Assembly: GCA_951406725.2 (NCBI GenBank)
Contig: OX597827.1
Span: 50,220,001-50,284,000, forward strand
Source of the DNA: Octopus vulgaris
Taxonomy: Eukaryota
DNA: 64,000 bases
Reading direction: 5' to 3'
The notes beneath the pieces were generated by a model, which did not search any database, was not told the DNA's origin, and saw only the letters and a list, made by a program, of their open reading frames with translations. The position numbers and the translations under genes were made by a program. Of the stretch, positions 1-64,000 are shown piece by piece; positions within the stretch are counted from its first letter, which is position 1; every line of letters starts with the position of its first letter.

Positions 1-208
1 ACAAATGTTCGAGACCCAGTGGGATTTCTTACATGAAAAAGGAAAAACAATGTCATACAACAAATTCCCCACTAAATCCCTTAAAAAAAAACAAGTGCCT
101 ACCTTGCAGTCGCGCCTCTTCAAAGGTTCTTTAATCGAAGACACCTTCCGAGCACGTTTTGACACTGTTCACTCTCGTAAGTTACTGACAAACTCACGCA
201 TGCATAAG

Positions 209-1248
<1,040 letters not shown>

Positions 1249-1269
1249 GTAATAATAATGTATATATCA

Positions 1270-1357
1270 TTTTATTCTTTTATTTGTTTCAGTCAATTGA
1301 CTGTGGTGATGCTGGAGCACCGCCTTGAAGGGTTTTTGTCGAACAAATTGACCCCAG
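1270..1357 (-). mobile_element. SINE family A, 3' fragment
   Basis: Matches the reverse complement of the GGCGGTGCTCCAGCATGGCCGCAGTCAAATGACTGAAACAAG tail. Confidence 0.75.
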
Positions 1358-1601
1358 CCGAGGACAGAATGGGATAGATGGAAATATGTTTGCTGAGTGT
1401 GGGCTGATGGGAAAGACATTCTTGAAAGATCTTGTTCGGTTTGAAGGAAAGAGTTGCAGTATCGAATTGAGTTAAACATTTCTTTATCTATGGACCCCTT
1501 TGATTACTATTTACTTTGGTGGATCTTCATTGCTTTCAGAATTCCTATATTACTTTTCACACGCTAACCCTTTAGCATTCCGACTACTCTATCAAAATGT
1601 A

Positions 1602-2005
1602 AGGCGCAGGAGTGGCTGTGTGGTAAGTAGCTTGCTTACCAACCACATAGTTCCGGGTTCAGTCCCACTGCGTGGCACCTTGGGCAAGTGTCTTCTACTA
1701 TAGCCTCGCGCCGACCAAAGCCTTGTGAGAGGATTTGATAGACGGAAACTGAAAGAAGCCCGTCGTATATATGTATATATATGTATGTGTATGTATATAT
1801 GTTTGTGTGTCTGTGTTTGTCCCCCCCAAATAGCTTGACAACCGATGCTGGTGTGTTTACGTCCCCGTCACTTAGCGATTCGGCAAAAGAGACCGATAGA
1901 ATAAGTACTAAGCTTACAAAGAATAAGTCCCGGGGTCGATTTGCTAGACTAAATGCGGTGCTCCAGCATGGCCGCAGTCAAATGACTGAGACAAGTAAAA
2001 GAGAG
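1602..2005 (+). mobile_element. Full-length tRNA-derived SINE family A (CORE-like, with internal TA/TG microsatellite)
   Basis: A-box-like TGGCTGTGTGG, B-box-like GGTTCAGTCCC, CORE-like CCTTGGGCAAGTG, and an AAGAG tail. More than 10 homologous copies occur in this window. Confidence 0.9.
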
Positions 2006-2458
2006 TGTTTTAAATTAATCATATACTATCTTCTAGCTTCAAGATTAATACTGTATGACTGGTTATTTTTAGATTGACATTGTTGGATGGTTGTTGATAG
2101 ATCTGACCTGGCTGGTTTGAACACAAAGCAGGTAGAATAGTTTGGTTGGACATGACTGATTTAAATGCTAAATGATTAACTTGTGTAGATTGAACTATGT
2201 AAAACTTTAGTGAAAATATTGAACTGTTTCTTGCAATAAATACATAGTCTGAAATGGTTCTCGAATACTGTATATTATAAAGATTAATGTACCCGCTCCA
2301 TTGACAAATTATACGAGTACCTGTTTTTTCTGACCTATAGCATCTTAGACAACCACACATATATACTTAAGTACGTACCTACGTCTCTACCAACTTACCT
2401 ACCTACCTACCTACCTACCTACCTACCTACCTACCTACCCATCTACCTACCTACCTAC

Positions 2459-2489
<31 letters not shown>

Positions 2490-2551
2490 CATACATACAT
2501 ACATACAAAAACACACATACATACATACATACATACATACAAAAACACACA

Positions 2552-2580
<29 letters not shown>

Positions 2581-2582
<2 letters not shown>

Positions 2583-3136
2583 GGTGGCTGCCCCCTCGTT
2601 ATCGAGTATGGCCATTGCACGAAGCTTAATCAATGTTGTTATCGTGCAATGCCTGTGCAAGAAGATTTTTTTTTAAAGTGAGGAAAGGTTGTGCATTGAG
2701 TCAATCCCACTCACTAATCAACAGCAGCCATAATCCGAAAAGAAGAACAAGTCAACATCATCGGTAACCACTGAGCCGCAGGTTTTATGTCGGAGTTATC
2801 TCAGTTACCTGAGTTACCTTCTCCTAGAAGGATGCCCTAACAAAGGTTAGGAGTCATTCACTCCCAATGGTTTAACGGCACGATCCGGTATTCAGTCTGA
2901 TTATTTCTATGTCCCCGCGCATGATACAGCCTTAAGGCATTTATTGGATGGCCGTTGACTCTCAAGAGTACCTCCGCCCTTTGACGGGCTTTGTTTTTCA
3001 TCCCGCAGGGTGTCCAATAAACACCCTCCTCACCAAGCAAGCTTGGTGGTGTTGCCAGTTTAGTCGCCGACGACCCGACCATGCAACAGGTTGTACTGGG
3101 TTACATGTTACCAGTAGCACTCGAAACTGACCTGAC
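2581..3136 (-). mobile_element. Non-autonomous RTE-derived retroposon, copy 1 (RTE-like 5' UTR fused to RTE 3' tail)
   Basis: Near-identical second copy at 45994-46548. It has the RTE-UTR-like motif GGGCATCCTTCTAGGAGAAGGTAACTC, shares its 3' ~47 nt with the RTE LINE end at 60495-60542, and is embedded in (TACA)n. Confidence 0.8.
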
Positions 3137-3190
3137 ATAACATACATACATACAAACACACATACATACATACATACATACATACATACA

Positions 3191-3224
<34 letters not shown>

Positions 3225-3278
3225 CATACATACATGCATACATACATACATACATACATACATACATACATACATACA

Positions 3279-3311
<33 letters not shown>

Positions 3312-3799
3312 GTTCCTTGCCTACAAACACAAACTAGAATTTTCTTTTCTTAAGCACATAAATTAACTTTCAGTAATAAATTCTTAAGTTATTGAAATTA
3401 TCTCTTGCTATTATTTTTTTTTTCGTCAACTTAGGTGGAAATTTCAATAAATAATATACAGGGCATTCAGTCCATCACCCATAAACATTTTTATAAACGT
3501 TTTTATAATTTCCTGCTGTTGAGCCATTTGAATTATTTCGCTTGGCTCATATTTTGCACCATACAAATAAAACGATTGATTGGTTACAACCAAATAAAAG
3601 GAGGGCAGATATCTGAAATGAAGAAGGTGGTTTACTAAACATCTTAGTGTGTGTACGTGTATGCAAACATACATTATGTATGTATGTATGTATGTACGTA
3701 TGTATGTATGTATGTATGTATGTATGTATATACACACACACACACACACATATATATATGTCATTTGTTCATTTGATTTTTGTACAATTTCGAACACAG

Positions 3800-3859
<60 letters not shown>

Positions 3860-4094
3860 TGTGCGTGCGTGCGTGTGTGTGTGTGTGTACACACACTCAC
3901 TAACATACACACATACAAACACACATACAAACACACACACACATACACACATACACACACACATATACACACACACACACACATACACAAACAAGTAAGA
4001 ATAATGAGAACACGAAGACAGAATCTGCGATTGACGATGAATGAGAACGAGAGAGAAGGAGGGGAGAGAGAGAGAGAGAGAGAGAGAGAGGAAG

Positions 4095-4125
<31 letters not shown>

Positions 4126-4207
4126 GAGAGAAAAGTAAAAGAAGAGAGGGATAGAGAGTAGGCGAGAGTAAAAATTAAAGTGATCGTGTGACGTTGCTAT
4201 TTACTAG

Positions 4208-4395
4208 ACTGAAGCCGATAGGATGCATCTTCTACGCATGGATGTTATCGCCAGTAATGAAGACAGCGATGATAATAACAGAGAAGAAGGACAGGGCTTG
4301 TGTGATAAAGAGGAAGGCGAGGAAGACGATGAATCTGACGAAGACGGGGTCGGTATGCATGGATATTCCAATGTTAACGTATTATCATACAGCAG
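4208..4395 (+). CDS. Candidate internal exon encoding an acidic peptide (TEADRMHLLRMDVIASNEDSDDNNREEGQGLCDKEEGEEDDESDEDGVGMHGYSNVNVLSYS)
   Basis: Open frame bounded by TTTACTAG| and CAG|GTAGGT in non-repetitive sequence. No homology recognised and the polypyrimidine tract is weak. Confidence 0.3.
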
Positions 4396-4892
4396 GTAGG
4401 TCATACCGATATAATAGCAACACGATATTACTATCAGCTGCTACTACTTTTTTCTCTCTTTAATTGCTGCTGTGGTTTTTGTAGGAAGTACAGTATATAT
4501 ATAATAACCATGCGATTAGCTACACGCCAGTACATACATAAATACACGCATACATATACCTACATATTTTCATAGATATAAAAAAAAAAAAACATACACG
4601 CCCATATCTATGTGTGTGTATGTATGTATGTGTGTATATATATATGTATGTGTGTATATATATATATATACATATGTATATATATATGTATGTATGTATG
4701 TATGTATTTATGTATGTATATATATATATATATACACACATATCTATATACATATATACACACACACATATGAGTGTGTGCGTGTATATGCCCCCCACTC
4801 ATATATTTAATACATAACATATATATATATACGCGTGTATGCTTTTATATCTGGGTAGATACACATGTGTGTATTCATATATATGTGTGTAT

Positions 4893-4927
<35 letters not shown>

Positions 4928-5323
4928 CACGCACATGGTCACGCATATATAAACGCATATATGTAAATACTTATGCATACTATATATATATATATATGTA
5001 TCTGTGTGTGTGTATGTATATTTATATATGTATATACATACATACATATATATGTATATATATATATATCACATACATACATGCATACATACTTTCGTAC
5101 ATGCATAAACACATGCATGTGTGTGTATGTGCGTGTGAGTGTATGTGTGCGCGCGCACAAGACACTATGTTATGGGTTCATATATCTCGTTGAGCACGCT
5201 ACCGCTTATATGCAGATGATTTGACACAATTTGGACATGTGTTGAGTACTTTTATTCCTTTTGTACAATGAAATCAAAGCAAATACACACGCACGTAGGA
5301 ATGTTATATATATATATATATAT

Positions 5324-5484
5324 ATTATTACATCAAAAACTGCTGCTATAAGTAAAACTACACGCTGGAAAGGGACGCTAAAGTCAAACTGCGCGCATTT
5401 GTATATTTTGATAAAGTAGTTTGACTTTAGCGTCCCTTTTCAGAGTGTGGCTTTACTTACACTAGTAGCCCATAATGTAATAAT
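5324..5484. repeat. Fold-back inverted repeat abutting (TA)n
   Basis: TAAGTAAAACTACACGCTGGAAAGGGACGCTAAAGTCAAACT versus AGTTTGACTTTAGCGTCCCTTTTCAGAGTGTGGCTTTACTTA. Outer ATTATTACAT pairs with ATGTAATAAT. Confidence 0.85.
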
Positions 5485-5602
5485 GTATTTCAAAAAATTA
5501 TACACTTAATATAATTTTTTTTAACCTTAATTGGTTTACATGCCGGCTACTTGATAAAATCTTACACAGATTTTATCTTTATAATTTAAGTGATATATAT
5601 AC

Positions 5603-5637
<35 letters not shown>

Positions 5638-5685
5638 TGTATGTATGTATGTATGTATGTATGTATGTATGTATGTATGTATGTA

Positions 5686-5764
<79 letters not shown>

Positions 5765-6070
5765 TCATATATGTGCGTGTGCATGTGTAAATGTAATGTG
5801 TATATATATACATTTATTTTTCGAATACTTGTCATTGGCCATTCAGAAAATTTAAAATGAGAAACCATCAATATATGTACTCGTTTTATTAGAAAAATGA
5901 CTGTACACACTGTGTATTCTCAGAAGTAGGTTATGTCCAAATCACGGAAGAAAGTCTCAGAAAAGAAATTTAGGAAATTGCACATGAAAGTAGGAGAGGT
6001 TACGAAGCTAACCTACCAGATCTTTAAAAAAGATCTCCTGACAGTGGTGAAAGGAGTGAGTGATAGAAAG

Positions 6071-6148
<78 letters not shown>

Positions 6149-6309
6149 GCAGAAGTTGTGGCTTTAGAGAGGCAGAGAGAAGCAGATAGAGAGAGGCACA
6201 GAGAGGGAGAGAGAGAGTGTGTGTGTATGTGTGTGTGCGTCTGTTTGTGTGTGTAAGGAATAAAACTGCATCCTACCTTACTTCTATAAGGTGACAAAAC
6301 AAGATCTCT

Positions 6310-8240
6310 GTCCAATTAGAAGACGACCGTCTGTTTCACCTGCTACAAAGTCATCAAGAACGAACATTTCACGAGTGATTATAGAGATTCTTAGAGAGAG
6401 CAACTTATGCAAAACACGCTGATACCACCACTAGAGCCAATGATGGAATTCATTTCAAAGGAAATTTACTATAAATAAGAATAAAAAGCGTTAAAGTGGG
6501 CGAGACCTTGTTTGACACCAAGCTCAAGTAGAATGCCTTCTTCACTTGGCCGTATTCACAATATAATGCACCAGGAAATTCTCTCCCACTACCATTAATT
6601 TTATTAGAACCTCAATTTCATGTTGAGCATCACTATTAATAACATCAAATGCAGTTGAATAGTTTTTATCCTTTAGATAACAGCTGATATAGCCGGGATT
6701 TCAATACCACAGCAGTTACCATCAAATCCGATGCTGCTTGAATAGTAAAGGCAAAGATGAGTGGAATTGTGGAAGTGTGTAGAAGTGTCCTCGTTGGTCT
6801 TATGCTAACGCTATATAACAGTTTGAGTCATAATGGGAAGCCTACGGTATGTGTCATGAAGTCGATCTTGGAGATCTTTCATTGACTAAGTTTCAGCTCA
6901 TAAAGAAAAATGCAGAAATCCAACCTTTTTCTGATTTTTAACCAGATTTTGAACGAGACGGATTACCAGATGTTTTGAAATCGGTTACAGGCACTCCAGG
7001 CTTATCAGAAACTTTTACTCTGTCAGTAACACAGGACACAAGGGAATTAAAATCACAGGCCTCCGTGAATTATCATTGGAACGAATTGGCAAGTGGTTTT
7101 CATTCTCATTGAAGACCCTGTACTCAATCCTTTTTTTTTATTGAGACACAGACTGAATTACAAGATCTATAAGAACTACCTAAAGTTGCTCCACCTGTTT
7201 TGGAGTCTTTGGAAGAGAAGTAAAACTACTCAGTCATGAGTGTAGGAGAGAGCTGAAAAGATAATCTAATGTTGAATCACCTTCTTTCTCAGCGTGAGCA
7301 ACAAAATATTCTTTAACATTGTGTCGAAAGGACTCGATGGACGGAGACCACTACCTGCTAAAGAAAAACCAGTGAAGATTCTCAAGAAGTTCTTCAACTG
7401 CAGAATGCAGCACACAAAATTCATGAAAATCGGAGCTGACCCAGATAACTGGTTGAGAGCTGTTGACATCAACCTGGAAAATTCAAAACTTGTGTCTATA
7501 AGAATGGAATCCCCAAAGTCCTCTGGCCACTGCTTATGAAGATTTCATGACTGTGAAGGAGGGTTTGACCATAAGGTCAATGCCATTTTCACAGAAGACT
7601 AGCTTTGTTATGAAGCGTGAATAGGAGTGGCTGTGTGGAAGGATTAAGAAACTTGGGCTTTCGTTTAATTTTGTCAGAGAGGAATGACTGGTGGTGACAT
7701 AATTAAGAGAGTATCTGTAATAAAACAGTCTATGAGAGCTCAAAGTGTCCGGTACACTGGTACAATGATTGCCGTAAGAAGAAAGAAGTGCAAAGTAGCC
7801 GTGATAGTCCAACAATCTGTGAAGTGGTTGAAATATAGAACATTTTAGGGAGCCCAAAATCAATTCACTATAATACGACCAACCGGAAGAGAGGGCAACT
7901 GATGCAGGAGAATACGTGAGTATCGATAAAAGAGGAACGAGCAAGATAATTACATGATTATCTGTGTGAAGCGGGAGCAAGCAACGGAGAAATTTTACTT
8001 GGCTGGACACCTGGAATGGGAACCCAGAGAGTATGAAGTTCTTGATTAAGAGGTTCTTCCCAGCAATTTACATGGGCACAGCGGAAACACATATAAGCCT
8101 TTATGTTCGAAGAAAAGGGATCTATGATTACATCTTGAGCAGCTGATCTAAGGCACTAGTTGAGGGGCGTTATCACTGACGGTGTCACCAGGTTCTCAAG
8201 ACCATTACTGCGGCAATAGTTTGTGGGAGGGTGACGGCTG
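6310..8240 (+). mobile_element. Heavily decayed HERO-clade (R2-group, RLE) non-LTR retrotransposon
   Basis: Fragments DNWLRAVD, PKVLWPL, RRNFTWLDTW..MKFLIK and YILSS*SKALVEGRYH*RCHQVLK resemble the HERO HILSxCxKALxEGRYxWRHDQVLK region. Boundaries are approximate. Confidence 0.6.
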
Positions 8241-8329
8241 AGACATAAACACAATTGACAAGAAGATCATTTTTGTGAACGAGTGAGAGTGACGAAGAAA
8301 AAATTGAATAAGAGCTTCGAGAATTTGTT

Positions 8330-8451
8330 TTCCATGGATCCAGGTTTAGTCCCACTGAGTGGTACCTTGGGCAGGCACTTTCTACTATAGCCTCAGGCCG
8401 GCTAAGCCTTGTGATTTGATTTGGTAGGTGAAAACTGAAAGAAGCTCGTTG

Positions 8452-8452
<1 letters not shown>
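8330..8452 (+). mobile_element. SINE family A fragment
   Basis: GGTTTAGTCCCACTGAGTGGTACCTTGGGCAGG...GAAAACTGAAAGAAGCTCG. Confidence 0.75.
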
Positions 8453-8539
<87 letters not shown>

Positions 8540-8697
8540 CATATATAAATAAAAGGGGCAGGCAACAGGTTGCTTGGCCGCATACCGAAAAATTATAAAT
8601 AGCAGTCAAGACTGTTTATTTCTATTTTCTACAAATGGGACTCCACATACGACATATCCATCCATCCATCCATCCATCCATCCATCCATCCATCCAT

Positions 8698-8735
<38 letters not shown>

Positions 8736-8869
8736 ACATACGGTGGTGTGTGTATATATATACGGTGGCGTGTGTATATATATATAATATAAATAATATA
8801 TAAATATATGAATATATACATACATATATGTACATACCTACATCTATATGTAGGTATATATATATATAT

Positions 8870-9400
8870 GCATATATGGGTACAGGACATCAAAAAACGT
8901 TGAACACAATGAGAAACGAAAACATAAAAGCAAAGACATGGAAACGAACTATTTTTCAAACAACGAAAAAATAGAGTACAAGACATAAAACACAAGGAAT
9001 ATTCCCCTTCTTCAGTTGTCCCTGTTTCGTCTACTCCGCGTTGCGAAGATAAGGACATAACGCGACATCGTTGAAACAGTCCTTCCCGCAAAGCAAATTA
9101 AATAAAATTTGGGATTTGTTGCGCAGGGGTAGAAGTGGTAACAAGAACAGGGCACTAAGAACAAAACAAGACAGTAAAAACAATAAAATAAAAACAGTAA
9201 AACACAGGACAAAGAGAATGACACAGTAAAAACAAACGATGAGGGCTGTTAAGCCAATACGATGGAAAAATTATTCTGAAAGTTTGAGAGAGACAGGATA
9301 AGCGGTCTTGTTTTGGTGAAGATAGCAGTTGGAAAGATGGCTTCCCTCTGATCTTCAAACATTAAACGCAAAGCTGAACAGTTGCATGACAATACTAAAG
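8870..9400 (-). mobile_element. Putative PLE terminal (pLTR/UTR) fragment
   Basis: Related to 21860-22145 and 35185-35310 (CAACTGA(A/T)GAAGGG...TGTCTTG...CCTGTACCCATA). Abuts TA-rich tracts. Confidence 0.45.
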
Positions 9401-9494
9401 CAACTGGATATTTCATAATGATACAAGTTCATCGAATCTCCATAAACAGTTGAATATTATAGACTCGCATATATACATTATTATTATTATTATT

Positions 9495-10048
9495 GAGTGA
9501 GAGAGCAGTGCATGCCATCAAAGTGACACTGGGGAAAAATATACGAAGCCCAATATACCCATTATGACTACCCGTCTGATAAGGGTACACCAGGCACATG
9601 CATCACAACCATATGTGCGCGACATGGTGATCTCATATCAAGATAAACAGCACATGACCTTGCAGGTGGGGCCCAGTTAGAATGTTCTTCAGGTTGAGTA
9701 GCCCATCCCGCTCAAAAGGTCCCTGAATAAGGGTTGTTTAAGGATGTTGAAAGAACCACCCATGTTTCCAGAGGTGAATTATTCAAACCCCAAAGAATCC
9801 CTCTCAACACATGGCTATGATGCTCCCCCACTACTTCTGCTCGTGATCAGAGATGCACATATCGTCAGCCAGTAAGGGACATGCTCAACTGGTTAAGGTC
9901 AAACAACTGACAAGCAAATCTGTGGTATTGAGCAGAATATTTGCTGTAGCCCATCTTTTATACCAAGACAAAACAATGTACATGATAACACTTCCAATCA
10001 GTTAAGATCAGAAGCCATGAGAGCCACTGCCTGGTACTGCATCAGGGC

Positions 10049-10052
<4 letters not shown>
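9495..10052 (-). mobile_element. ~560-bp non-coding element inserted in an (AAT)n tract (probable non-autonomous retroposon)
   Basis: GC-richer block with sharp ends, (ATT)n on both sides and no ORF. Its 5' end (AAATGCCCTGATGCAG) resembles that of the 13729-14325 element (AAATGATTACATGCAG). Confidence 0.6.
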
Positions 10053-10127
<75 letters not shown>

Positions 10128-10170
10128 GTTAATGTTATTGTTGTTGTTGTTGGTGTTGTTGTTATCATGT

Positions 10171-10548
10171 GGAGGCGCAATGGCCCAGTGTTAAGGGCAG
10201 GGGACTCGCGGTCTTAAGATCACGGTTTCGATTCCCAGACCGGGCGTTGTGAGTGTTTATTGAGCGAAAACACCTAAAGCTCCACGAGGCTCCGGCAGGG
10301 CGTGGTGGTGAACCCTGCTGTACTTTTAAACCAAAACTTTCTCTCACTCTTTCTTCCTGTTTCTGTTGTACCTGTATTTCAAAGGGCCACCCTTCCCACA
10401 ATTTGTGTCACGCCGAATCTCCCTAAGAACTACGTTAAGGGTACACTTGTTTGTGGAGTGCTCAGCCACTTGCACGTTAATTTCACGAGCAGGCTGTTCC
10501 GCTGATCGGATCAACTGGAACACTCGTCGTCGCAACCGACGGAGTGCC
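10171..10548 (+). mobile_element. tRNA(Arg-like)-derived SINE family B, copy 1
   Basis: GGAGGCGCAATGGCCCAGTG(G)TTAGGGCAG...GGTTTCGATTCCC head. Second copy at 10700. Confidence 0.85.
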
Positions 10549-10699
10549 ATCATATATTGTTATCATATACACTCAACACATTAGGGTTGGAATACATTAG
10601 ACTGTTGGAACAGAAAAAAATCATCCTATCGGGCTACAACAAGTAAATTTAGATGCCAAGAATCCTCATAAGTATCCTAGCTGTCCCTAATAACGCTGC

Positions 10700-11087
10700 G
10701 GAGGCGCAATGGCCCAGTGGTTAGGGCAGCGGACTCGCAGTCATAGGATCGCGGTTTCGATTCCCAGACCGGGCGTTGTGAGTGTTTATTGAGCGAAAAC
10801 ACCTAAAGCTCCACGAGGCTCCGGCAGGGAATGGTGGTGATCCCTGCTGTACTCTTTCACCACAACTTTCTCTCACTCTTGACTTCCTGTTTCTGTTGTA
10901 CCTGTATTTCAAAGGGCCGGCCTTGTCACTCTCTGTGTCACGCTGAATATCCCCGAGAACTACGTTAAGGGTACACGTGTCTGTGGAGTGCTCAGCCACT
11001 TACACGTTAATTTCACGAGCAGGCTGTTCCGTTGATTCGGATCAACCGGAACCCTCATCGTCGTAACCGACGGAGTGTTTCCAATCC
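10700..11087 (+). mobile_element. SINE family B, copy 2, with 11-bp target-site duplication
   Basis: TSD AATAACGCTGC at 10689-10699 and 11088-11098. Interrupts an R4/Dong LINE C-terminus. Confidence 0.92.
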
Positions 11088-11323
11088 AATAACGCTGCAT
11101 TCTGGATATGTAGTAAACTGGGTTTTATGCATGTTCAGATCTTTAGGGATAGTTCCCAATGCACCCATAGCTACTGGGATGCATTTTATCCGTACTTTCC
11201 ATAGTCTCTGTAAATTCATTAGCTAGGTCCTCGTACTTTTCTACTTTTCTATACTTCTCATATTAATGTTCTCATCATTTGGAACTGTAAAGTCAATTAT
11301 CTGGCACTTTCTTCTCTCTTTAT

Positions 11324-11877
<554 letters not shown>

Positions 11878-12744
11878 AAATCAGGCATTCTAGCTTCTAG
11901 CTTCTATCACTCTGTCAGTCTGAATGTTAAAGTCCCACAACATCTTATATTTCTTACTTTCTAGTAATTTACTAGGTTCGTGTTCACACTATTTATCAGG
12001 ATGTGCAAATTCTAGCTTTCTACATAGCTCCCAGTGGATTACTCTCCTTAGATTGTCATGGCATTTCTTGTATTCTTTCTGCGCCAGCATGCTGCTTTCA
12101 CTTACTATGAGTAACATTTTTGACCTGCATAATTGAGAATTTACCTGGTTTTTGTCTATCTTGGCTTTTATCCAATTAGTCCTTAATGCTTGATCTTGTG
12201 CAGCTACTAACAAACTTTCTGTCTCCCTTTTCAGCTTCCCTTTCTGCAACCATAACCATGTCTCATTACTACTATTTGCTGCAACTATCTTTGGGAATCC
12301 ATCATGCAACACCTCCTGCCAGTCAGATCATTTCTGTTCTTTTTTCTGGTTTTTAAGTTCATTTGGGTTTTTGGCTTCCCTATGTCTTTCTTCACTACTA
12401 CCTGTATAAGAGTTTATATCTACTCTAGCTAACACCACGCAGTCTTCTACTGATATTAACCCTCTTCTGCCTTCCTTTCTAGGTAGATATAATCTTGCAA
12501 ATCCTGTCCTTCGGTGGAGTCCTCCATTCATATTGAATTCCGTCCTAGTTCTTCTGTCTAGCTTTGCTAATTCAGTTTTTGTGCAGTCTACAAAAGCTGC
12601 TGAGTAACTAAGTAACGATACTGCCCGAGTATTTTCAGCCTTTACTAGATTCCGACTATTTAGCTTTGACTTCATTAGCTTCCTGCCTCTTCTCAATTTT
12701 CGTTTTCATTTCTGTAGTTAGAACTCTGTCAGATTCTAATACTC

Positions 12745-13718
<974 letters not shown>

Positions 13719-13728
13719 TTATTATTAT

Positions 13729-14325
13729 TATAAGGAATAATAAATCTCTGAACCATGTATAAACAGTAGCTGCACGACAATGTGAAGTATATTTGCCACT
13801 TAAATGTGGCTAACCACTAAGGGTGGATGCTACTGTAGCTTGTAGCCCCAGGAGAACATCTTCTCCAGCTGGCTATTGACACACTCTCTGTGCCCTATCA
13901 GTATTTGCAAAGGGAAGCCATTCTTCCCATCGTCGACGTGACGTGATACGCACGGACTCGGGTTTCTGAGTATTTACCCGTCGTCAGCGCACGACAATCA
14001 CCGGTCTTCGATGCGAAGGGGTCCCAATGCAAATACATATATCCTTTTTCCAGTGCCGGAAAGTCACTGATCTCGAAAAAGTGTAAACAAGCAATAATAA
14101 ATCTCTGAACAAAGTATAAATAGTAGCTGCACGACAATGTGAAGTATAATTGCCACTTAAATGTGGCTAACCACTAAGGGTGGATGCTACTGAAGCATGT
14201 AAACATTGTTTTGTGCATGATCTGTGCCTGTAAACATTGCTCTTTCACATTAGGGGATGGATTTATCTGTTTAGGGTAATTTTTTGAGACAACGCCGTCA
14301 CCGAGTTGTCTGCATGTAATCATTT
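13729..14325 (-). mobile_element. Structured non-coding element with 109-bp direct repeats (period 357 bp) inserted at (AAT)n
   Basis: Direct repeats 13736-13844 and 14093-14201 (about 6 mismatches by eye) and a long imperfect hairpin at 13901-14036. Strand inferred from similarity to the 9495-10052 end. Confidence 0.7.
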
Positions 14326-14344
14326 ATTATTATTATTATTATTA

Positions 14345-14412
<68 letters not shown>

Positions 14413-14414
<2 letters not shown>

Positions 14415-14905
14415 GAATGTACACACAACAGTTGGAAAAAATCCTAACATGAGGCTGCAACAAGTAACCTTAGATGCCAAGAGCCCTCTTAGTATTCTTG
14501 CTGACTCTAATACAACTGTTTTCTGGAGTACAGCTTTGGTTTTTGGTTTGTATTTGTACAAGCTGCCTCCAAGTCTCACCCAGAGACCGCAAGAGACAAC
14601 AAGTTAGAAGTTCAAGTTAGTGCTATGACTAGGTTACCATTTATTTAGTTTTGCACAGAGTATTGCTCTAGAGAATGTCTATCAAAACATAAGTAAATTA
14701 GAATTTTGTTTTAAAAGTAACTTGATTACAAAATGATAGTCTGATGTTAAGATGACACTAAAAAGTATTTGCCATTATGTACATTTAAAAGTATTTTGAT
14801 ATTGTTTACGGATTAAAATAGTCTTGGGATTACATAGACAATATTTTACGTAGAATATAGGCAGTTCTCACGAGCTCTATTTTTTGAATTTCTTCCACTT
14901 TTGGA
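14413..14905 (-). mobile_element. Further R4/Dong-type 3' end fragments
   Basis: LQKTVVLESARILRGLLAS. 14555-14650 is homologous to 13065-13160, and PKVEEIQKIELVRTAYILRKILS occurs near 14840-14905. Confidence 0.7.
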
Positions 14906-15419
14906 GAAATATCCCTATTAGTACAGAAGGTAAAAAAATTTGTTCAACTTTTAGCTGTTATAACCGGTTACTTAGTATAAAAAACATATAAAAACGTTTG
15001 AAATAATTCTATGTTGTACTACATTTATTTGAAATAAGCTTTAAACCCTGTGAAAATTTAGTAGCTCATCAATATAAATTTTTATGCAGTCATTTGCTTT
15101 GATACAAATTTGTACTTTTATGAAGTTTACCAGCCGACTAAGAATTGCATCGAATATCGATTATTTGGATAGTAGTTCGCGCATTGAATAAACTGAATGT
15201 ACGAATAAAATCTTTCGCCGAGATCTAAAACTAAAAATTGGAAACAAAAATAGAAGACTGTTGTGAAGCAACAGTAGGTCAATATGTTTTTGAGTGATCT
15301 TTATTAGTATATGCTTTAAAGAATGGGGCGACTGAAGTTTGAAAACGAGTTCATAAATAGCAGGTATTTGGAGATGATACTTGAATACAACAGTGATATA
15401 TATATATATATGTATGTAT

Positions 15420-15798
15420 GCTCTTTGCTCTTTTGCTTGTTTCAGTCATTTGACTGTGGCCATGCTGGAGCACCGCCTTTAGTCGAACGAATCGACCCCA
15501 GGACTTATTCTTTGTAAGCCTAGTACTTATTCTATCGGTCTCTTTTGCCGAACCGCTAGGTTACGGGAACGTAAACACACCAGCATCGGTTGTCAAGCGA
15601 TGTTGGGAGTACAAACACAGACGCGCGTATATACGACGGGCTTCTTTCAGTTTCCGTCTACCAAATCCACTCACAAGGCTTTGGACGGCCCGAGGCTATA
15701 GTAGAAGACACTTGCCCAAGGTGCCATGCAGTGGGACTGAACCCGGAACCATGAGGTTGGTAAACAAGGTACTTATCACACAGCCACTCCTGCGCCTA
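15420..15798 (-). mobile_element. Full-length SINE family A
   Basis: Reverse complement of 1602-2005. Confidence 0.9.
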
Positions 15799-17987
15799 CA
15801 CTCCTGTGTAGTTAATAAGACTTTTGTAATCGAATAGAGACAAATTTATTATTTCTTAGGAAAGATATGACTTCCACAAGTCTTATGTAATACAAGAGTG
15901 AGTCTTATTTGATACTTAATAAAATAACTTGATTGTAAGAAGTTTTCGAATTTTGAACTATGGCAAAATCTTGTGCCTTTTAAAATCTTATGCATTATGA
16001 ATGCCAATTTCAGACAGAAATCATGGTCATTATGGTACTTGACGGTACTTGAATCACTCATCGATTGTTTTCCGGCTAACCGATTACACTACAAGGTACC
16101 TGTGATTTAGATTCTAAAATGAATCTTTTTAGTCTTCATCGTTTTTCATTTTACCTCATTAGATGATTGGTCAGTTACTTAACGCTGTAGGATTGATCGG
16201 TGCCTATAATATGATTAAATAAATCATTATATGTATTATATATCTGATTAAATAAGTCATTCATGTTTCTATTGTATAAGTGAAATTAATCACTTTCAAC
16301 ATACGATGAAATAACCGAAAATCCATCATTATTATCCGCATGTACCACCGAAAGATCGAAAAAATATTACGTGTTAACACAAATTTCGGAATTAAACCAA
16401 GGGTCTCACGACAGGCATGGTATAGAGAAAGCCTAAAATTATTGAAAGTATAAGAAGGGACTGCAATATCACTGGATATAAACACAAATAAATGAGATGT
16501 TGTCTTGAGTGGTATATTGTTGTCTGTCGCAACCATTAATTCTGTTATGAATTTTACTTTTTATAAAAGTAAATCAACAATCACCATCAGCATTTCTCAA
16601 AATCCATTGCCCTGAATAATGAGCTGACTATATTTCACTTTCTGTTTTGAAATGTGGATGCAGGCTTTTGTGTTCTCTAGGCTTAAAAAAGAAAATTCTG
16701 TAATCGATATTGACCCGTTGTATTTATTACAAGTATCTCCAAGTAAACAATCAATAATGAAACAACTGACAAATTGTGAATCTCAGCTATAAACTCAAGC
16801 AGGATCCATATAACTAGCCATTAATTTATAGTACGAACAGGATACAGCAAAATCAATGCTACTAAATTTCAATATATCAGAACGATCTTTATTCTTCAAT
16901 ATTTTTTCGAAAGGTTACGAAAAGGTTACGACCAAAACAAAAAAAAGCGCAAGTCTCTTCAATGGGTAACATCTTACGTGTTTCAGTGGTGATTTCTAAA
17001 CTGTGTTGTCTCTATATATTCGGTGTATCCTACCATAGCGTTTTCTTTACAGCTCTGTTAAGATCCACTTCAGTGTTCTTTGTTCACCCAATATATACAT
17101 TCACTAAGCAACAAGATACCAATCACTCGCCTTGCTAAAGATTGCTGTCTAATTTCCTTCAAATCACATTGTCCAGTAAAGACAAATTGGAGATGTAGCT
17201 ATATCCAGAAAGAATAAGTTGTTTAAGTCTAGAAGCCTTTTGTTCATAAATATGCTCGATTATGGCTGAGCTGTGGCCTAACAATAACAACAACAGATAT
17301 AGATATTGATAACGCAGAGTACTCCTAATTATCTTACTCATATATTATATATTGCTAACTTTCACAAGTCTCACCTGAATTTCTGATTTACAGTTACCTG
17401 AGGCTAATCAACAACATCAATATTTTTTGATAATTTTCCAGTTTTACACTGGTAAAACTACATAAAAGAGACTTAACTCAGTTTCTGAGGCTACGAACTA
17501 CTTTGTACTTAAGTAGCCTGTATCTTTTTGTTGCCAATACCGATCTTACATATCATCAATACGTCTTATAAATTGTCTCATATCTCGATATTCTGCATTT
17601 TCCAACATGCAAATTCAAAGTACAGCGTGCACATGTCCCAGTTCTCCAGTTTTGTGGCGTCCCGAAAGAATGCACCGGGACAGTAATTTTTCCTGGTTAT
17701 TTAAAGATATTTTCCTAATTGCTTGAATGAAAGTGTTTCTAAGATGTCTACTCTCTACAAATCTTTTAGTTTAGAAAGTACAACCTTGATTTAAAATTAG
17801 TTTATCAATTTTTATGTGAAGCCTTTGATTAATCATGTATTGATTTGTTATGGTTCATATCTCGTGATTTTGACTATTTTAATTTTGGTTACTATTTTTC
17901 AATAAATGATTTTACAAAGTACTTTATCAATAATATTTATTCTTGTACGTACACAGATGTTTATCTCCCTACCAATCTAAATGTATA

Positions 17988-18090
<103 letters not shown>

Positions 18091-18264
18091 GAAATGTAAT
18101 AAATAAAAATATAAAGAGATAAACAATAGAGGAGTGGCATGAGAGGAGGGCAAGTTTTAACAAATATTTATCAGTTCACACTTCAAAAGAAGAAAAAGAA
18201 AGAAAAGAAAGCATTAACGGCTCAGGCGTTTGTCCTTCATCAGAAGCAAAGCGTATTCTTTCTT

Positions 18265-18480
18265 TATTCTTTTATTTGTTTCAGTCATTTGACTGCAGCC
18301 ATGCTGGATCACCGCCTATATTCGAGCAAATCGCCCCCAGGACTTATTCTTTGTAAGCCTAGTACTTATTCGATCGGCATCTTTTTCCGAACCGCTAAGT
18401 GACAGGGACATAAACACACCAGCATCGGTTGTCAAGCGATGCTGAGGCGGGGGGGGGGGAACAAACACAGATGCACAAAC
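18265..18480 (-). mobile_element. SINE family A, 3' half
   Basis: Homology to the other copies. Confidence 0.8.
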
Positions 18481-18526
18481 ATATATATGTGTGTGTGTGT
18501 GTGTCTGTGTGTGTGTGTGTGCCTGC

Positions 18527-18559
<33 letters not shown>

Positions 18560-18566
18560 CCTGCGT

Positions 18567-18604
<38 letters not shown>

Positions 18605-18679
18605 GCTGGTATCTACATACGTAACCTGCGTTATAAATAAGTTATAAATAAGGTGTTATCTAATATTGAAATATTTAAA

Positions 18680-19430
18680 TGCTTTTCTATATTTATGGGA
18701 ACATTTCATCGTAAGACTCGTTCTACAGATTAATAATTTTAATTTGGATGCAATTGTATAATACATTTCCTCTTGGGAAAGAGCCTACTTAAAGCAACCA
18801 GTATTGTACTTTGGAGCGTTACAAATAATGGACCACTTTATATCGTAGCTAACATTCCTGCCTTTCAAATCTCAAATGTATTTACTAAGATCCGTAGAAT
18901 TAAATTTTCCCCTAAACTTAAATGAAGAAGAATGGTTATGTAATCTAGATTTCCAAGTAGTAGCAAAACATATATAATAATACGTACAATCACCTGTAAT
19001 TATCATACATTTATATACTTCCTTAAACACTGATTTCCCAAAGGTTTGTATTCGAAATCATAAAGACGTTTATTCACTTGAATGTGACACTCATGGTTAA
19101 AGGAATAAGTACTAACTCTACTATCAGAATTAGGTATTAAAACAGGAATATTAGCAGTTTTATTGTCAATATTATTGCTTGTGTTATCTTAAAGGTACTA
19201 TGAATTTCATTATTAGAATTAACTTCACCTAAATTATCAAAAGTTCAAGAAAATTATCATTAGGTTTGATCGCACAACTGACCCTATCAGTCCTACATTA
19301 TTTGCATTATTTACATTTGTCTTTATCATGTTTGTTGTTAACACGTTTCAGATGATATACCCTCCAGCCTTCATCAGGTGTCTTGGGGGAAATTTCGAAC
19401 CTGGGTTCTCATTCTTAAGGTATTTTTCGA

Positions 19431-19498
<68 letters not shown>

Positions 19499-20530
19499 TC
19501 ACTGCCTGAAATCGAACTCGGAATCTTGGGGTTAGTAGCCCGCGCTCTTAACTACTACGCCATATGCCCGTGGGCAATTATGATGAAGGCTGGAGGGTAT
19601 ATCACCCGAAACGTTGCGTTAGCAACAAAAAAGATGAGGTCAAATATCCGTCAAATGTAAATAATGTAAATAATGTACATACTTCCTCATCTCTTAAATA
19701 TAGAACTTTATGAGTCCTAGTCAAGTTTATCAATTTTGATTTGAGATACTGTCTAATTTTACTTTTCTTTTGTACTGCTATAATTCGAACCGAATTTTGG
19801 TGGCTGAATAGGGAAATTTTACATTATGGCGATTAAATAATTTCCGTACTTACAAGAAGGGGGAAAATATGTATCCAGTGCAGCAAAGAATTTCTGAGGA
19901 ATATCAGTAGTCATGTAATGTGTATACACACCTTAATCAGTAGTTAAATAATATGTATACATATCTTAAGCACTCATTCGGTTTATGGTATGGTTGGTAT
20001 AGTTCTGTGCCTCAATTCAGAGTAACATCAAGGAAGTTAACCTTATCATATTCATTTTTATGGGAAATAGACAGACCGAGATGCTTAAAGTATTCAAAAA
20101 ATTTATTCCTGGACCTTTCAAGTTTTACTTTACCAGACCAACGGGTAGTGAAAAGAGTATCGTCCCTATACAAACCATCCAATACTCCAGGAAATTTTCT
20201 ATGTATACAGTTAAGAATGTTTATAGTTTAATTCCTTGGGGTAATTGATTGGTTCATTGCTATTAAGGGTAAGAAACGTACTAAATTCATTCAATGAGAT
20301 ATCTTGTATTATAAAGTCATCTATCCACCCTAGTCTACTTAATAAGGCCTTAAACTCAGAGATGAAGAATTCAGATTTATCTAAACGGGAAAGTGATATA
20401 ATACTAACGGCGTGGAAAACCATAATAGAATTCGATAGAAAGTACTGAGTCAGGAAGGATAGACCTGATAATTTCGACATTGCTATTGGGTTCAGCGATT
20501 CCGTACAGATAATTGATTTAGTCAGTTTTT
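18680..20530 (-). mobile_element. Decayed Penelope-like element (GLYRDD-type RT plus GIY-YIG C-terminus) with an inverted 5' segment
   Basis: Minus strand: GLYRDD..., VNFLDVTLN, YQPYHKPN (19970-20225) and WSIICNAPKYN..EEM (18700-18840). Plus strand 20245-20530: LLNKALN..DIILTAWKT..PDNFDIAIGFSDSVQIIDLV. Confidence 0.75.
19294..19705 (-). mobile_element. tRNA-headed short element with (AAT)n and hammerhead motif, plus inverted partial duplication
   Basis: Minus head 19575-19495 with A box TGGCGTAGTAG and B box GTTCGATTTC, (AAT)n at 19431-19494, CTGATGA-A-GGCTG...GAAACGT at 19377-19343, and an inverted copy at 19581-19677. Confidence 0.75.
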
Positions 20531-20609
20531 ATTTTCGTAACAAACACTAAACACGGACAAAAAAAACACAGCTTGGAGAAGCATGAGATTAAAACACAAT
20601 TGAAAAATA

Positions 20610-20812
20610 TTCTTTCCTATTCTAGGCACAAGGCCCGAAATGTTGTGAGGAGCTCAGTTGATTAGATCGACCCCGGTATGCAACTGGTACTTGATTTATC
20701 GACCCCGAAAGGATTAAAGGCAAAGTCGACCTCGGCGGAATTTGAACTCAGAGCGAAAAAGACAGACGAAATATCGCTAAGCATTTCGCCCGGTGTGCTA
20801 ACGGTTCTGCCC
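20610..20812 (-). mobile_element. SINE family C (Meta-domain-like GCCTTT(C/A)ATCCTTTCGGGGTCGATAAA)
   Basis: Homologous to 59600-59823. B box GTTCAAATTCC. Confidence 0.8.
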
Positions 20813-20849
20813 ATTAAAGAATATTGTCATTCGCCTTAGGAACTCTACA

Positions 20850-21592
20850 ATAAGTACCTCACCAACAAAACCGTCTGAGTAGAAAATATCTAAATAGATT
20901 TAGATAGGTTTAGATTGTTTTAAAGAATATTTTCTAAAATGAGTTTAAAATATAAATTTAAACCACAGGGCAAATAGTTTCCAACATAAATTACAAGAAT
21001 TCTTTGAACGTTTCAAAACCTCTCAAAATACATTTATGAAAGCATACGAAACAAAACAACGTTTATTAGGTAAACAGTCGTACACACAACAAATTACGAA
21101 GTGATGATATAACAAAGACGGAAAAAACTAACTCTAAGACCTATAATTTTCTTAACAGTTAAGCAAAAAAATCTAGCTACGTGATTTAATACTGATGATA
21201 AAGCAGAACGACTTACTCCACGAAAATCTTTTCTAATCCTAAAAGATCATAAAGCCAATTTCATACAAAATCCGACCTGTAGATTAATAAAGCCAATCAA
21301 AAGCGAAATACCTATCATTGACAAATCAATACTAGTATCATTTGACATATTAAAGTCAACTCAATCCTTATTCAACGGTTATATAGTTACATCACTATTG
21401 AATACTTTAAGCAAATTAATGATAGACCTAAATGCAAATTTAACCAATTTCTCATTGGGTAGTTTTAACCTTCGCTCTCCAAAAGACCTCCTCTTAGAAG
21501 GGCTAGAGGTTAGCAAAGTATACGCAACTGTAACTGCCATAATAATGAATTCAAGAAAATCACTACGCTTCTACGACGATTCCTATTGGTAA
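20850..21592 (+). mobile_element. Decayed PLE RT N-terminal fragment (GLYRDD-type family)
   Basis: FLILKDHKANFIQNPTCRLIKPIKSEI and IIMNSRKSLRF match the LKDHK/CRLINP/RKSLLF pattern of these RTs. Confidence 0.7.
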
Positions 21593-22143
21593 AAAAAACA
21601 TGCGCACAGACACATGTACACGCACACACACACACACACGCACGCACATACACACGCTCACACACAAGCACGCACCTACGCACGCGCACACATACTGAAC
21701 AGACACAACCCCATGCACACACACATACACACGTACATACAAATACAAACATACACGCACATACTTACACACAACTACATACAGACACACGCACGCACAT
21801 GTACGCACATGTGCGTGCATGTACGTGTGTGAGCAACTGTTTCTTGAAGACACATCTTGTAATTGCTCGAAATGTGGAGTAGATAAAAAAGACCGAGAAC
21901 TGATGAAGGGTCGCTCTTTATGTTACTTGTCTTGTTTTCCATATGTTTCTTTCGTTGTCCGCGAAAAAACTTCGTATTCCATGTTTTCGTATTTCATATT
22001 TCATGTTATTTACGTTTTATGCCCTGTACCCATACATGCATATGTATATACATATATGTATGTATATATGCATATATATAAATAATATATATATATTATT
22101 TATATTATTATACGATTGAACGCCACGCATACATTTCCAAGTA

Positions 22144-22195
<52 letters not shown>

Positions 22196-22196
22196 T

Positions 22197-24150
22197 AATA
22201 AATCGAAAACAAAGCGAAGATCATATACAAGAAATAAACAACAGCGCGAGGACGTGGTACATGCGAAGTATTAGCAGACGCTCAGGTAAGGAAAGAATGG
22301 TGGTTTTACGTTTCGAGCAAAGCTCTTCTTCAGAACCAGGAGACAGAGGAAAGTCCAAGAGGAAAGGAAGACAGAGGGAAAAAAATCACCAACGATTCAC
22401 ATGTAGTTACATTTTGAAGTGATCGGAAGGGAATGGGTGAAGAAAAAGTTCTTTCTAAGACTGGATAGTATAAGAGAAGTAGGTATATGTAGGTGTGCGC
22501 GTGTAATAGCATGTGTGTGTATGTGTGCGTTATGTGTGTAATGTTTGTGTTATGTTGGCTGTTTATATGTACATGTGTGATTGAACTTTGTCTCTTAATG
22601 TTTTAGGAAGAATTCAGCGGAATGGTAACCGAAGAGGTGGTCTTTTGTGTTGTTGTGTGTCTCTACACATGTGAGTAGAGGAATGGTCAGTAGAAAGGTG
22701 TTTGACTGGCAGTTTGAAATATGTGTACGTGTGTATGTGTGTGCGTGTATGTATATGTTGTGTATGTGTGTTTTGTTTGTGGTGTCTGTGTGTACGTGTA
22801 TGTATGGGCGTGTGTGTATGCGTGTGTGCGTGGAGTTGTGTGGGTTGTGTGTGAGGTGTTATATGAGCGTTCCTGTATGTGTACGTGCGCGTGTGTGTGT
22901 ATGCGTGTGTGTGTGTGTATGTGCCTGTGCGTATGTGCCTGTGTGTATGCCGATGTATGCGTAATTGTGTGCGTGTATGTATGAGTGTGTCTTGTGTGTG
23001 TGGGAGGTATGTATGCGTTCATGTGCGTATGCATGTGTATGTGTGTACGTGTGTGTGCGTGTGTGTGTATTTGCGTGTGTATGTGTGTGTGCACGTGAGG
23101 TTACGTGTGTAGAGGTATATGTGTGTTCGTTTGTGTGTGTGCACGCGTGTGTGTGCATGTGTGCACGTGTGTGTATGTGCGTGTGTATGTGTGTCTGCGT
23201 GTGTGTACGTGTGTGTATGTGCGTGTTGTGTGCGTGTGGTGTGTGTTGTGTGTGTGCATGTATGTGTGAATATGCATGTGTGTATGTATGTGCGTGCATG
23301 CATGTGTGTGCATGTATGTTATGTATATGTGTGTATGGTGTGTGTGGGATGTATATATGCGTACATGTGTGCGCGTGCGTGTATGTGTGCGTGTGTGTAT
23401 ATGTATGTGTGTGTATGCAGAAATAAAATATAATAAGATAAGACCGATAAAAAAGGGAAAAAGGGGAAAGGGTAGAAGATGAAAAAATTAAAAAAAAATG
23501 AATAAAAAATGCAAAAAATAACAGACAGAAGATAAAAAATGAAAAATGAAAAATGAAAAGGATAAAGAAGAAATTAATACAATTAAAAGATTAAAATATT
23601 CGATGGAAAAACGATAAAAAACGATAAAAAAGTCGAAAAGAGGATAAAAGGTAATAGTGTAAAAAAGTGGGTATAAAAGACGATGAAATAAAATAAAAAG
23701 TTGCTTTTTTTGAGGAGGGTGTAGAGACAGTCGTTATGAGGAGGGGGTTGTTTGAGTCCCAAAGGAGTTTGTGTTTGTAGACTGAAAATGCAACGCTGTT
23801 CCAGGCGGAGTCGGAAGTGTGTGGATCCGTGGTGCAGGGCGAGGCCAAAAAGGGAGATATTAGACGTGGAGTGGTTGGCCAAGCGGAAATGACGGGCGAC
23901 CGGGGTAACATCCCGTAGATGTTCGGTGAACCGGTCGGCCTGCCGGCGGCTCGTTTGACCAACGTACAGTTTATTGCAGAGACTACATCTAATGCTATTG
24001 CATTAGATGAGGCTTGAAAAGATGCTGCAGAAGGAGTTTCTAATGTGCGGGGTGGGGTGCTGGTTGTATTTAGAGAGGGAGGTGGTGTTTGTGATGCAAA
24101 GCCAACATCCAGAGACATTCTTCCCTTTCCTGGGAGAACCATATTAAGTT
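22197..24150 (-). mobile_element. 5'-truncated PLE: GIY-YIG endonuclease remnant, long CA-rich 3' region and hammerhead-bearing terminus
   Basis: IRCSLCNKLYVGQTSRRQADRFTEHLRDV..PVARHF..HSTSNISLFGL..RLRLEQRCIFSLQTQTPLGL (24000-23750). Linkage of the terminus to the endonuclease is inferred. Confidence 0.75.
22302..22337 (-). ncRNA. Minimal type I hammerhead ribozyme motif
   Basis: GGTT-CTGAAGA-A-GAGC-TTT-GCTC-GAAA-CG-T-A-AAACC. Palindromic ACGT stem III; stem I imperfect. Confidence 0.7.
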
Positions 24151-24252
24151 GGCAACAAACCATCACTTTATTGTGCCGCTACTGTATAAGTGTCTCTGAG
24201 AGATTTAGAAATGTAATATTTCTAATTTTATAGATCAGCGAATTTATTTCAC

Positions 24253-26480
24253 TTGAAATTCTATAAGTTTTCAAAGGCAAATAAGCATCGACAGCCAGCA
24301 AGCCAAGAGTACTACAAAAATTTATTACTCTCCATGTTGGAAAATAATATTTACTATGAGAAGATAGTACAATACACCCACAGAAGACACTTAAAAACTT
24401 ATCCTCCTTACTTCAAATACATGGAAAGGGCCTCACTAAAAATGAAATTGACTATTTATCCACTTTTAAATACAGACCTAGTCTATTCTACGGATTACCT
24501 AAAATACACAAAAATCTACATATTTGTAAAGCTTGCAAAGTTTCTTCAAGTCTATGCATTAATGTTCCTCCCACTACTGACCTCAAACTGAGACCCATCA
24601 TTGCAGGCCCTGCTTGTGAAACCCACCGTTTGAGTAACTTCCTCGACATCTTACTCAAACCGTTTTTAAAATATGTGAAAAGCTTCATCAGGGATGACTT
24701 AGACATGCTTAACCACCTACCAAAGACAGTAAATGAAGGAACCCTGTTAATATCATTCGATGTGGTGAATTTGTACACCAATACCCCACACGAGTATGGT
24801 ATAAAATCAATCACCTTTTGGTTAGAAAAATACCCAGAAGAGATCCCAGGACGCATAAACCACAGGTTCATAATCGCAGCACTGAAATTCATCCTACTGA
24901 ACGACTATTTCATGTTCAATACAGTTCACCATCGACAAAAATGTGGAATTGCAATGGGAACCCGAGCTGCTCCAGTGATTGCGAACCTGGTAATGGGTTA
25001 CCTAGAACTTAAAATTTACCAATCATCACTACAAAAATATGGCACCTCATTTTATTGCTATTTAAAGGAGAACTGGAAGAGGTATTTGGAAGATTGCTTT
25101 ATACTTTGGAAAGACAGCAGGGACAAACTCCTCGATTTCAAAATAATGCTTAACAATATTAATAGCAACATACAATTCACCATGGAGCAGAGCAGTAAAC
25201 AATCCCCTTTCCTTGACATCCTAATTAAAATAGTCAATAACCACATCGAAACAGACACCTTCTATAAACCCACAGATTCTAAACAATACCTATTATTCAA
25301 CTCATGCCACCCCAAACGCATAAGAATTAATATACCAAAAATAATCTGTGCCATAGTTTCGGACACCTATACTCGTGAATGAGGACTCCTTGCATTCAGA
25401 TCAATACTAATCAAGAGACATTACCCAACATCATTAATAAATGATGGTATTAAACGAGCTAAGGAAATAGATATACGAAAATTAAGGGAAGTCAACTGAA
25501 ATACGACACCAGATTTTAAAATACTCCCATACATCTCCACACATAACCCTAGAAACAACGAAGCCTTCAACATTATCATCCAAAATTTACCCATCTTCGC
25601 ATGAGATAAAACAATGAACAAAATTTTAGACTCACAAAATTATCAAAAGCAAAATGCAACCTAAATCATTGAAAAAATATTAACCAGTGCAAGACTACAT
25701 CCATTAGCAACGGAACCAAAAGTGAAAAAATGTGGTTGACCTAACTGTGGTACATGCCCCCACCTTTTGGAGGGTTCAGAGTTCCATTTTAAGCAAGGTG
25801 AAATATTTAAGATAATATCAAATTTCACCTGTGCCTCGGAAAATCTAATCTATGCCATTACATGCTTAGGGTGTGGTAATCATTATATTGGCCAAACAGG
25901 AATATCACTCCGTCGAAGAACCACTCACCACATAGAACAAATCCGTCACCCACAATACAGACAGATACAGGTCAGTGAATACAGAGAAAGGTGTGCTAGG
26001 AACCTTAATCTTAATTTCCTAATTTTCCCCTTCTATCAATGTTCACAGAATAACTCAGTACAGCAAAGAATGAATAAAGAGGCAACTTTCATCAATAAAT
26101 ATCTTCTACAACTCAATATGAATACATAACTTAAAACAGAACACTACTAACCTTTCAATTAATACCACCCATACATCCTATAACCCATTCATATTACAGA
26201 ACTATATCTACTATAACTGCACAAAATCCAGAACTACTTACCTCCCTTACACTTAAACTTTTTACCCAGGAACTAGTAGATTCGACACTGTTCGGTAATC
26301 GGTGTGTATTCAAAGCAGTAATCAGTAATTTTACGAAACCAATATGCTTTCGAATCTCTTTAACAATTCACAATAATGACTTTTATTACTTTTATTCCTA
26401 CCTCAGTTCATCTAATTGTATAAATCTATCGTTACTTTTCATAAAAAGCCATTATTTTTTTGTGCATTTTCGCTTATTTT
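24253..26480 (+). mobile_element. Penelope-like element, RT plus GIY-YIG endonuclease, pseudogenised
   Basis: FYGLPKIHK, LRPIIAGP, SFDVVNLYTN, QKCGIAMGTRAAPVIANLVM, RYLED (DD mutated), PFLDI, YKPTDSKQYL, CGTC, and NLIYAITCLGCGNHYIGQT. Several stops and frameshifts. Confidence 0.95.
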
Positions 26481-26595
26481 TCTTCTTACTTGTTCCCAAA
26501 TATATATATGTAAAACCAGTTGTAGCGTGGAAGGTGTTTATAAGCCATTTAGAAACACATAAACATTTTTAGATACACTTCAACATTTAATTTAA

Positions 26596-26650
26596 AATTT
26601 GCCCAAATATTTTCGTCGCTTTGAGACCGCGACCTGTTCACTGACAAAAT
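26596..26650 (-). ncRNA. Variant hammerhead motif (G3:C8 core) in a short (TA)n-flanked element, 26506-26660
   Basis: TTTTGTCA-GTGAACA-G-GTCGC-GGTCTCAAA-GCGAC-GAAA-ATAT-T-T-GGGCAAA. Confidence 0.55.
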
Positions 26651-26657
26651 TCCGTGC

Positions 26658-26729
<72 letters not shown>

Positions 26730-26941
26730 CATATATATTAAACTATGGTTGCAGAAGAAACAAATATAAGGTCATCCACGTAACAATTCATATATCGAAC
26801 ATTTAATCACATAATGCTTTTTAATATATTTGTCTCATTGCTTTTTAATATGTATATATGTATATTTGTCTCATTTAATTGAGCACTTCTATAGCAGTCC
26901 TATTAAAAATTGTTCCTGATAAGAAACAATCACTTTATTAT

Positions 26942-27024
<83 letters not shown>

Positions 27025-27432
27025 TAGAGAGATAGAGAGATATGTATATATATGTATGTACGTGTGTGAGTGGTGAGAGAATGTGCAGAGCTTTATTTTA
27101 TCAATCAATACTTATTGTGATTTATTATATGCCGCTTACATATAATTGCATCTGTTCTTAGTTGGCTAGGAATGCCGCATTCGGAGTCTGAATCTCATGA
27201 ATGGTAACAATATAGAAACACGTATTCTACTGTCGTATTATGTCATTCATGGTTTACTAGGCGTGTTTTCGCACACATTAACGTCAAGGAGAGTTTCTGC
27301 CCGAAGACAGCTACGGCAGCGAAGGTCTTTTCTGGTTTGAGAGTATACAAAAGTCTTAAAATTTATTTCAATCATCGTCGCATAGCGTGACTTTAATTAG
27401 AACACCCTTCACACACACACACACACATGTAT

Positions 27433-27543
<111 letters not shown>

Positions 27544-27850
27544 ATGTACACTGAATGCACAATTTGGTGTGCCACTAAAATCCCCGTATAAACCAGAGCA
27601 GAATATGCGATTTCGTGACTACTTTTCTAAAGCAGTTAGAAATGGCTGCCCCTTGAGCAGGTGTGTATAGACTAAAACAGAAACGAAGAGTTTGGTGAGA
27701 ATTGACAAGGACATTTAACTTAGCCATATAATGATATAATATGATATAATAAAACACGTTTTTATTATATTATATAGCTATATTAAAAGTCCAATGTCTT
27801 TGTGAAGTCATACCAAACTGTTCGCCATTACGTTTCTGGTTTAATCTATA

Positions 27851-28016
<166 letters not shown>

Positions 28017-28163
28017 AGATCTTAAGATAGTTTTTAACATGAAACAAACGGTAGCCTAATAAACAAATAAAGAATCTTTATGCACCAATAATGCACCGTT
28101 GAGCACTCATTCTCATTGCTCAACTTTTACGCATATATATACATATGTACACACACATATATA

Positions 28164-28213
<50 letters not shown>

Positions 28214-28343
28214 ATATTAGGGAGTATATCCAAACTTACAGGGAAAAATTAGATTTATGATTAAATCAAATTTCACAGTATAAATATAAATTAAATTAGA
28301 GATTAGAGTTGCCTAATAGTGGTTTTATCTCTAATTTATATAT

Positions 28344-28475
<132 letters not shown>

Positions 28476-29619
28476 CGTATGTATATGCGCGTGTCTGAAT
28501 GCATATAAGGTTGTCATATATTTGGTAGCGCCCCATTAGAAGTATCAAAGTAAAATATACATACTTCTTTCACAAATAGAAGTAATATTCGTATTTGGTT
28601 TGCAAATTTCTGGATGTGCATTCGTGTGTTGAAACAAATTTTGTTTGTGTTCTTTGGAACGTCATTATGCCAATGATAATCAACACACGCACTGGTTCAA
28701 TATCACTTCTTTATTGTTAGTTAATTGGTTACATATCTAACCAGCTAAGTAATCAATCGTTTGTTTAATGTTTTGGTCATACAAATCAGTTTGTTTATCA
28801 AAGCACTTTCGTCGCTAATCGCAACCTCATTAATGACATGCCTCCCATTTTCAAGGTCTGGGAATTTTTCTTATTCCTGTGTGTATGTATTCCTGTATAT
28901 GTAGATGTGTGGTTGCTTACAAGAGAAGGAAGTGTCAGAGTAATTGAAGAAAGAGTGTGTTCCTGGGTGTGTGTACGTGCGTGTGGTGCATGTATGTGTT
29001 TGGTAGTGTGTTACACTGGCGTGCCTGCCCGTCTCTATTTTTGAGTGTTTGTGTGTGTGTGTGTGTTTATTACATTGGCCATCCGTAACCTTTAAAAGGG
29101 TTCGACCTTTTGTTCAAGGTCAATTCGGTCTTAGATCTGCTGGGATTTGCTTGTAAAGGTTTATGGGTATAGCTCCTTATGTGGAGAAGAATAAAGGGGG
29201 TGGAAAGCGTGTGTGCACGCTTGAGTGTTTACTTATGGGTGTGCATTCCAGTGTGTGCCTTCCAATGTGTGTGCGTGTATCAGTGTTTTCAGTGTAAGCG
29301 CCTGTATGTCAGTGTATGTGCGTTCTTGTGTGTGTGTATGTGTCGTGTGTGTACGGGGATGTGTGTGTGTAGTTGCGTGCTCGTGTTCTTGTGTGCGCGC
29401 GCTTATGCGCGCGTGTGTGTGCGTGCATTCTCTGCGCGCGCGCAGATATGTATGTTTGTGTATTGTTATTGTTCATAATTACGTTTTTGAGTGGATTTTG
29501 TTGCATTCTGCTGTCATTCTAACCTTACCTTATGTATATCCCTGCCTATACATGCACACTTACCCGTTCAAACACACGGGCGCGCACACGTGTACATATT
29601 ATATATATATCTATATCTA

Positions 29620-29717
<98 letters not shown>

Positions 29718-29718
<1 letters not shown>

Positions 29719-31299
29719 TAGCAGAGAGACCCGGCATTGCCCGGCAATGAAATTTTTTGTAATATATTGTCAGAAAAGAAGCAAAATATGATGTATAGAA
29801 ACTTGTTATTCTACATTCAATTTATTCTTCAATTGGGATATAATTTATTCTTTCATTGGAAAATCCATTCTGAATTCATAATAATAATAATAATAATAAT
29901 AATAAACGAAAACACAAAATGTACTACTTTTATGAAAGGAGATAAATTCTACCACATATGTTGAAGGAAATTATGTAAGAGCTTCAGGGTAAAGAACATT
30001 CTTTGTTTTCTGATTTGGATCATAGACAACTAAGTCTTGCAAACTACGTACCCTGGAGCAACCAACATAAAAGTGACCATGAGAAAAGCAAGCCAATAGA
30101 TTTCAAAGACTGACCTTGAGCTTTATTAATAGACATCGCAAAGCAAAGTCACACTGGGAATTGTGTTCGTTTGAACTCAAAGAGCATGTCTGTTGGTTTG
30201 ATTGGAATTCTTGGAAAAAAAACCTTTTCCCCAGAGGCAATCCAATAATGATGGTAGCTTCTGTCACATTAGGTGATAATGTCTCCACAATCAACCTGGT
30301 CCCATTGCATAATTCAGGAGGATCTAAATTTCTTAGAAGTATTATTGGGACTCCGACCTTCAGAAAAAGTTTATGTGGAGGAATTTCATGTGGCTCAAGA
30401 GAATTAAGGAACTCTTTCGGGTAATGCATAGCTTGAAATTCAACAAGGACTGAATCAACTGATTTGTACTTCTTAATGACTGTTGGAATCTCATTCATTA
30501 ATTTATAGTTAATTCTTGCTCCTGTCTCCTTTTTTGGAGTAAGAATTGTCCTTGCACGCAACCGTTTATGTGAATTATAATTATTACTTAAGTCTAGCAA
30601 TGTCCTGTTCTTCAATTCAGCTGGGGAATTCCCCATTATAGCAATATGAGCCAAACTGATATCACCATTCCCATTAAATGGTACTTTACCATTTCTTAAT
30701 TAGAGGAGCCAGGTCAAAAACTGTTTTGCACATTAGTTCCCATGTAATGAAGCTTGCACGTTAGTATTGAAGGAGAATTTAAGTACTTTATTCTTTAGGC
30801 GTGAAGACTTAATGCATGCTTTTATTTCATCAAATCTTATTCGTCTCCGAATGACTGGCAATGTCTGTCTGAAGTTTCCTGATAAAACTAATGTAATTCC
30901 TCCCATGAATTTATTGTTGCCTCTGATGTCCTATAAGGTCTTACAATTGCACCTCTATGTGACATGGTACATTCGTCCCAAATGATAAGGTGGCAATGGC
31001 ACAAACTTTTGCTGAATCTGAATCTTTGATTATTTTACAAATTAGACTGTCACTTATGACCAGGTTTAGTGGTTAATTTAAAAGCAAAATGAGCTGTTCG
31101 TCCTCCTGGGAGAATGGTGGTAGCAAAGCCAGACAATGGTACAGCAACTGTAATTTTCTCGTTGCTTTTGGAGAGAAGCAATGTTAAAAATGTCTTACCT
31201 GTGTCACCAGGAGCATCAATAAACGATTGTGGAACGTCGCACGCACACACACACACACACAGATACATATACATATAGTATCAATCATCAGATGAAATG

Positions 31300-31333
<34 letters not shown>

Positions 31334-32985
31334 CGAGAGAGAAAGTGAGTGAAGGGGTGTGTTGTCATGTATACGTACATACATAAATAAATAGGCATAC
31401 ATTTTTCTTGTATGTATGTGTGCGTGTGTGTGAGAGAGAGAGACCGAGAAAGAGAGTACTACTTAGACATTACTCTCTCCCTCTGTCACACACATACATA
31501 CAAAAAAGATGTGTGCATATGTATTTATGTGTAGACGAATACATGACAACATACCCCTTCATTCACTCGCATACACAGACACACACACCATACATAAATG
31601 TATACAAACGTACATACAAAAACACGTGTGCGTATGTGACTGCCTACAAATACATAGAGCTGAACATGGCGTGAAAAAGAAAATAACTTTTACGTAAATT
31701 AACGAAGTGTACGAGTTCCAGCAAAATAATGCCCATATTTTTTGGACGCCCCATGTTGAATTGCAAAATTTTAACGTGATAGGTGTGTAATTAAGAAACC
31801 AAACCTGGAGTGTGTGTGTGTGAGAGAGAGAGAGGTGGGGGAGAGAACATTGCAAACAATGAATGAGATGGACATGGAATGAAAAAATCGTATGAATGAA
31901 AGCACGTTGAACACTATTTTGTACCGAATGTTTAAATTTGTGAACTTAGTAAATATTTATTTCAGTAATTTATCGTAGTTGTTTAGAAATAGCGAATTAA
32001 AACTTGAAATGAAAACATTGAAATTAGACAGGGACAGACTTCGCCATTTTTATGTCAATACTGGAAGTTGACATTGAGAAACCTTTTTAAAGAAGTGAAT
32101 CTAATCTAATAATATTCCAAGGTATATTTGTAAAGAATGTCATTAAAAGATATCCATTTTCTTGAAAGTTAAGACGAATAAAAGTAGACTCCAGTGAATT
32201 TTCAGAAAATCCTTAACCCCTCCTAAACACTTACCCCCACAAAAAAAATTATATATTCAAAATCATGAAGATACAACACATATTCAAAGAAAATTTTATT
32301 AAAAAATATCCATTTTTCTGAAAGTTATTATCATAGAAATTTGTGGGGTGGAACAGAAATCTGTAGTTATGCCGACACCTTTGACACTTTCCTTCTACGC
32401 ATGGATGGTTATATATGTATACAAAAATACACGAGTGCAGAGGATAGTAAACAATGAAAATAACTTTGTAACGGAAATAATGTTTCTTAATACGACGGGC
32501 AGAAAGTGAAATAAGAAATGTTAACGGAAAATAAAGTATTGTACGGATTGAAGCGAAATGTGTCACTCAGTGAACCAAAGAGCCAGTATCGAAGGAATCA
32601 GAAAAGAACCGTCAACAACAGAGAAGCACTAGACCGTACGGATTGAAGTAAAATTTATGAAGATACTTCTGTCAGTAAATTATGAAATTACTTACATCAG
32701 AAATTGTAAACTTCTTTCTGTCAGTAATTTGTCGTTGTTTGTTTGTAAATAGCGATTCAAAACTTAGACTTACAGTGGAAACAATAGTATGGAAATTAAG
32801 CAATGGCGTATGAAAATTGAAAGTTAAAAGAACAGCGTCTGAAAAATGAAAGTGAAAACAAGCGATATAGATAGAGAGATATATTACAGAGAGATATATT
32901 ACAGGGAGATAGAGATAGATAGAGATAGAGATAGATAGAGACTATCAAGTGATTGTTTATATACACGAAAACGTTTTCTTATAGA
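29718..32985 (-). mobile_element. Decayed Helitron with PIF1 helicase remnant (~29985-31230)
   Basis: 3' hairpin CCGGGCAATGCCGG plus CTAG|T at 29718. Motifs FIDAPGDTGKTF, LPGGRTAH, GNFRQTLPV, PPHKLFLKVGVPIILLRNLDPPELCNGTRL and FSHGHFYVGCSRV. The 5' end (A|TCTATAAG at 32985) is tentative. Confidence 0.85.
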
Positions 32986-34668
32986 TAGAAGCTCATAATT
33001 TTGGGTAATTAACAACTTCATTTAGTATAGGCTAAGTACGGAAACATTGATTGTATTATATGAGATGCAAACAATAAAATTTGCGATTTCATTAAGTGAT
33101 TGTTTTCAAAATCAACAGAGTCTTCAGATGGTGACTATTTAGGTTAAATATATAGTTTCTTATTAGAAATTATATATTTAGGTTAAATATATAATTTACC
33201 TGATATATAGAGAATGAATAATAAATCCTAAATGTCCAGAACTAGAATATTGAAATGATGTCTCCCCAGAATAGCTGTTATTATGTAACAACGTAAAGTA
33301 TGGAAACATATTTGCAAAAATCGTATAATATGCTATTCGTATTCAAAAATCTCTGGTAAGGAACAAAAGAGATAATAACAAATAGCACATGATCCGGAAC
33401 AATACTAAATATGCGGGTTTCTTAGATGTTCTATAACACAATAACATGTGTCTCTCTTTTTCTTACTGTTTTTTTAAAGCACAAGGAATATAAAACAAAG
33501 CAGTTTCTAAAATCTTTTTTTCAGATTGTTGAAAATATTCATAAATTTCTATCAAGGAAGAATCGTGAGTTTACTGTACAGCATTGCATAATATGATACA
33601 AACTGCTTCGTAAGCAATCAATAATAATTGAAACTAATGGTAGAAATACGCAAAAGAACGAATATCTGTTACCTAGGGCACAATCACAAAACTCTCACAG
33701 AACGCTTTTTGTGCATGATGAGCAAAACTAAAATGGCACAGATATGTGTTCTACAATCCTCTATCTGTTCATTAACGATCTGCTTATCAACATCCATTTC
33801 TTACCAAATTCTTAACTATCTCTCATACAAGCATCATCCACATCTACTCGACCTCACGCAGGTCTCGTACAGAAACTTCGAAAACACTTCTAGTGGTAAC
33901 ATGACAATCATGTGTTCTTTGACAACATCAAGGTGGAATTGCTAAAAATATCAAGGAAGCATTCTCTCAACACAACACAGTGCTTCAACCATCCATCTCA
34001 TTGTAAATGCTAGGTAACTCCATTTTCTCCAAGTGATCATACAAATTAAACATTAAAACCTATATCTCAAAAGCTACATTCTTTTTTATCCAGAGATAGA
34101 TAATATTTCAATCCTGATTAGTCTCTGACATTGTACTCTCTACATTATTATACTGCTCGCTTATCCAGGATAGTGCTACTGTTACATACACAATCACCCT
34201 AGATACCATAAAAAACACATTCTTGTGATTGAGAAATATTCATTTAAAGGCAACATGCAAACATTAGTCGACAGAGGTATTATTTCCTCTAAATGTTTCT
34301 TCTAGTATAACCTACAATATCTTTTGCCTTTCTCATCTAACAAACTGGAAACCACCTTCATCCCCTACCAAGCCTTTGCACAAAGACATCAATCCACAGA
34401 TGTTCATGATGAACATCAATTGCATTGATCTCACGACATTATGAGACCCTGACCCTTTAAGCCATCAGCTCTGATATTCTCTGGCACTTTTGATAGACTA
34501 TTTTGGAGAAACTAAGATCTTATTTCTTTGGAGAAGTAACAGACTTTTTTCTTTGTACGGCCCAAGAAAATAAATTTTGTAAGCAATATTTGTTTCTGAT
34601 AGAAGAAGAAATCTCTTTCTGGAACAACACTTAATACACATTCCAGATTTTTCAGTGATCTTCAGAGG

Positions 34669-34742
<74 letters not shown>

Positions 34743-35000
34743 AAATAAGGTGGCGAACGCTGAGGAACATTAACAGTAAAAAAATGACAGGAGAGGAGAC
34801 AGACAAGAATACGTCTGGCCTGTGCAAGAAACCGGAAGAAAAGAAAGATGAACGCTTGTGGGAAAAAAATGGACGATGGTCACGTGCGAGCAACAAGAGA
34901 GTAAAGGAGGAAGAGGGAGAGAGATGAAGGAGAGAAAAAAGAAGAATTACAGAAAGGAAGAGAGAAAAACGTAAGGGTAGATATATATATATATATATAT

Positions 35001-35051
<51 letters not shown>

Positions 35052-35086
35052 ACAGAGAGTCGCATCAAAATTATTAAGATAAACTT

Positions 35087-35852
35087 ACTTGGAAATGGAT
35101 GCGTGGCTTTCAATCATACAATAATATAAATAAAATGTATACATAGGCATATATGCATACATATATGTGCATACACCGAATTGGTCGAAATGTGGTGAAG
35201 ATAAACAGCCGACAACTGATGAAGGGTTGTTCTTTATGTTACTTGTCTTGTATTCCATTTGTTTCTCTCGTCGTTTGCAAAAGGTGTGTCTTTGTCCTGT
35301 ACCCATATATGAAATATATATATATATATATATATATGTCAGTATGCAAAAGGCGCAGTAGTGGCTGTGTGGTAAGTAGCTTGCTAACCAACCACATGGT
35401 TCCGGGTTCAGTCCCACTGCGTGGCATCTTGGGCAAGTGTCTTCTGCTATAGCCCCGGGCCGACCAATGCCTTGTGAGTGGATTTGGTAGACGGAAACTG
35501 AAAGAAGCCTGTCGTATATATGTATATATGTATGTGTGTGTGTTTGTGTGTCTGTGTTTGTTCCCCTAGCATTGCTTGACAACCGATGCTGGTGTGTTTA
35601 CGTCCCCGTCACTTAGCGGTTCGGCAAAAAGAGGCCGATAGAATAAGTACTGGGCTTACAAAAAGAATAAGTCCCGGGGTCGAGTTGCTCGACTAAAGGC
35701 GGTGCTCCAGCATGGCCGCAGTCAAATGACTGAAACAAGTAAAAGAGTAAAGAGAGTAAGAGTATGTACATATATGTATGTACATATGCCGATATATATA
35801 TTTTTTTTATTTATATTAGTATATCACTGAACGCCACGCATCCATTTCCAAG
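35087..35852. mobile_element. PLE-terminus-like fold-back element interrupted by a SINE
   Basis: 35087-35173 is the inverted copy of 35762-35852 (CTTGGAAATGGATGCGTGGC versus GCCACGCATCCATTTCCAAG). Same family as 21860-22145. Confidence 0.65.
35351..35762 (+). mobile_element. Full-length SINE family A
   Basis: High identity to 1602-2005, with an (AAGAG/AGTA) tail. Confidence 0.92.
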
Positions 35853-36538
35853 AATATATATATATACACATATTTTGTTTTTGGATAATCAAAGGAATTC
35901 AACTTTAACTGATTTTTACGTTTTATTTGCAATCTTATAATATCATAAGATAATATAATGAAATGATAGAATATTAAATGTCCATTCTGATTGAATTAAT
36001 ACTGTCATGCATTAAACTATGCAATCTTCAAATTCATATAGAAGTGGTGACAGTTTTTTTTTACAATTTACAACTAAAATGTGTGCCCTAAATACATTTG
36101 TATATGCTGCAGAATGCTAAATTTTGCAAACTGCATTCTGACCAATCAGTGTGTGGCTTCACTAAATTACTTAAGTTTATTGGTGTGTGGTTTAGGCGTC
36201 ACGGTTTGTTGAACCTGTCAAGTGGACTGTATTTTGGCCCTGGCCAAAGCAGTAGTAAACAACATTTCCCTTGGATTTTAAAATTTCAATTATCATCATC
36301 ACCATTATTATCTCCTCCATTATTGTCGTCGTTGTTGTCGTTATTGTTGTTGGTGGTGGTGGTGGTAGTTATGGTGGTAGGAGTAGCTGTGGTAATAGAA
36401 GTTCAAACCCTAAATAAGATTAATTTTACTGACTTTTCTCTTGACTTAGCTAGTATTTTCCTGCTATCATCATCATGAGAACCTTTAGTATGGTTGTTGT
36501 TGTTAGTGGTAGTGGTAGTAACAGTAGAAATAGTACCT

Positions 36539-36539
36539 C

Positions 36540-36574
<35 letters not shown>

Positions 36575-37466
36575 TAGCTTGGGTTGGAATTTATCAATAA
36601 AGTTCTTTTCTTTGATTTTCCTCTCGATTTCACTTGGAATGTGTAGTTTGAGGAATGGAAATATAAATATTTTCCAACCACATGGTGCTAGATGGTTACT
36701 CAAAGGTATGTGACAGACATTTGGGTCTCTCATTTGCTGTCGGTACACACGTGAACGTTCTGATAGTGCATTTCCAGTCTGACTCACATATAGTTCTTCA
36801 CAATTCGGACATTTGAAGCAGTAAATTAAATTTCGGCTTTTGCAGTTCATACTTGCGTTTGTGAATATATTTCCAGTTTTGGTGTTCATATATTGGCCGG
36901 TATGTATGATTTGGCATGTACCACATCAGCTATCATTGCATTTAGATACAGTGAATGATTTGGTATTTGTTGCTAAAGTGAAACCTTGCCTTTGTTAATA
37001 ATTTTTTCAAGTTTTATGCTGTCTTTTGCTAAGAACCTTAGCTCGATCCTTGATTATATCTTTTCATTCATTACTTTGAGCAATGATTGGTAGGTTTGCT
37101 TTGGCAATGTCGAAGACACTCTGGTGTTGTGTCACAATAAATGGTATTACTTGTTCTTGCTTTCCTCTTTTTGGGGTTGTCCTACGTTGTATGGGAATTT
37201 TTTATAGCCTGCTGTATGCCATTTTCTATAAGTAGAGACGGGTATATTTGTTTGAGCAAAATCTCTCTTAGTTCTGTTAGGCGTTTGTTCCTGATATTCG
37301 CATCTTCTACAATGGTACAAATTCTTCTGGCTAGGCAGCATAGGATCTTACGTTTTGTATGTGGTGGATGGCACGACTTAAAATTCAGGTATTGATGCGT
37401 GTCCGCGTGTTTATAATATATATCTGTGGTAATGGTGGTGTCCTTTATAATTACCACTATGTCTTG

Positions 37467-37468
<2 letters not shown>
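36539..37468 (-). mobile_element. 5'-truncated PLE (RT thumb plus GIY-YIG endonuclease)
   Basis: TTDIYYKHADTHQYLNFKSCHPPHTKRKI..LARRICTIV and CKSRNLIYCFKCPNCEELYVSQTG. Truncated at (TA)n. Confidence 0.9.
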
Positions 37469-37505
<37 letters not shown>

Positions 37506-37507
<2 letters not shown>

Positions 37508-37935
37508 CATCATCGTTTAACGTCCGTTTTCCGTGCTAGCACGGGTTGGACGGTTCGACCGGGATCTGGGAAGCCAGGAGGCTGCACCAGGCTCCAGTTT
37601 GATCTGGCAGTGTTTCTACAGCTGGATGCCCTTCGTAACGTCAACCACTTCGTGAGTGTAGTGGGTGCTTTTTACGTGCCACCGACACAGGTGCCAGGGG
37701 AAGCTGGCAGCGGTCACGATCGGTTGGTGCTTTTTACGTGCCACCGGCACAGAAGCCAGTTCTGGCATTCCGGCGGTTACGACGATGAGACTTCCAGTTG
37801 ACCCGATCAACAGAACAACCTACACTTGAAATTAATGTGAGAGTGGCTAAGCACTCCACATACATGCGTACACTTAGCGTAGTTCTCAGAGAGATTCAGC
37901 GTGACACAGGCTGTGACAAGGACGACACTTTGAAG
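37506..37935 (-). mobile_element. Composite SINE remnants: family D 3' part ending GGACGTTAAACGATGATGA joined to a family B 3' part
   Basis: 37506-37765 contains GAAGGGCATCCAGCTGTAGAAAC and a (GAT)n tail. 37763-37935 is the reverse complement of the 10920-11078 region. Confidence 0.7.
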
Positions 37936-38307
37936 TTCACACTATACGCGTACGCTAAGAGAATTTAAAAGTACATATAATCTCTATATCGCTTGCTTTC
38001 AAATTCAAAATACCAATCTCGTCTCATATTGTGAAGAAATAATTACCTCCCTTTGCAATAGCGGTTACGTGTGTGAGCGTACACAGACAGACAGACATAT
38101 ACACATGCACACACACACACATGCACTTTTTGCAATATATCTAAGTATCCCATCTACCGGAGACAGTGTCGTATTAGCGCAGTGCTAATGATGCATGTTG
38201 AGAGAAAAACACTTATCTACAGCTTTCTTTCATGTCTCACGTCAATCATTCTGCCTTTTCTTGATGGCATGTCCATTATAGAAAATCTTTGTTCGTTAGA
38301 TCATTTC

Positions 38308-38340
<33 letters not shown>

Positions 38341-38345
<5 letters not shown>

Positions 38346-38548
38346 AAATAAGAAAATGTAGGAATAGATTTCTTTCAATCATCAACTTCCAGATAATACC
38401 AATTCATATAATTTATTAACTAATTATTTATATTAAATAGCAACGTTCCTATTTAATATAAATAATTAGTTAATAAATTATATGAATTGGTATTATCTGG
38501 AAGTTGATGATTGAAAGAAATCTATTCCTCCATTTTCTTATTTTGTAT
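38341..38548. repeat. Near-perfect palindrome, 100-bp arms and 8-bp spacer
   Basis: 38341-38440 versus 38449-38548 with one mismatch by eye. Starts directly after (TA)n. Confidence 0.95.
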
Positions 38549-38743
38549 TATGAATTTGAGGTAAAACATTTTTCCTTCGCCCGTATAATACAACAAATGA
38601 AATAATTGCATTGCAATTCTTAGCATTTGTGTATTAGCCTTCTGGGTACTTTACTGGCAGTATATTGGATAAATGATATCCCATAGTGGGTAACACTCAT
38701 AACCCCTATCTCAGTTTGTACTATCTCAGTACAAACCCCTATC

Positions 38744-38786
38744 TCAGTGTTGATTGAGATAAAGGTTCTGTCTCTAAAACTACTTA

Positions 38787-38821
<35 letters not shown>

Positions 38822-38848
38822 TAAAGGTTCTGTCTCTAAAACTACTTA

Positions 38849-38898
<50 letters not shown>

Positions 38899-38940
38899 TA
38901 AGTAGTTTTAAACACAGAACCTTCATCTCAATCAACACTG
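38744..38940. repeat. Direct plus inverted ~35-48 bp repeats around two (TA)n tracts
   Basis: GAGATAAAGGTTCTGTCTCTAAAACTACTTATCTG occurs twice (38756, 38818), then inverted as CAGATAAGTAGTTTTAAACACAGAACCTTCATCTCAATCAACACTG. Confidence 0.9.
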
Positions 38941-39289
38941 AAAGATTTTATACCCGAGCACTCCATAAAATATTAAATATTAAATCTTATACTAACTATA
39001 TCTGTTCTGAATCCCGTATTTTCCGTTTATAAGGCAGTAAGACAAAGTATGACATAAACACGATAACAACAAAAAGTTCAACTCTAAAATCAACAATAAA
39101 AGCAAGTCGTACTTAATCAAAATGATTCAGCAATAGCAAACGGAGAACAAATTGCGAATGTTCAGGCGGACGATATAATAAGAGCTAAAATTACATGTTT
39201 AAATAGATTATGAAGCTATAGGTAATAGTGTTTCAAGAGGAATTCAATTTCACTAAGGTAAGTAGGTTAAAATCATATAAACTAATTAT

Positions 39290-39680
39290 TTTTGGAAAAA
39301 AATTTAAAAGTTGATAAATATTTATGTCTACAAAGAATAATGACATCCGAGATCTTATTAAGTAGATTTTTTTGTCAGCGCGGAATATATTGATCGTTTT
39401 TTTTTTTTTTGACATAATTTATAATTTCTGATATGTGTATTGTATGGTGTAGTTTTCTTTATAGTAGACCAATCGAGACTGAATTCTTTATTACGCATTT
39501 TTAATTTATTAATGTGGGTAGCTAATGCGGTTGAGGTCTTTGTTTCTAGATTAATAAATGAGTCTGTGTGCCCCCTATATCTAGTCTTAAAGACAGTCGT
39601 ACTTCCTATGTATATCTTCTTTCATTAAGGGTTGAAACCTCAACTTTATATACGGCATTTCTCCATAAACAGAATCCCTT
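39290..39680 (-). mobile_element. PLE GIY-YIG endonuclease remnant
   Basis: YIGSTTVFKTRYRGHTDSF..STALATHINKLK..LDWSTI..PYN..KLC. Confidence 0.75.
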
Positions 39681-39684
39681 TAAG

Positions 39685-39729
<45 letters not shown>

Positions 39730-40599
39730 GATAGATATATACAGAAAGATAGATAAATAGATACACAAACAGACAGACAAATAGATAGATAAATAGATAG
39801 ATAGAGAGAGAGAGAGAAAGATAATGAGAGAGAACAAGAGAGAGAGGGGGGAGACATAATATTTAAATTCAGAAATATATGTGAGGGGTAAATATTATTT
39901 AATAAACACAATACTTAAATATGACCTAGAAATAGTTTGATGCCATAGGAACGCAATAATTCGACATTTTTATACATCATGTTGTATGCCTGCGTGCTAA
40001 CTTTAAGGCTTAAATTCACATGCTTCGTCTTATTTGAAAAACAGAACGCTGGTCTATAAGAAAATATGAGTAAAACGTGAAGGTTGATGTAAAAACTGGA
40101 AGCAAAAAGTGAATAAAAAGGGAAAAAGAAAGAAAAGAAAGACAAGCAAGAATTGTGTCCCCTGTGTTCGTCGAAATTATGATTAATCTGGTTTGGAATA
40201 TTTCAGCTGGGAAGAAGCCAAGGTCTGGGAAACAGCTGCTCAATCTGTAGAGGGTGGTGTCCTCCATTTTGACAAAATATATTTGTACGTATGCTTGCAT
40301 TTGCTAAAGGTTTCGGATCTGAAATCAAGTATTCTTGAATTTAAAAAGAATGAGGAGCGATCTTTCAACAACACATGTCTTGCATCTCATTGATTTATTT
40401 AAAATAGCTTAGATATTTCTCCACGATGTTCCACCTGGGTCGAAATCATAATTATTCTAGCTGGATGAAGACCGTTGTGTGTCTATAAAGATAATAAGCG
40501 TACAGTTTGGGTTTGATGTGGTGACTGTACACAATTATTCCTGAAGGTCTGAACATGCGCAAAATTTGTTCTAAGTTTGTTTTCCAGTATGCTCGGTAT

Positions 40600-40926
40600 T
40601 GAAGATCTTGACAGAGATGGGCATCAGAACTGTTCTTGACCCTCTCTATAGTCCAGGTCTCTTTCTGTGACTTTGGGTCGTTCCTCAAGATGAAAGAGAG
40701 TGTCTTAGAGATAGTCGTTATGAAGATGAAGGTAGCAGTGACCAAAGTTCTGGACACCTTCACTTTAGAGGAACTCCGTGAAGTCTTCAAGAAGTGGCTA
40801 GGAAGCTACAAGAAGTGCATTGACTTTAAGTGAAAGTATCCTATATGGAGAAGATTAGAACTATGTACTCTGAAATTAATAAATGTCTTTCCTGAAAAAG
40901 TCTGAAAACTTTTGAATGCATCTTGT
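40600..40926 (+). mobile_element. Mariner transposase C-terminal remnant with right terminal repeat
   Basis: PLYSPGL..CDFGSFLKMK and FKKWLGSYKKCI. End sequence AAAGTCTGAAAACTTTTGAATGCATCTTG. Confidence 0.65.
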
Positions 40927-42004
40927 TTCAGCGTGTTACGTCCACCATATGTAGATTTTTTAATAGCACCTTACATTCGAAATCTATTTATAACTGCATG
41001 TTTTGCTATGAATATTTCATAAACTTATTTTGTAAAGGTTCAGTATAGTATCTCTTAGTTGGTTAATATTATGCATTGCCTGCCTCATCGCCAGAGATTT
41101 TTTTCTTTTACTATCTGCTTCGTCTGATCAATATTTAGAGTGTCTGCTCTTTCGAGTGGATTTTTGTTGTGATCGCTTTGCCGTTTAAAGAATCTGGAAA
41201 TTTGGTAGTTTCTATATAAGTACTTAAAGGTAGGCGTAAGTGCAGTAATTCCTTGGTATTTTAGATATGTGCTTGTCATTTTTTAAACTTTGAATATCTT
41301 GGCATTTATCTATTGATTTCCTGGTGTCTCAGATTAAGACGAGCGCGAAGCTATGTCCATTTTTTGTCTTGATTGTGCCCGTGAGTGGTTTAGAAAAGTG
41401 TTTCATTAATAAATTTACTTACCGTTGGAATATGATTATATTTCTTCCGAAAGATGTCTGTTGTGAATGTTATCAGAGATGTTAATGTTGCTTATTGTGT
41501 TCGATTGACGGCTTTCTCGGATTTGGTTTACTTTGTTCTATTTACTTGCTTAAAAAAAGAAAAAGATTGTATTGTCTTGGTTTTTTTCATTCTAGCTGTT
41601 TTGAATGCATTTTATATTACTTGGTGGGATTTTTTACTAAACGCATAATACAGTATTAACTTCTCTAAATATCAATTCTCTTTGCTGGTGGAAATGTTTC
41701 AACGGTTGATTTAATTTTTTGATTTGTGAAAATGTTTTGCTTCCGTTTATTGACATATGGATATTATGGTGATGGACTGATAGTAGGGAAAGAGCTAGAA
41801 GATTTTTTGTTGTGGCGGTTAGGTAAGTTAATGAGAAAGCGAAAGTAATGTCGTGTTTGGAGAGGAGCTGTTATTTTCTTGGTGAGGTATGTAACTATGC
41901 TGGGGTTGGGTTTTTACAAAATGCGATAAGCTGTCTGTTCATGCATTGCTTTTGTAGTAGGATGTGGTGTTTGCATGAAAATATCCTTCAAATCTCGTGT
42001 TTAT

Positions 42005-42191
42005 AGGCGCAGGAGTGGTTGTGTGGTAAGTAGCTTGCTTACCAACCACATGGTTCCGGGTTCAGTCCCACTGCGTGGCATCTTGGGCAAGTGTCTTCTG
42101 CTAAAGCCTCGGGCTGACCAAAGCCTTGTGAGTGGATTTGATAGACAGAAACTGAAAGAAGCCTGTCTAAACAGTATATATATATATATAC

Positions 42192-42246
<55 letters not shown>

Positions 42247-42468
42247 GACAGGCTTGTATATGTTTGTGTGTCTGTGTTTGTCCCCCTAGCATTGCTTGAT
42301 AACCAATGCTGGTATGTTTACGTCCCCGTCACTTAGCGGTTCGGCAAAAAGAGGCCGATAGAATAAGTACTGGGCTTACAAAGAATAAGTCCCGGGGTCG
42401 ATTTGCTCGACTAAAGGCGGTGCTCCAGCATGGCCGCAGTCAAAGGACTGAAACAAGTAAAAGAGTAA
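42005..42468 (+). mobile_element. Full-length SINE family A
   Basis: Homology to 1602-2005. Confidence 0.92.
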
Positions 42469-42704
42469 AACAGTATAAAGAGTTATATAATTTGTTGAAG
42501 TTTTGAAGTTAGAGTGTATAATCAGGTTTGGACTATTGATGTTCGCGTTATTCTTTTATTCTTCTACTAGTTTTAATCATTTATCTTTTCTATTTGATGA
42601 ACCCTACGTTGGTAACTAACATAGACACATAGAAACACACATGCAAACTTACACCCACATACATATACATACACACTTCGCGCGCGCGCACACACACACA
42701 TACT

Positions 42705-43124
42705 CTCTTTTTACTTTTTTACTTGTTTCAGTCATTTGACTGCGGCCATGCTGGAGCACCGCCTTTAGTCGAGCAAATCGACCCCGGGACTTATTCTTTT
42801 GTAAGCCCAGTACTTATTCTATCGGTCTCTTTTGCCGAACCGCTTTGTGACAGGGAGGTAAACACACCAGCATCGGTTGTCAAGCAATGCTAGGGGGACA
42901 AACACACACACACAAACACACACACATACACATATATACATATATATATATATACATATATACGACAAGCTTCTTTCAGTTTCCGTCTACCAAATCCACT
43001 CACAAGGCATTGGTCGGCCCGGGGCGAAAGCAGAAGACACTTGCACAAGATGCCACGCAGTGGGACTGAACCCGGAACCATGTGGTTGGTTAGCAAGTTA
43101 CTTACCACACAGCCACTCCTGCGC
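42705..43124 (-). mobile_element. Full-length SINE family A
   Basis: Homology to 1602-2005. Confidence 0.92.
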
Positions 43125-43204
43125 TAAGCTAAGAAACTTCCCATCACGAAAAAGAAATGGAAGAAAAGGCTACAAGTAAATTTCTTTCTTCATTTTTTTC
43201 TTTT

Positions 43205-43500
43205 TTTTACTTGTTTCAATCATTTAGCTGCGATCCTACTGGATTACCGTCTTGAAATGCTTTAGTCAAACAAATCGACCCCAGAACTCATTTGAACCAC
43301 TTAGTGGTTGGGGTGGGGTTGGAGGAAAAACAAACACAACGACATACATATACATATTCACACACACACATAAAGACATACACGTATTTCTACACAATTT
43401 CCGTCTACACCAAATTCACTCACAAGGCATTGGTCGGTTTGGCGCTTTAATAGAAGACACCTACTGCTTCTTAATTACGCAGCTATGCCTGCGCATATGT
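43205..43500 (-). mobile_element. Old degenerate SINE family A
   Basis: Patchy homology, for example TTTCCGTCTACACCAAATTCACTCACAAGGC. Confidence 0.65.
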
Positions 43501-43550
43501 ATGTGTGTTGAAACGTACATACATATCATATATATATATATATATATATA

Positions 43551-43940
43551 CTCTTTTACTCTTTTACTTGTTTCAGTCATTTGACTGCGGCCATGCTGGA
43601 GCACCGCCTTTAATCGAGCAACTCGACCCCGGGACCTATTCTTTTGTAAGCCCAGTACTTATTCTATCGGTCTCTTTTGCTGAACTGCTAAGTAACGGGG
43701 ACATAAACATACCAGCATCGGTTGTCAAGCAATGCTAGAGGGATAAACACACACACGCATATATATATATATACATATATACGATGGGCTTCTTTCAGTT
43801 TCCATCTACCAAATCCACTCACAAGGCTTTGGTTGGCCCGAGGCTATAGTAGAAGACACTTGCCCAAGGTGCCACGCACTGGGACTGAACCCGGAACCAT
43901 GTGGTTAGTAGACAAGCTACTTACCACACAGCCACTCCTA
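43551..43940 (-). mobile_element. Full-length SINE family A
   Basis: Homology to 1602-2005. Confidence 0.92.
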
Positions 43941-43964
43941 TATATATATATATATATATATATA

Positions 43965-44202
43965 CTTTATTAATATAGCTGCAAAGACATCACAAAAACT
44001 GTTACTCAGAGTTTCATATTCCTGTTCGTCGGACAGTTCTGGTTTAGATTCTCAACCAAAACTCTCCGACGAAAGGAAACTTGAAACTATGAGTAACAGT
44101 TTTTGTGGTGTCTTTGCAGCTTTAACAATAAAGCATATTACTCTACATCCGGCATTCGTGTACTATCCTTTCCACACCTTGTTTCATATTTGTGCTTACT
44201 CT

Positions 44203-44205
<3 letters not shown>
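43965..44205. mobile_element. (TA)n-flanked fold-back element with two inverted U4C-variant hammerhead motifs
   Basis: Inverted arms 43965-44047 and 44053-44133. Motifs at 43998-44037 (-) and 44061-44100 (+). Confidence 0.7.
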
Positions 44206-44248
<43 letters not shown>

Positions 44249-44437
44249 AGAAAAAAATCAATCAGAAAGGAACTCTATCTCACTCAAAATATCTTTTGAT
44301 AAGCATAACAAATGCGCAACCGGTAAAAAGAACTTTCACCTAATTAAATACACTCTCCCTTACTTAAATTATTTTGTCAGCATTTTCTTCATTTCCTTTT
44401 TTTATATATCACAACTCATGTTCCACATCTCCTTTTT

Positions 44438-44518
<81 letters not shown>

Positions 44519-44529
44519 AGAGAGAGAGA

Positions 44530-45050
44530 GCCGCTAAGCTAAGAAACTTCCCCTCGCGAAAAAGAAATGGAAGAAAAGACTAGCTTCGTGTAAATGTTAC
44601 GAAGTTAGTTTAACTCAGGATCGATTAGCATGTAATAGATGTTAAATAAATGAAAAGAATGGTGAACGATTAAAAACAAAAGAAATTTCTTAGCTTAGCG
44701 GCCGGACATTTCGAATGATGATATGATGGTGTCCAATAGCACAGCAAGATAAGAGAGTCTGAGAAAAAAAATCCATGTCTACAGCCGGAAGCGGTCAAAG
44801 AGTGGCTGGCTTCGCCGCAAGGTAATCGAAAACTCAGGAACGATTAACGTGTTAATAATACAAGATGAATGAAAACAATGATGAACGATTAAAAAGAAAT
44901 AGAAGGAAAGGCTAGCTTCGCATTAAGGCTACGAGGTTAATTTAACTCACGATCGATCAGCATTTTAGTAATACATGTTAAATAAATAAAAAGTATGATG
45001 AACGATTAAAACCTAGAGAAGTTATTTTTTTAGCTTAGCGGCTGGACATA
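44530..45050. mobile_element. MITE-like unit with 17-bp inverted ends followed by tandem degenerate copies
   Basis: GCCGCTAAGCTAAGAAA (44530) and TTTCTTAGCTTAGCGGC (44702). The internal block recurs at ~44810-44895 and ~44900-45050, and the left end also occurs at 43122-43172. Confidence 0.6.
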
Positions 45051-45074
45051 TCGCGTCCTTAACGTAAGTCCATT

Positions 45075-45992
45075 TATCTGTTAATCGTTAATTAATGAAG
45101 TTATCATTTTCGTTAACGATTTAACTTTTAGGTTAACTTTGAAAATCATTATCGGAATAATTAACTTCCGTTAACTCAAGACCATTAACCCAAAAAATTT
45201 CATGAAAACCGGTAAACGTTTAAAAGTTTCTATTGTTTTGAAATTGTCTTTGCATATTTATTATTGTACGCGTCATTTTTAAGCGCTTTTTTTCTTACAC
45301 ACACACACACATAACACGGCCACGCTCGGTTGGGACTACACGTATGTTACTTTGACATTATCATTTCATCAAATTTGTTTATGGGAAGAAAAATATTGAA
45401 AAAAATCAATAAATGTATGAGTGAGAAAGAAATGAGGTGGGTGGTTTGGGGGTGTGCTTGAAACAACAACCAGATTTCCGTTAAATCACACATTTTCTCT
45501 GAAAGTATTAACAATTATTTTAAAACCGAAAATGTTTCTCTCACAGGTTTTAAGTGCATAGCGAAAAAAAAAAAAAAAGAGAAGTCCCAAATCGTTTCGG
45601 ACTGGGGTGGTGAGGGAGTGGCGGGAGTCAAAAATAAAAATTTTCAAATTTTTTTTGCTTTTTTTTTTTCGTGAAAAGATGCCTTCCATTATTCTAAAGA
45701 CTTTGGTGGGAAAAAAACCCCCGTCAAAACGGAGAAATTCTTTTTCCAATAATTCTTTTCATATATCCAATCTACAAGATATAAGCGATTATTTGGTGAA
45801 AGATTCGTTAAAAAGTATCCATTATTCTGGACGTTACGAGGCAACAAAATCGGTGGTGTATTAAACTGTAGTTAGGCTTTTTTCAATAAAAGTTAACGTT
45901 AACTGATTAACGTTAACCTCCGTTACATTTTCAAAATATTAACGGATTAACGATTAACGAAATTAACTTTTCGATTAACGGTGCCACTTCTG
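45075..45992. mobile_element. Possible hAT-like non-autonomous element with GTTAAC/CGTTAA subterminal repeats
   Basis: Clusters of (C)GTTAA(C) at 45075-45190 and 45890-45980. Right end CGGTGCCACTTCTG; left TIR not found. Confidence 0.4.
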
Positions 45993-45993
45993 T

Positions 45994-46548
45994 ATGGTGG
46001 CTGCCCCCTCGTTATCGAGTATGACCATTGCACGAAGCTTAATCAATGTTGTTATCGTGCAATGCCTGTGCAAGAAGATATTTTTTAAAGTGAGGAAAGG
46101 CTGTGCACTGAGTCAATCTCACTCACTAAGCAACAGCAGCCATAATCCGAAAAGAAGAACAAGTCAACATCATCGGTAACCACTGAGCCGCAGGTTTTAT
46201 GTCGGAGTTATCCCAGTTACCTGAGTTGCCTTCTCCTAGAAGGATGCCCTGACAAAGGCTACGAGTCCTTCACTCCCAACGGTTTAACTGCGCGATCGGG
46301 TATTCAGTCCGATTATTTATATGTCCCCGCGCATGATGCAGCTTTAAGACATTTATTGGATGGCCGTTGACTCTCAAGAGTTCCTCCGCCCTTTGACGGG
46401 TTTTGTTTTTCATCCCGCAGGGTGACCAATAAACACCCTCCTAACCAAGCGAGCTTGGTGGGGTTGCCGGTTTAGTCGCCGGCCATCCGACCATGCAACA
46501 GGTAGTACTGGGTTACATGTTACCAGTAGCACTCGAAAGTGACCTGAC
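45994..46548 (-). mobile_element. Non-autonomous RTE-derived retroposon, copy 2
   Basis: Colinear with 2581-3136, with the same two ends. Confidence 0.85.
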
Positions 46549-46594
46549 ATACATACATGCATACATATCTGTATATGAATATGTATGTGTATTA

Positions 46595-46639
<45 letters not shown>

Positions 46640-46679
46640 TATATATGCACACACATATTCTTTTATTCTCTTAATCTTT

Positions 46680-47084
46680 TATTCACGAACATAGCTGCTG
46701 TAATCAACAACTGTGCAATGGCTCAGTTGCGGACGTCCAGACATTGGGTCGTCTTGAAGACCCTTTCCCTTCAAATTCAGCCGCCCACTTTTGCACTGTC
46801 GATAAAGCCGGAGCGTCATTCCCTAATGTAGCAACCATGTCAACATGAATGTCCTTTTTCTGTAGGTACTTGATAACGTCAAGATGCCAATTCTTTTTCC
46901 ATTTTCAAGAGAAAATACTACTGGTTACTTCTGAAGTCTTCTTTAAAAAATCAGATGTCAGTTTACCCGAAAAGAAACAACGCATTTATTAATAAGTAGA
47001 GTTGAAATTAATACATGCAAGATTTCACAGCTCTTGCATCCATTCCTCCATAGCCAACCTATGAACTTTTCAGACCACCCCCGC
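46680..47084 (-). mobile_element. Internally deleted mariner element
   Basis: TIR-like GCGGGGGTGGTCTGAAAAGTT after TA. VIKYLQKK..DMVATLGNDAPALSTVQKWAAEF..LQDDPMSGRP helix-turn-helix region. Confidence 0.8.
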
Positions 47085-47094
47085 ATATATGTCA

Positions 47095-49495
47095 TTAGTC
47101 AGTTTTATTTCAAGATTTCATGCCAATAGAAGAAGAGCCGGTTTCTAACCTAGATCCAACTCTTCTTCATTGGAATTTCAACATCAACAACAGGCTATTT
47201 TTCTTTGTATGTATGTATGTATGTATGTATGTATGTATGTATGTATGTATGTATGTATGTATGTATGTATGTATGTATATGTGAAGATTTGTATGTTTTG
47301 TTTTATGTTTGTATTCTCATGCGTATAGCTGCTTATCTAGACATGCTCATATATATTTAAATGATAAACTCCTGGAAAGTTTTACAGACTTTTACAGTTC
47401 CAATGATGGATTGGATCTGTAGTCTTCGAATTAGCTTTCTCCTTTCTGGTTTTGAGAAGTCTAAATTCTCAGGATTGGTATTTAGGCAGTGTGTTACATA
47501 TCCCAGAGTCCCAATAATTACAGGTATAAACCTGAACTTGTAATCTGGATAGAGCAACTGCAGATATCTCAAGCAATGTCAGATTTTCCCATGATGTGAT
47601 CAACCAGATGCGCTTTTGATCAGGTGTTAGAAGAAGTGGTACCCACCGAGCAGAAACCTTTGTCATGCCATATTCATTGTGCAAAATATTCTCAACTATC
47701 TTTCGGGATATGCTAATAACTGCAGATATCTCAATAGTTCAGCGTAGGTATTCTTTTTTTCACTGGTCTTCAGCTTTATGTTAACATTCGCTGGGCAGCT
47801 GATTTCTACAACTGTACATAATTTCTCTTCTCAGTCCCAAATTATTATATCAGGTCTGTTGTGCTTACATTTTAATGATGTCTTCACTGGGACATTTTAC
47901 TAGGACTCCTTTTCATTATGTGTGGCTATGACTTCTAACATACAGTGGGTTCTTATGTATTTGTCCTCGGGGATCATCATTCCGCGAAGTCTCCATCGGT
48001 TGTCACATTTTACTGCGTTTCCTCCATCTCTATCACTTTTGCGCATCAGGTATTTGGTTAATATTTCTTGCTCCTGGAGTGCAAATGCATACCCTTCAAA
48101 GTGGGAGGTAGTAATCCGAGTTATTGGTCCATGATAGACTGCTTTGATGATCGATGTTACAATCATCTCGGAGTTTTCTACTAACATATCCATGCATAGT
48201 CTTCTGCTCATATAGGCTTATCCTTTTATCAGATGATACATTGCGGTAGAGTCGTGCGACTTCTTTGGACATGTATTCCAGGTTATTAGACAAAAAATGT
48301 TGCTCAAGGAGCTGCCTTCTATGTCTTATGATGCTATCAGTCTCATGTATGTAAACTTGGTCATGTGATAGCAGAGTTTCTCGCTCATCGTCCTGAGTTC
48401 ATGTTTTAAAGTGATTAGCTTTCCCTCAAGAGCTCGGTGTGAAAATTTGCCATAAAGTTTCTGTAATTTTTGTCTGAGGTAGAGTTGGTGAGGTGTAAAC
48501 TCATTTTCTCCTTACATTTTATTGTTGTAGTTAACCATCCAATATGGCAGCGCACGTTGTTGAAGTTTTCTTCAAGTTTTGTTTTCCATTTAGGCTGTTT
48601 TCGTTTAGTAATTTTGTTACTTTGTTCACTGTAGATTTCTCCTAGTTATTCTTTAAGAGTAATAGCGACTGTGTATATAAGAGTATTAATATTCCAGAAA
48701 TTAACATAAAATGATTCTATGTGCTCTCCTGCAACATCGATGATTACCTTAAACATTAGATCGGTCGGATTTTTTCTCACTCGTGTTGGGAATAGTATGT
48801 TGCTTCGAGAAAGTAGCAAAAGTTTTTTTGCGAATTATAATTTTAAAATGTTTTTGAGTTGGAAGTATTCCGCAGTCTTCGCCACTGAGTCAGCTAAATT
48901 TAGAGACACACTCGAACTTAGCGATGGTAGGAGCAGTAGATTGTATCCATTATTTTTTACGCCGTTTCTGGCAGAGCATCGAGGATCTGTTGACTTTTTT
49001 TTTTTTTTTACAAAAGATGCTTATTGTCGGAGTTGTTTCGCCGTGAAGGTATGAGCTCCGTCCCAGTATTGTTTTAACCGCTTCATATATCCAATTGAAG
49101 GGTCATCTCGGGCTTTTTCATAGCACCGAATTAAATCTTGGTTTAGTTGTTGAGTCCAAGTAAATGAGGAGAATACTTTCGTCTTCTTAAATACCTTACT
49201 GGTGAAGTAGTTCTGTTTTCATCGGTGGTGACGTTTTTAGTTTCATCTGTGGTAGTTTTAGCTTCAGCTAAAATCGCGTTAGCGAGATTCCACGTGGTGT
49301 ACATGTATATTTTAAAATCTGTTCAGGATAGTGCTACGATGGAGAGTAAAAGGTGTTTCTCTTATTAATTGTTGGAGAAATAAACCAGTTACCGATTTAG
49401 GCTGGAGAAGTTGGCATATTTCTAGAGGAAGGCGTTCAAACCGGACTTTTTAAACGGTCCTTTACACCTGCACGTCTAATGTTGACGGCACCATT
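47095..49495 (-). mobile_element. Internally deleted R4/Dong-type LINE with (ATAC)n in its 3' UTR
   Basis: N-terminal WTQQLNQDLIRCYEKARDDPSIGYMKRLKQYW, SHFEGYAFALQEQEILTKYL, KHNRPD..VEISCPANVNI, and FIPVIIGTLGYV. Confidence 0.85.
47573..47717 (-). mobile_element. 145-bp internal mariner transposase fragment flanked by a 17-bp duplication
   Basis: ENILHNEYGMTKVSARWVP. AACTGCAGATATCTCAA at 47556-47572 and 47718-47734. Confidence 0.85.
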
Positions 49496-49670
49496 ATGTA
49501 TGTATGAATGTATGTATGTATGTATGTATGTATGTATGTATGTATGTATGTATGCATATACATACATACATATATATCGTTTTTTTAAAAAAAAACATAA
49601 ATCCGGAGAAAAGTAACTTTAAGAAGTAGAGCAGTAGGGTAACCTTATAAACCGGCCTTCACAAGTAATA

Positions 49671-49702
<32 letters not shown>

Positions 49703-50797
49703 TGTGTGTAGGTATTCATACATACATACATACATACATACATACATACATACATGATTGTATGTGTGTATACATATATATGCGCGTGTGTGTGTGTGTG
49801 TTTATGTTGGCGGGCCTGTGGTTTTTCGTGTTATTTGAAAGGTATGTATATGCAGGATGTAATAAATGAGGAGAATAGGGGATGCTTGAGGAATGAGCTT
49901 CCGAAATTTCCCATGCAAGGCATTGGTTGACTGGTGCCTATAGTAATAGATACTTGTCCAAGGTGCTGCATAGAACGTTCGAATCCCAAACTATGTAGTT
50001 GCAAAGTAAATTTCTTAATTACATAGCAATTGTAAGTTAATATGCTAGAAATAGCAGCCACATTTCCTTCAGCCCATTTATTTTCTTAGAAAAGGTAGGA
50101 AAGGCTAGAATAATATAGTTCTGGATAAATGTTGAGAAATAAGATGAGATGGTCATAGCTAGAACGCTTTGATCATATGTCTGCTTAGCTTAACCAGAAC
50201 AAATATGGGCTTTTACCACAACAAATTATTTCCAAATATTCTCTCATGAATGAAATTATCTTTTCCAGTTGGGTTTTTTTTTTCTTCTTCTTATTTCTTC
50301 ACTTCGTCCGATTCTATTAATTCGCGTCGATCTTCACATTTTATTCGGTTTATAGTATATTCAGTAAAAAGAACGAGTTGTTTCCCCTTAATAGATTCAA
50401 TGCTTCTTTTGTCACTCATTCTCATGCGGTAGGACATGCTGCTGTCACAATTACTCGATGCGACTGCGTACAGAACGAACAGAATATTTCTCTCCCTTCT
50501 CTCCTTCACACGCAATTTCTCTTTTTTTGTTTTTTTTTTTCTCACCCCCTTTTATTTTTTATTGTAGTTATCCATTCTTCTCGATTGTCTCCTTAGGAGG
50601 ATTTCTATAATGTATCTAACGTTCTTCCTGCCGAACCGAGCAAACAGCGAGGTTTCGATTTTCGGTGGTTTTGCTCTTCTTTAATTCTACTTATAATCGC
50701 TAATACCATATTTTTCATCCTTTGCGCATATGTAAGAAATCAATTTTTTCTATCTACCATTTCTAAAATTGCAGTTATTATTTTCAGCTTATTAGCT

Positions 50798-50871
<74 letters not shown>

Positions 50872-50892
50872 GCGACATTCCCCCACCTTTAC

Positions 50893-50977
50893 CCGTTGTT
50901 GCAAAAACATCAATAAATACCATTAGAATTCCCAAGGATATTTTGCATAGAAGCCACAGCTCGTCAAAGATATTCAT
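50893..50977 (-). CDS. Speculative first coding exon (signal-peptide-like MNIFDELWLLCKISLGILMVFIDVFATT, phase-1 donor)
   Basis: ATG-initiated hydrophobic 28 aa followed by G|GTAAAG in a unique, CpG-retaining region. No homology recognised. Confidence 0.2.
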
Positions 50978-51838
50978 TCATCGCTGGCTGAAGTTGTAAT
51001 ATCGAACACTTATTTTCCAACTGAACTGCTGGAATATTTCTAGTTATATGCCAAGCCAAACAATGAGGAAGAAACACTGGCCGTAATATGAAAACGAAAT
51101 GTTGAAATTTCGCAATGAAAACTGTGAAAATAACGTACGGAAGAAGTATAAGTACGAAAGAGAGAAAGTGAGTGTGTGAATGAGAGTGGGTGAGCAAGTG
51201 AGCGAGAGAGAGAGAGGGGACGAAAGAGAGAGCATTTTAATGCTATCTATCTGACAAGATTACGCATATATTTTTCCTCCTCAAATACACATACATTATT
51301 ACTATAGTACACACATAGAACACTACTTATGAATTACAGCATGTACACACACACACACACACATACACACACACACACATACACAACCACACACACACAC
51401 ACACACACACAGAGACTCATACACACACACACACACACACATGTTTATAAATAATAATTTTATAGATATGTAGATTTATGTATTATTTTTTTTAACTGGA
51501 TGTGTTTTTCGCATACATACTGCCGTCATCCAGGTTTTATGAACATTGTAATTTAATGTGAAGCTAAAAATCAATAAAAGCAATATTTCTTTATTCTTGG
51601 GAAACTTGTCTGAACTTATTAGAGTCCGTTACTGAAAGAAAATGTTGATTGAGTCATAAGTAAATTCCAGCAATTTCTATGTGGATATTTCGTCATATTT
51701 TCAACAAGTCTGCTTATTTTTACATCGATCCTTTAAATGCTTCGTCTATGCAAATTCCAACATTTTCTTTATATTTTACACACACACACACACACACACA
51801 AGAAAATATGTATCATTCGCATAACCATACATTGGTAT

Positions 51839-51886
<48 letters not shown>

Positions 51887-51929
51887 CTATAATATATATC
51901 ATACATGTATACATGTGTAATACATATAC

Positions 51930-51970
<41 letters not shown>

Positions 51971-52017
51971 ATAGCCGTCTAAGAGTTGATAAGTCAGGAA
52001 AAAATGCACTCGAATTA

Positions 52018-52081
<64 letters not shown>

Positions 52082-53565
52082 GTATGTATGTATGCATGCA
52101 TGCATGTATGTATGTATCAATGACAATTTACTCATTCGCTTGAGTAAATAAATTCTTTTAGATGTGTTTACATTTGTTCTTCTAAATATGTTCATTCATT
52201 TGCTTTCATTCACCTTTCACCTTTTTTCCCAAACTCTCTTGATTTCTCCCCAAATCTCGCCGTCTTTCCTTCAGTACACTCCGTCTCTCTTAGCAAGTGA
52301 GCACATTCCTCAGTCCTCAGCTCGCCTCTTTCCTTTTTTTATTTTTTTTTTCTCTCTCGTCTTTTATTAAACGAGCTCCACATCTGCACCAAGACAACAA
52401 AAGGAATCGTTATACGTCCACTCTGGAGTACTGTCAATTTATCCACAGTTTTACACTGAGGGGAGAGGATGATTCACAACGGATGGTTGGACAGGCAAAC
52501 CGAGGAGGATGACGAGTAAGTGACAAGCTCTATTTATCAATACTGTGTCGTCTGTTTGCTACCTACTCGGTATACGGGCACGTCATCTCTTATTGTCACC
52601 ATAGTAGTAGTAGTTCCACAATACAAACAAGGGGAACATCGATTACATTTTACTGTTCAGTTCACTCATTGCGACACTAATCTTCGGAAGATTATTTCAT
52701 TAAAGTACAACTTCAGACAACTTATTAGCTCTTAACAGCCAGTTACACTCGGGTTGACAAATTATACTGTTTGACAACAGAGTACACATTTATAAGAGGG
52801 GGCATCTACATGGTCGCTCGATCTGCTATAAAAAAATAGCAGCCAAATCTCTCCAAAATCACATCTCAACAATCTTTAAAAAAAGAAGGACACATGTACT
52901 CCTAAAATAATGTACAGTGTCTGCATAAAATATGGACTGATCACGGCTGGAACTCCTTTGATCTTATGTCTGATTGATCAGGGCCGAACTAGAGTTGAAC
53001 AAGTAAGCATTTTAGTAACATTAATTTACTAAAAATGGTATTTTTGAATTGTCTGCTACTGTTCCAAAGAATAATTTCTGATATCGGTAACAGAAATTTA
53101 TATAAATATAAAGTGAGAAGTAAGTTATGGTACTCATGTATCTCTCAAATAGCGCCAAAAGCAAAAGTGGTTTTAATAAGAATCCAGAAGCTGGTTACAT
53201 TCCAGTTACAAATAATTATTCTTTAGTAGTTGTTGTTTTCCTGTTTTGCCCCAAGTTGGCTCTCTCCGAGCAGACCTATGATCAAAAGTATTCCAGTCGT
53301 GACCATCCCCATGTATTCGAATATATCTAGGTGCACATTATGTAATGCATCCTTCCCATTTGAAGATGTTAAAATGTAATTTCAGAGAATACGAGTGTAT
53401 AGTCGGTGGGTCGAGAGACAAGGTTGAATGTCTCTCATTTGTTATTAAAAGGAATTAAGGAAGATATGAGATATTCCCGACTTTCTGACGAGCATTAGCG
53501 ACATTAGGGAAATGAATGCATTTATAAATCGAAAAAGGAACACCGGAACCTTTCCGTGCCACAAT

Positions 53566-53612
<47 letters not shown>

Positions 53613-54196
53613 TACCTAGGTACAACAGTGTGTGCTTATGTGCTTCTTGGCTGGCATTTACTGATTGCGAAAGGGTGAAAGGCAAATTGACCTCAACAAG
53701 ATTTGAACTCAAAACGTAAATAAAGAAACCAAATATCGTCCCACGATCTAACAATTCTGCAAACGTTATCCTATTTTGATAAATTATAATGAAGATTAAC
53801 ACAACTTAAGCAAGGCACTCACTTACAACCCTAGTTGTAATGTTATCGTAAAGAACATTGGCAATAATAATAACACCCGTAAGAACACTGTGTTGTACTA
53901 GCGACATTGAACTGCAAACACAGTTGCAGTTCGGTTATTTGCACACACACACACACACACACACAAAAAAAAAGAAGTTCCGATAACAGCATAAATGACA
54001 TTCGAAGTCACCCTTTGTAAGTAAGTATTTAGAAACCGACAAATATCGTCACATGAAAGAGATAATGACAAATCCTAGCTGTTTCTAACCCGTCAGTGAG
54101 ATTAAATCAATATGAGACCTTTTTAATCACTTTGTTTCGTTGTTCTCACTTTTTCCTATTTTCTAGTATACATACATACATACATACATACATACA

Positions 54197-54232
<36 letters not shown>

Positions 54233-54327
54233 TATGTATATATGTATATACATATATATATATATACACACATGCACATATAAATATATATATATAAATA
54301 TACATGCATATATAAACATATATACAT

Positions 54328-54406
<79 letters not shown>

Positions 54407-54415
54407 CATATATAA

Positions 54416-54453
<38 letters not shown>

Positions 54454-55004
54454 ACACACGCACACACATACATACATACATACATACATACATACATACA
54501 TACATGCATTGTATATTCCTAATAAAGATTAACCGAAGGGAACATACTGATGTTGCTTCAGTGATTTCACAATGCTTTCAACAATATCAATATTCTTACC
54601 ACTTACGATCACCAAAGAATTCCTACTGACACTAAACACATACCTACATGAATACATAACAGAGAAAAGGAAAAAAAGATAGACAGATGTGTTAACGGCA
54701 ATTTGCACGGTTTCGGAGAAAGAACGTCTGGGATGTAGAGGCGGGATAGAACAGCTGTTTTATCTTAGTTCACGTGCTATTGACAAAGAAGAACTCTGTA
54801 TGCTACACACAGTTTGGTTATATTCTCAGTTATTTCGTGTGTTTTTTTTGTTATCTTCTTTGAAGAGAAGCAGGGTAACAATTTATACATGATGTATAAT
54901 ATCCAATATGCTCGTATCATGATCACTATCTTAAACCCCAAACATCTATCTTCACTCTCATGTTAATCCCATAATTAGATGCACTGCAGTTTTTTTCCCC
55001 CTAT

Positions 55005-55388
<384 letters not shown>

Positions 55389-55599
55389 TTTTTGCTTCTT
55401 CTTCTCACCCTCTTTCTTCTTTTTTCCCCCCTTCTCCCTTAATTACTCACTATTTTAAATGATCGTTGTTTTTGCTTCCGTTTGTTAACGTTGGCTCTGT
55501 CGGTTCTTATCAACCACTGTATTAGCAATAACAATAGAATTAAGAACCAATATTACTTTGAAGAATTCTTGTAGCTTGTATTGATTTTAGAATGTCAAA

Positions 55600-57200
55600 G
55601 ACTGACTACACATTGCTAATACAGTTCAAGGAAGAAAAAAAATCTAGTAAACAGAAACATCGCGTAGAATTTGAACAAACTCATATAAACTTCCAAACAC
55701 TTAGGAAGTGGTAGCTGTTGTTTTGCAATGTGTTTACCTTTATGTAGTACCAGACGGAAGAACTAAACTCCTGTGGAACGAAGAAATAAAGCAGCTAACA
55801 GAAGACTTAGATACTCAATTTCGTTGCATCTTGATTGTACAAATTAACCTCTAATTTATGTTGAAACATAATAGAATTAATGTAAACACTACATCAAAAC
55901 ACTTTAATACTATTCTAAATGAAAGTATATGTTATATAATCCTTAAGTGTTGACGGGTCAGCGTCAAACGCTTCCTACACTTGTGATCTGTTAAAATCAA
56001 GGCAGTCAGTTAGAAAGTAGCGCCTATTGACAACAACCGGTAATTATACCTCAAGAATTTATACCTGAAGGAACCTATATTTCAATCAATATTCACTGAG
56101 AGATTATCATTATTCTCAAACTACGAATATTACGGTATAACACAAAAAGCATTTCAGTATCTAAACGTCACAATATTTTCTATATCACCATTTTAAAACT
56201 TTTTTTAACAAGAGGTGAAACGAGAATAATAATTAATATATTATGAAAGAGATAGCTATTAAATATTTGATGAATACGAATGATAAAGAAGCCTCTAACC
56301 TTCAGGTTGTGCCTGTGAGGTAGGTATCAATCACATTATCGTCAACTGTCCAAAAATGTCCTCAAGATTTTTACATCAATATGAAATATAACATAGTTGC
56401 TAAAACCATTTACAACGCTATTTACAAAACAGAATGTCCCGATAGCCATAACAAAGGCACACCAAAGCTAAAATGTATGCATCCCTTTAAAAATAAGGAA
56501 TATTGTTGAAATGTTACAAGGAAAAGATCAGCCTGGTGCAAATGCAATAGACCTGATGTTGTTCTAAAGGACAGTATATGAAAATCATGCACTGTGGTAG
56601 AGGACAGCTGTCCAGTGAATGTGAGGGTTTCGACTGAAATTGGAGAAAAGGGAATTGACAAAATTATAGTCCAGAAACGAAGTAAACTGTTTAATATTCT
56701 ACAAATACAACCGATTAGAGATACGTCCCCAAAGTCCATCACCTCCTCACCGTGGTGGGGACGCTGGCAACGGGTAGTGTCAGAGCTATGCCGTCGGGAA
56801 CTTCAGTTCCTGGTAGGGCCACCCAAAGCGGATTGGTCTGACACCGAGTGGTATTAGGGCCACAACCCGGCAGACGGGGCTCTGGTGAAAATCCTCGGAG
56901 TGTCTGCTTTCGGCAACCGGCGGCTCCTCGGTCGTTCTGCCCCTGCGTCTGCGGACAATCTGCGGCAAACAGGATGTCTCTACATGCGGGATTGTTGGGG
57001 ACCGCTTGTCAAATCCACATATTCCCACGAAACTTCTTCCATGAATTCTCAATGGCGAATACAATGCCTCGAGGGTGGTAGAAGAAGCCGACTCAACCCA
57101 CCCAGGGTGAATGTCACCACAAGTACAAGTAAGTAAGATTAGAGATACAGTGAAAATTTATAAAACATTCCAGGGGTTCTCTATTTAACTCATCTAGAAT
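55600..57200 (+). mobile_element. Heavily decayed R4/Dong-type LINE remnant
   Basis: INHIIVNCPKMSSRF and CNRPDVVLKD..CTVVEDSCPVNV (56325-56640). Outer boundaries uncertain. Confidence 0.6.
56725..57136 (+). mobile_element. 412-bp non-autonomous RTE/BovB-type retroposon with 12-bp TSD
   Basis: TSD GATTAGAGATAC at 56713-56724 and 57137-57148. BovB-like 5' UTR motif GAGCTATGCCG...TAGGGCCACCCAA..CGGA..GGTC. Tail CAAGTACAAGTAAGTAA. Confidence 0.88.
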
Positions 57201-58153
57201 TATCCCACCATCAGTTGTGCATATAACATACAAACACATACATAAACAGTACTGATATGTACACACGATACATGAGTGCATGTTCGTCTACAAATGCTCA
57301 TACGTAAAAACATAACGTTACTCGTTACCCTGAACCGTCACGACTCAAAGAAAAGTTTTGAATTTTGCAAACAATCCCAAGGAAAAAAAATCACTCGTCC
57401 GTCCGTCCATCCATCCATCCATCCATTCATCCATCCATCCATATATACATGGCATGCATGCAGTTGCACGTTTACACGTAATATACGCATAGATATGTAC
57501 ATACACAGATACATAAACTAAAGCTATGCCTGGGCACCAGTTTCAGGGGCATTTTGTTGGTCATAGCAACTCTTCTACTTATTTCAGTTTCCTAATTATT
57601 TCATCCCTTCATATTTTACTAACTTATGATTTTGTAATGCTGTTACTGGTTTTTGTTGTCCAAATACATGCTACTGGTAGCTCAGAGTTGTTTTCGCTCA
57701 TTTTAATTTTATTTATACTAATTATCAGAACCATTAAGATGGTATTTTCGTATGAGTCTACTAAACATCTTGTTCTGCAAGAGACAAAGGAGGGTAACTA
57801 TTGTTATGATGGCGGAAAATGCGTTAAGAAGCACATGGTCACAACTGTTATGGAAAAACATATGGTCACAGATGTCTTATAGTTTCCAGACGACCAAACT
57901 GTTTTTGCCTAATGGCAGCTAATTTTGGAGAGTAATGATTCTTGACATTATCTTTTCTTTCCCATTTGATGTCGTTCCCACTTGTCACTAAGCGATTGTT
58001 CTACCTTCTATGGAAGCAAAGATGATTTCAATAAATCAAGTATTTAACTTGTATGTTGTTTCATTTATCCACAATTGTCTTTGTTCTTCAAATACATGCC
58101 ACAAACACTGAGTTAATTCTCTTAGCTTATTTGCGTTAGGCATCCGCCCACAC

Positions 58154-58200
<47 letters not shown>

Positions 58201-58684
58201 GGTTTGGAGATGATGTACAGGTATTTTATATTAGAAGAAATGAGCTACTCAGAAATTCGGATGGTTTTATATTTACAGATATTTATTTGTATATTACATG
58301 TTTTTATACATCATATATCATAGGTCATATATTAGCGCTTTCGTCCATTCTAGTGGAGTTTTCAAATTGAACTAAGTTCTTGTGGAAAAATTTGACCATT
58401 TTTATAGTGTTATTGAGTGTGTACGGGTGGGGAAGGATATGAGATAGTACAAGAGGGTGATGAATGGGGAGAAAGTGAGAGAGAGCATGTGTGTGTGTGT
58501 GTGTTTCTGTATCTGATAGGAGTGTTACATACATACACACATACATATACAATGTATATATATATATATAATTATATACACACACACACACACACGCATA
58601 CTATACTAATGCAATGTACATACTCACTATTGCATAAGAGAATTTATTTGTAATATTTGTGTATATATGCGTGCATGTGTGTAT

Positions 58685-59012
58685 GGGTACATTTTGGTAA
58701 TCACGTCCCCATTAAGACATTGCCATTAAAAAATTGGGTTATTTTCCCACTAAAAAGCTGAGATATTGGATTAAACGGGTTACATCCTTTTGACTCATTA
58801 CTTCAATACATGGCTGACTTTTGGCCTCCTCAATAGTAATGGTATGATTTGTTATAAAAATATTATCAGATTCGATAAGACGTCTAATCTTTTCACTTTT
58901 CATGTTTATTAAATTTTCATTGTTTTTGTCTTAGTGAGGGTTAAACAATTTTTTTTTACTTGAGGAAGATAACCCAAATTTTTAATGGGGGTGAGATTGC
59001 CAAAAAGTACCT
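58685..59012. mobile_element. MITE with ~50-bp imperfect terminal inverted repeats
   Basis: GGGTACATTTTGGTAATCACGTCCCCATTAA versus TTAATGGGGGTGAGATTGCCAAAAAGTACCT. GTAT on both flanks. Confidence 0.7.
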
Positions 59013-59599
59013 GTATGTGTACGGTGGAAATCAACCCGTAACCGATTAAGACCACTTTCTAAACTCAGTAAGGCCGTACAAATCAATAAACATAGAAGCG
59101 AATGTTTCACATTTTATAATTGTGACAATACTTACTTAAGAATCACTATTTGTTTGATGCCATCTTGATGACATAAAAAAATATGTATACACACATACAG
59201 CTGTGTGCCCGTGCGACAGTGTATGTATGTGTGAGTGTGTATGTGTGTACATATGTGTATATGTATGTGTGCATATACGTATATATGCATGCACCTGTGT
59301 ATATGTGTGTATATGAATGTATATGTGTATGCCTGTATGTGTGTGTATGATCATATGTATGAATATATGTATATGTGTGTGTGTATATATACAAATATAT
59401 ATGGATATATAAGCATATTAATTTACATGTAGGTGTGTATGCATGTGTGTAACGTGTGAATGTATGTATGTATATATTTACAAACATTAAAATGTAAGAG
59501 GAGAAAGAGAAGAAACGAAGAAAAATAGAGAAGTACTTGGGGTGTATTGTGGGTATTATGTGTAAAGTGTATGTAAATACATATATAACTGTTTCTTTA

Positions 59600-59823
59600 C
59601 TACCCACAATGGTACAAAACACAAAGAGGACTGACAAGGACAGACAAACGGATTAAGTCGATTATATCGACCCCTGTGCGTAACTGGTACTTATTTAGTC
59701 GACTCCGAAAGGATGAAAGGCAAAGTCGACCTCGGCGGAATTTGAACTCCGAACGGAGCGGCAGAACGAAATACAGCTAGGCATTTCACCCGGCGTGCCA
59801 ACGATTCTGCCAGCTCGCCGCCT
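59600..59823 (-). mobile_element. SINE family C (Meta-domain-like), near full length
   Basis: GGCGGCGAGCTGGCAGAATCGTT head, GTTCAAATTCC B box, and GTCGACTTTGCCTTTCATCCTTTCGG. Confidence 0.85.
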
Positions 59824-60012
59824 ACATATATAAATGTACGTAAATACATATAAAACGGCGGTGCATACGCATGGCCGCAGCTCTGAGCTGAAACTAAAAT
59901 GAAAATGTTTGCAAGCATGTAAATATGTATACAATAAGAGAGGAAAGGTAAGAGAGAGAGAGAAACAGAGAGAGAGTGAGAGAGAGAGATAGAGAGACAG
60001 AGAGAGAGAGAA

Positions 60013-60049
<37 letters not shown>

Positions 60050-60494
60050 TTTGCTTTCAAAACCAATAACTAAATACAAATTAACGTTTTGAATTGTATT
60101 CTAACTTCAACAGTCTGACCACTGAAAAGAAGCCCTTTTCTCTGTCTTTCTCTTTCATCACTCATTTTTCTTCTCCTTTTTCTTTCTCTTTCTCTCTTCA
60201 TGTCTTTTTTTCCCTGCCTTTCTTTAAAAAGCAAAACTGACATCCTGAAATGTCATTAGTTACCTGAACACCGACCATCCCACAAAATATATATTCTCCC
60301 TCTTTGCTTTTTTTTTCTGTCATTGCTCTCTCTCCTCCTCTCCTTTTCTTTCTCTTTCCTCTTTCACATCCCCGCCTCTCCATTTGTATAAAATCCAAGA
60401 AACTTTCTATAAAATTTATTCTGAAAAATCTTCATGAATGGATGAAAGCGCTAATAAAGATTTATCCAAAATTTTGACTGCCTCTTTTTTCTTA

Positions 60495-60667
60495 ATGATG
60501 GTTGTCCCCTCGTTATCGAATACGGCCATTGCACGAAGCTTAACTGTTACTGGTGCTGTGATCGAATGTGAATTTTTAGCCCAGCTAAAGATCTACAATG
60601 TCCTGTACAGAATTGGCAACTAATACCTTTACCGGTAATAGCCGGCTGTAGTTGTAACTGGGCTTCA
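60495..60667 (-). mobile_element. 3' end of an autonomous RTE LINE
   Basis: KGISCQFCTGHCRSLAGLKIHIRSQHQ* (RTE-type C-terminal zinc finger), followed by the tail shared with the 2581 and 45994 copies. Confidence 0.8.
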
Positions 60668-60723
60668 TGTATACATACATACATACATACATACATACAT
60701 ACATACATACATACATACATGTA

Positions 60724-61567
60724 TCTATATATAAAATTGTGAATGCGTGGCTGTGTGTATATCTGTCTGTCTGTATGTGTGGATCACTAAAACTCGAGAA
60801 CTACCCAACCGATTTCATTCAAATTTTACACACGCATGGACCAAAACTTCTCAAATTCTTGCCTAATGTGGGCCCGGAACAATCTCTTAGACTGGTTCGA
60901 TCTTACGTTCTATATTATTGCTTCACTTTTATTCTTTCACTTCTAATATTGTTACACTTTTAATTTTAATGTGATAATACTAAGATCATCTTATTTTACA
61001 CATTTACCGTTCATTTACCAGTTAATAATTATCATAGTAGTTGCAACGTTGCAAGGTATTTACAGTTACATATTGACCCTTAAATTAGCGTTTAATACAT
61101 GTGCTTAATCTATATATATAAAACTTTTTGTCTATCTGTCTGTCCGTCTGTCTGTAATCACAATAGCGACAAGATAGGTACATGATCACCTTTTCTTTAC
61201 CAAACCTGATGTAGATTTATGTTGGTATATATATACCATAGCCTCGAGCCGACCAAAGCCTTGTGAGTGGGTTTCATACACGGAAACTGAAAGAAGACTG
61301 TCGTATATATGTGTATATTTGTGTGTGTGTGTTGTACCCACACCATCGCTTCACAACCGGTGTTGGTGTGTTAACGTCTCCGAAACTAGCAGTTAGGCAA
61401 AACGCTCCTACTGAATATGCATTAGGTTTACAAAGAATAAACTCTGGGGTCACATTGTTCGACTAAAGGCGGTGCTCCAGCATAGCCGCACTCACATAAC
61501 TGAAAGAAGTAAAAGAATAGAAAAGTATGCCATTTTAATTCCGAGCAACGCCGAGTATCTCTGCTAT
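60724..61567 (+). mobile_element. Non-autonomous Helitron-like element(s) with an embedded SINE A (61237-61520)
   Basis: A|TCTATATATAAAA starts at 60724 and 61109. The 3' end CCGAGCAACGCCGAGTATCTCTGCTA matches the Helitron end at 29718-29745. Confidence 0.6.
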
Positions 61568-61690
61568 ATATGTGTGTGTGTGTGCATAGTTATGGAATAT
61601 TCTGTTACGAATGTAGTCAAGTATAAAGCCTGTCCACCTTCAGGTTTACCCTATGCTATCCAGTATCTGTGTGTGAATAGACAATTGAAA

Positions 61691-62172
61691 AAATTGGAGT
61701 CAACAAGGAGTACTGTTGGAGATTTATTTTTGAATTACTACAATTGTTTCCATACAACGTAGTTCTCCAGGCTTGCAGTTATTTGATTATGCAGCTGTTT
61801 CTCTGCATTATGAGATCTTGTTGTGTTTCCTCAGGCAATATATAAATATTGCCTGCGTAAGTTCAAAATTCTCGATTTGAAGTACACCTTCTCTGTCTGT
61901 TGTAACCTGAATTTAGTACTAGTCACTGAGCTTATCAAGGTGAGTTGTTGCTGAAGAGCCGTTGGGAAACTGCTTTAAAGGTGTATATGTAGTGGGGATT
62001 TGAACTTACATAGACAATATTTACATATCGCCTGAGGAAACACAATTAGATCTCATAATGCAGGGAAACCGTTGCATAATCAAATACCTGCTCGCCTGGA
62101 GAAGTATGTTGCGTGGAAACGATTGTAGGGATTAAAAGATAAATGTCCATCCGTACTCCTCGACTCCAATAT
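61691..62172. repeat. Diverged ~175-bp inverted repeat ending at (TA)n
   Basis: 61691-61866 versus 61999-62172, for example TGCATTATGAGATCT versus AGATCTCATAATGCA and GTGTTTCCTCAGGC versus GCCTGAGGAAACAC. Confidence 0.85.
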
Positions 62173-62185
62173 TTACAATTATATA

Positions 62186-62224
<39 letters not shown>

Positions 62225-62227
<3 letters not shown>

Positions 62228-62376
62228 CGCAGGAGTGGGTATGTTGTAAGTAGCTTGTTTACCAGCCACAGGGTTCTGGGCAAGTGTCCTCTACTGTCTT
62301 CTACTATGGCTTCGGGCCCTGGACGACCAAAGCCTTGTGAGTGAATTTGGTAGTCAAAAACGGAAAGAAGCCTGTC

Positions 62377-62430
<54 letters not shown>

Positions 62431-62900
62431 GTTTATGTGCTTGTGTTTGCCCCCACCCATCATCGCTTGACAATCGATGGTGGCGTGTTTACGTTCTCCT
62501 AAATTAGCGGTTCGGCGAAAGTGACTGCTGGAATAAGTACTAGGCGCTTACAAAGAATAAGTCTCCGGATCGATTTGTTCGACTAAAGGCCGTGCTCAAG
62601 CATAGCCGCAGTGATATGACTGAAAGGAAAAAAAGTAAGAACATATATATAGGTATTCATTTCTGTTTATTCGTTACAGTCATTTGATTGCGGCCATACT
62701 TGAGCACCGCCTTTAGTCGAGCAAATCGACCCCAGGACTTACTCTTTGTAAGTCTAGTACTTATTCTATCGGACACGCTTGACGAACCGCTAAGTTACAG
62801 GGACGTAAACACACCAGCACTGGTTGTCAAGCGATGCTTTTTTGGGTGCGGGGGGGGGTCAAACACAGACACACAAACACACGCGGACATACATATATAT
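62225..62900. mobile_element. Tail-to-tail pair of SINE family A copies (62225-62640 +, 62665-62900 -)
   Basis: Homology to 1602-2005. Confidence 0.85.
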
Positions 62901-62947
62901 GCACCTCGAGATGCTTTTGATTCATATTTGAAGTTTGTTCGTGGCAT

Positions 62948-62980
<33 letters not shown>

Positions 62981-63209
62981 CATACATATACATATATGTG
63001 TGTGTAGATATATTGTATCGTATTGTATGTTGTCTGCTTTCTGTTCTCTATGCTAGCAGCCTACTGCTTGAACCTTACAGACTTCTTACATTGGGATTCT
63101 TGGATCGTATTTACATAGTAAAATTTTCTTCTGATACCTGCGGACACTAACGGTGTGGAAGCCCCCGGAATGGGAAAAATATAGTTGAAACTGTCAGAGG
63201 ATGTTCCCT

Positions 63210-63347
<138 letters not shown>

Positions 63348-63351
63348 TTAA

Positions 63352-63435
63352 TGGCTGATGAGTGCTCAGCATTTTAAAACTGTTGTAATACTTATAACAT
63401 TTAATAAAATGATGTAGCATGAAACGATCGTACCA
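63352..63435 (+). ncRNA. Type I hammerhead ribozyme motif with intact core and extended stem II
   Basis: TGG-CTGATGA-GTGCT...AGCAT-GAAA-CGATCG-T-A-CCA. Predicted cleavage after GUA at 63432. Confidence 0.75.
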
Positions 63436-63562
63436 AATTACCGAAGTTATTCTTGTTGCTCATTTTGATTATAACCACCCATGGATTTATATGGATAACA
63501 CCATACAAAATTCTGGTCCATCTAACTTAAGTACCATATTCATATGGATCTAAATTTTGCTG

Positions 63563-63655
<93 letters not shown>

Positions 63656-64000
63656 AATTGAAAGAATGAGATAAAAAAAAAACAAGGCAGTAAATAGATT
63701 TCATAACATTTATCAAGAAAGGTCTTACAGCTGTTTCCAGGATATTTTATATATCCCTTCATTAGAGACGGTGCGAGAAAATCTTTGAGTAGCAATTATT
63801 GTAGAGAAGATATGAAGTACAGACGGAAATAAGAGAATGAATATAGAAGTGAAATACATAAGGATATTATGTCTGTAGTTCCATTATTCAAGTAGAATGG
63901 TGTACATAAATGGGGACAAAATTTTTTGAAGAAATTTTCTTGTACGGTGTGTGGTTTCCAATGGTGGTTATATTTGGTCATTCCAAGCAGAGCCTTGTAA

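Follow-up and report, generated by a model that had tools for sequence, protein, structure and literature searches.

We consider it very probable that positions 13732-14201 of the window, the 64-kb stretch of octopus DNA analysed here, hold an aged, 5'-truncated 1.3-unit copy of a dispersed 357-nt repeat family that is likely a fossil non-LTR retrozyme. Tandem transcripts of this family would cut themselves, as double hammerheads, into monomers. These would likely form circles, and a Penelope-like (PLE) reverse transcriptase would likely copy them into microsatellites rich in A/T or CA.

A dispersed family of circularly permuted units

The window consists of repeat-rich animal DNA, and a SINE flanking the element suggests an octopus host. 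The element and its immediate neighbours are as follows.

13732..14201, minus strand (the sense strand): candidate retrozyme insertion, 1.32 units of a circularly permuted 357-nt repeat, 5'-truncated at ~14201, with a fixed 3' end at ~13732-13736
13718..13731, no strand: (TAA)n microsatellite, the insertion target, adjoining the fixed 3' end, with another (TAA)n run at 14324-14414
13390..13717, minus strand: 3' fragment of a LINE-like element
14202..14324, minus strand: foreign sequence at the 5' junction, of which 14244-14324 matches a different dispersed repeat, LINE-like and carrying a duplication of ~207 nt within it

As a sequence-only reading of the window had described, there are direct repeats; they cover 13732-13844 and 14089-14201, each 113 nt long, 94% identical and spaced by 357 nt. 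Also as described, a 10-mer occurs three times and there is no ORF, the frames touching the element reaching at most 79 aa and all starting with TTG. No tRNA gene was found at the element. The same reading had extended the element to 14325. The segment 14202-14325 proved to lie outside the family, and no other listed match passes query position 473 (14201) by more than one base.

A first look at the 2.8-Gb assembly gave 4110 candidates for retrozyme subfamily A, 40 of which were scored, and 1658 for subfamily B, which is ~65% identical to A and was traced from a diverged neighbour in locus L011. Divergence is 4-5% in A and about 20% in B, and the unit measures 342-359 nt (32 full units). The 71 A loci fetched included six duplicates of one place, leaving 65 distinct loci. 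Mapped on the tiled unit, A copies are circular permutations of at most 1.62 units (none of the 65 loci holds more) and the duplicated part differs from copy to copy. The direct repeats are thus the overlap of a 1.3-mer and not LTRs. Taking them as the LTR-like bounds of a retrozyme is mistaken, as other copies repeat other parts of the unit; the architecture is that of tandem non-LTR (animal) retrozymes rather than the LTR-bounded plant type. The broader proposal of a retro-integrated ~1.3-mer of a structured, retrozyme-like unit is supported by the dispersed permuted copies and by the insertion footprints described below, and the recommended check for circularly permuted 357-bp units among genomic copies did find permutations, with a variable duplicated part.

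Repeats within an A copy diverge by 7.65%, about as much as separate copies do (7.89%), and both repeats of the window copy are ~4-5% off the family majority, like other copies. The ribozyme region is bridged by contigs from four organisms, one run of which may be the source sample. There is next to no probability that the element arose by a single tandem duplication, or that it is a common satellite whose folding is accidental. The isolated repeats do fold no better than chance (z about -1.5), but thousands of dispersed candidates on many contigs, the varying permutations and a covarying ribozyme rule out a single duplication event.

The family is a non-coding tandem unit in the 150-450 bp range of non-LTR retrozymes, with one type I hammerhead per unit and many dispersed or tandem copies; it is without LTR, PBS or PPT, the latter two as judged by eye. 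The type III hammerhead inside fixed LTRs that marks plant LTR retrozymes is not what is found here, the ribozyme being of type I and outside this copy's repeats.

A type I hammerhead on the minus strand

The sequence-only reading had seen no recognisable ribozyme and had placed an unclassified one inside the 109-bp repeat. It modelled the wrong strand: the actual motif is a canonical type I hammerhead on the opposite strand (14001-13943), in the spacer rod.

13943..14001, minus strand: type I hammerhead motif, with stem I 14001-13997/13947-13943 and 13993-13988/13954-13949, core CUGANGA 13987-13981, helix II 13979-13968, GAAA 13966-13963, helix III 13963-13956 and predicted cut 13955/13954
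13967..13980, minus strand: C10.1·A11.1 mismatch (13980, 13967) closing helix II in place of the usual G-C, conserved in A and B
13956..13963, minus strand: helix III, palindromic over 8 nt in the family (ACCCGGGU in A, ACUCGAGU in B)

The layout comprises a 4-bp helix II, a short helix III and a stem I of 6 bp plus 5 bp. All core positions are present (C3 U4 G5 A6 N7 G8 A9, G12 A13 A14, A15.1-U16.1, H17). This was the only match to a hammerhead descriptor on either strand of the window, and only 1 of 3000 dinucleotide shuffles of 13729-14325 gave any match. Covariance model R1 scores the window motif at 87.9 bits, by construction, since R1 was built from these copies. Rfam gave no hammerhead match in the window at the gathering score and two chance matches at E up to 10, a miss that reflects model coverage and not an absent core. 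Among unselected A copies the core bases are the majority at 53-63 of 60-63, except at the variable N7, and a third retrozyme variant in the genome carries N7=A. The pattern of intact core, helix II and helix III occurs at 122 genomic sites, against 0 for the reversed control; a metagenome pattern scan for the hammerhead gave 0 matches.

The base of helix II departs from the usual form. A G10.1-C11.1 pair is "highly conserved" in hammerheads according to PMC4209133 (in part), which is not to say universal, whereas most A and B copies have C·A. Unselected A copies carry C at 10.1 in 50 of 60 and A at 11.1 in 63 of 63; in some copies a C-to-U change at 10.1 restores a U-A pair. The mismatch may lower activity.

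Pairing was assessed across both subfamilies. Alignment A1, its rows chosen by a regular expression requiring an intact core, left out 3 of 53 ribozyme references (two L011 duplicates and one truncated). In 48 distinct A and B rows, 93.4% of cells in the hammerhead pairing do pair, versus 8.6-60% in slid controls. Stem I pair 11-53 is G-C in 21 rows and A-U in 18, and helix III pair 42-45 is C-G in 25 and U-A in 19 with the palindrome kept. The open-ended helix I, helix II and helix III of a type I hammerhead are found with covariation, although A-versus-B covariation amounts to few evolutionary events counted many times, and the count of pairs altered at both positions did not exceed what shuffles give (174 of 500). 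Judged by its sequence, the motif in the window copy's family is a canonical type I hammerhead and not a new ribozyme class.

In the window copy the palindrome is broken at 13958, by a base common to 3 of 50 aligned pieces. With a single ribozyme and a broken palindrome, this copy is probably inactive.

The unit as a whole folds better than 100 of 100 shuffles (z -4.9 on the plus strand, -4.6 on the minus strand), and the rod folds more strongly on the minus strand (z -6.4 versus -4.5). RNAalifold, run on 22 of the 32 full units, recovered stems I and II and the four-way junction described below. The long basal rod was not recovered, so its base is without support across subfamilies. Folded as circles, A units score strongly (z -4.7 to -5.7) and two decayed B units weakly (z -0.2 and -2.2). 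A role for the triple 10-mer was rejected, since B lacks the link between junction and stem I that it makes in A.

Predicted activity as a dimer

Canonical metazoan type I hammerheads have a 6-bp helix I, a 4-bp helix II and a 1-2-bp helix III with a palindromic loop, are active as dimers, and avoid self-cleavage in monomeric circles (PMC4209133, in part). The family layout fits this description. The subfamily B core and its compensatory changes, including those in the palindromic helix III, point to a dimer-active ribozyme.

In nearest-neighbour energies, which ignore the tertiary core, the blocked fold of the A monomer reaches -21.6 kcal/mol versus -9.8 for the active one. The double hammerhead reaches -40.3 (A) and -45.1 (B) kcal/mol versus -43.2 (A) and -43.8 (B) for two blocked monomers, placing it within ~3 kcal/mol in A and slightly ahead in B. 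Two monomer-active folds give -19.6 (A) and -28.6 (B) kcal/mol, and a dimer of the window copy -26.5 kcal/mol. The helix III duplex itself amounts to -14.9 (A), -10.7 (B) and -1.3 (window) kcal/mol. Because the predicted monomer pairs the 5' strand of helix II with helix III and the palindrome allows an active dimer, cleavage would probably need two units, and a monomeric circle would thus be protected. Of 9 predicted retrozyme dimers from Xenopus, 8 showed no cleavage in bioRxiv 2026.07.22.740005 (in part), which counts against activity here.

None of the datasets in which the family occurs is catalogued as RNA, so they speak neither for nor against expression. A fall in contig depth was considered as a cleavage 5' end. 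Depth drops 4- to 12-fold from bins 13897-13923 to 13924-13950 in four runs guessed to be RNA. This sign was rejected because the same step occurs in four larger runs of uncertain type and loose ends from a diverged subfamily lie at 13931. The motif of the loose-end contigs had 0 matches in the genome. No pile-up of 5' ends was seen at the cut site, with 8 of 65 at unit 130-158 in a biased sample.

An active retrozyme is expected to hold two intact consecutive ribozymes (bioRxiv 2026.07.22.740005, in part). No such pair, at unit spacing on one strand, occurs among 100 listed of the 122 intact-pattern sites, nor is there one in the longest array seen, and the window copy has one ribozyme. This lowers the case for activity today and leaves family membership as it stands. 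The longest array (L072:3581-5500), from B and decayed, runs for four-plus units before a partial unit and then an inverted piece; it has five same-strand ribozyme motifs spaced 354/354/358/253 nt, one of the five with an intact core. A same-strand ribozyme pair on contig C17 was rejected as an array, being a 1.5-kb duplication. With no A copy above 1.62 units, no unit-spaced intact pair and a B array in which one core of five is intact, the source locus was not found by this pattern-based search, which may have missed a source array.

Insertion footprints

The sense-strand 3' ends of the 65 distinct A loci fall into two classes, 37 at unit 350-12 (class 1) and 21 at 305-316 (class 2), with 7 elsewhere. 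Two fixed 3' ends ~44 nt apart, beside TA, TAA or CA microsatellites, were thus seen at 58 of 65 loci, some of the searches having favoured these ends; loci chosen by ribozyme pattern alone fell into the two classes in 8 of 10 cases. Both classes are also present in subfamily B. Flanks were TA at 29 loci, CA at 7 and TAA at 4. The 5' ends are scattered, 17 of 65 loci carry an inverted 5' piece, and target duplications of 9-12 nt occur in a minority (e.g. L010, L118).

The RNA of class 2 ends in CACA; that of class 1 has an AU-rich end next to TA or TAA. A long (CA)n run lies after 6 of 21 class-2 ends and after none of the 37 class-1 ends, which suggests that copying was primed through target-RNA pairing. 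The target 3' end would, as seems fairly likely, pair with the AU-rich or CACA stretch and prime copying beside the four-way junction.

Many copies read through the predicted cut site, indicating that the template was not a linear monomer. We lean towards a circle, rather than an uncut multimer, as what the template would have been. In 31 copies with a duplicated part, 18 non-majority variants are shared by the repeats, against 5.0 expected from between-copy pairs, and the majority base of upstream and downstream repeats differs at no position. Such sharing could arise if copying went round one circle a second time; it could also come from gene conversion or from a tandem master that had been homogenised.

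Partial tandems, an optional 3' tail, 5' inversions and microsatellite targets, the features of non-autonomous PLEs, are all found in the family. It could be asked whether the hammerhead is a weak passenger in an orphan PLE terminal repeat (pLTR) or a non-autonomous PLE, spread by linear uncut partial-tandem transcripts without a circle. We think this unlikely. It would suit the stop of A copies at 1.62 units or less and the predicted block of the monomer, such tails and inversions are also described for partial tandems of PLEs (PMC8557442, in part), and vertebrate retrozymes were derived from pLTRs in bioRxiv 2026.07.22.740005 (in part). However, the B array holds four-plus units, the ribozyme is canonical and not of the minimal PLE type, and repeats within a copy share variants (18 versus 5.0). 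Nor was an ORF-bearing copy found among the A loci scanned for RT/EN motifs, where two PLE remnants are separate from the unit: an RT fragment (L007) and a GIY-YIG fragment (L020), considered as parts of the element, were rejected as insertion sites or neighbours. The pLTR alternative and the retrozyme reading overlap in everything except the circle.

Mobilisation of the same RNA by a (TAA)n-associated LINE, presumably R4/Dong-like, instead of a PLE is improbable. The window copy does lie in (TAA)n beside a LINE 3' fragment (13390..13717), which we take to be an R4/Dong restriction-like-endonuclease element and whose 36-aa frame had no Pfam match, and a piece of this same LINE-like family is joined at its 5' end. 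Such a piece near the 5' junction was seen at 1 of 65 loci only, though, TA (29) and CA (7) flanks outnumber TAA (4), and the two 3' ends match the tail pattern of a putative local PLE.

Several other features of this neighbourhood were observed. LINE-like fragments at 12500-12885, 13046-13310, 13390-13717 and 14535-14904 are interleaved with (TAA)n/(ATC)n, forming a microsatellite insertion hotspot. Within 14195-14325 a 14-nt motif occurs three times around the LINE-like piece, with microhomology to the truncated 5' end of the retrozyme, as if copying had restarted on the template several times while the element was inserted. At 11324-11876 lies a (CTA)n-type trinucleotide array of 550 nt whose GC skew is strongly negative.

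A conserved four-way junction at the 3' ends

13764..13835, minus strand: four-way junction, sense-downstream copy, with one 3'-end class falling within it (~13781) and the other ~28-32 nt past it
14121..14192, minus strand: four-way junction, sense-upstream copy from a second pass through the unit

The proposed folding of each repeat into a four-way junction was recovered in the minimum free energy structure of either strand, but is weak in isolation (z -1.3 to -1.65). The C-G to U-G change noted between the repeats is a wobble on the plus strand but a mismatch on the sense strand.

Conservation was examined in alignment A3 (37 rows, chosen from 62 references), obtained from A2 by removing two antisense rows and one with a rearranged end. 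On the sense strand A and B share the junction, and one pair of its third hairpin has changed in a compensatory way (C-G in 22, U-A in 12). The first hairpin is rebuilt in a shifted register, the loops differ freely, and the closing helix is conserved with 100% pairing, a score inflated by row selection.

Both 3'-end classes lie in or just after the junction, which is thus likely a handle, or candidate signal, for the reverse transcriptase and not a ribozyme. An unclassified ribozyme in the 109-bp repeat, i.e. the junction itself, is very improbable. Conservation between A and B, with its compensatory pair and shifted-register hairpin, is what could be cited for it. Against this, a known ribozyme already accounts for unit-length processing, the loops are free to differ, the full pairing of the closing helix is biased by row choice, and the ends are two alternative 3' ends with microsatellite homology, as for priming and not cleavage. 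Nothing indicates catalysis by the junction.

Candidate mobilising enzyme

For the retrozyme, the reverse transcriptase would in our estimation quite probably come from a GIY-YIG PLE. GIY-YIG elements are abundant (15116 and 6136 candidates in two genome searches). One of these families, young and a putative PLE, keeps a 781-aa frame open in 16 of its 148 matches; its copies stop at (TA)n, either at a single point or behind a 38-nt tail (4 of 12 shown). PLEs are described with a 30-40-bp tail, inverted insertions and partial tandems, and the tail and inversion signature of EN+ PLEs is matched both by this local family and by the retrozyme ends (PMC8557442, in part).

No retrozyme homology to PLE flanks or 3' ends was found in 25 GIY-YIG and 55 further loci, a small sample of the 15116 and 6136 candidates, except at two loci with an inserted retrozyme. 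Model R1 had no match in the PLE loci, the best non-family match (E=0.0027, L170) being a different repeat. As these loci showed no sequence similarity, the PLE partner is inferred from the signature.

Other sequences at these loci resemble hammerheads. In the 781-aa family (L156-L181, e.g. L158 and L163) a minimal hammerhead-like motif, read by eye, lies ~70-110 nt before the 3' (TA)n, seemingly with U3/A8 for C3/G8, a 5-bp helix II and a palindromic helix III. Tandem boxes resembling CCAAT and CRE elements lie in the 3' UTR of this family. A decayed hammerhead-like core also occurs in another dispersed repeat, which lies in the left flank of L020, ~1.4 kb from the element, and at L170:12-71, and is probably a separate PLE terminal repeat or retrozyme family. 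In the window itself, 25635-25994 (plus strand) is a fragment of a GIY-YIG (Neptune/Nematis-like) PLE with two stops.

Tentatively, and with more doubt than confidence, we propose that the family records, in fossil form, how a PLE with which it shares no sequence reverse-transcribed a ribozyme circle by the rolling-circle route. The junction would be the cis signal recruiting the PLE enzyme, priming by microsatellites would start at two fixed points, with TA/TAA using the AU-rich stretch and CA using the CACA within the junction, and a monomer-silent C10.1·A11.1 hammerhead would protect the circle. If true, this would identify how animal retrozymes hijack PLEs and would open the question to direct tests.

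Comparison with known systems

The comparisons below hold for the portions of the cited papers on which they draw. Mobilisation of retrozymes by PLEs from circular RNA is a hypothesis in the literature (PMC7229834, bioRxiv 2026.07.22.740005), and non-LTR retrozymes are known from corals, mussels and amphibians (PMC7229834). A literature search found no description of a cephalopod retrozyme, of which the supplement of PMC7229834 may list examples; the squid genome paper counts 235 Rfam hammerhead matches in its available text. The octopus family adds a lineage to the known non-LTR retrozymes and shows a natural hammerhead variant missed by Rfam. Its dispersed copies keep mechanism-bearing footprints: two 3' ends, target-matched priming, cut-site read-through and shared within-copy variants.

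Plant LTR retrozymes are also non-coding, self-cleaving, circle-forming and non-autonomous (PMC7229834, bioRxiv 2026.07.22.740005), cleavage and circles being predictions here. They differ in having a type III hammerhead in LTRs, PBS/PPT and 4-bp target duplications, whereas the octopus ribozyme is of type I and the repeated part varies.

EN+ PLEs and their non-autonomous derivatives share the partial tandems, the optional 30-40-nt 3' tail, the inverted 5'-truncated pieces, the microsatellite targets and a hammerhead with palindromic helix III (PMC8557442, PMC4209133, bioRxiv 10.64898/2026.07.22.740005). Unlike them, the retrozyme has no ORF and its hammerhead is canonical, not minimal. Similarity to PLE 3' ends was reported for 24 of 57 Xenopus families (bioRxiv 10.64898/2026.07.22.740005), whereas the octopus unit has none in the loci examined.

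Metazoan non-LTR retrozymes, especially the ~350-390-bp repeats of Mytilus galloprovincialis, have the same 150-450 bp non-coding tandem unit with one canonical type I hammerhead and no LTR, PBS or PPT; they too are highly self-paired, with GC below 50%, target duplications of more than 4 bp when present, and PLEs in the same genome (PMC7229834). In some mussel circles the fold blocks the ribozyme, as predicted for the octopus unit (PMC7229834). Unlike mussel-type retrozymes, the octopus copies are mostly dispersed, hold fewer than two units and are 4-5% (A) or about 20% (B) diverged.

The axolotl HHR_Amex2 / Rtz_353 and newt satellite 2 have the same 2-bp helix III with tetraloop in a ~350-nt unit and are more efficient as dimers, a preference predicted for octopus (PMC7229834). 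The mismatch at the base of helix II is U·U in Amex2, which cleaves (PMC7229834), versus C·A here, and the octopus is an invertebrate host. Taken together, the octopus family fits the structural definition of non-LTR retrozymes in PMC7229834, with the mussel repeats nearest to it in size and axolotl Amex2 nearest in the design of the ribozyme.
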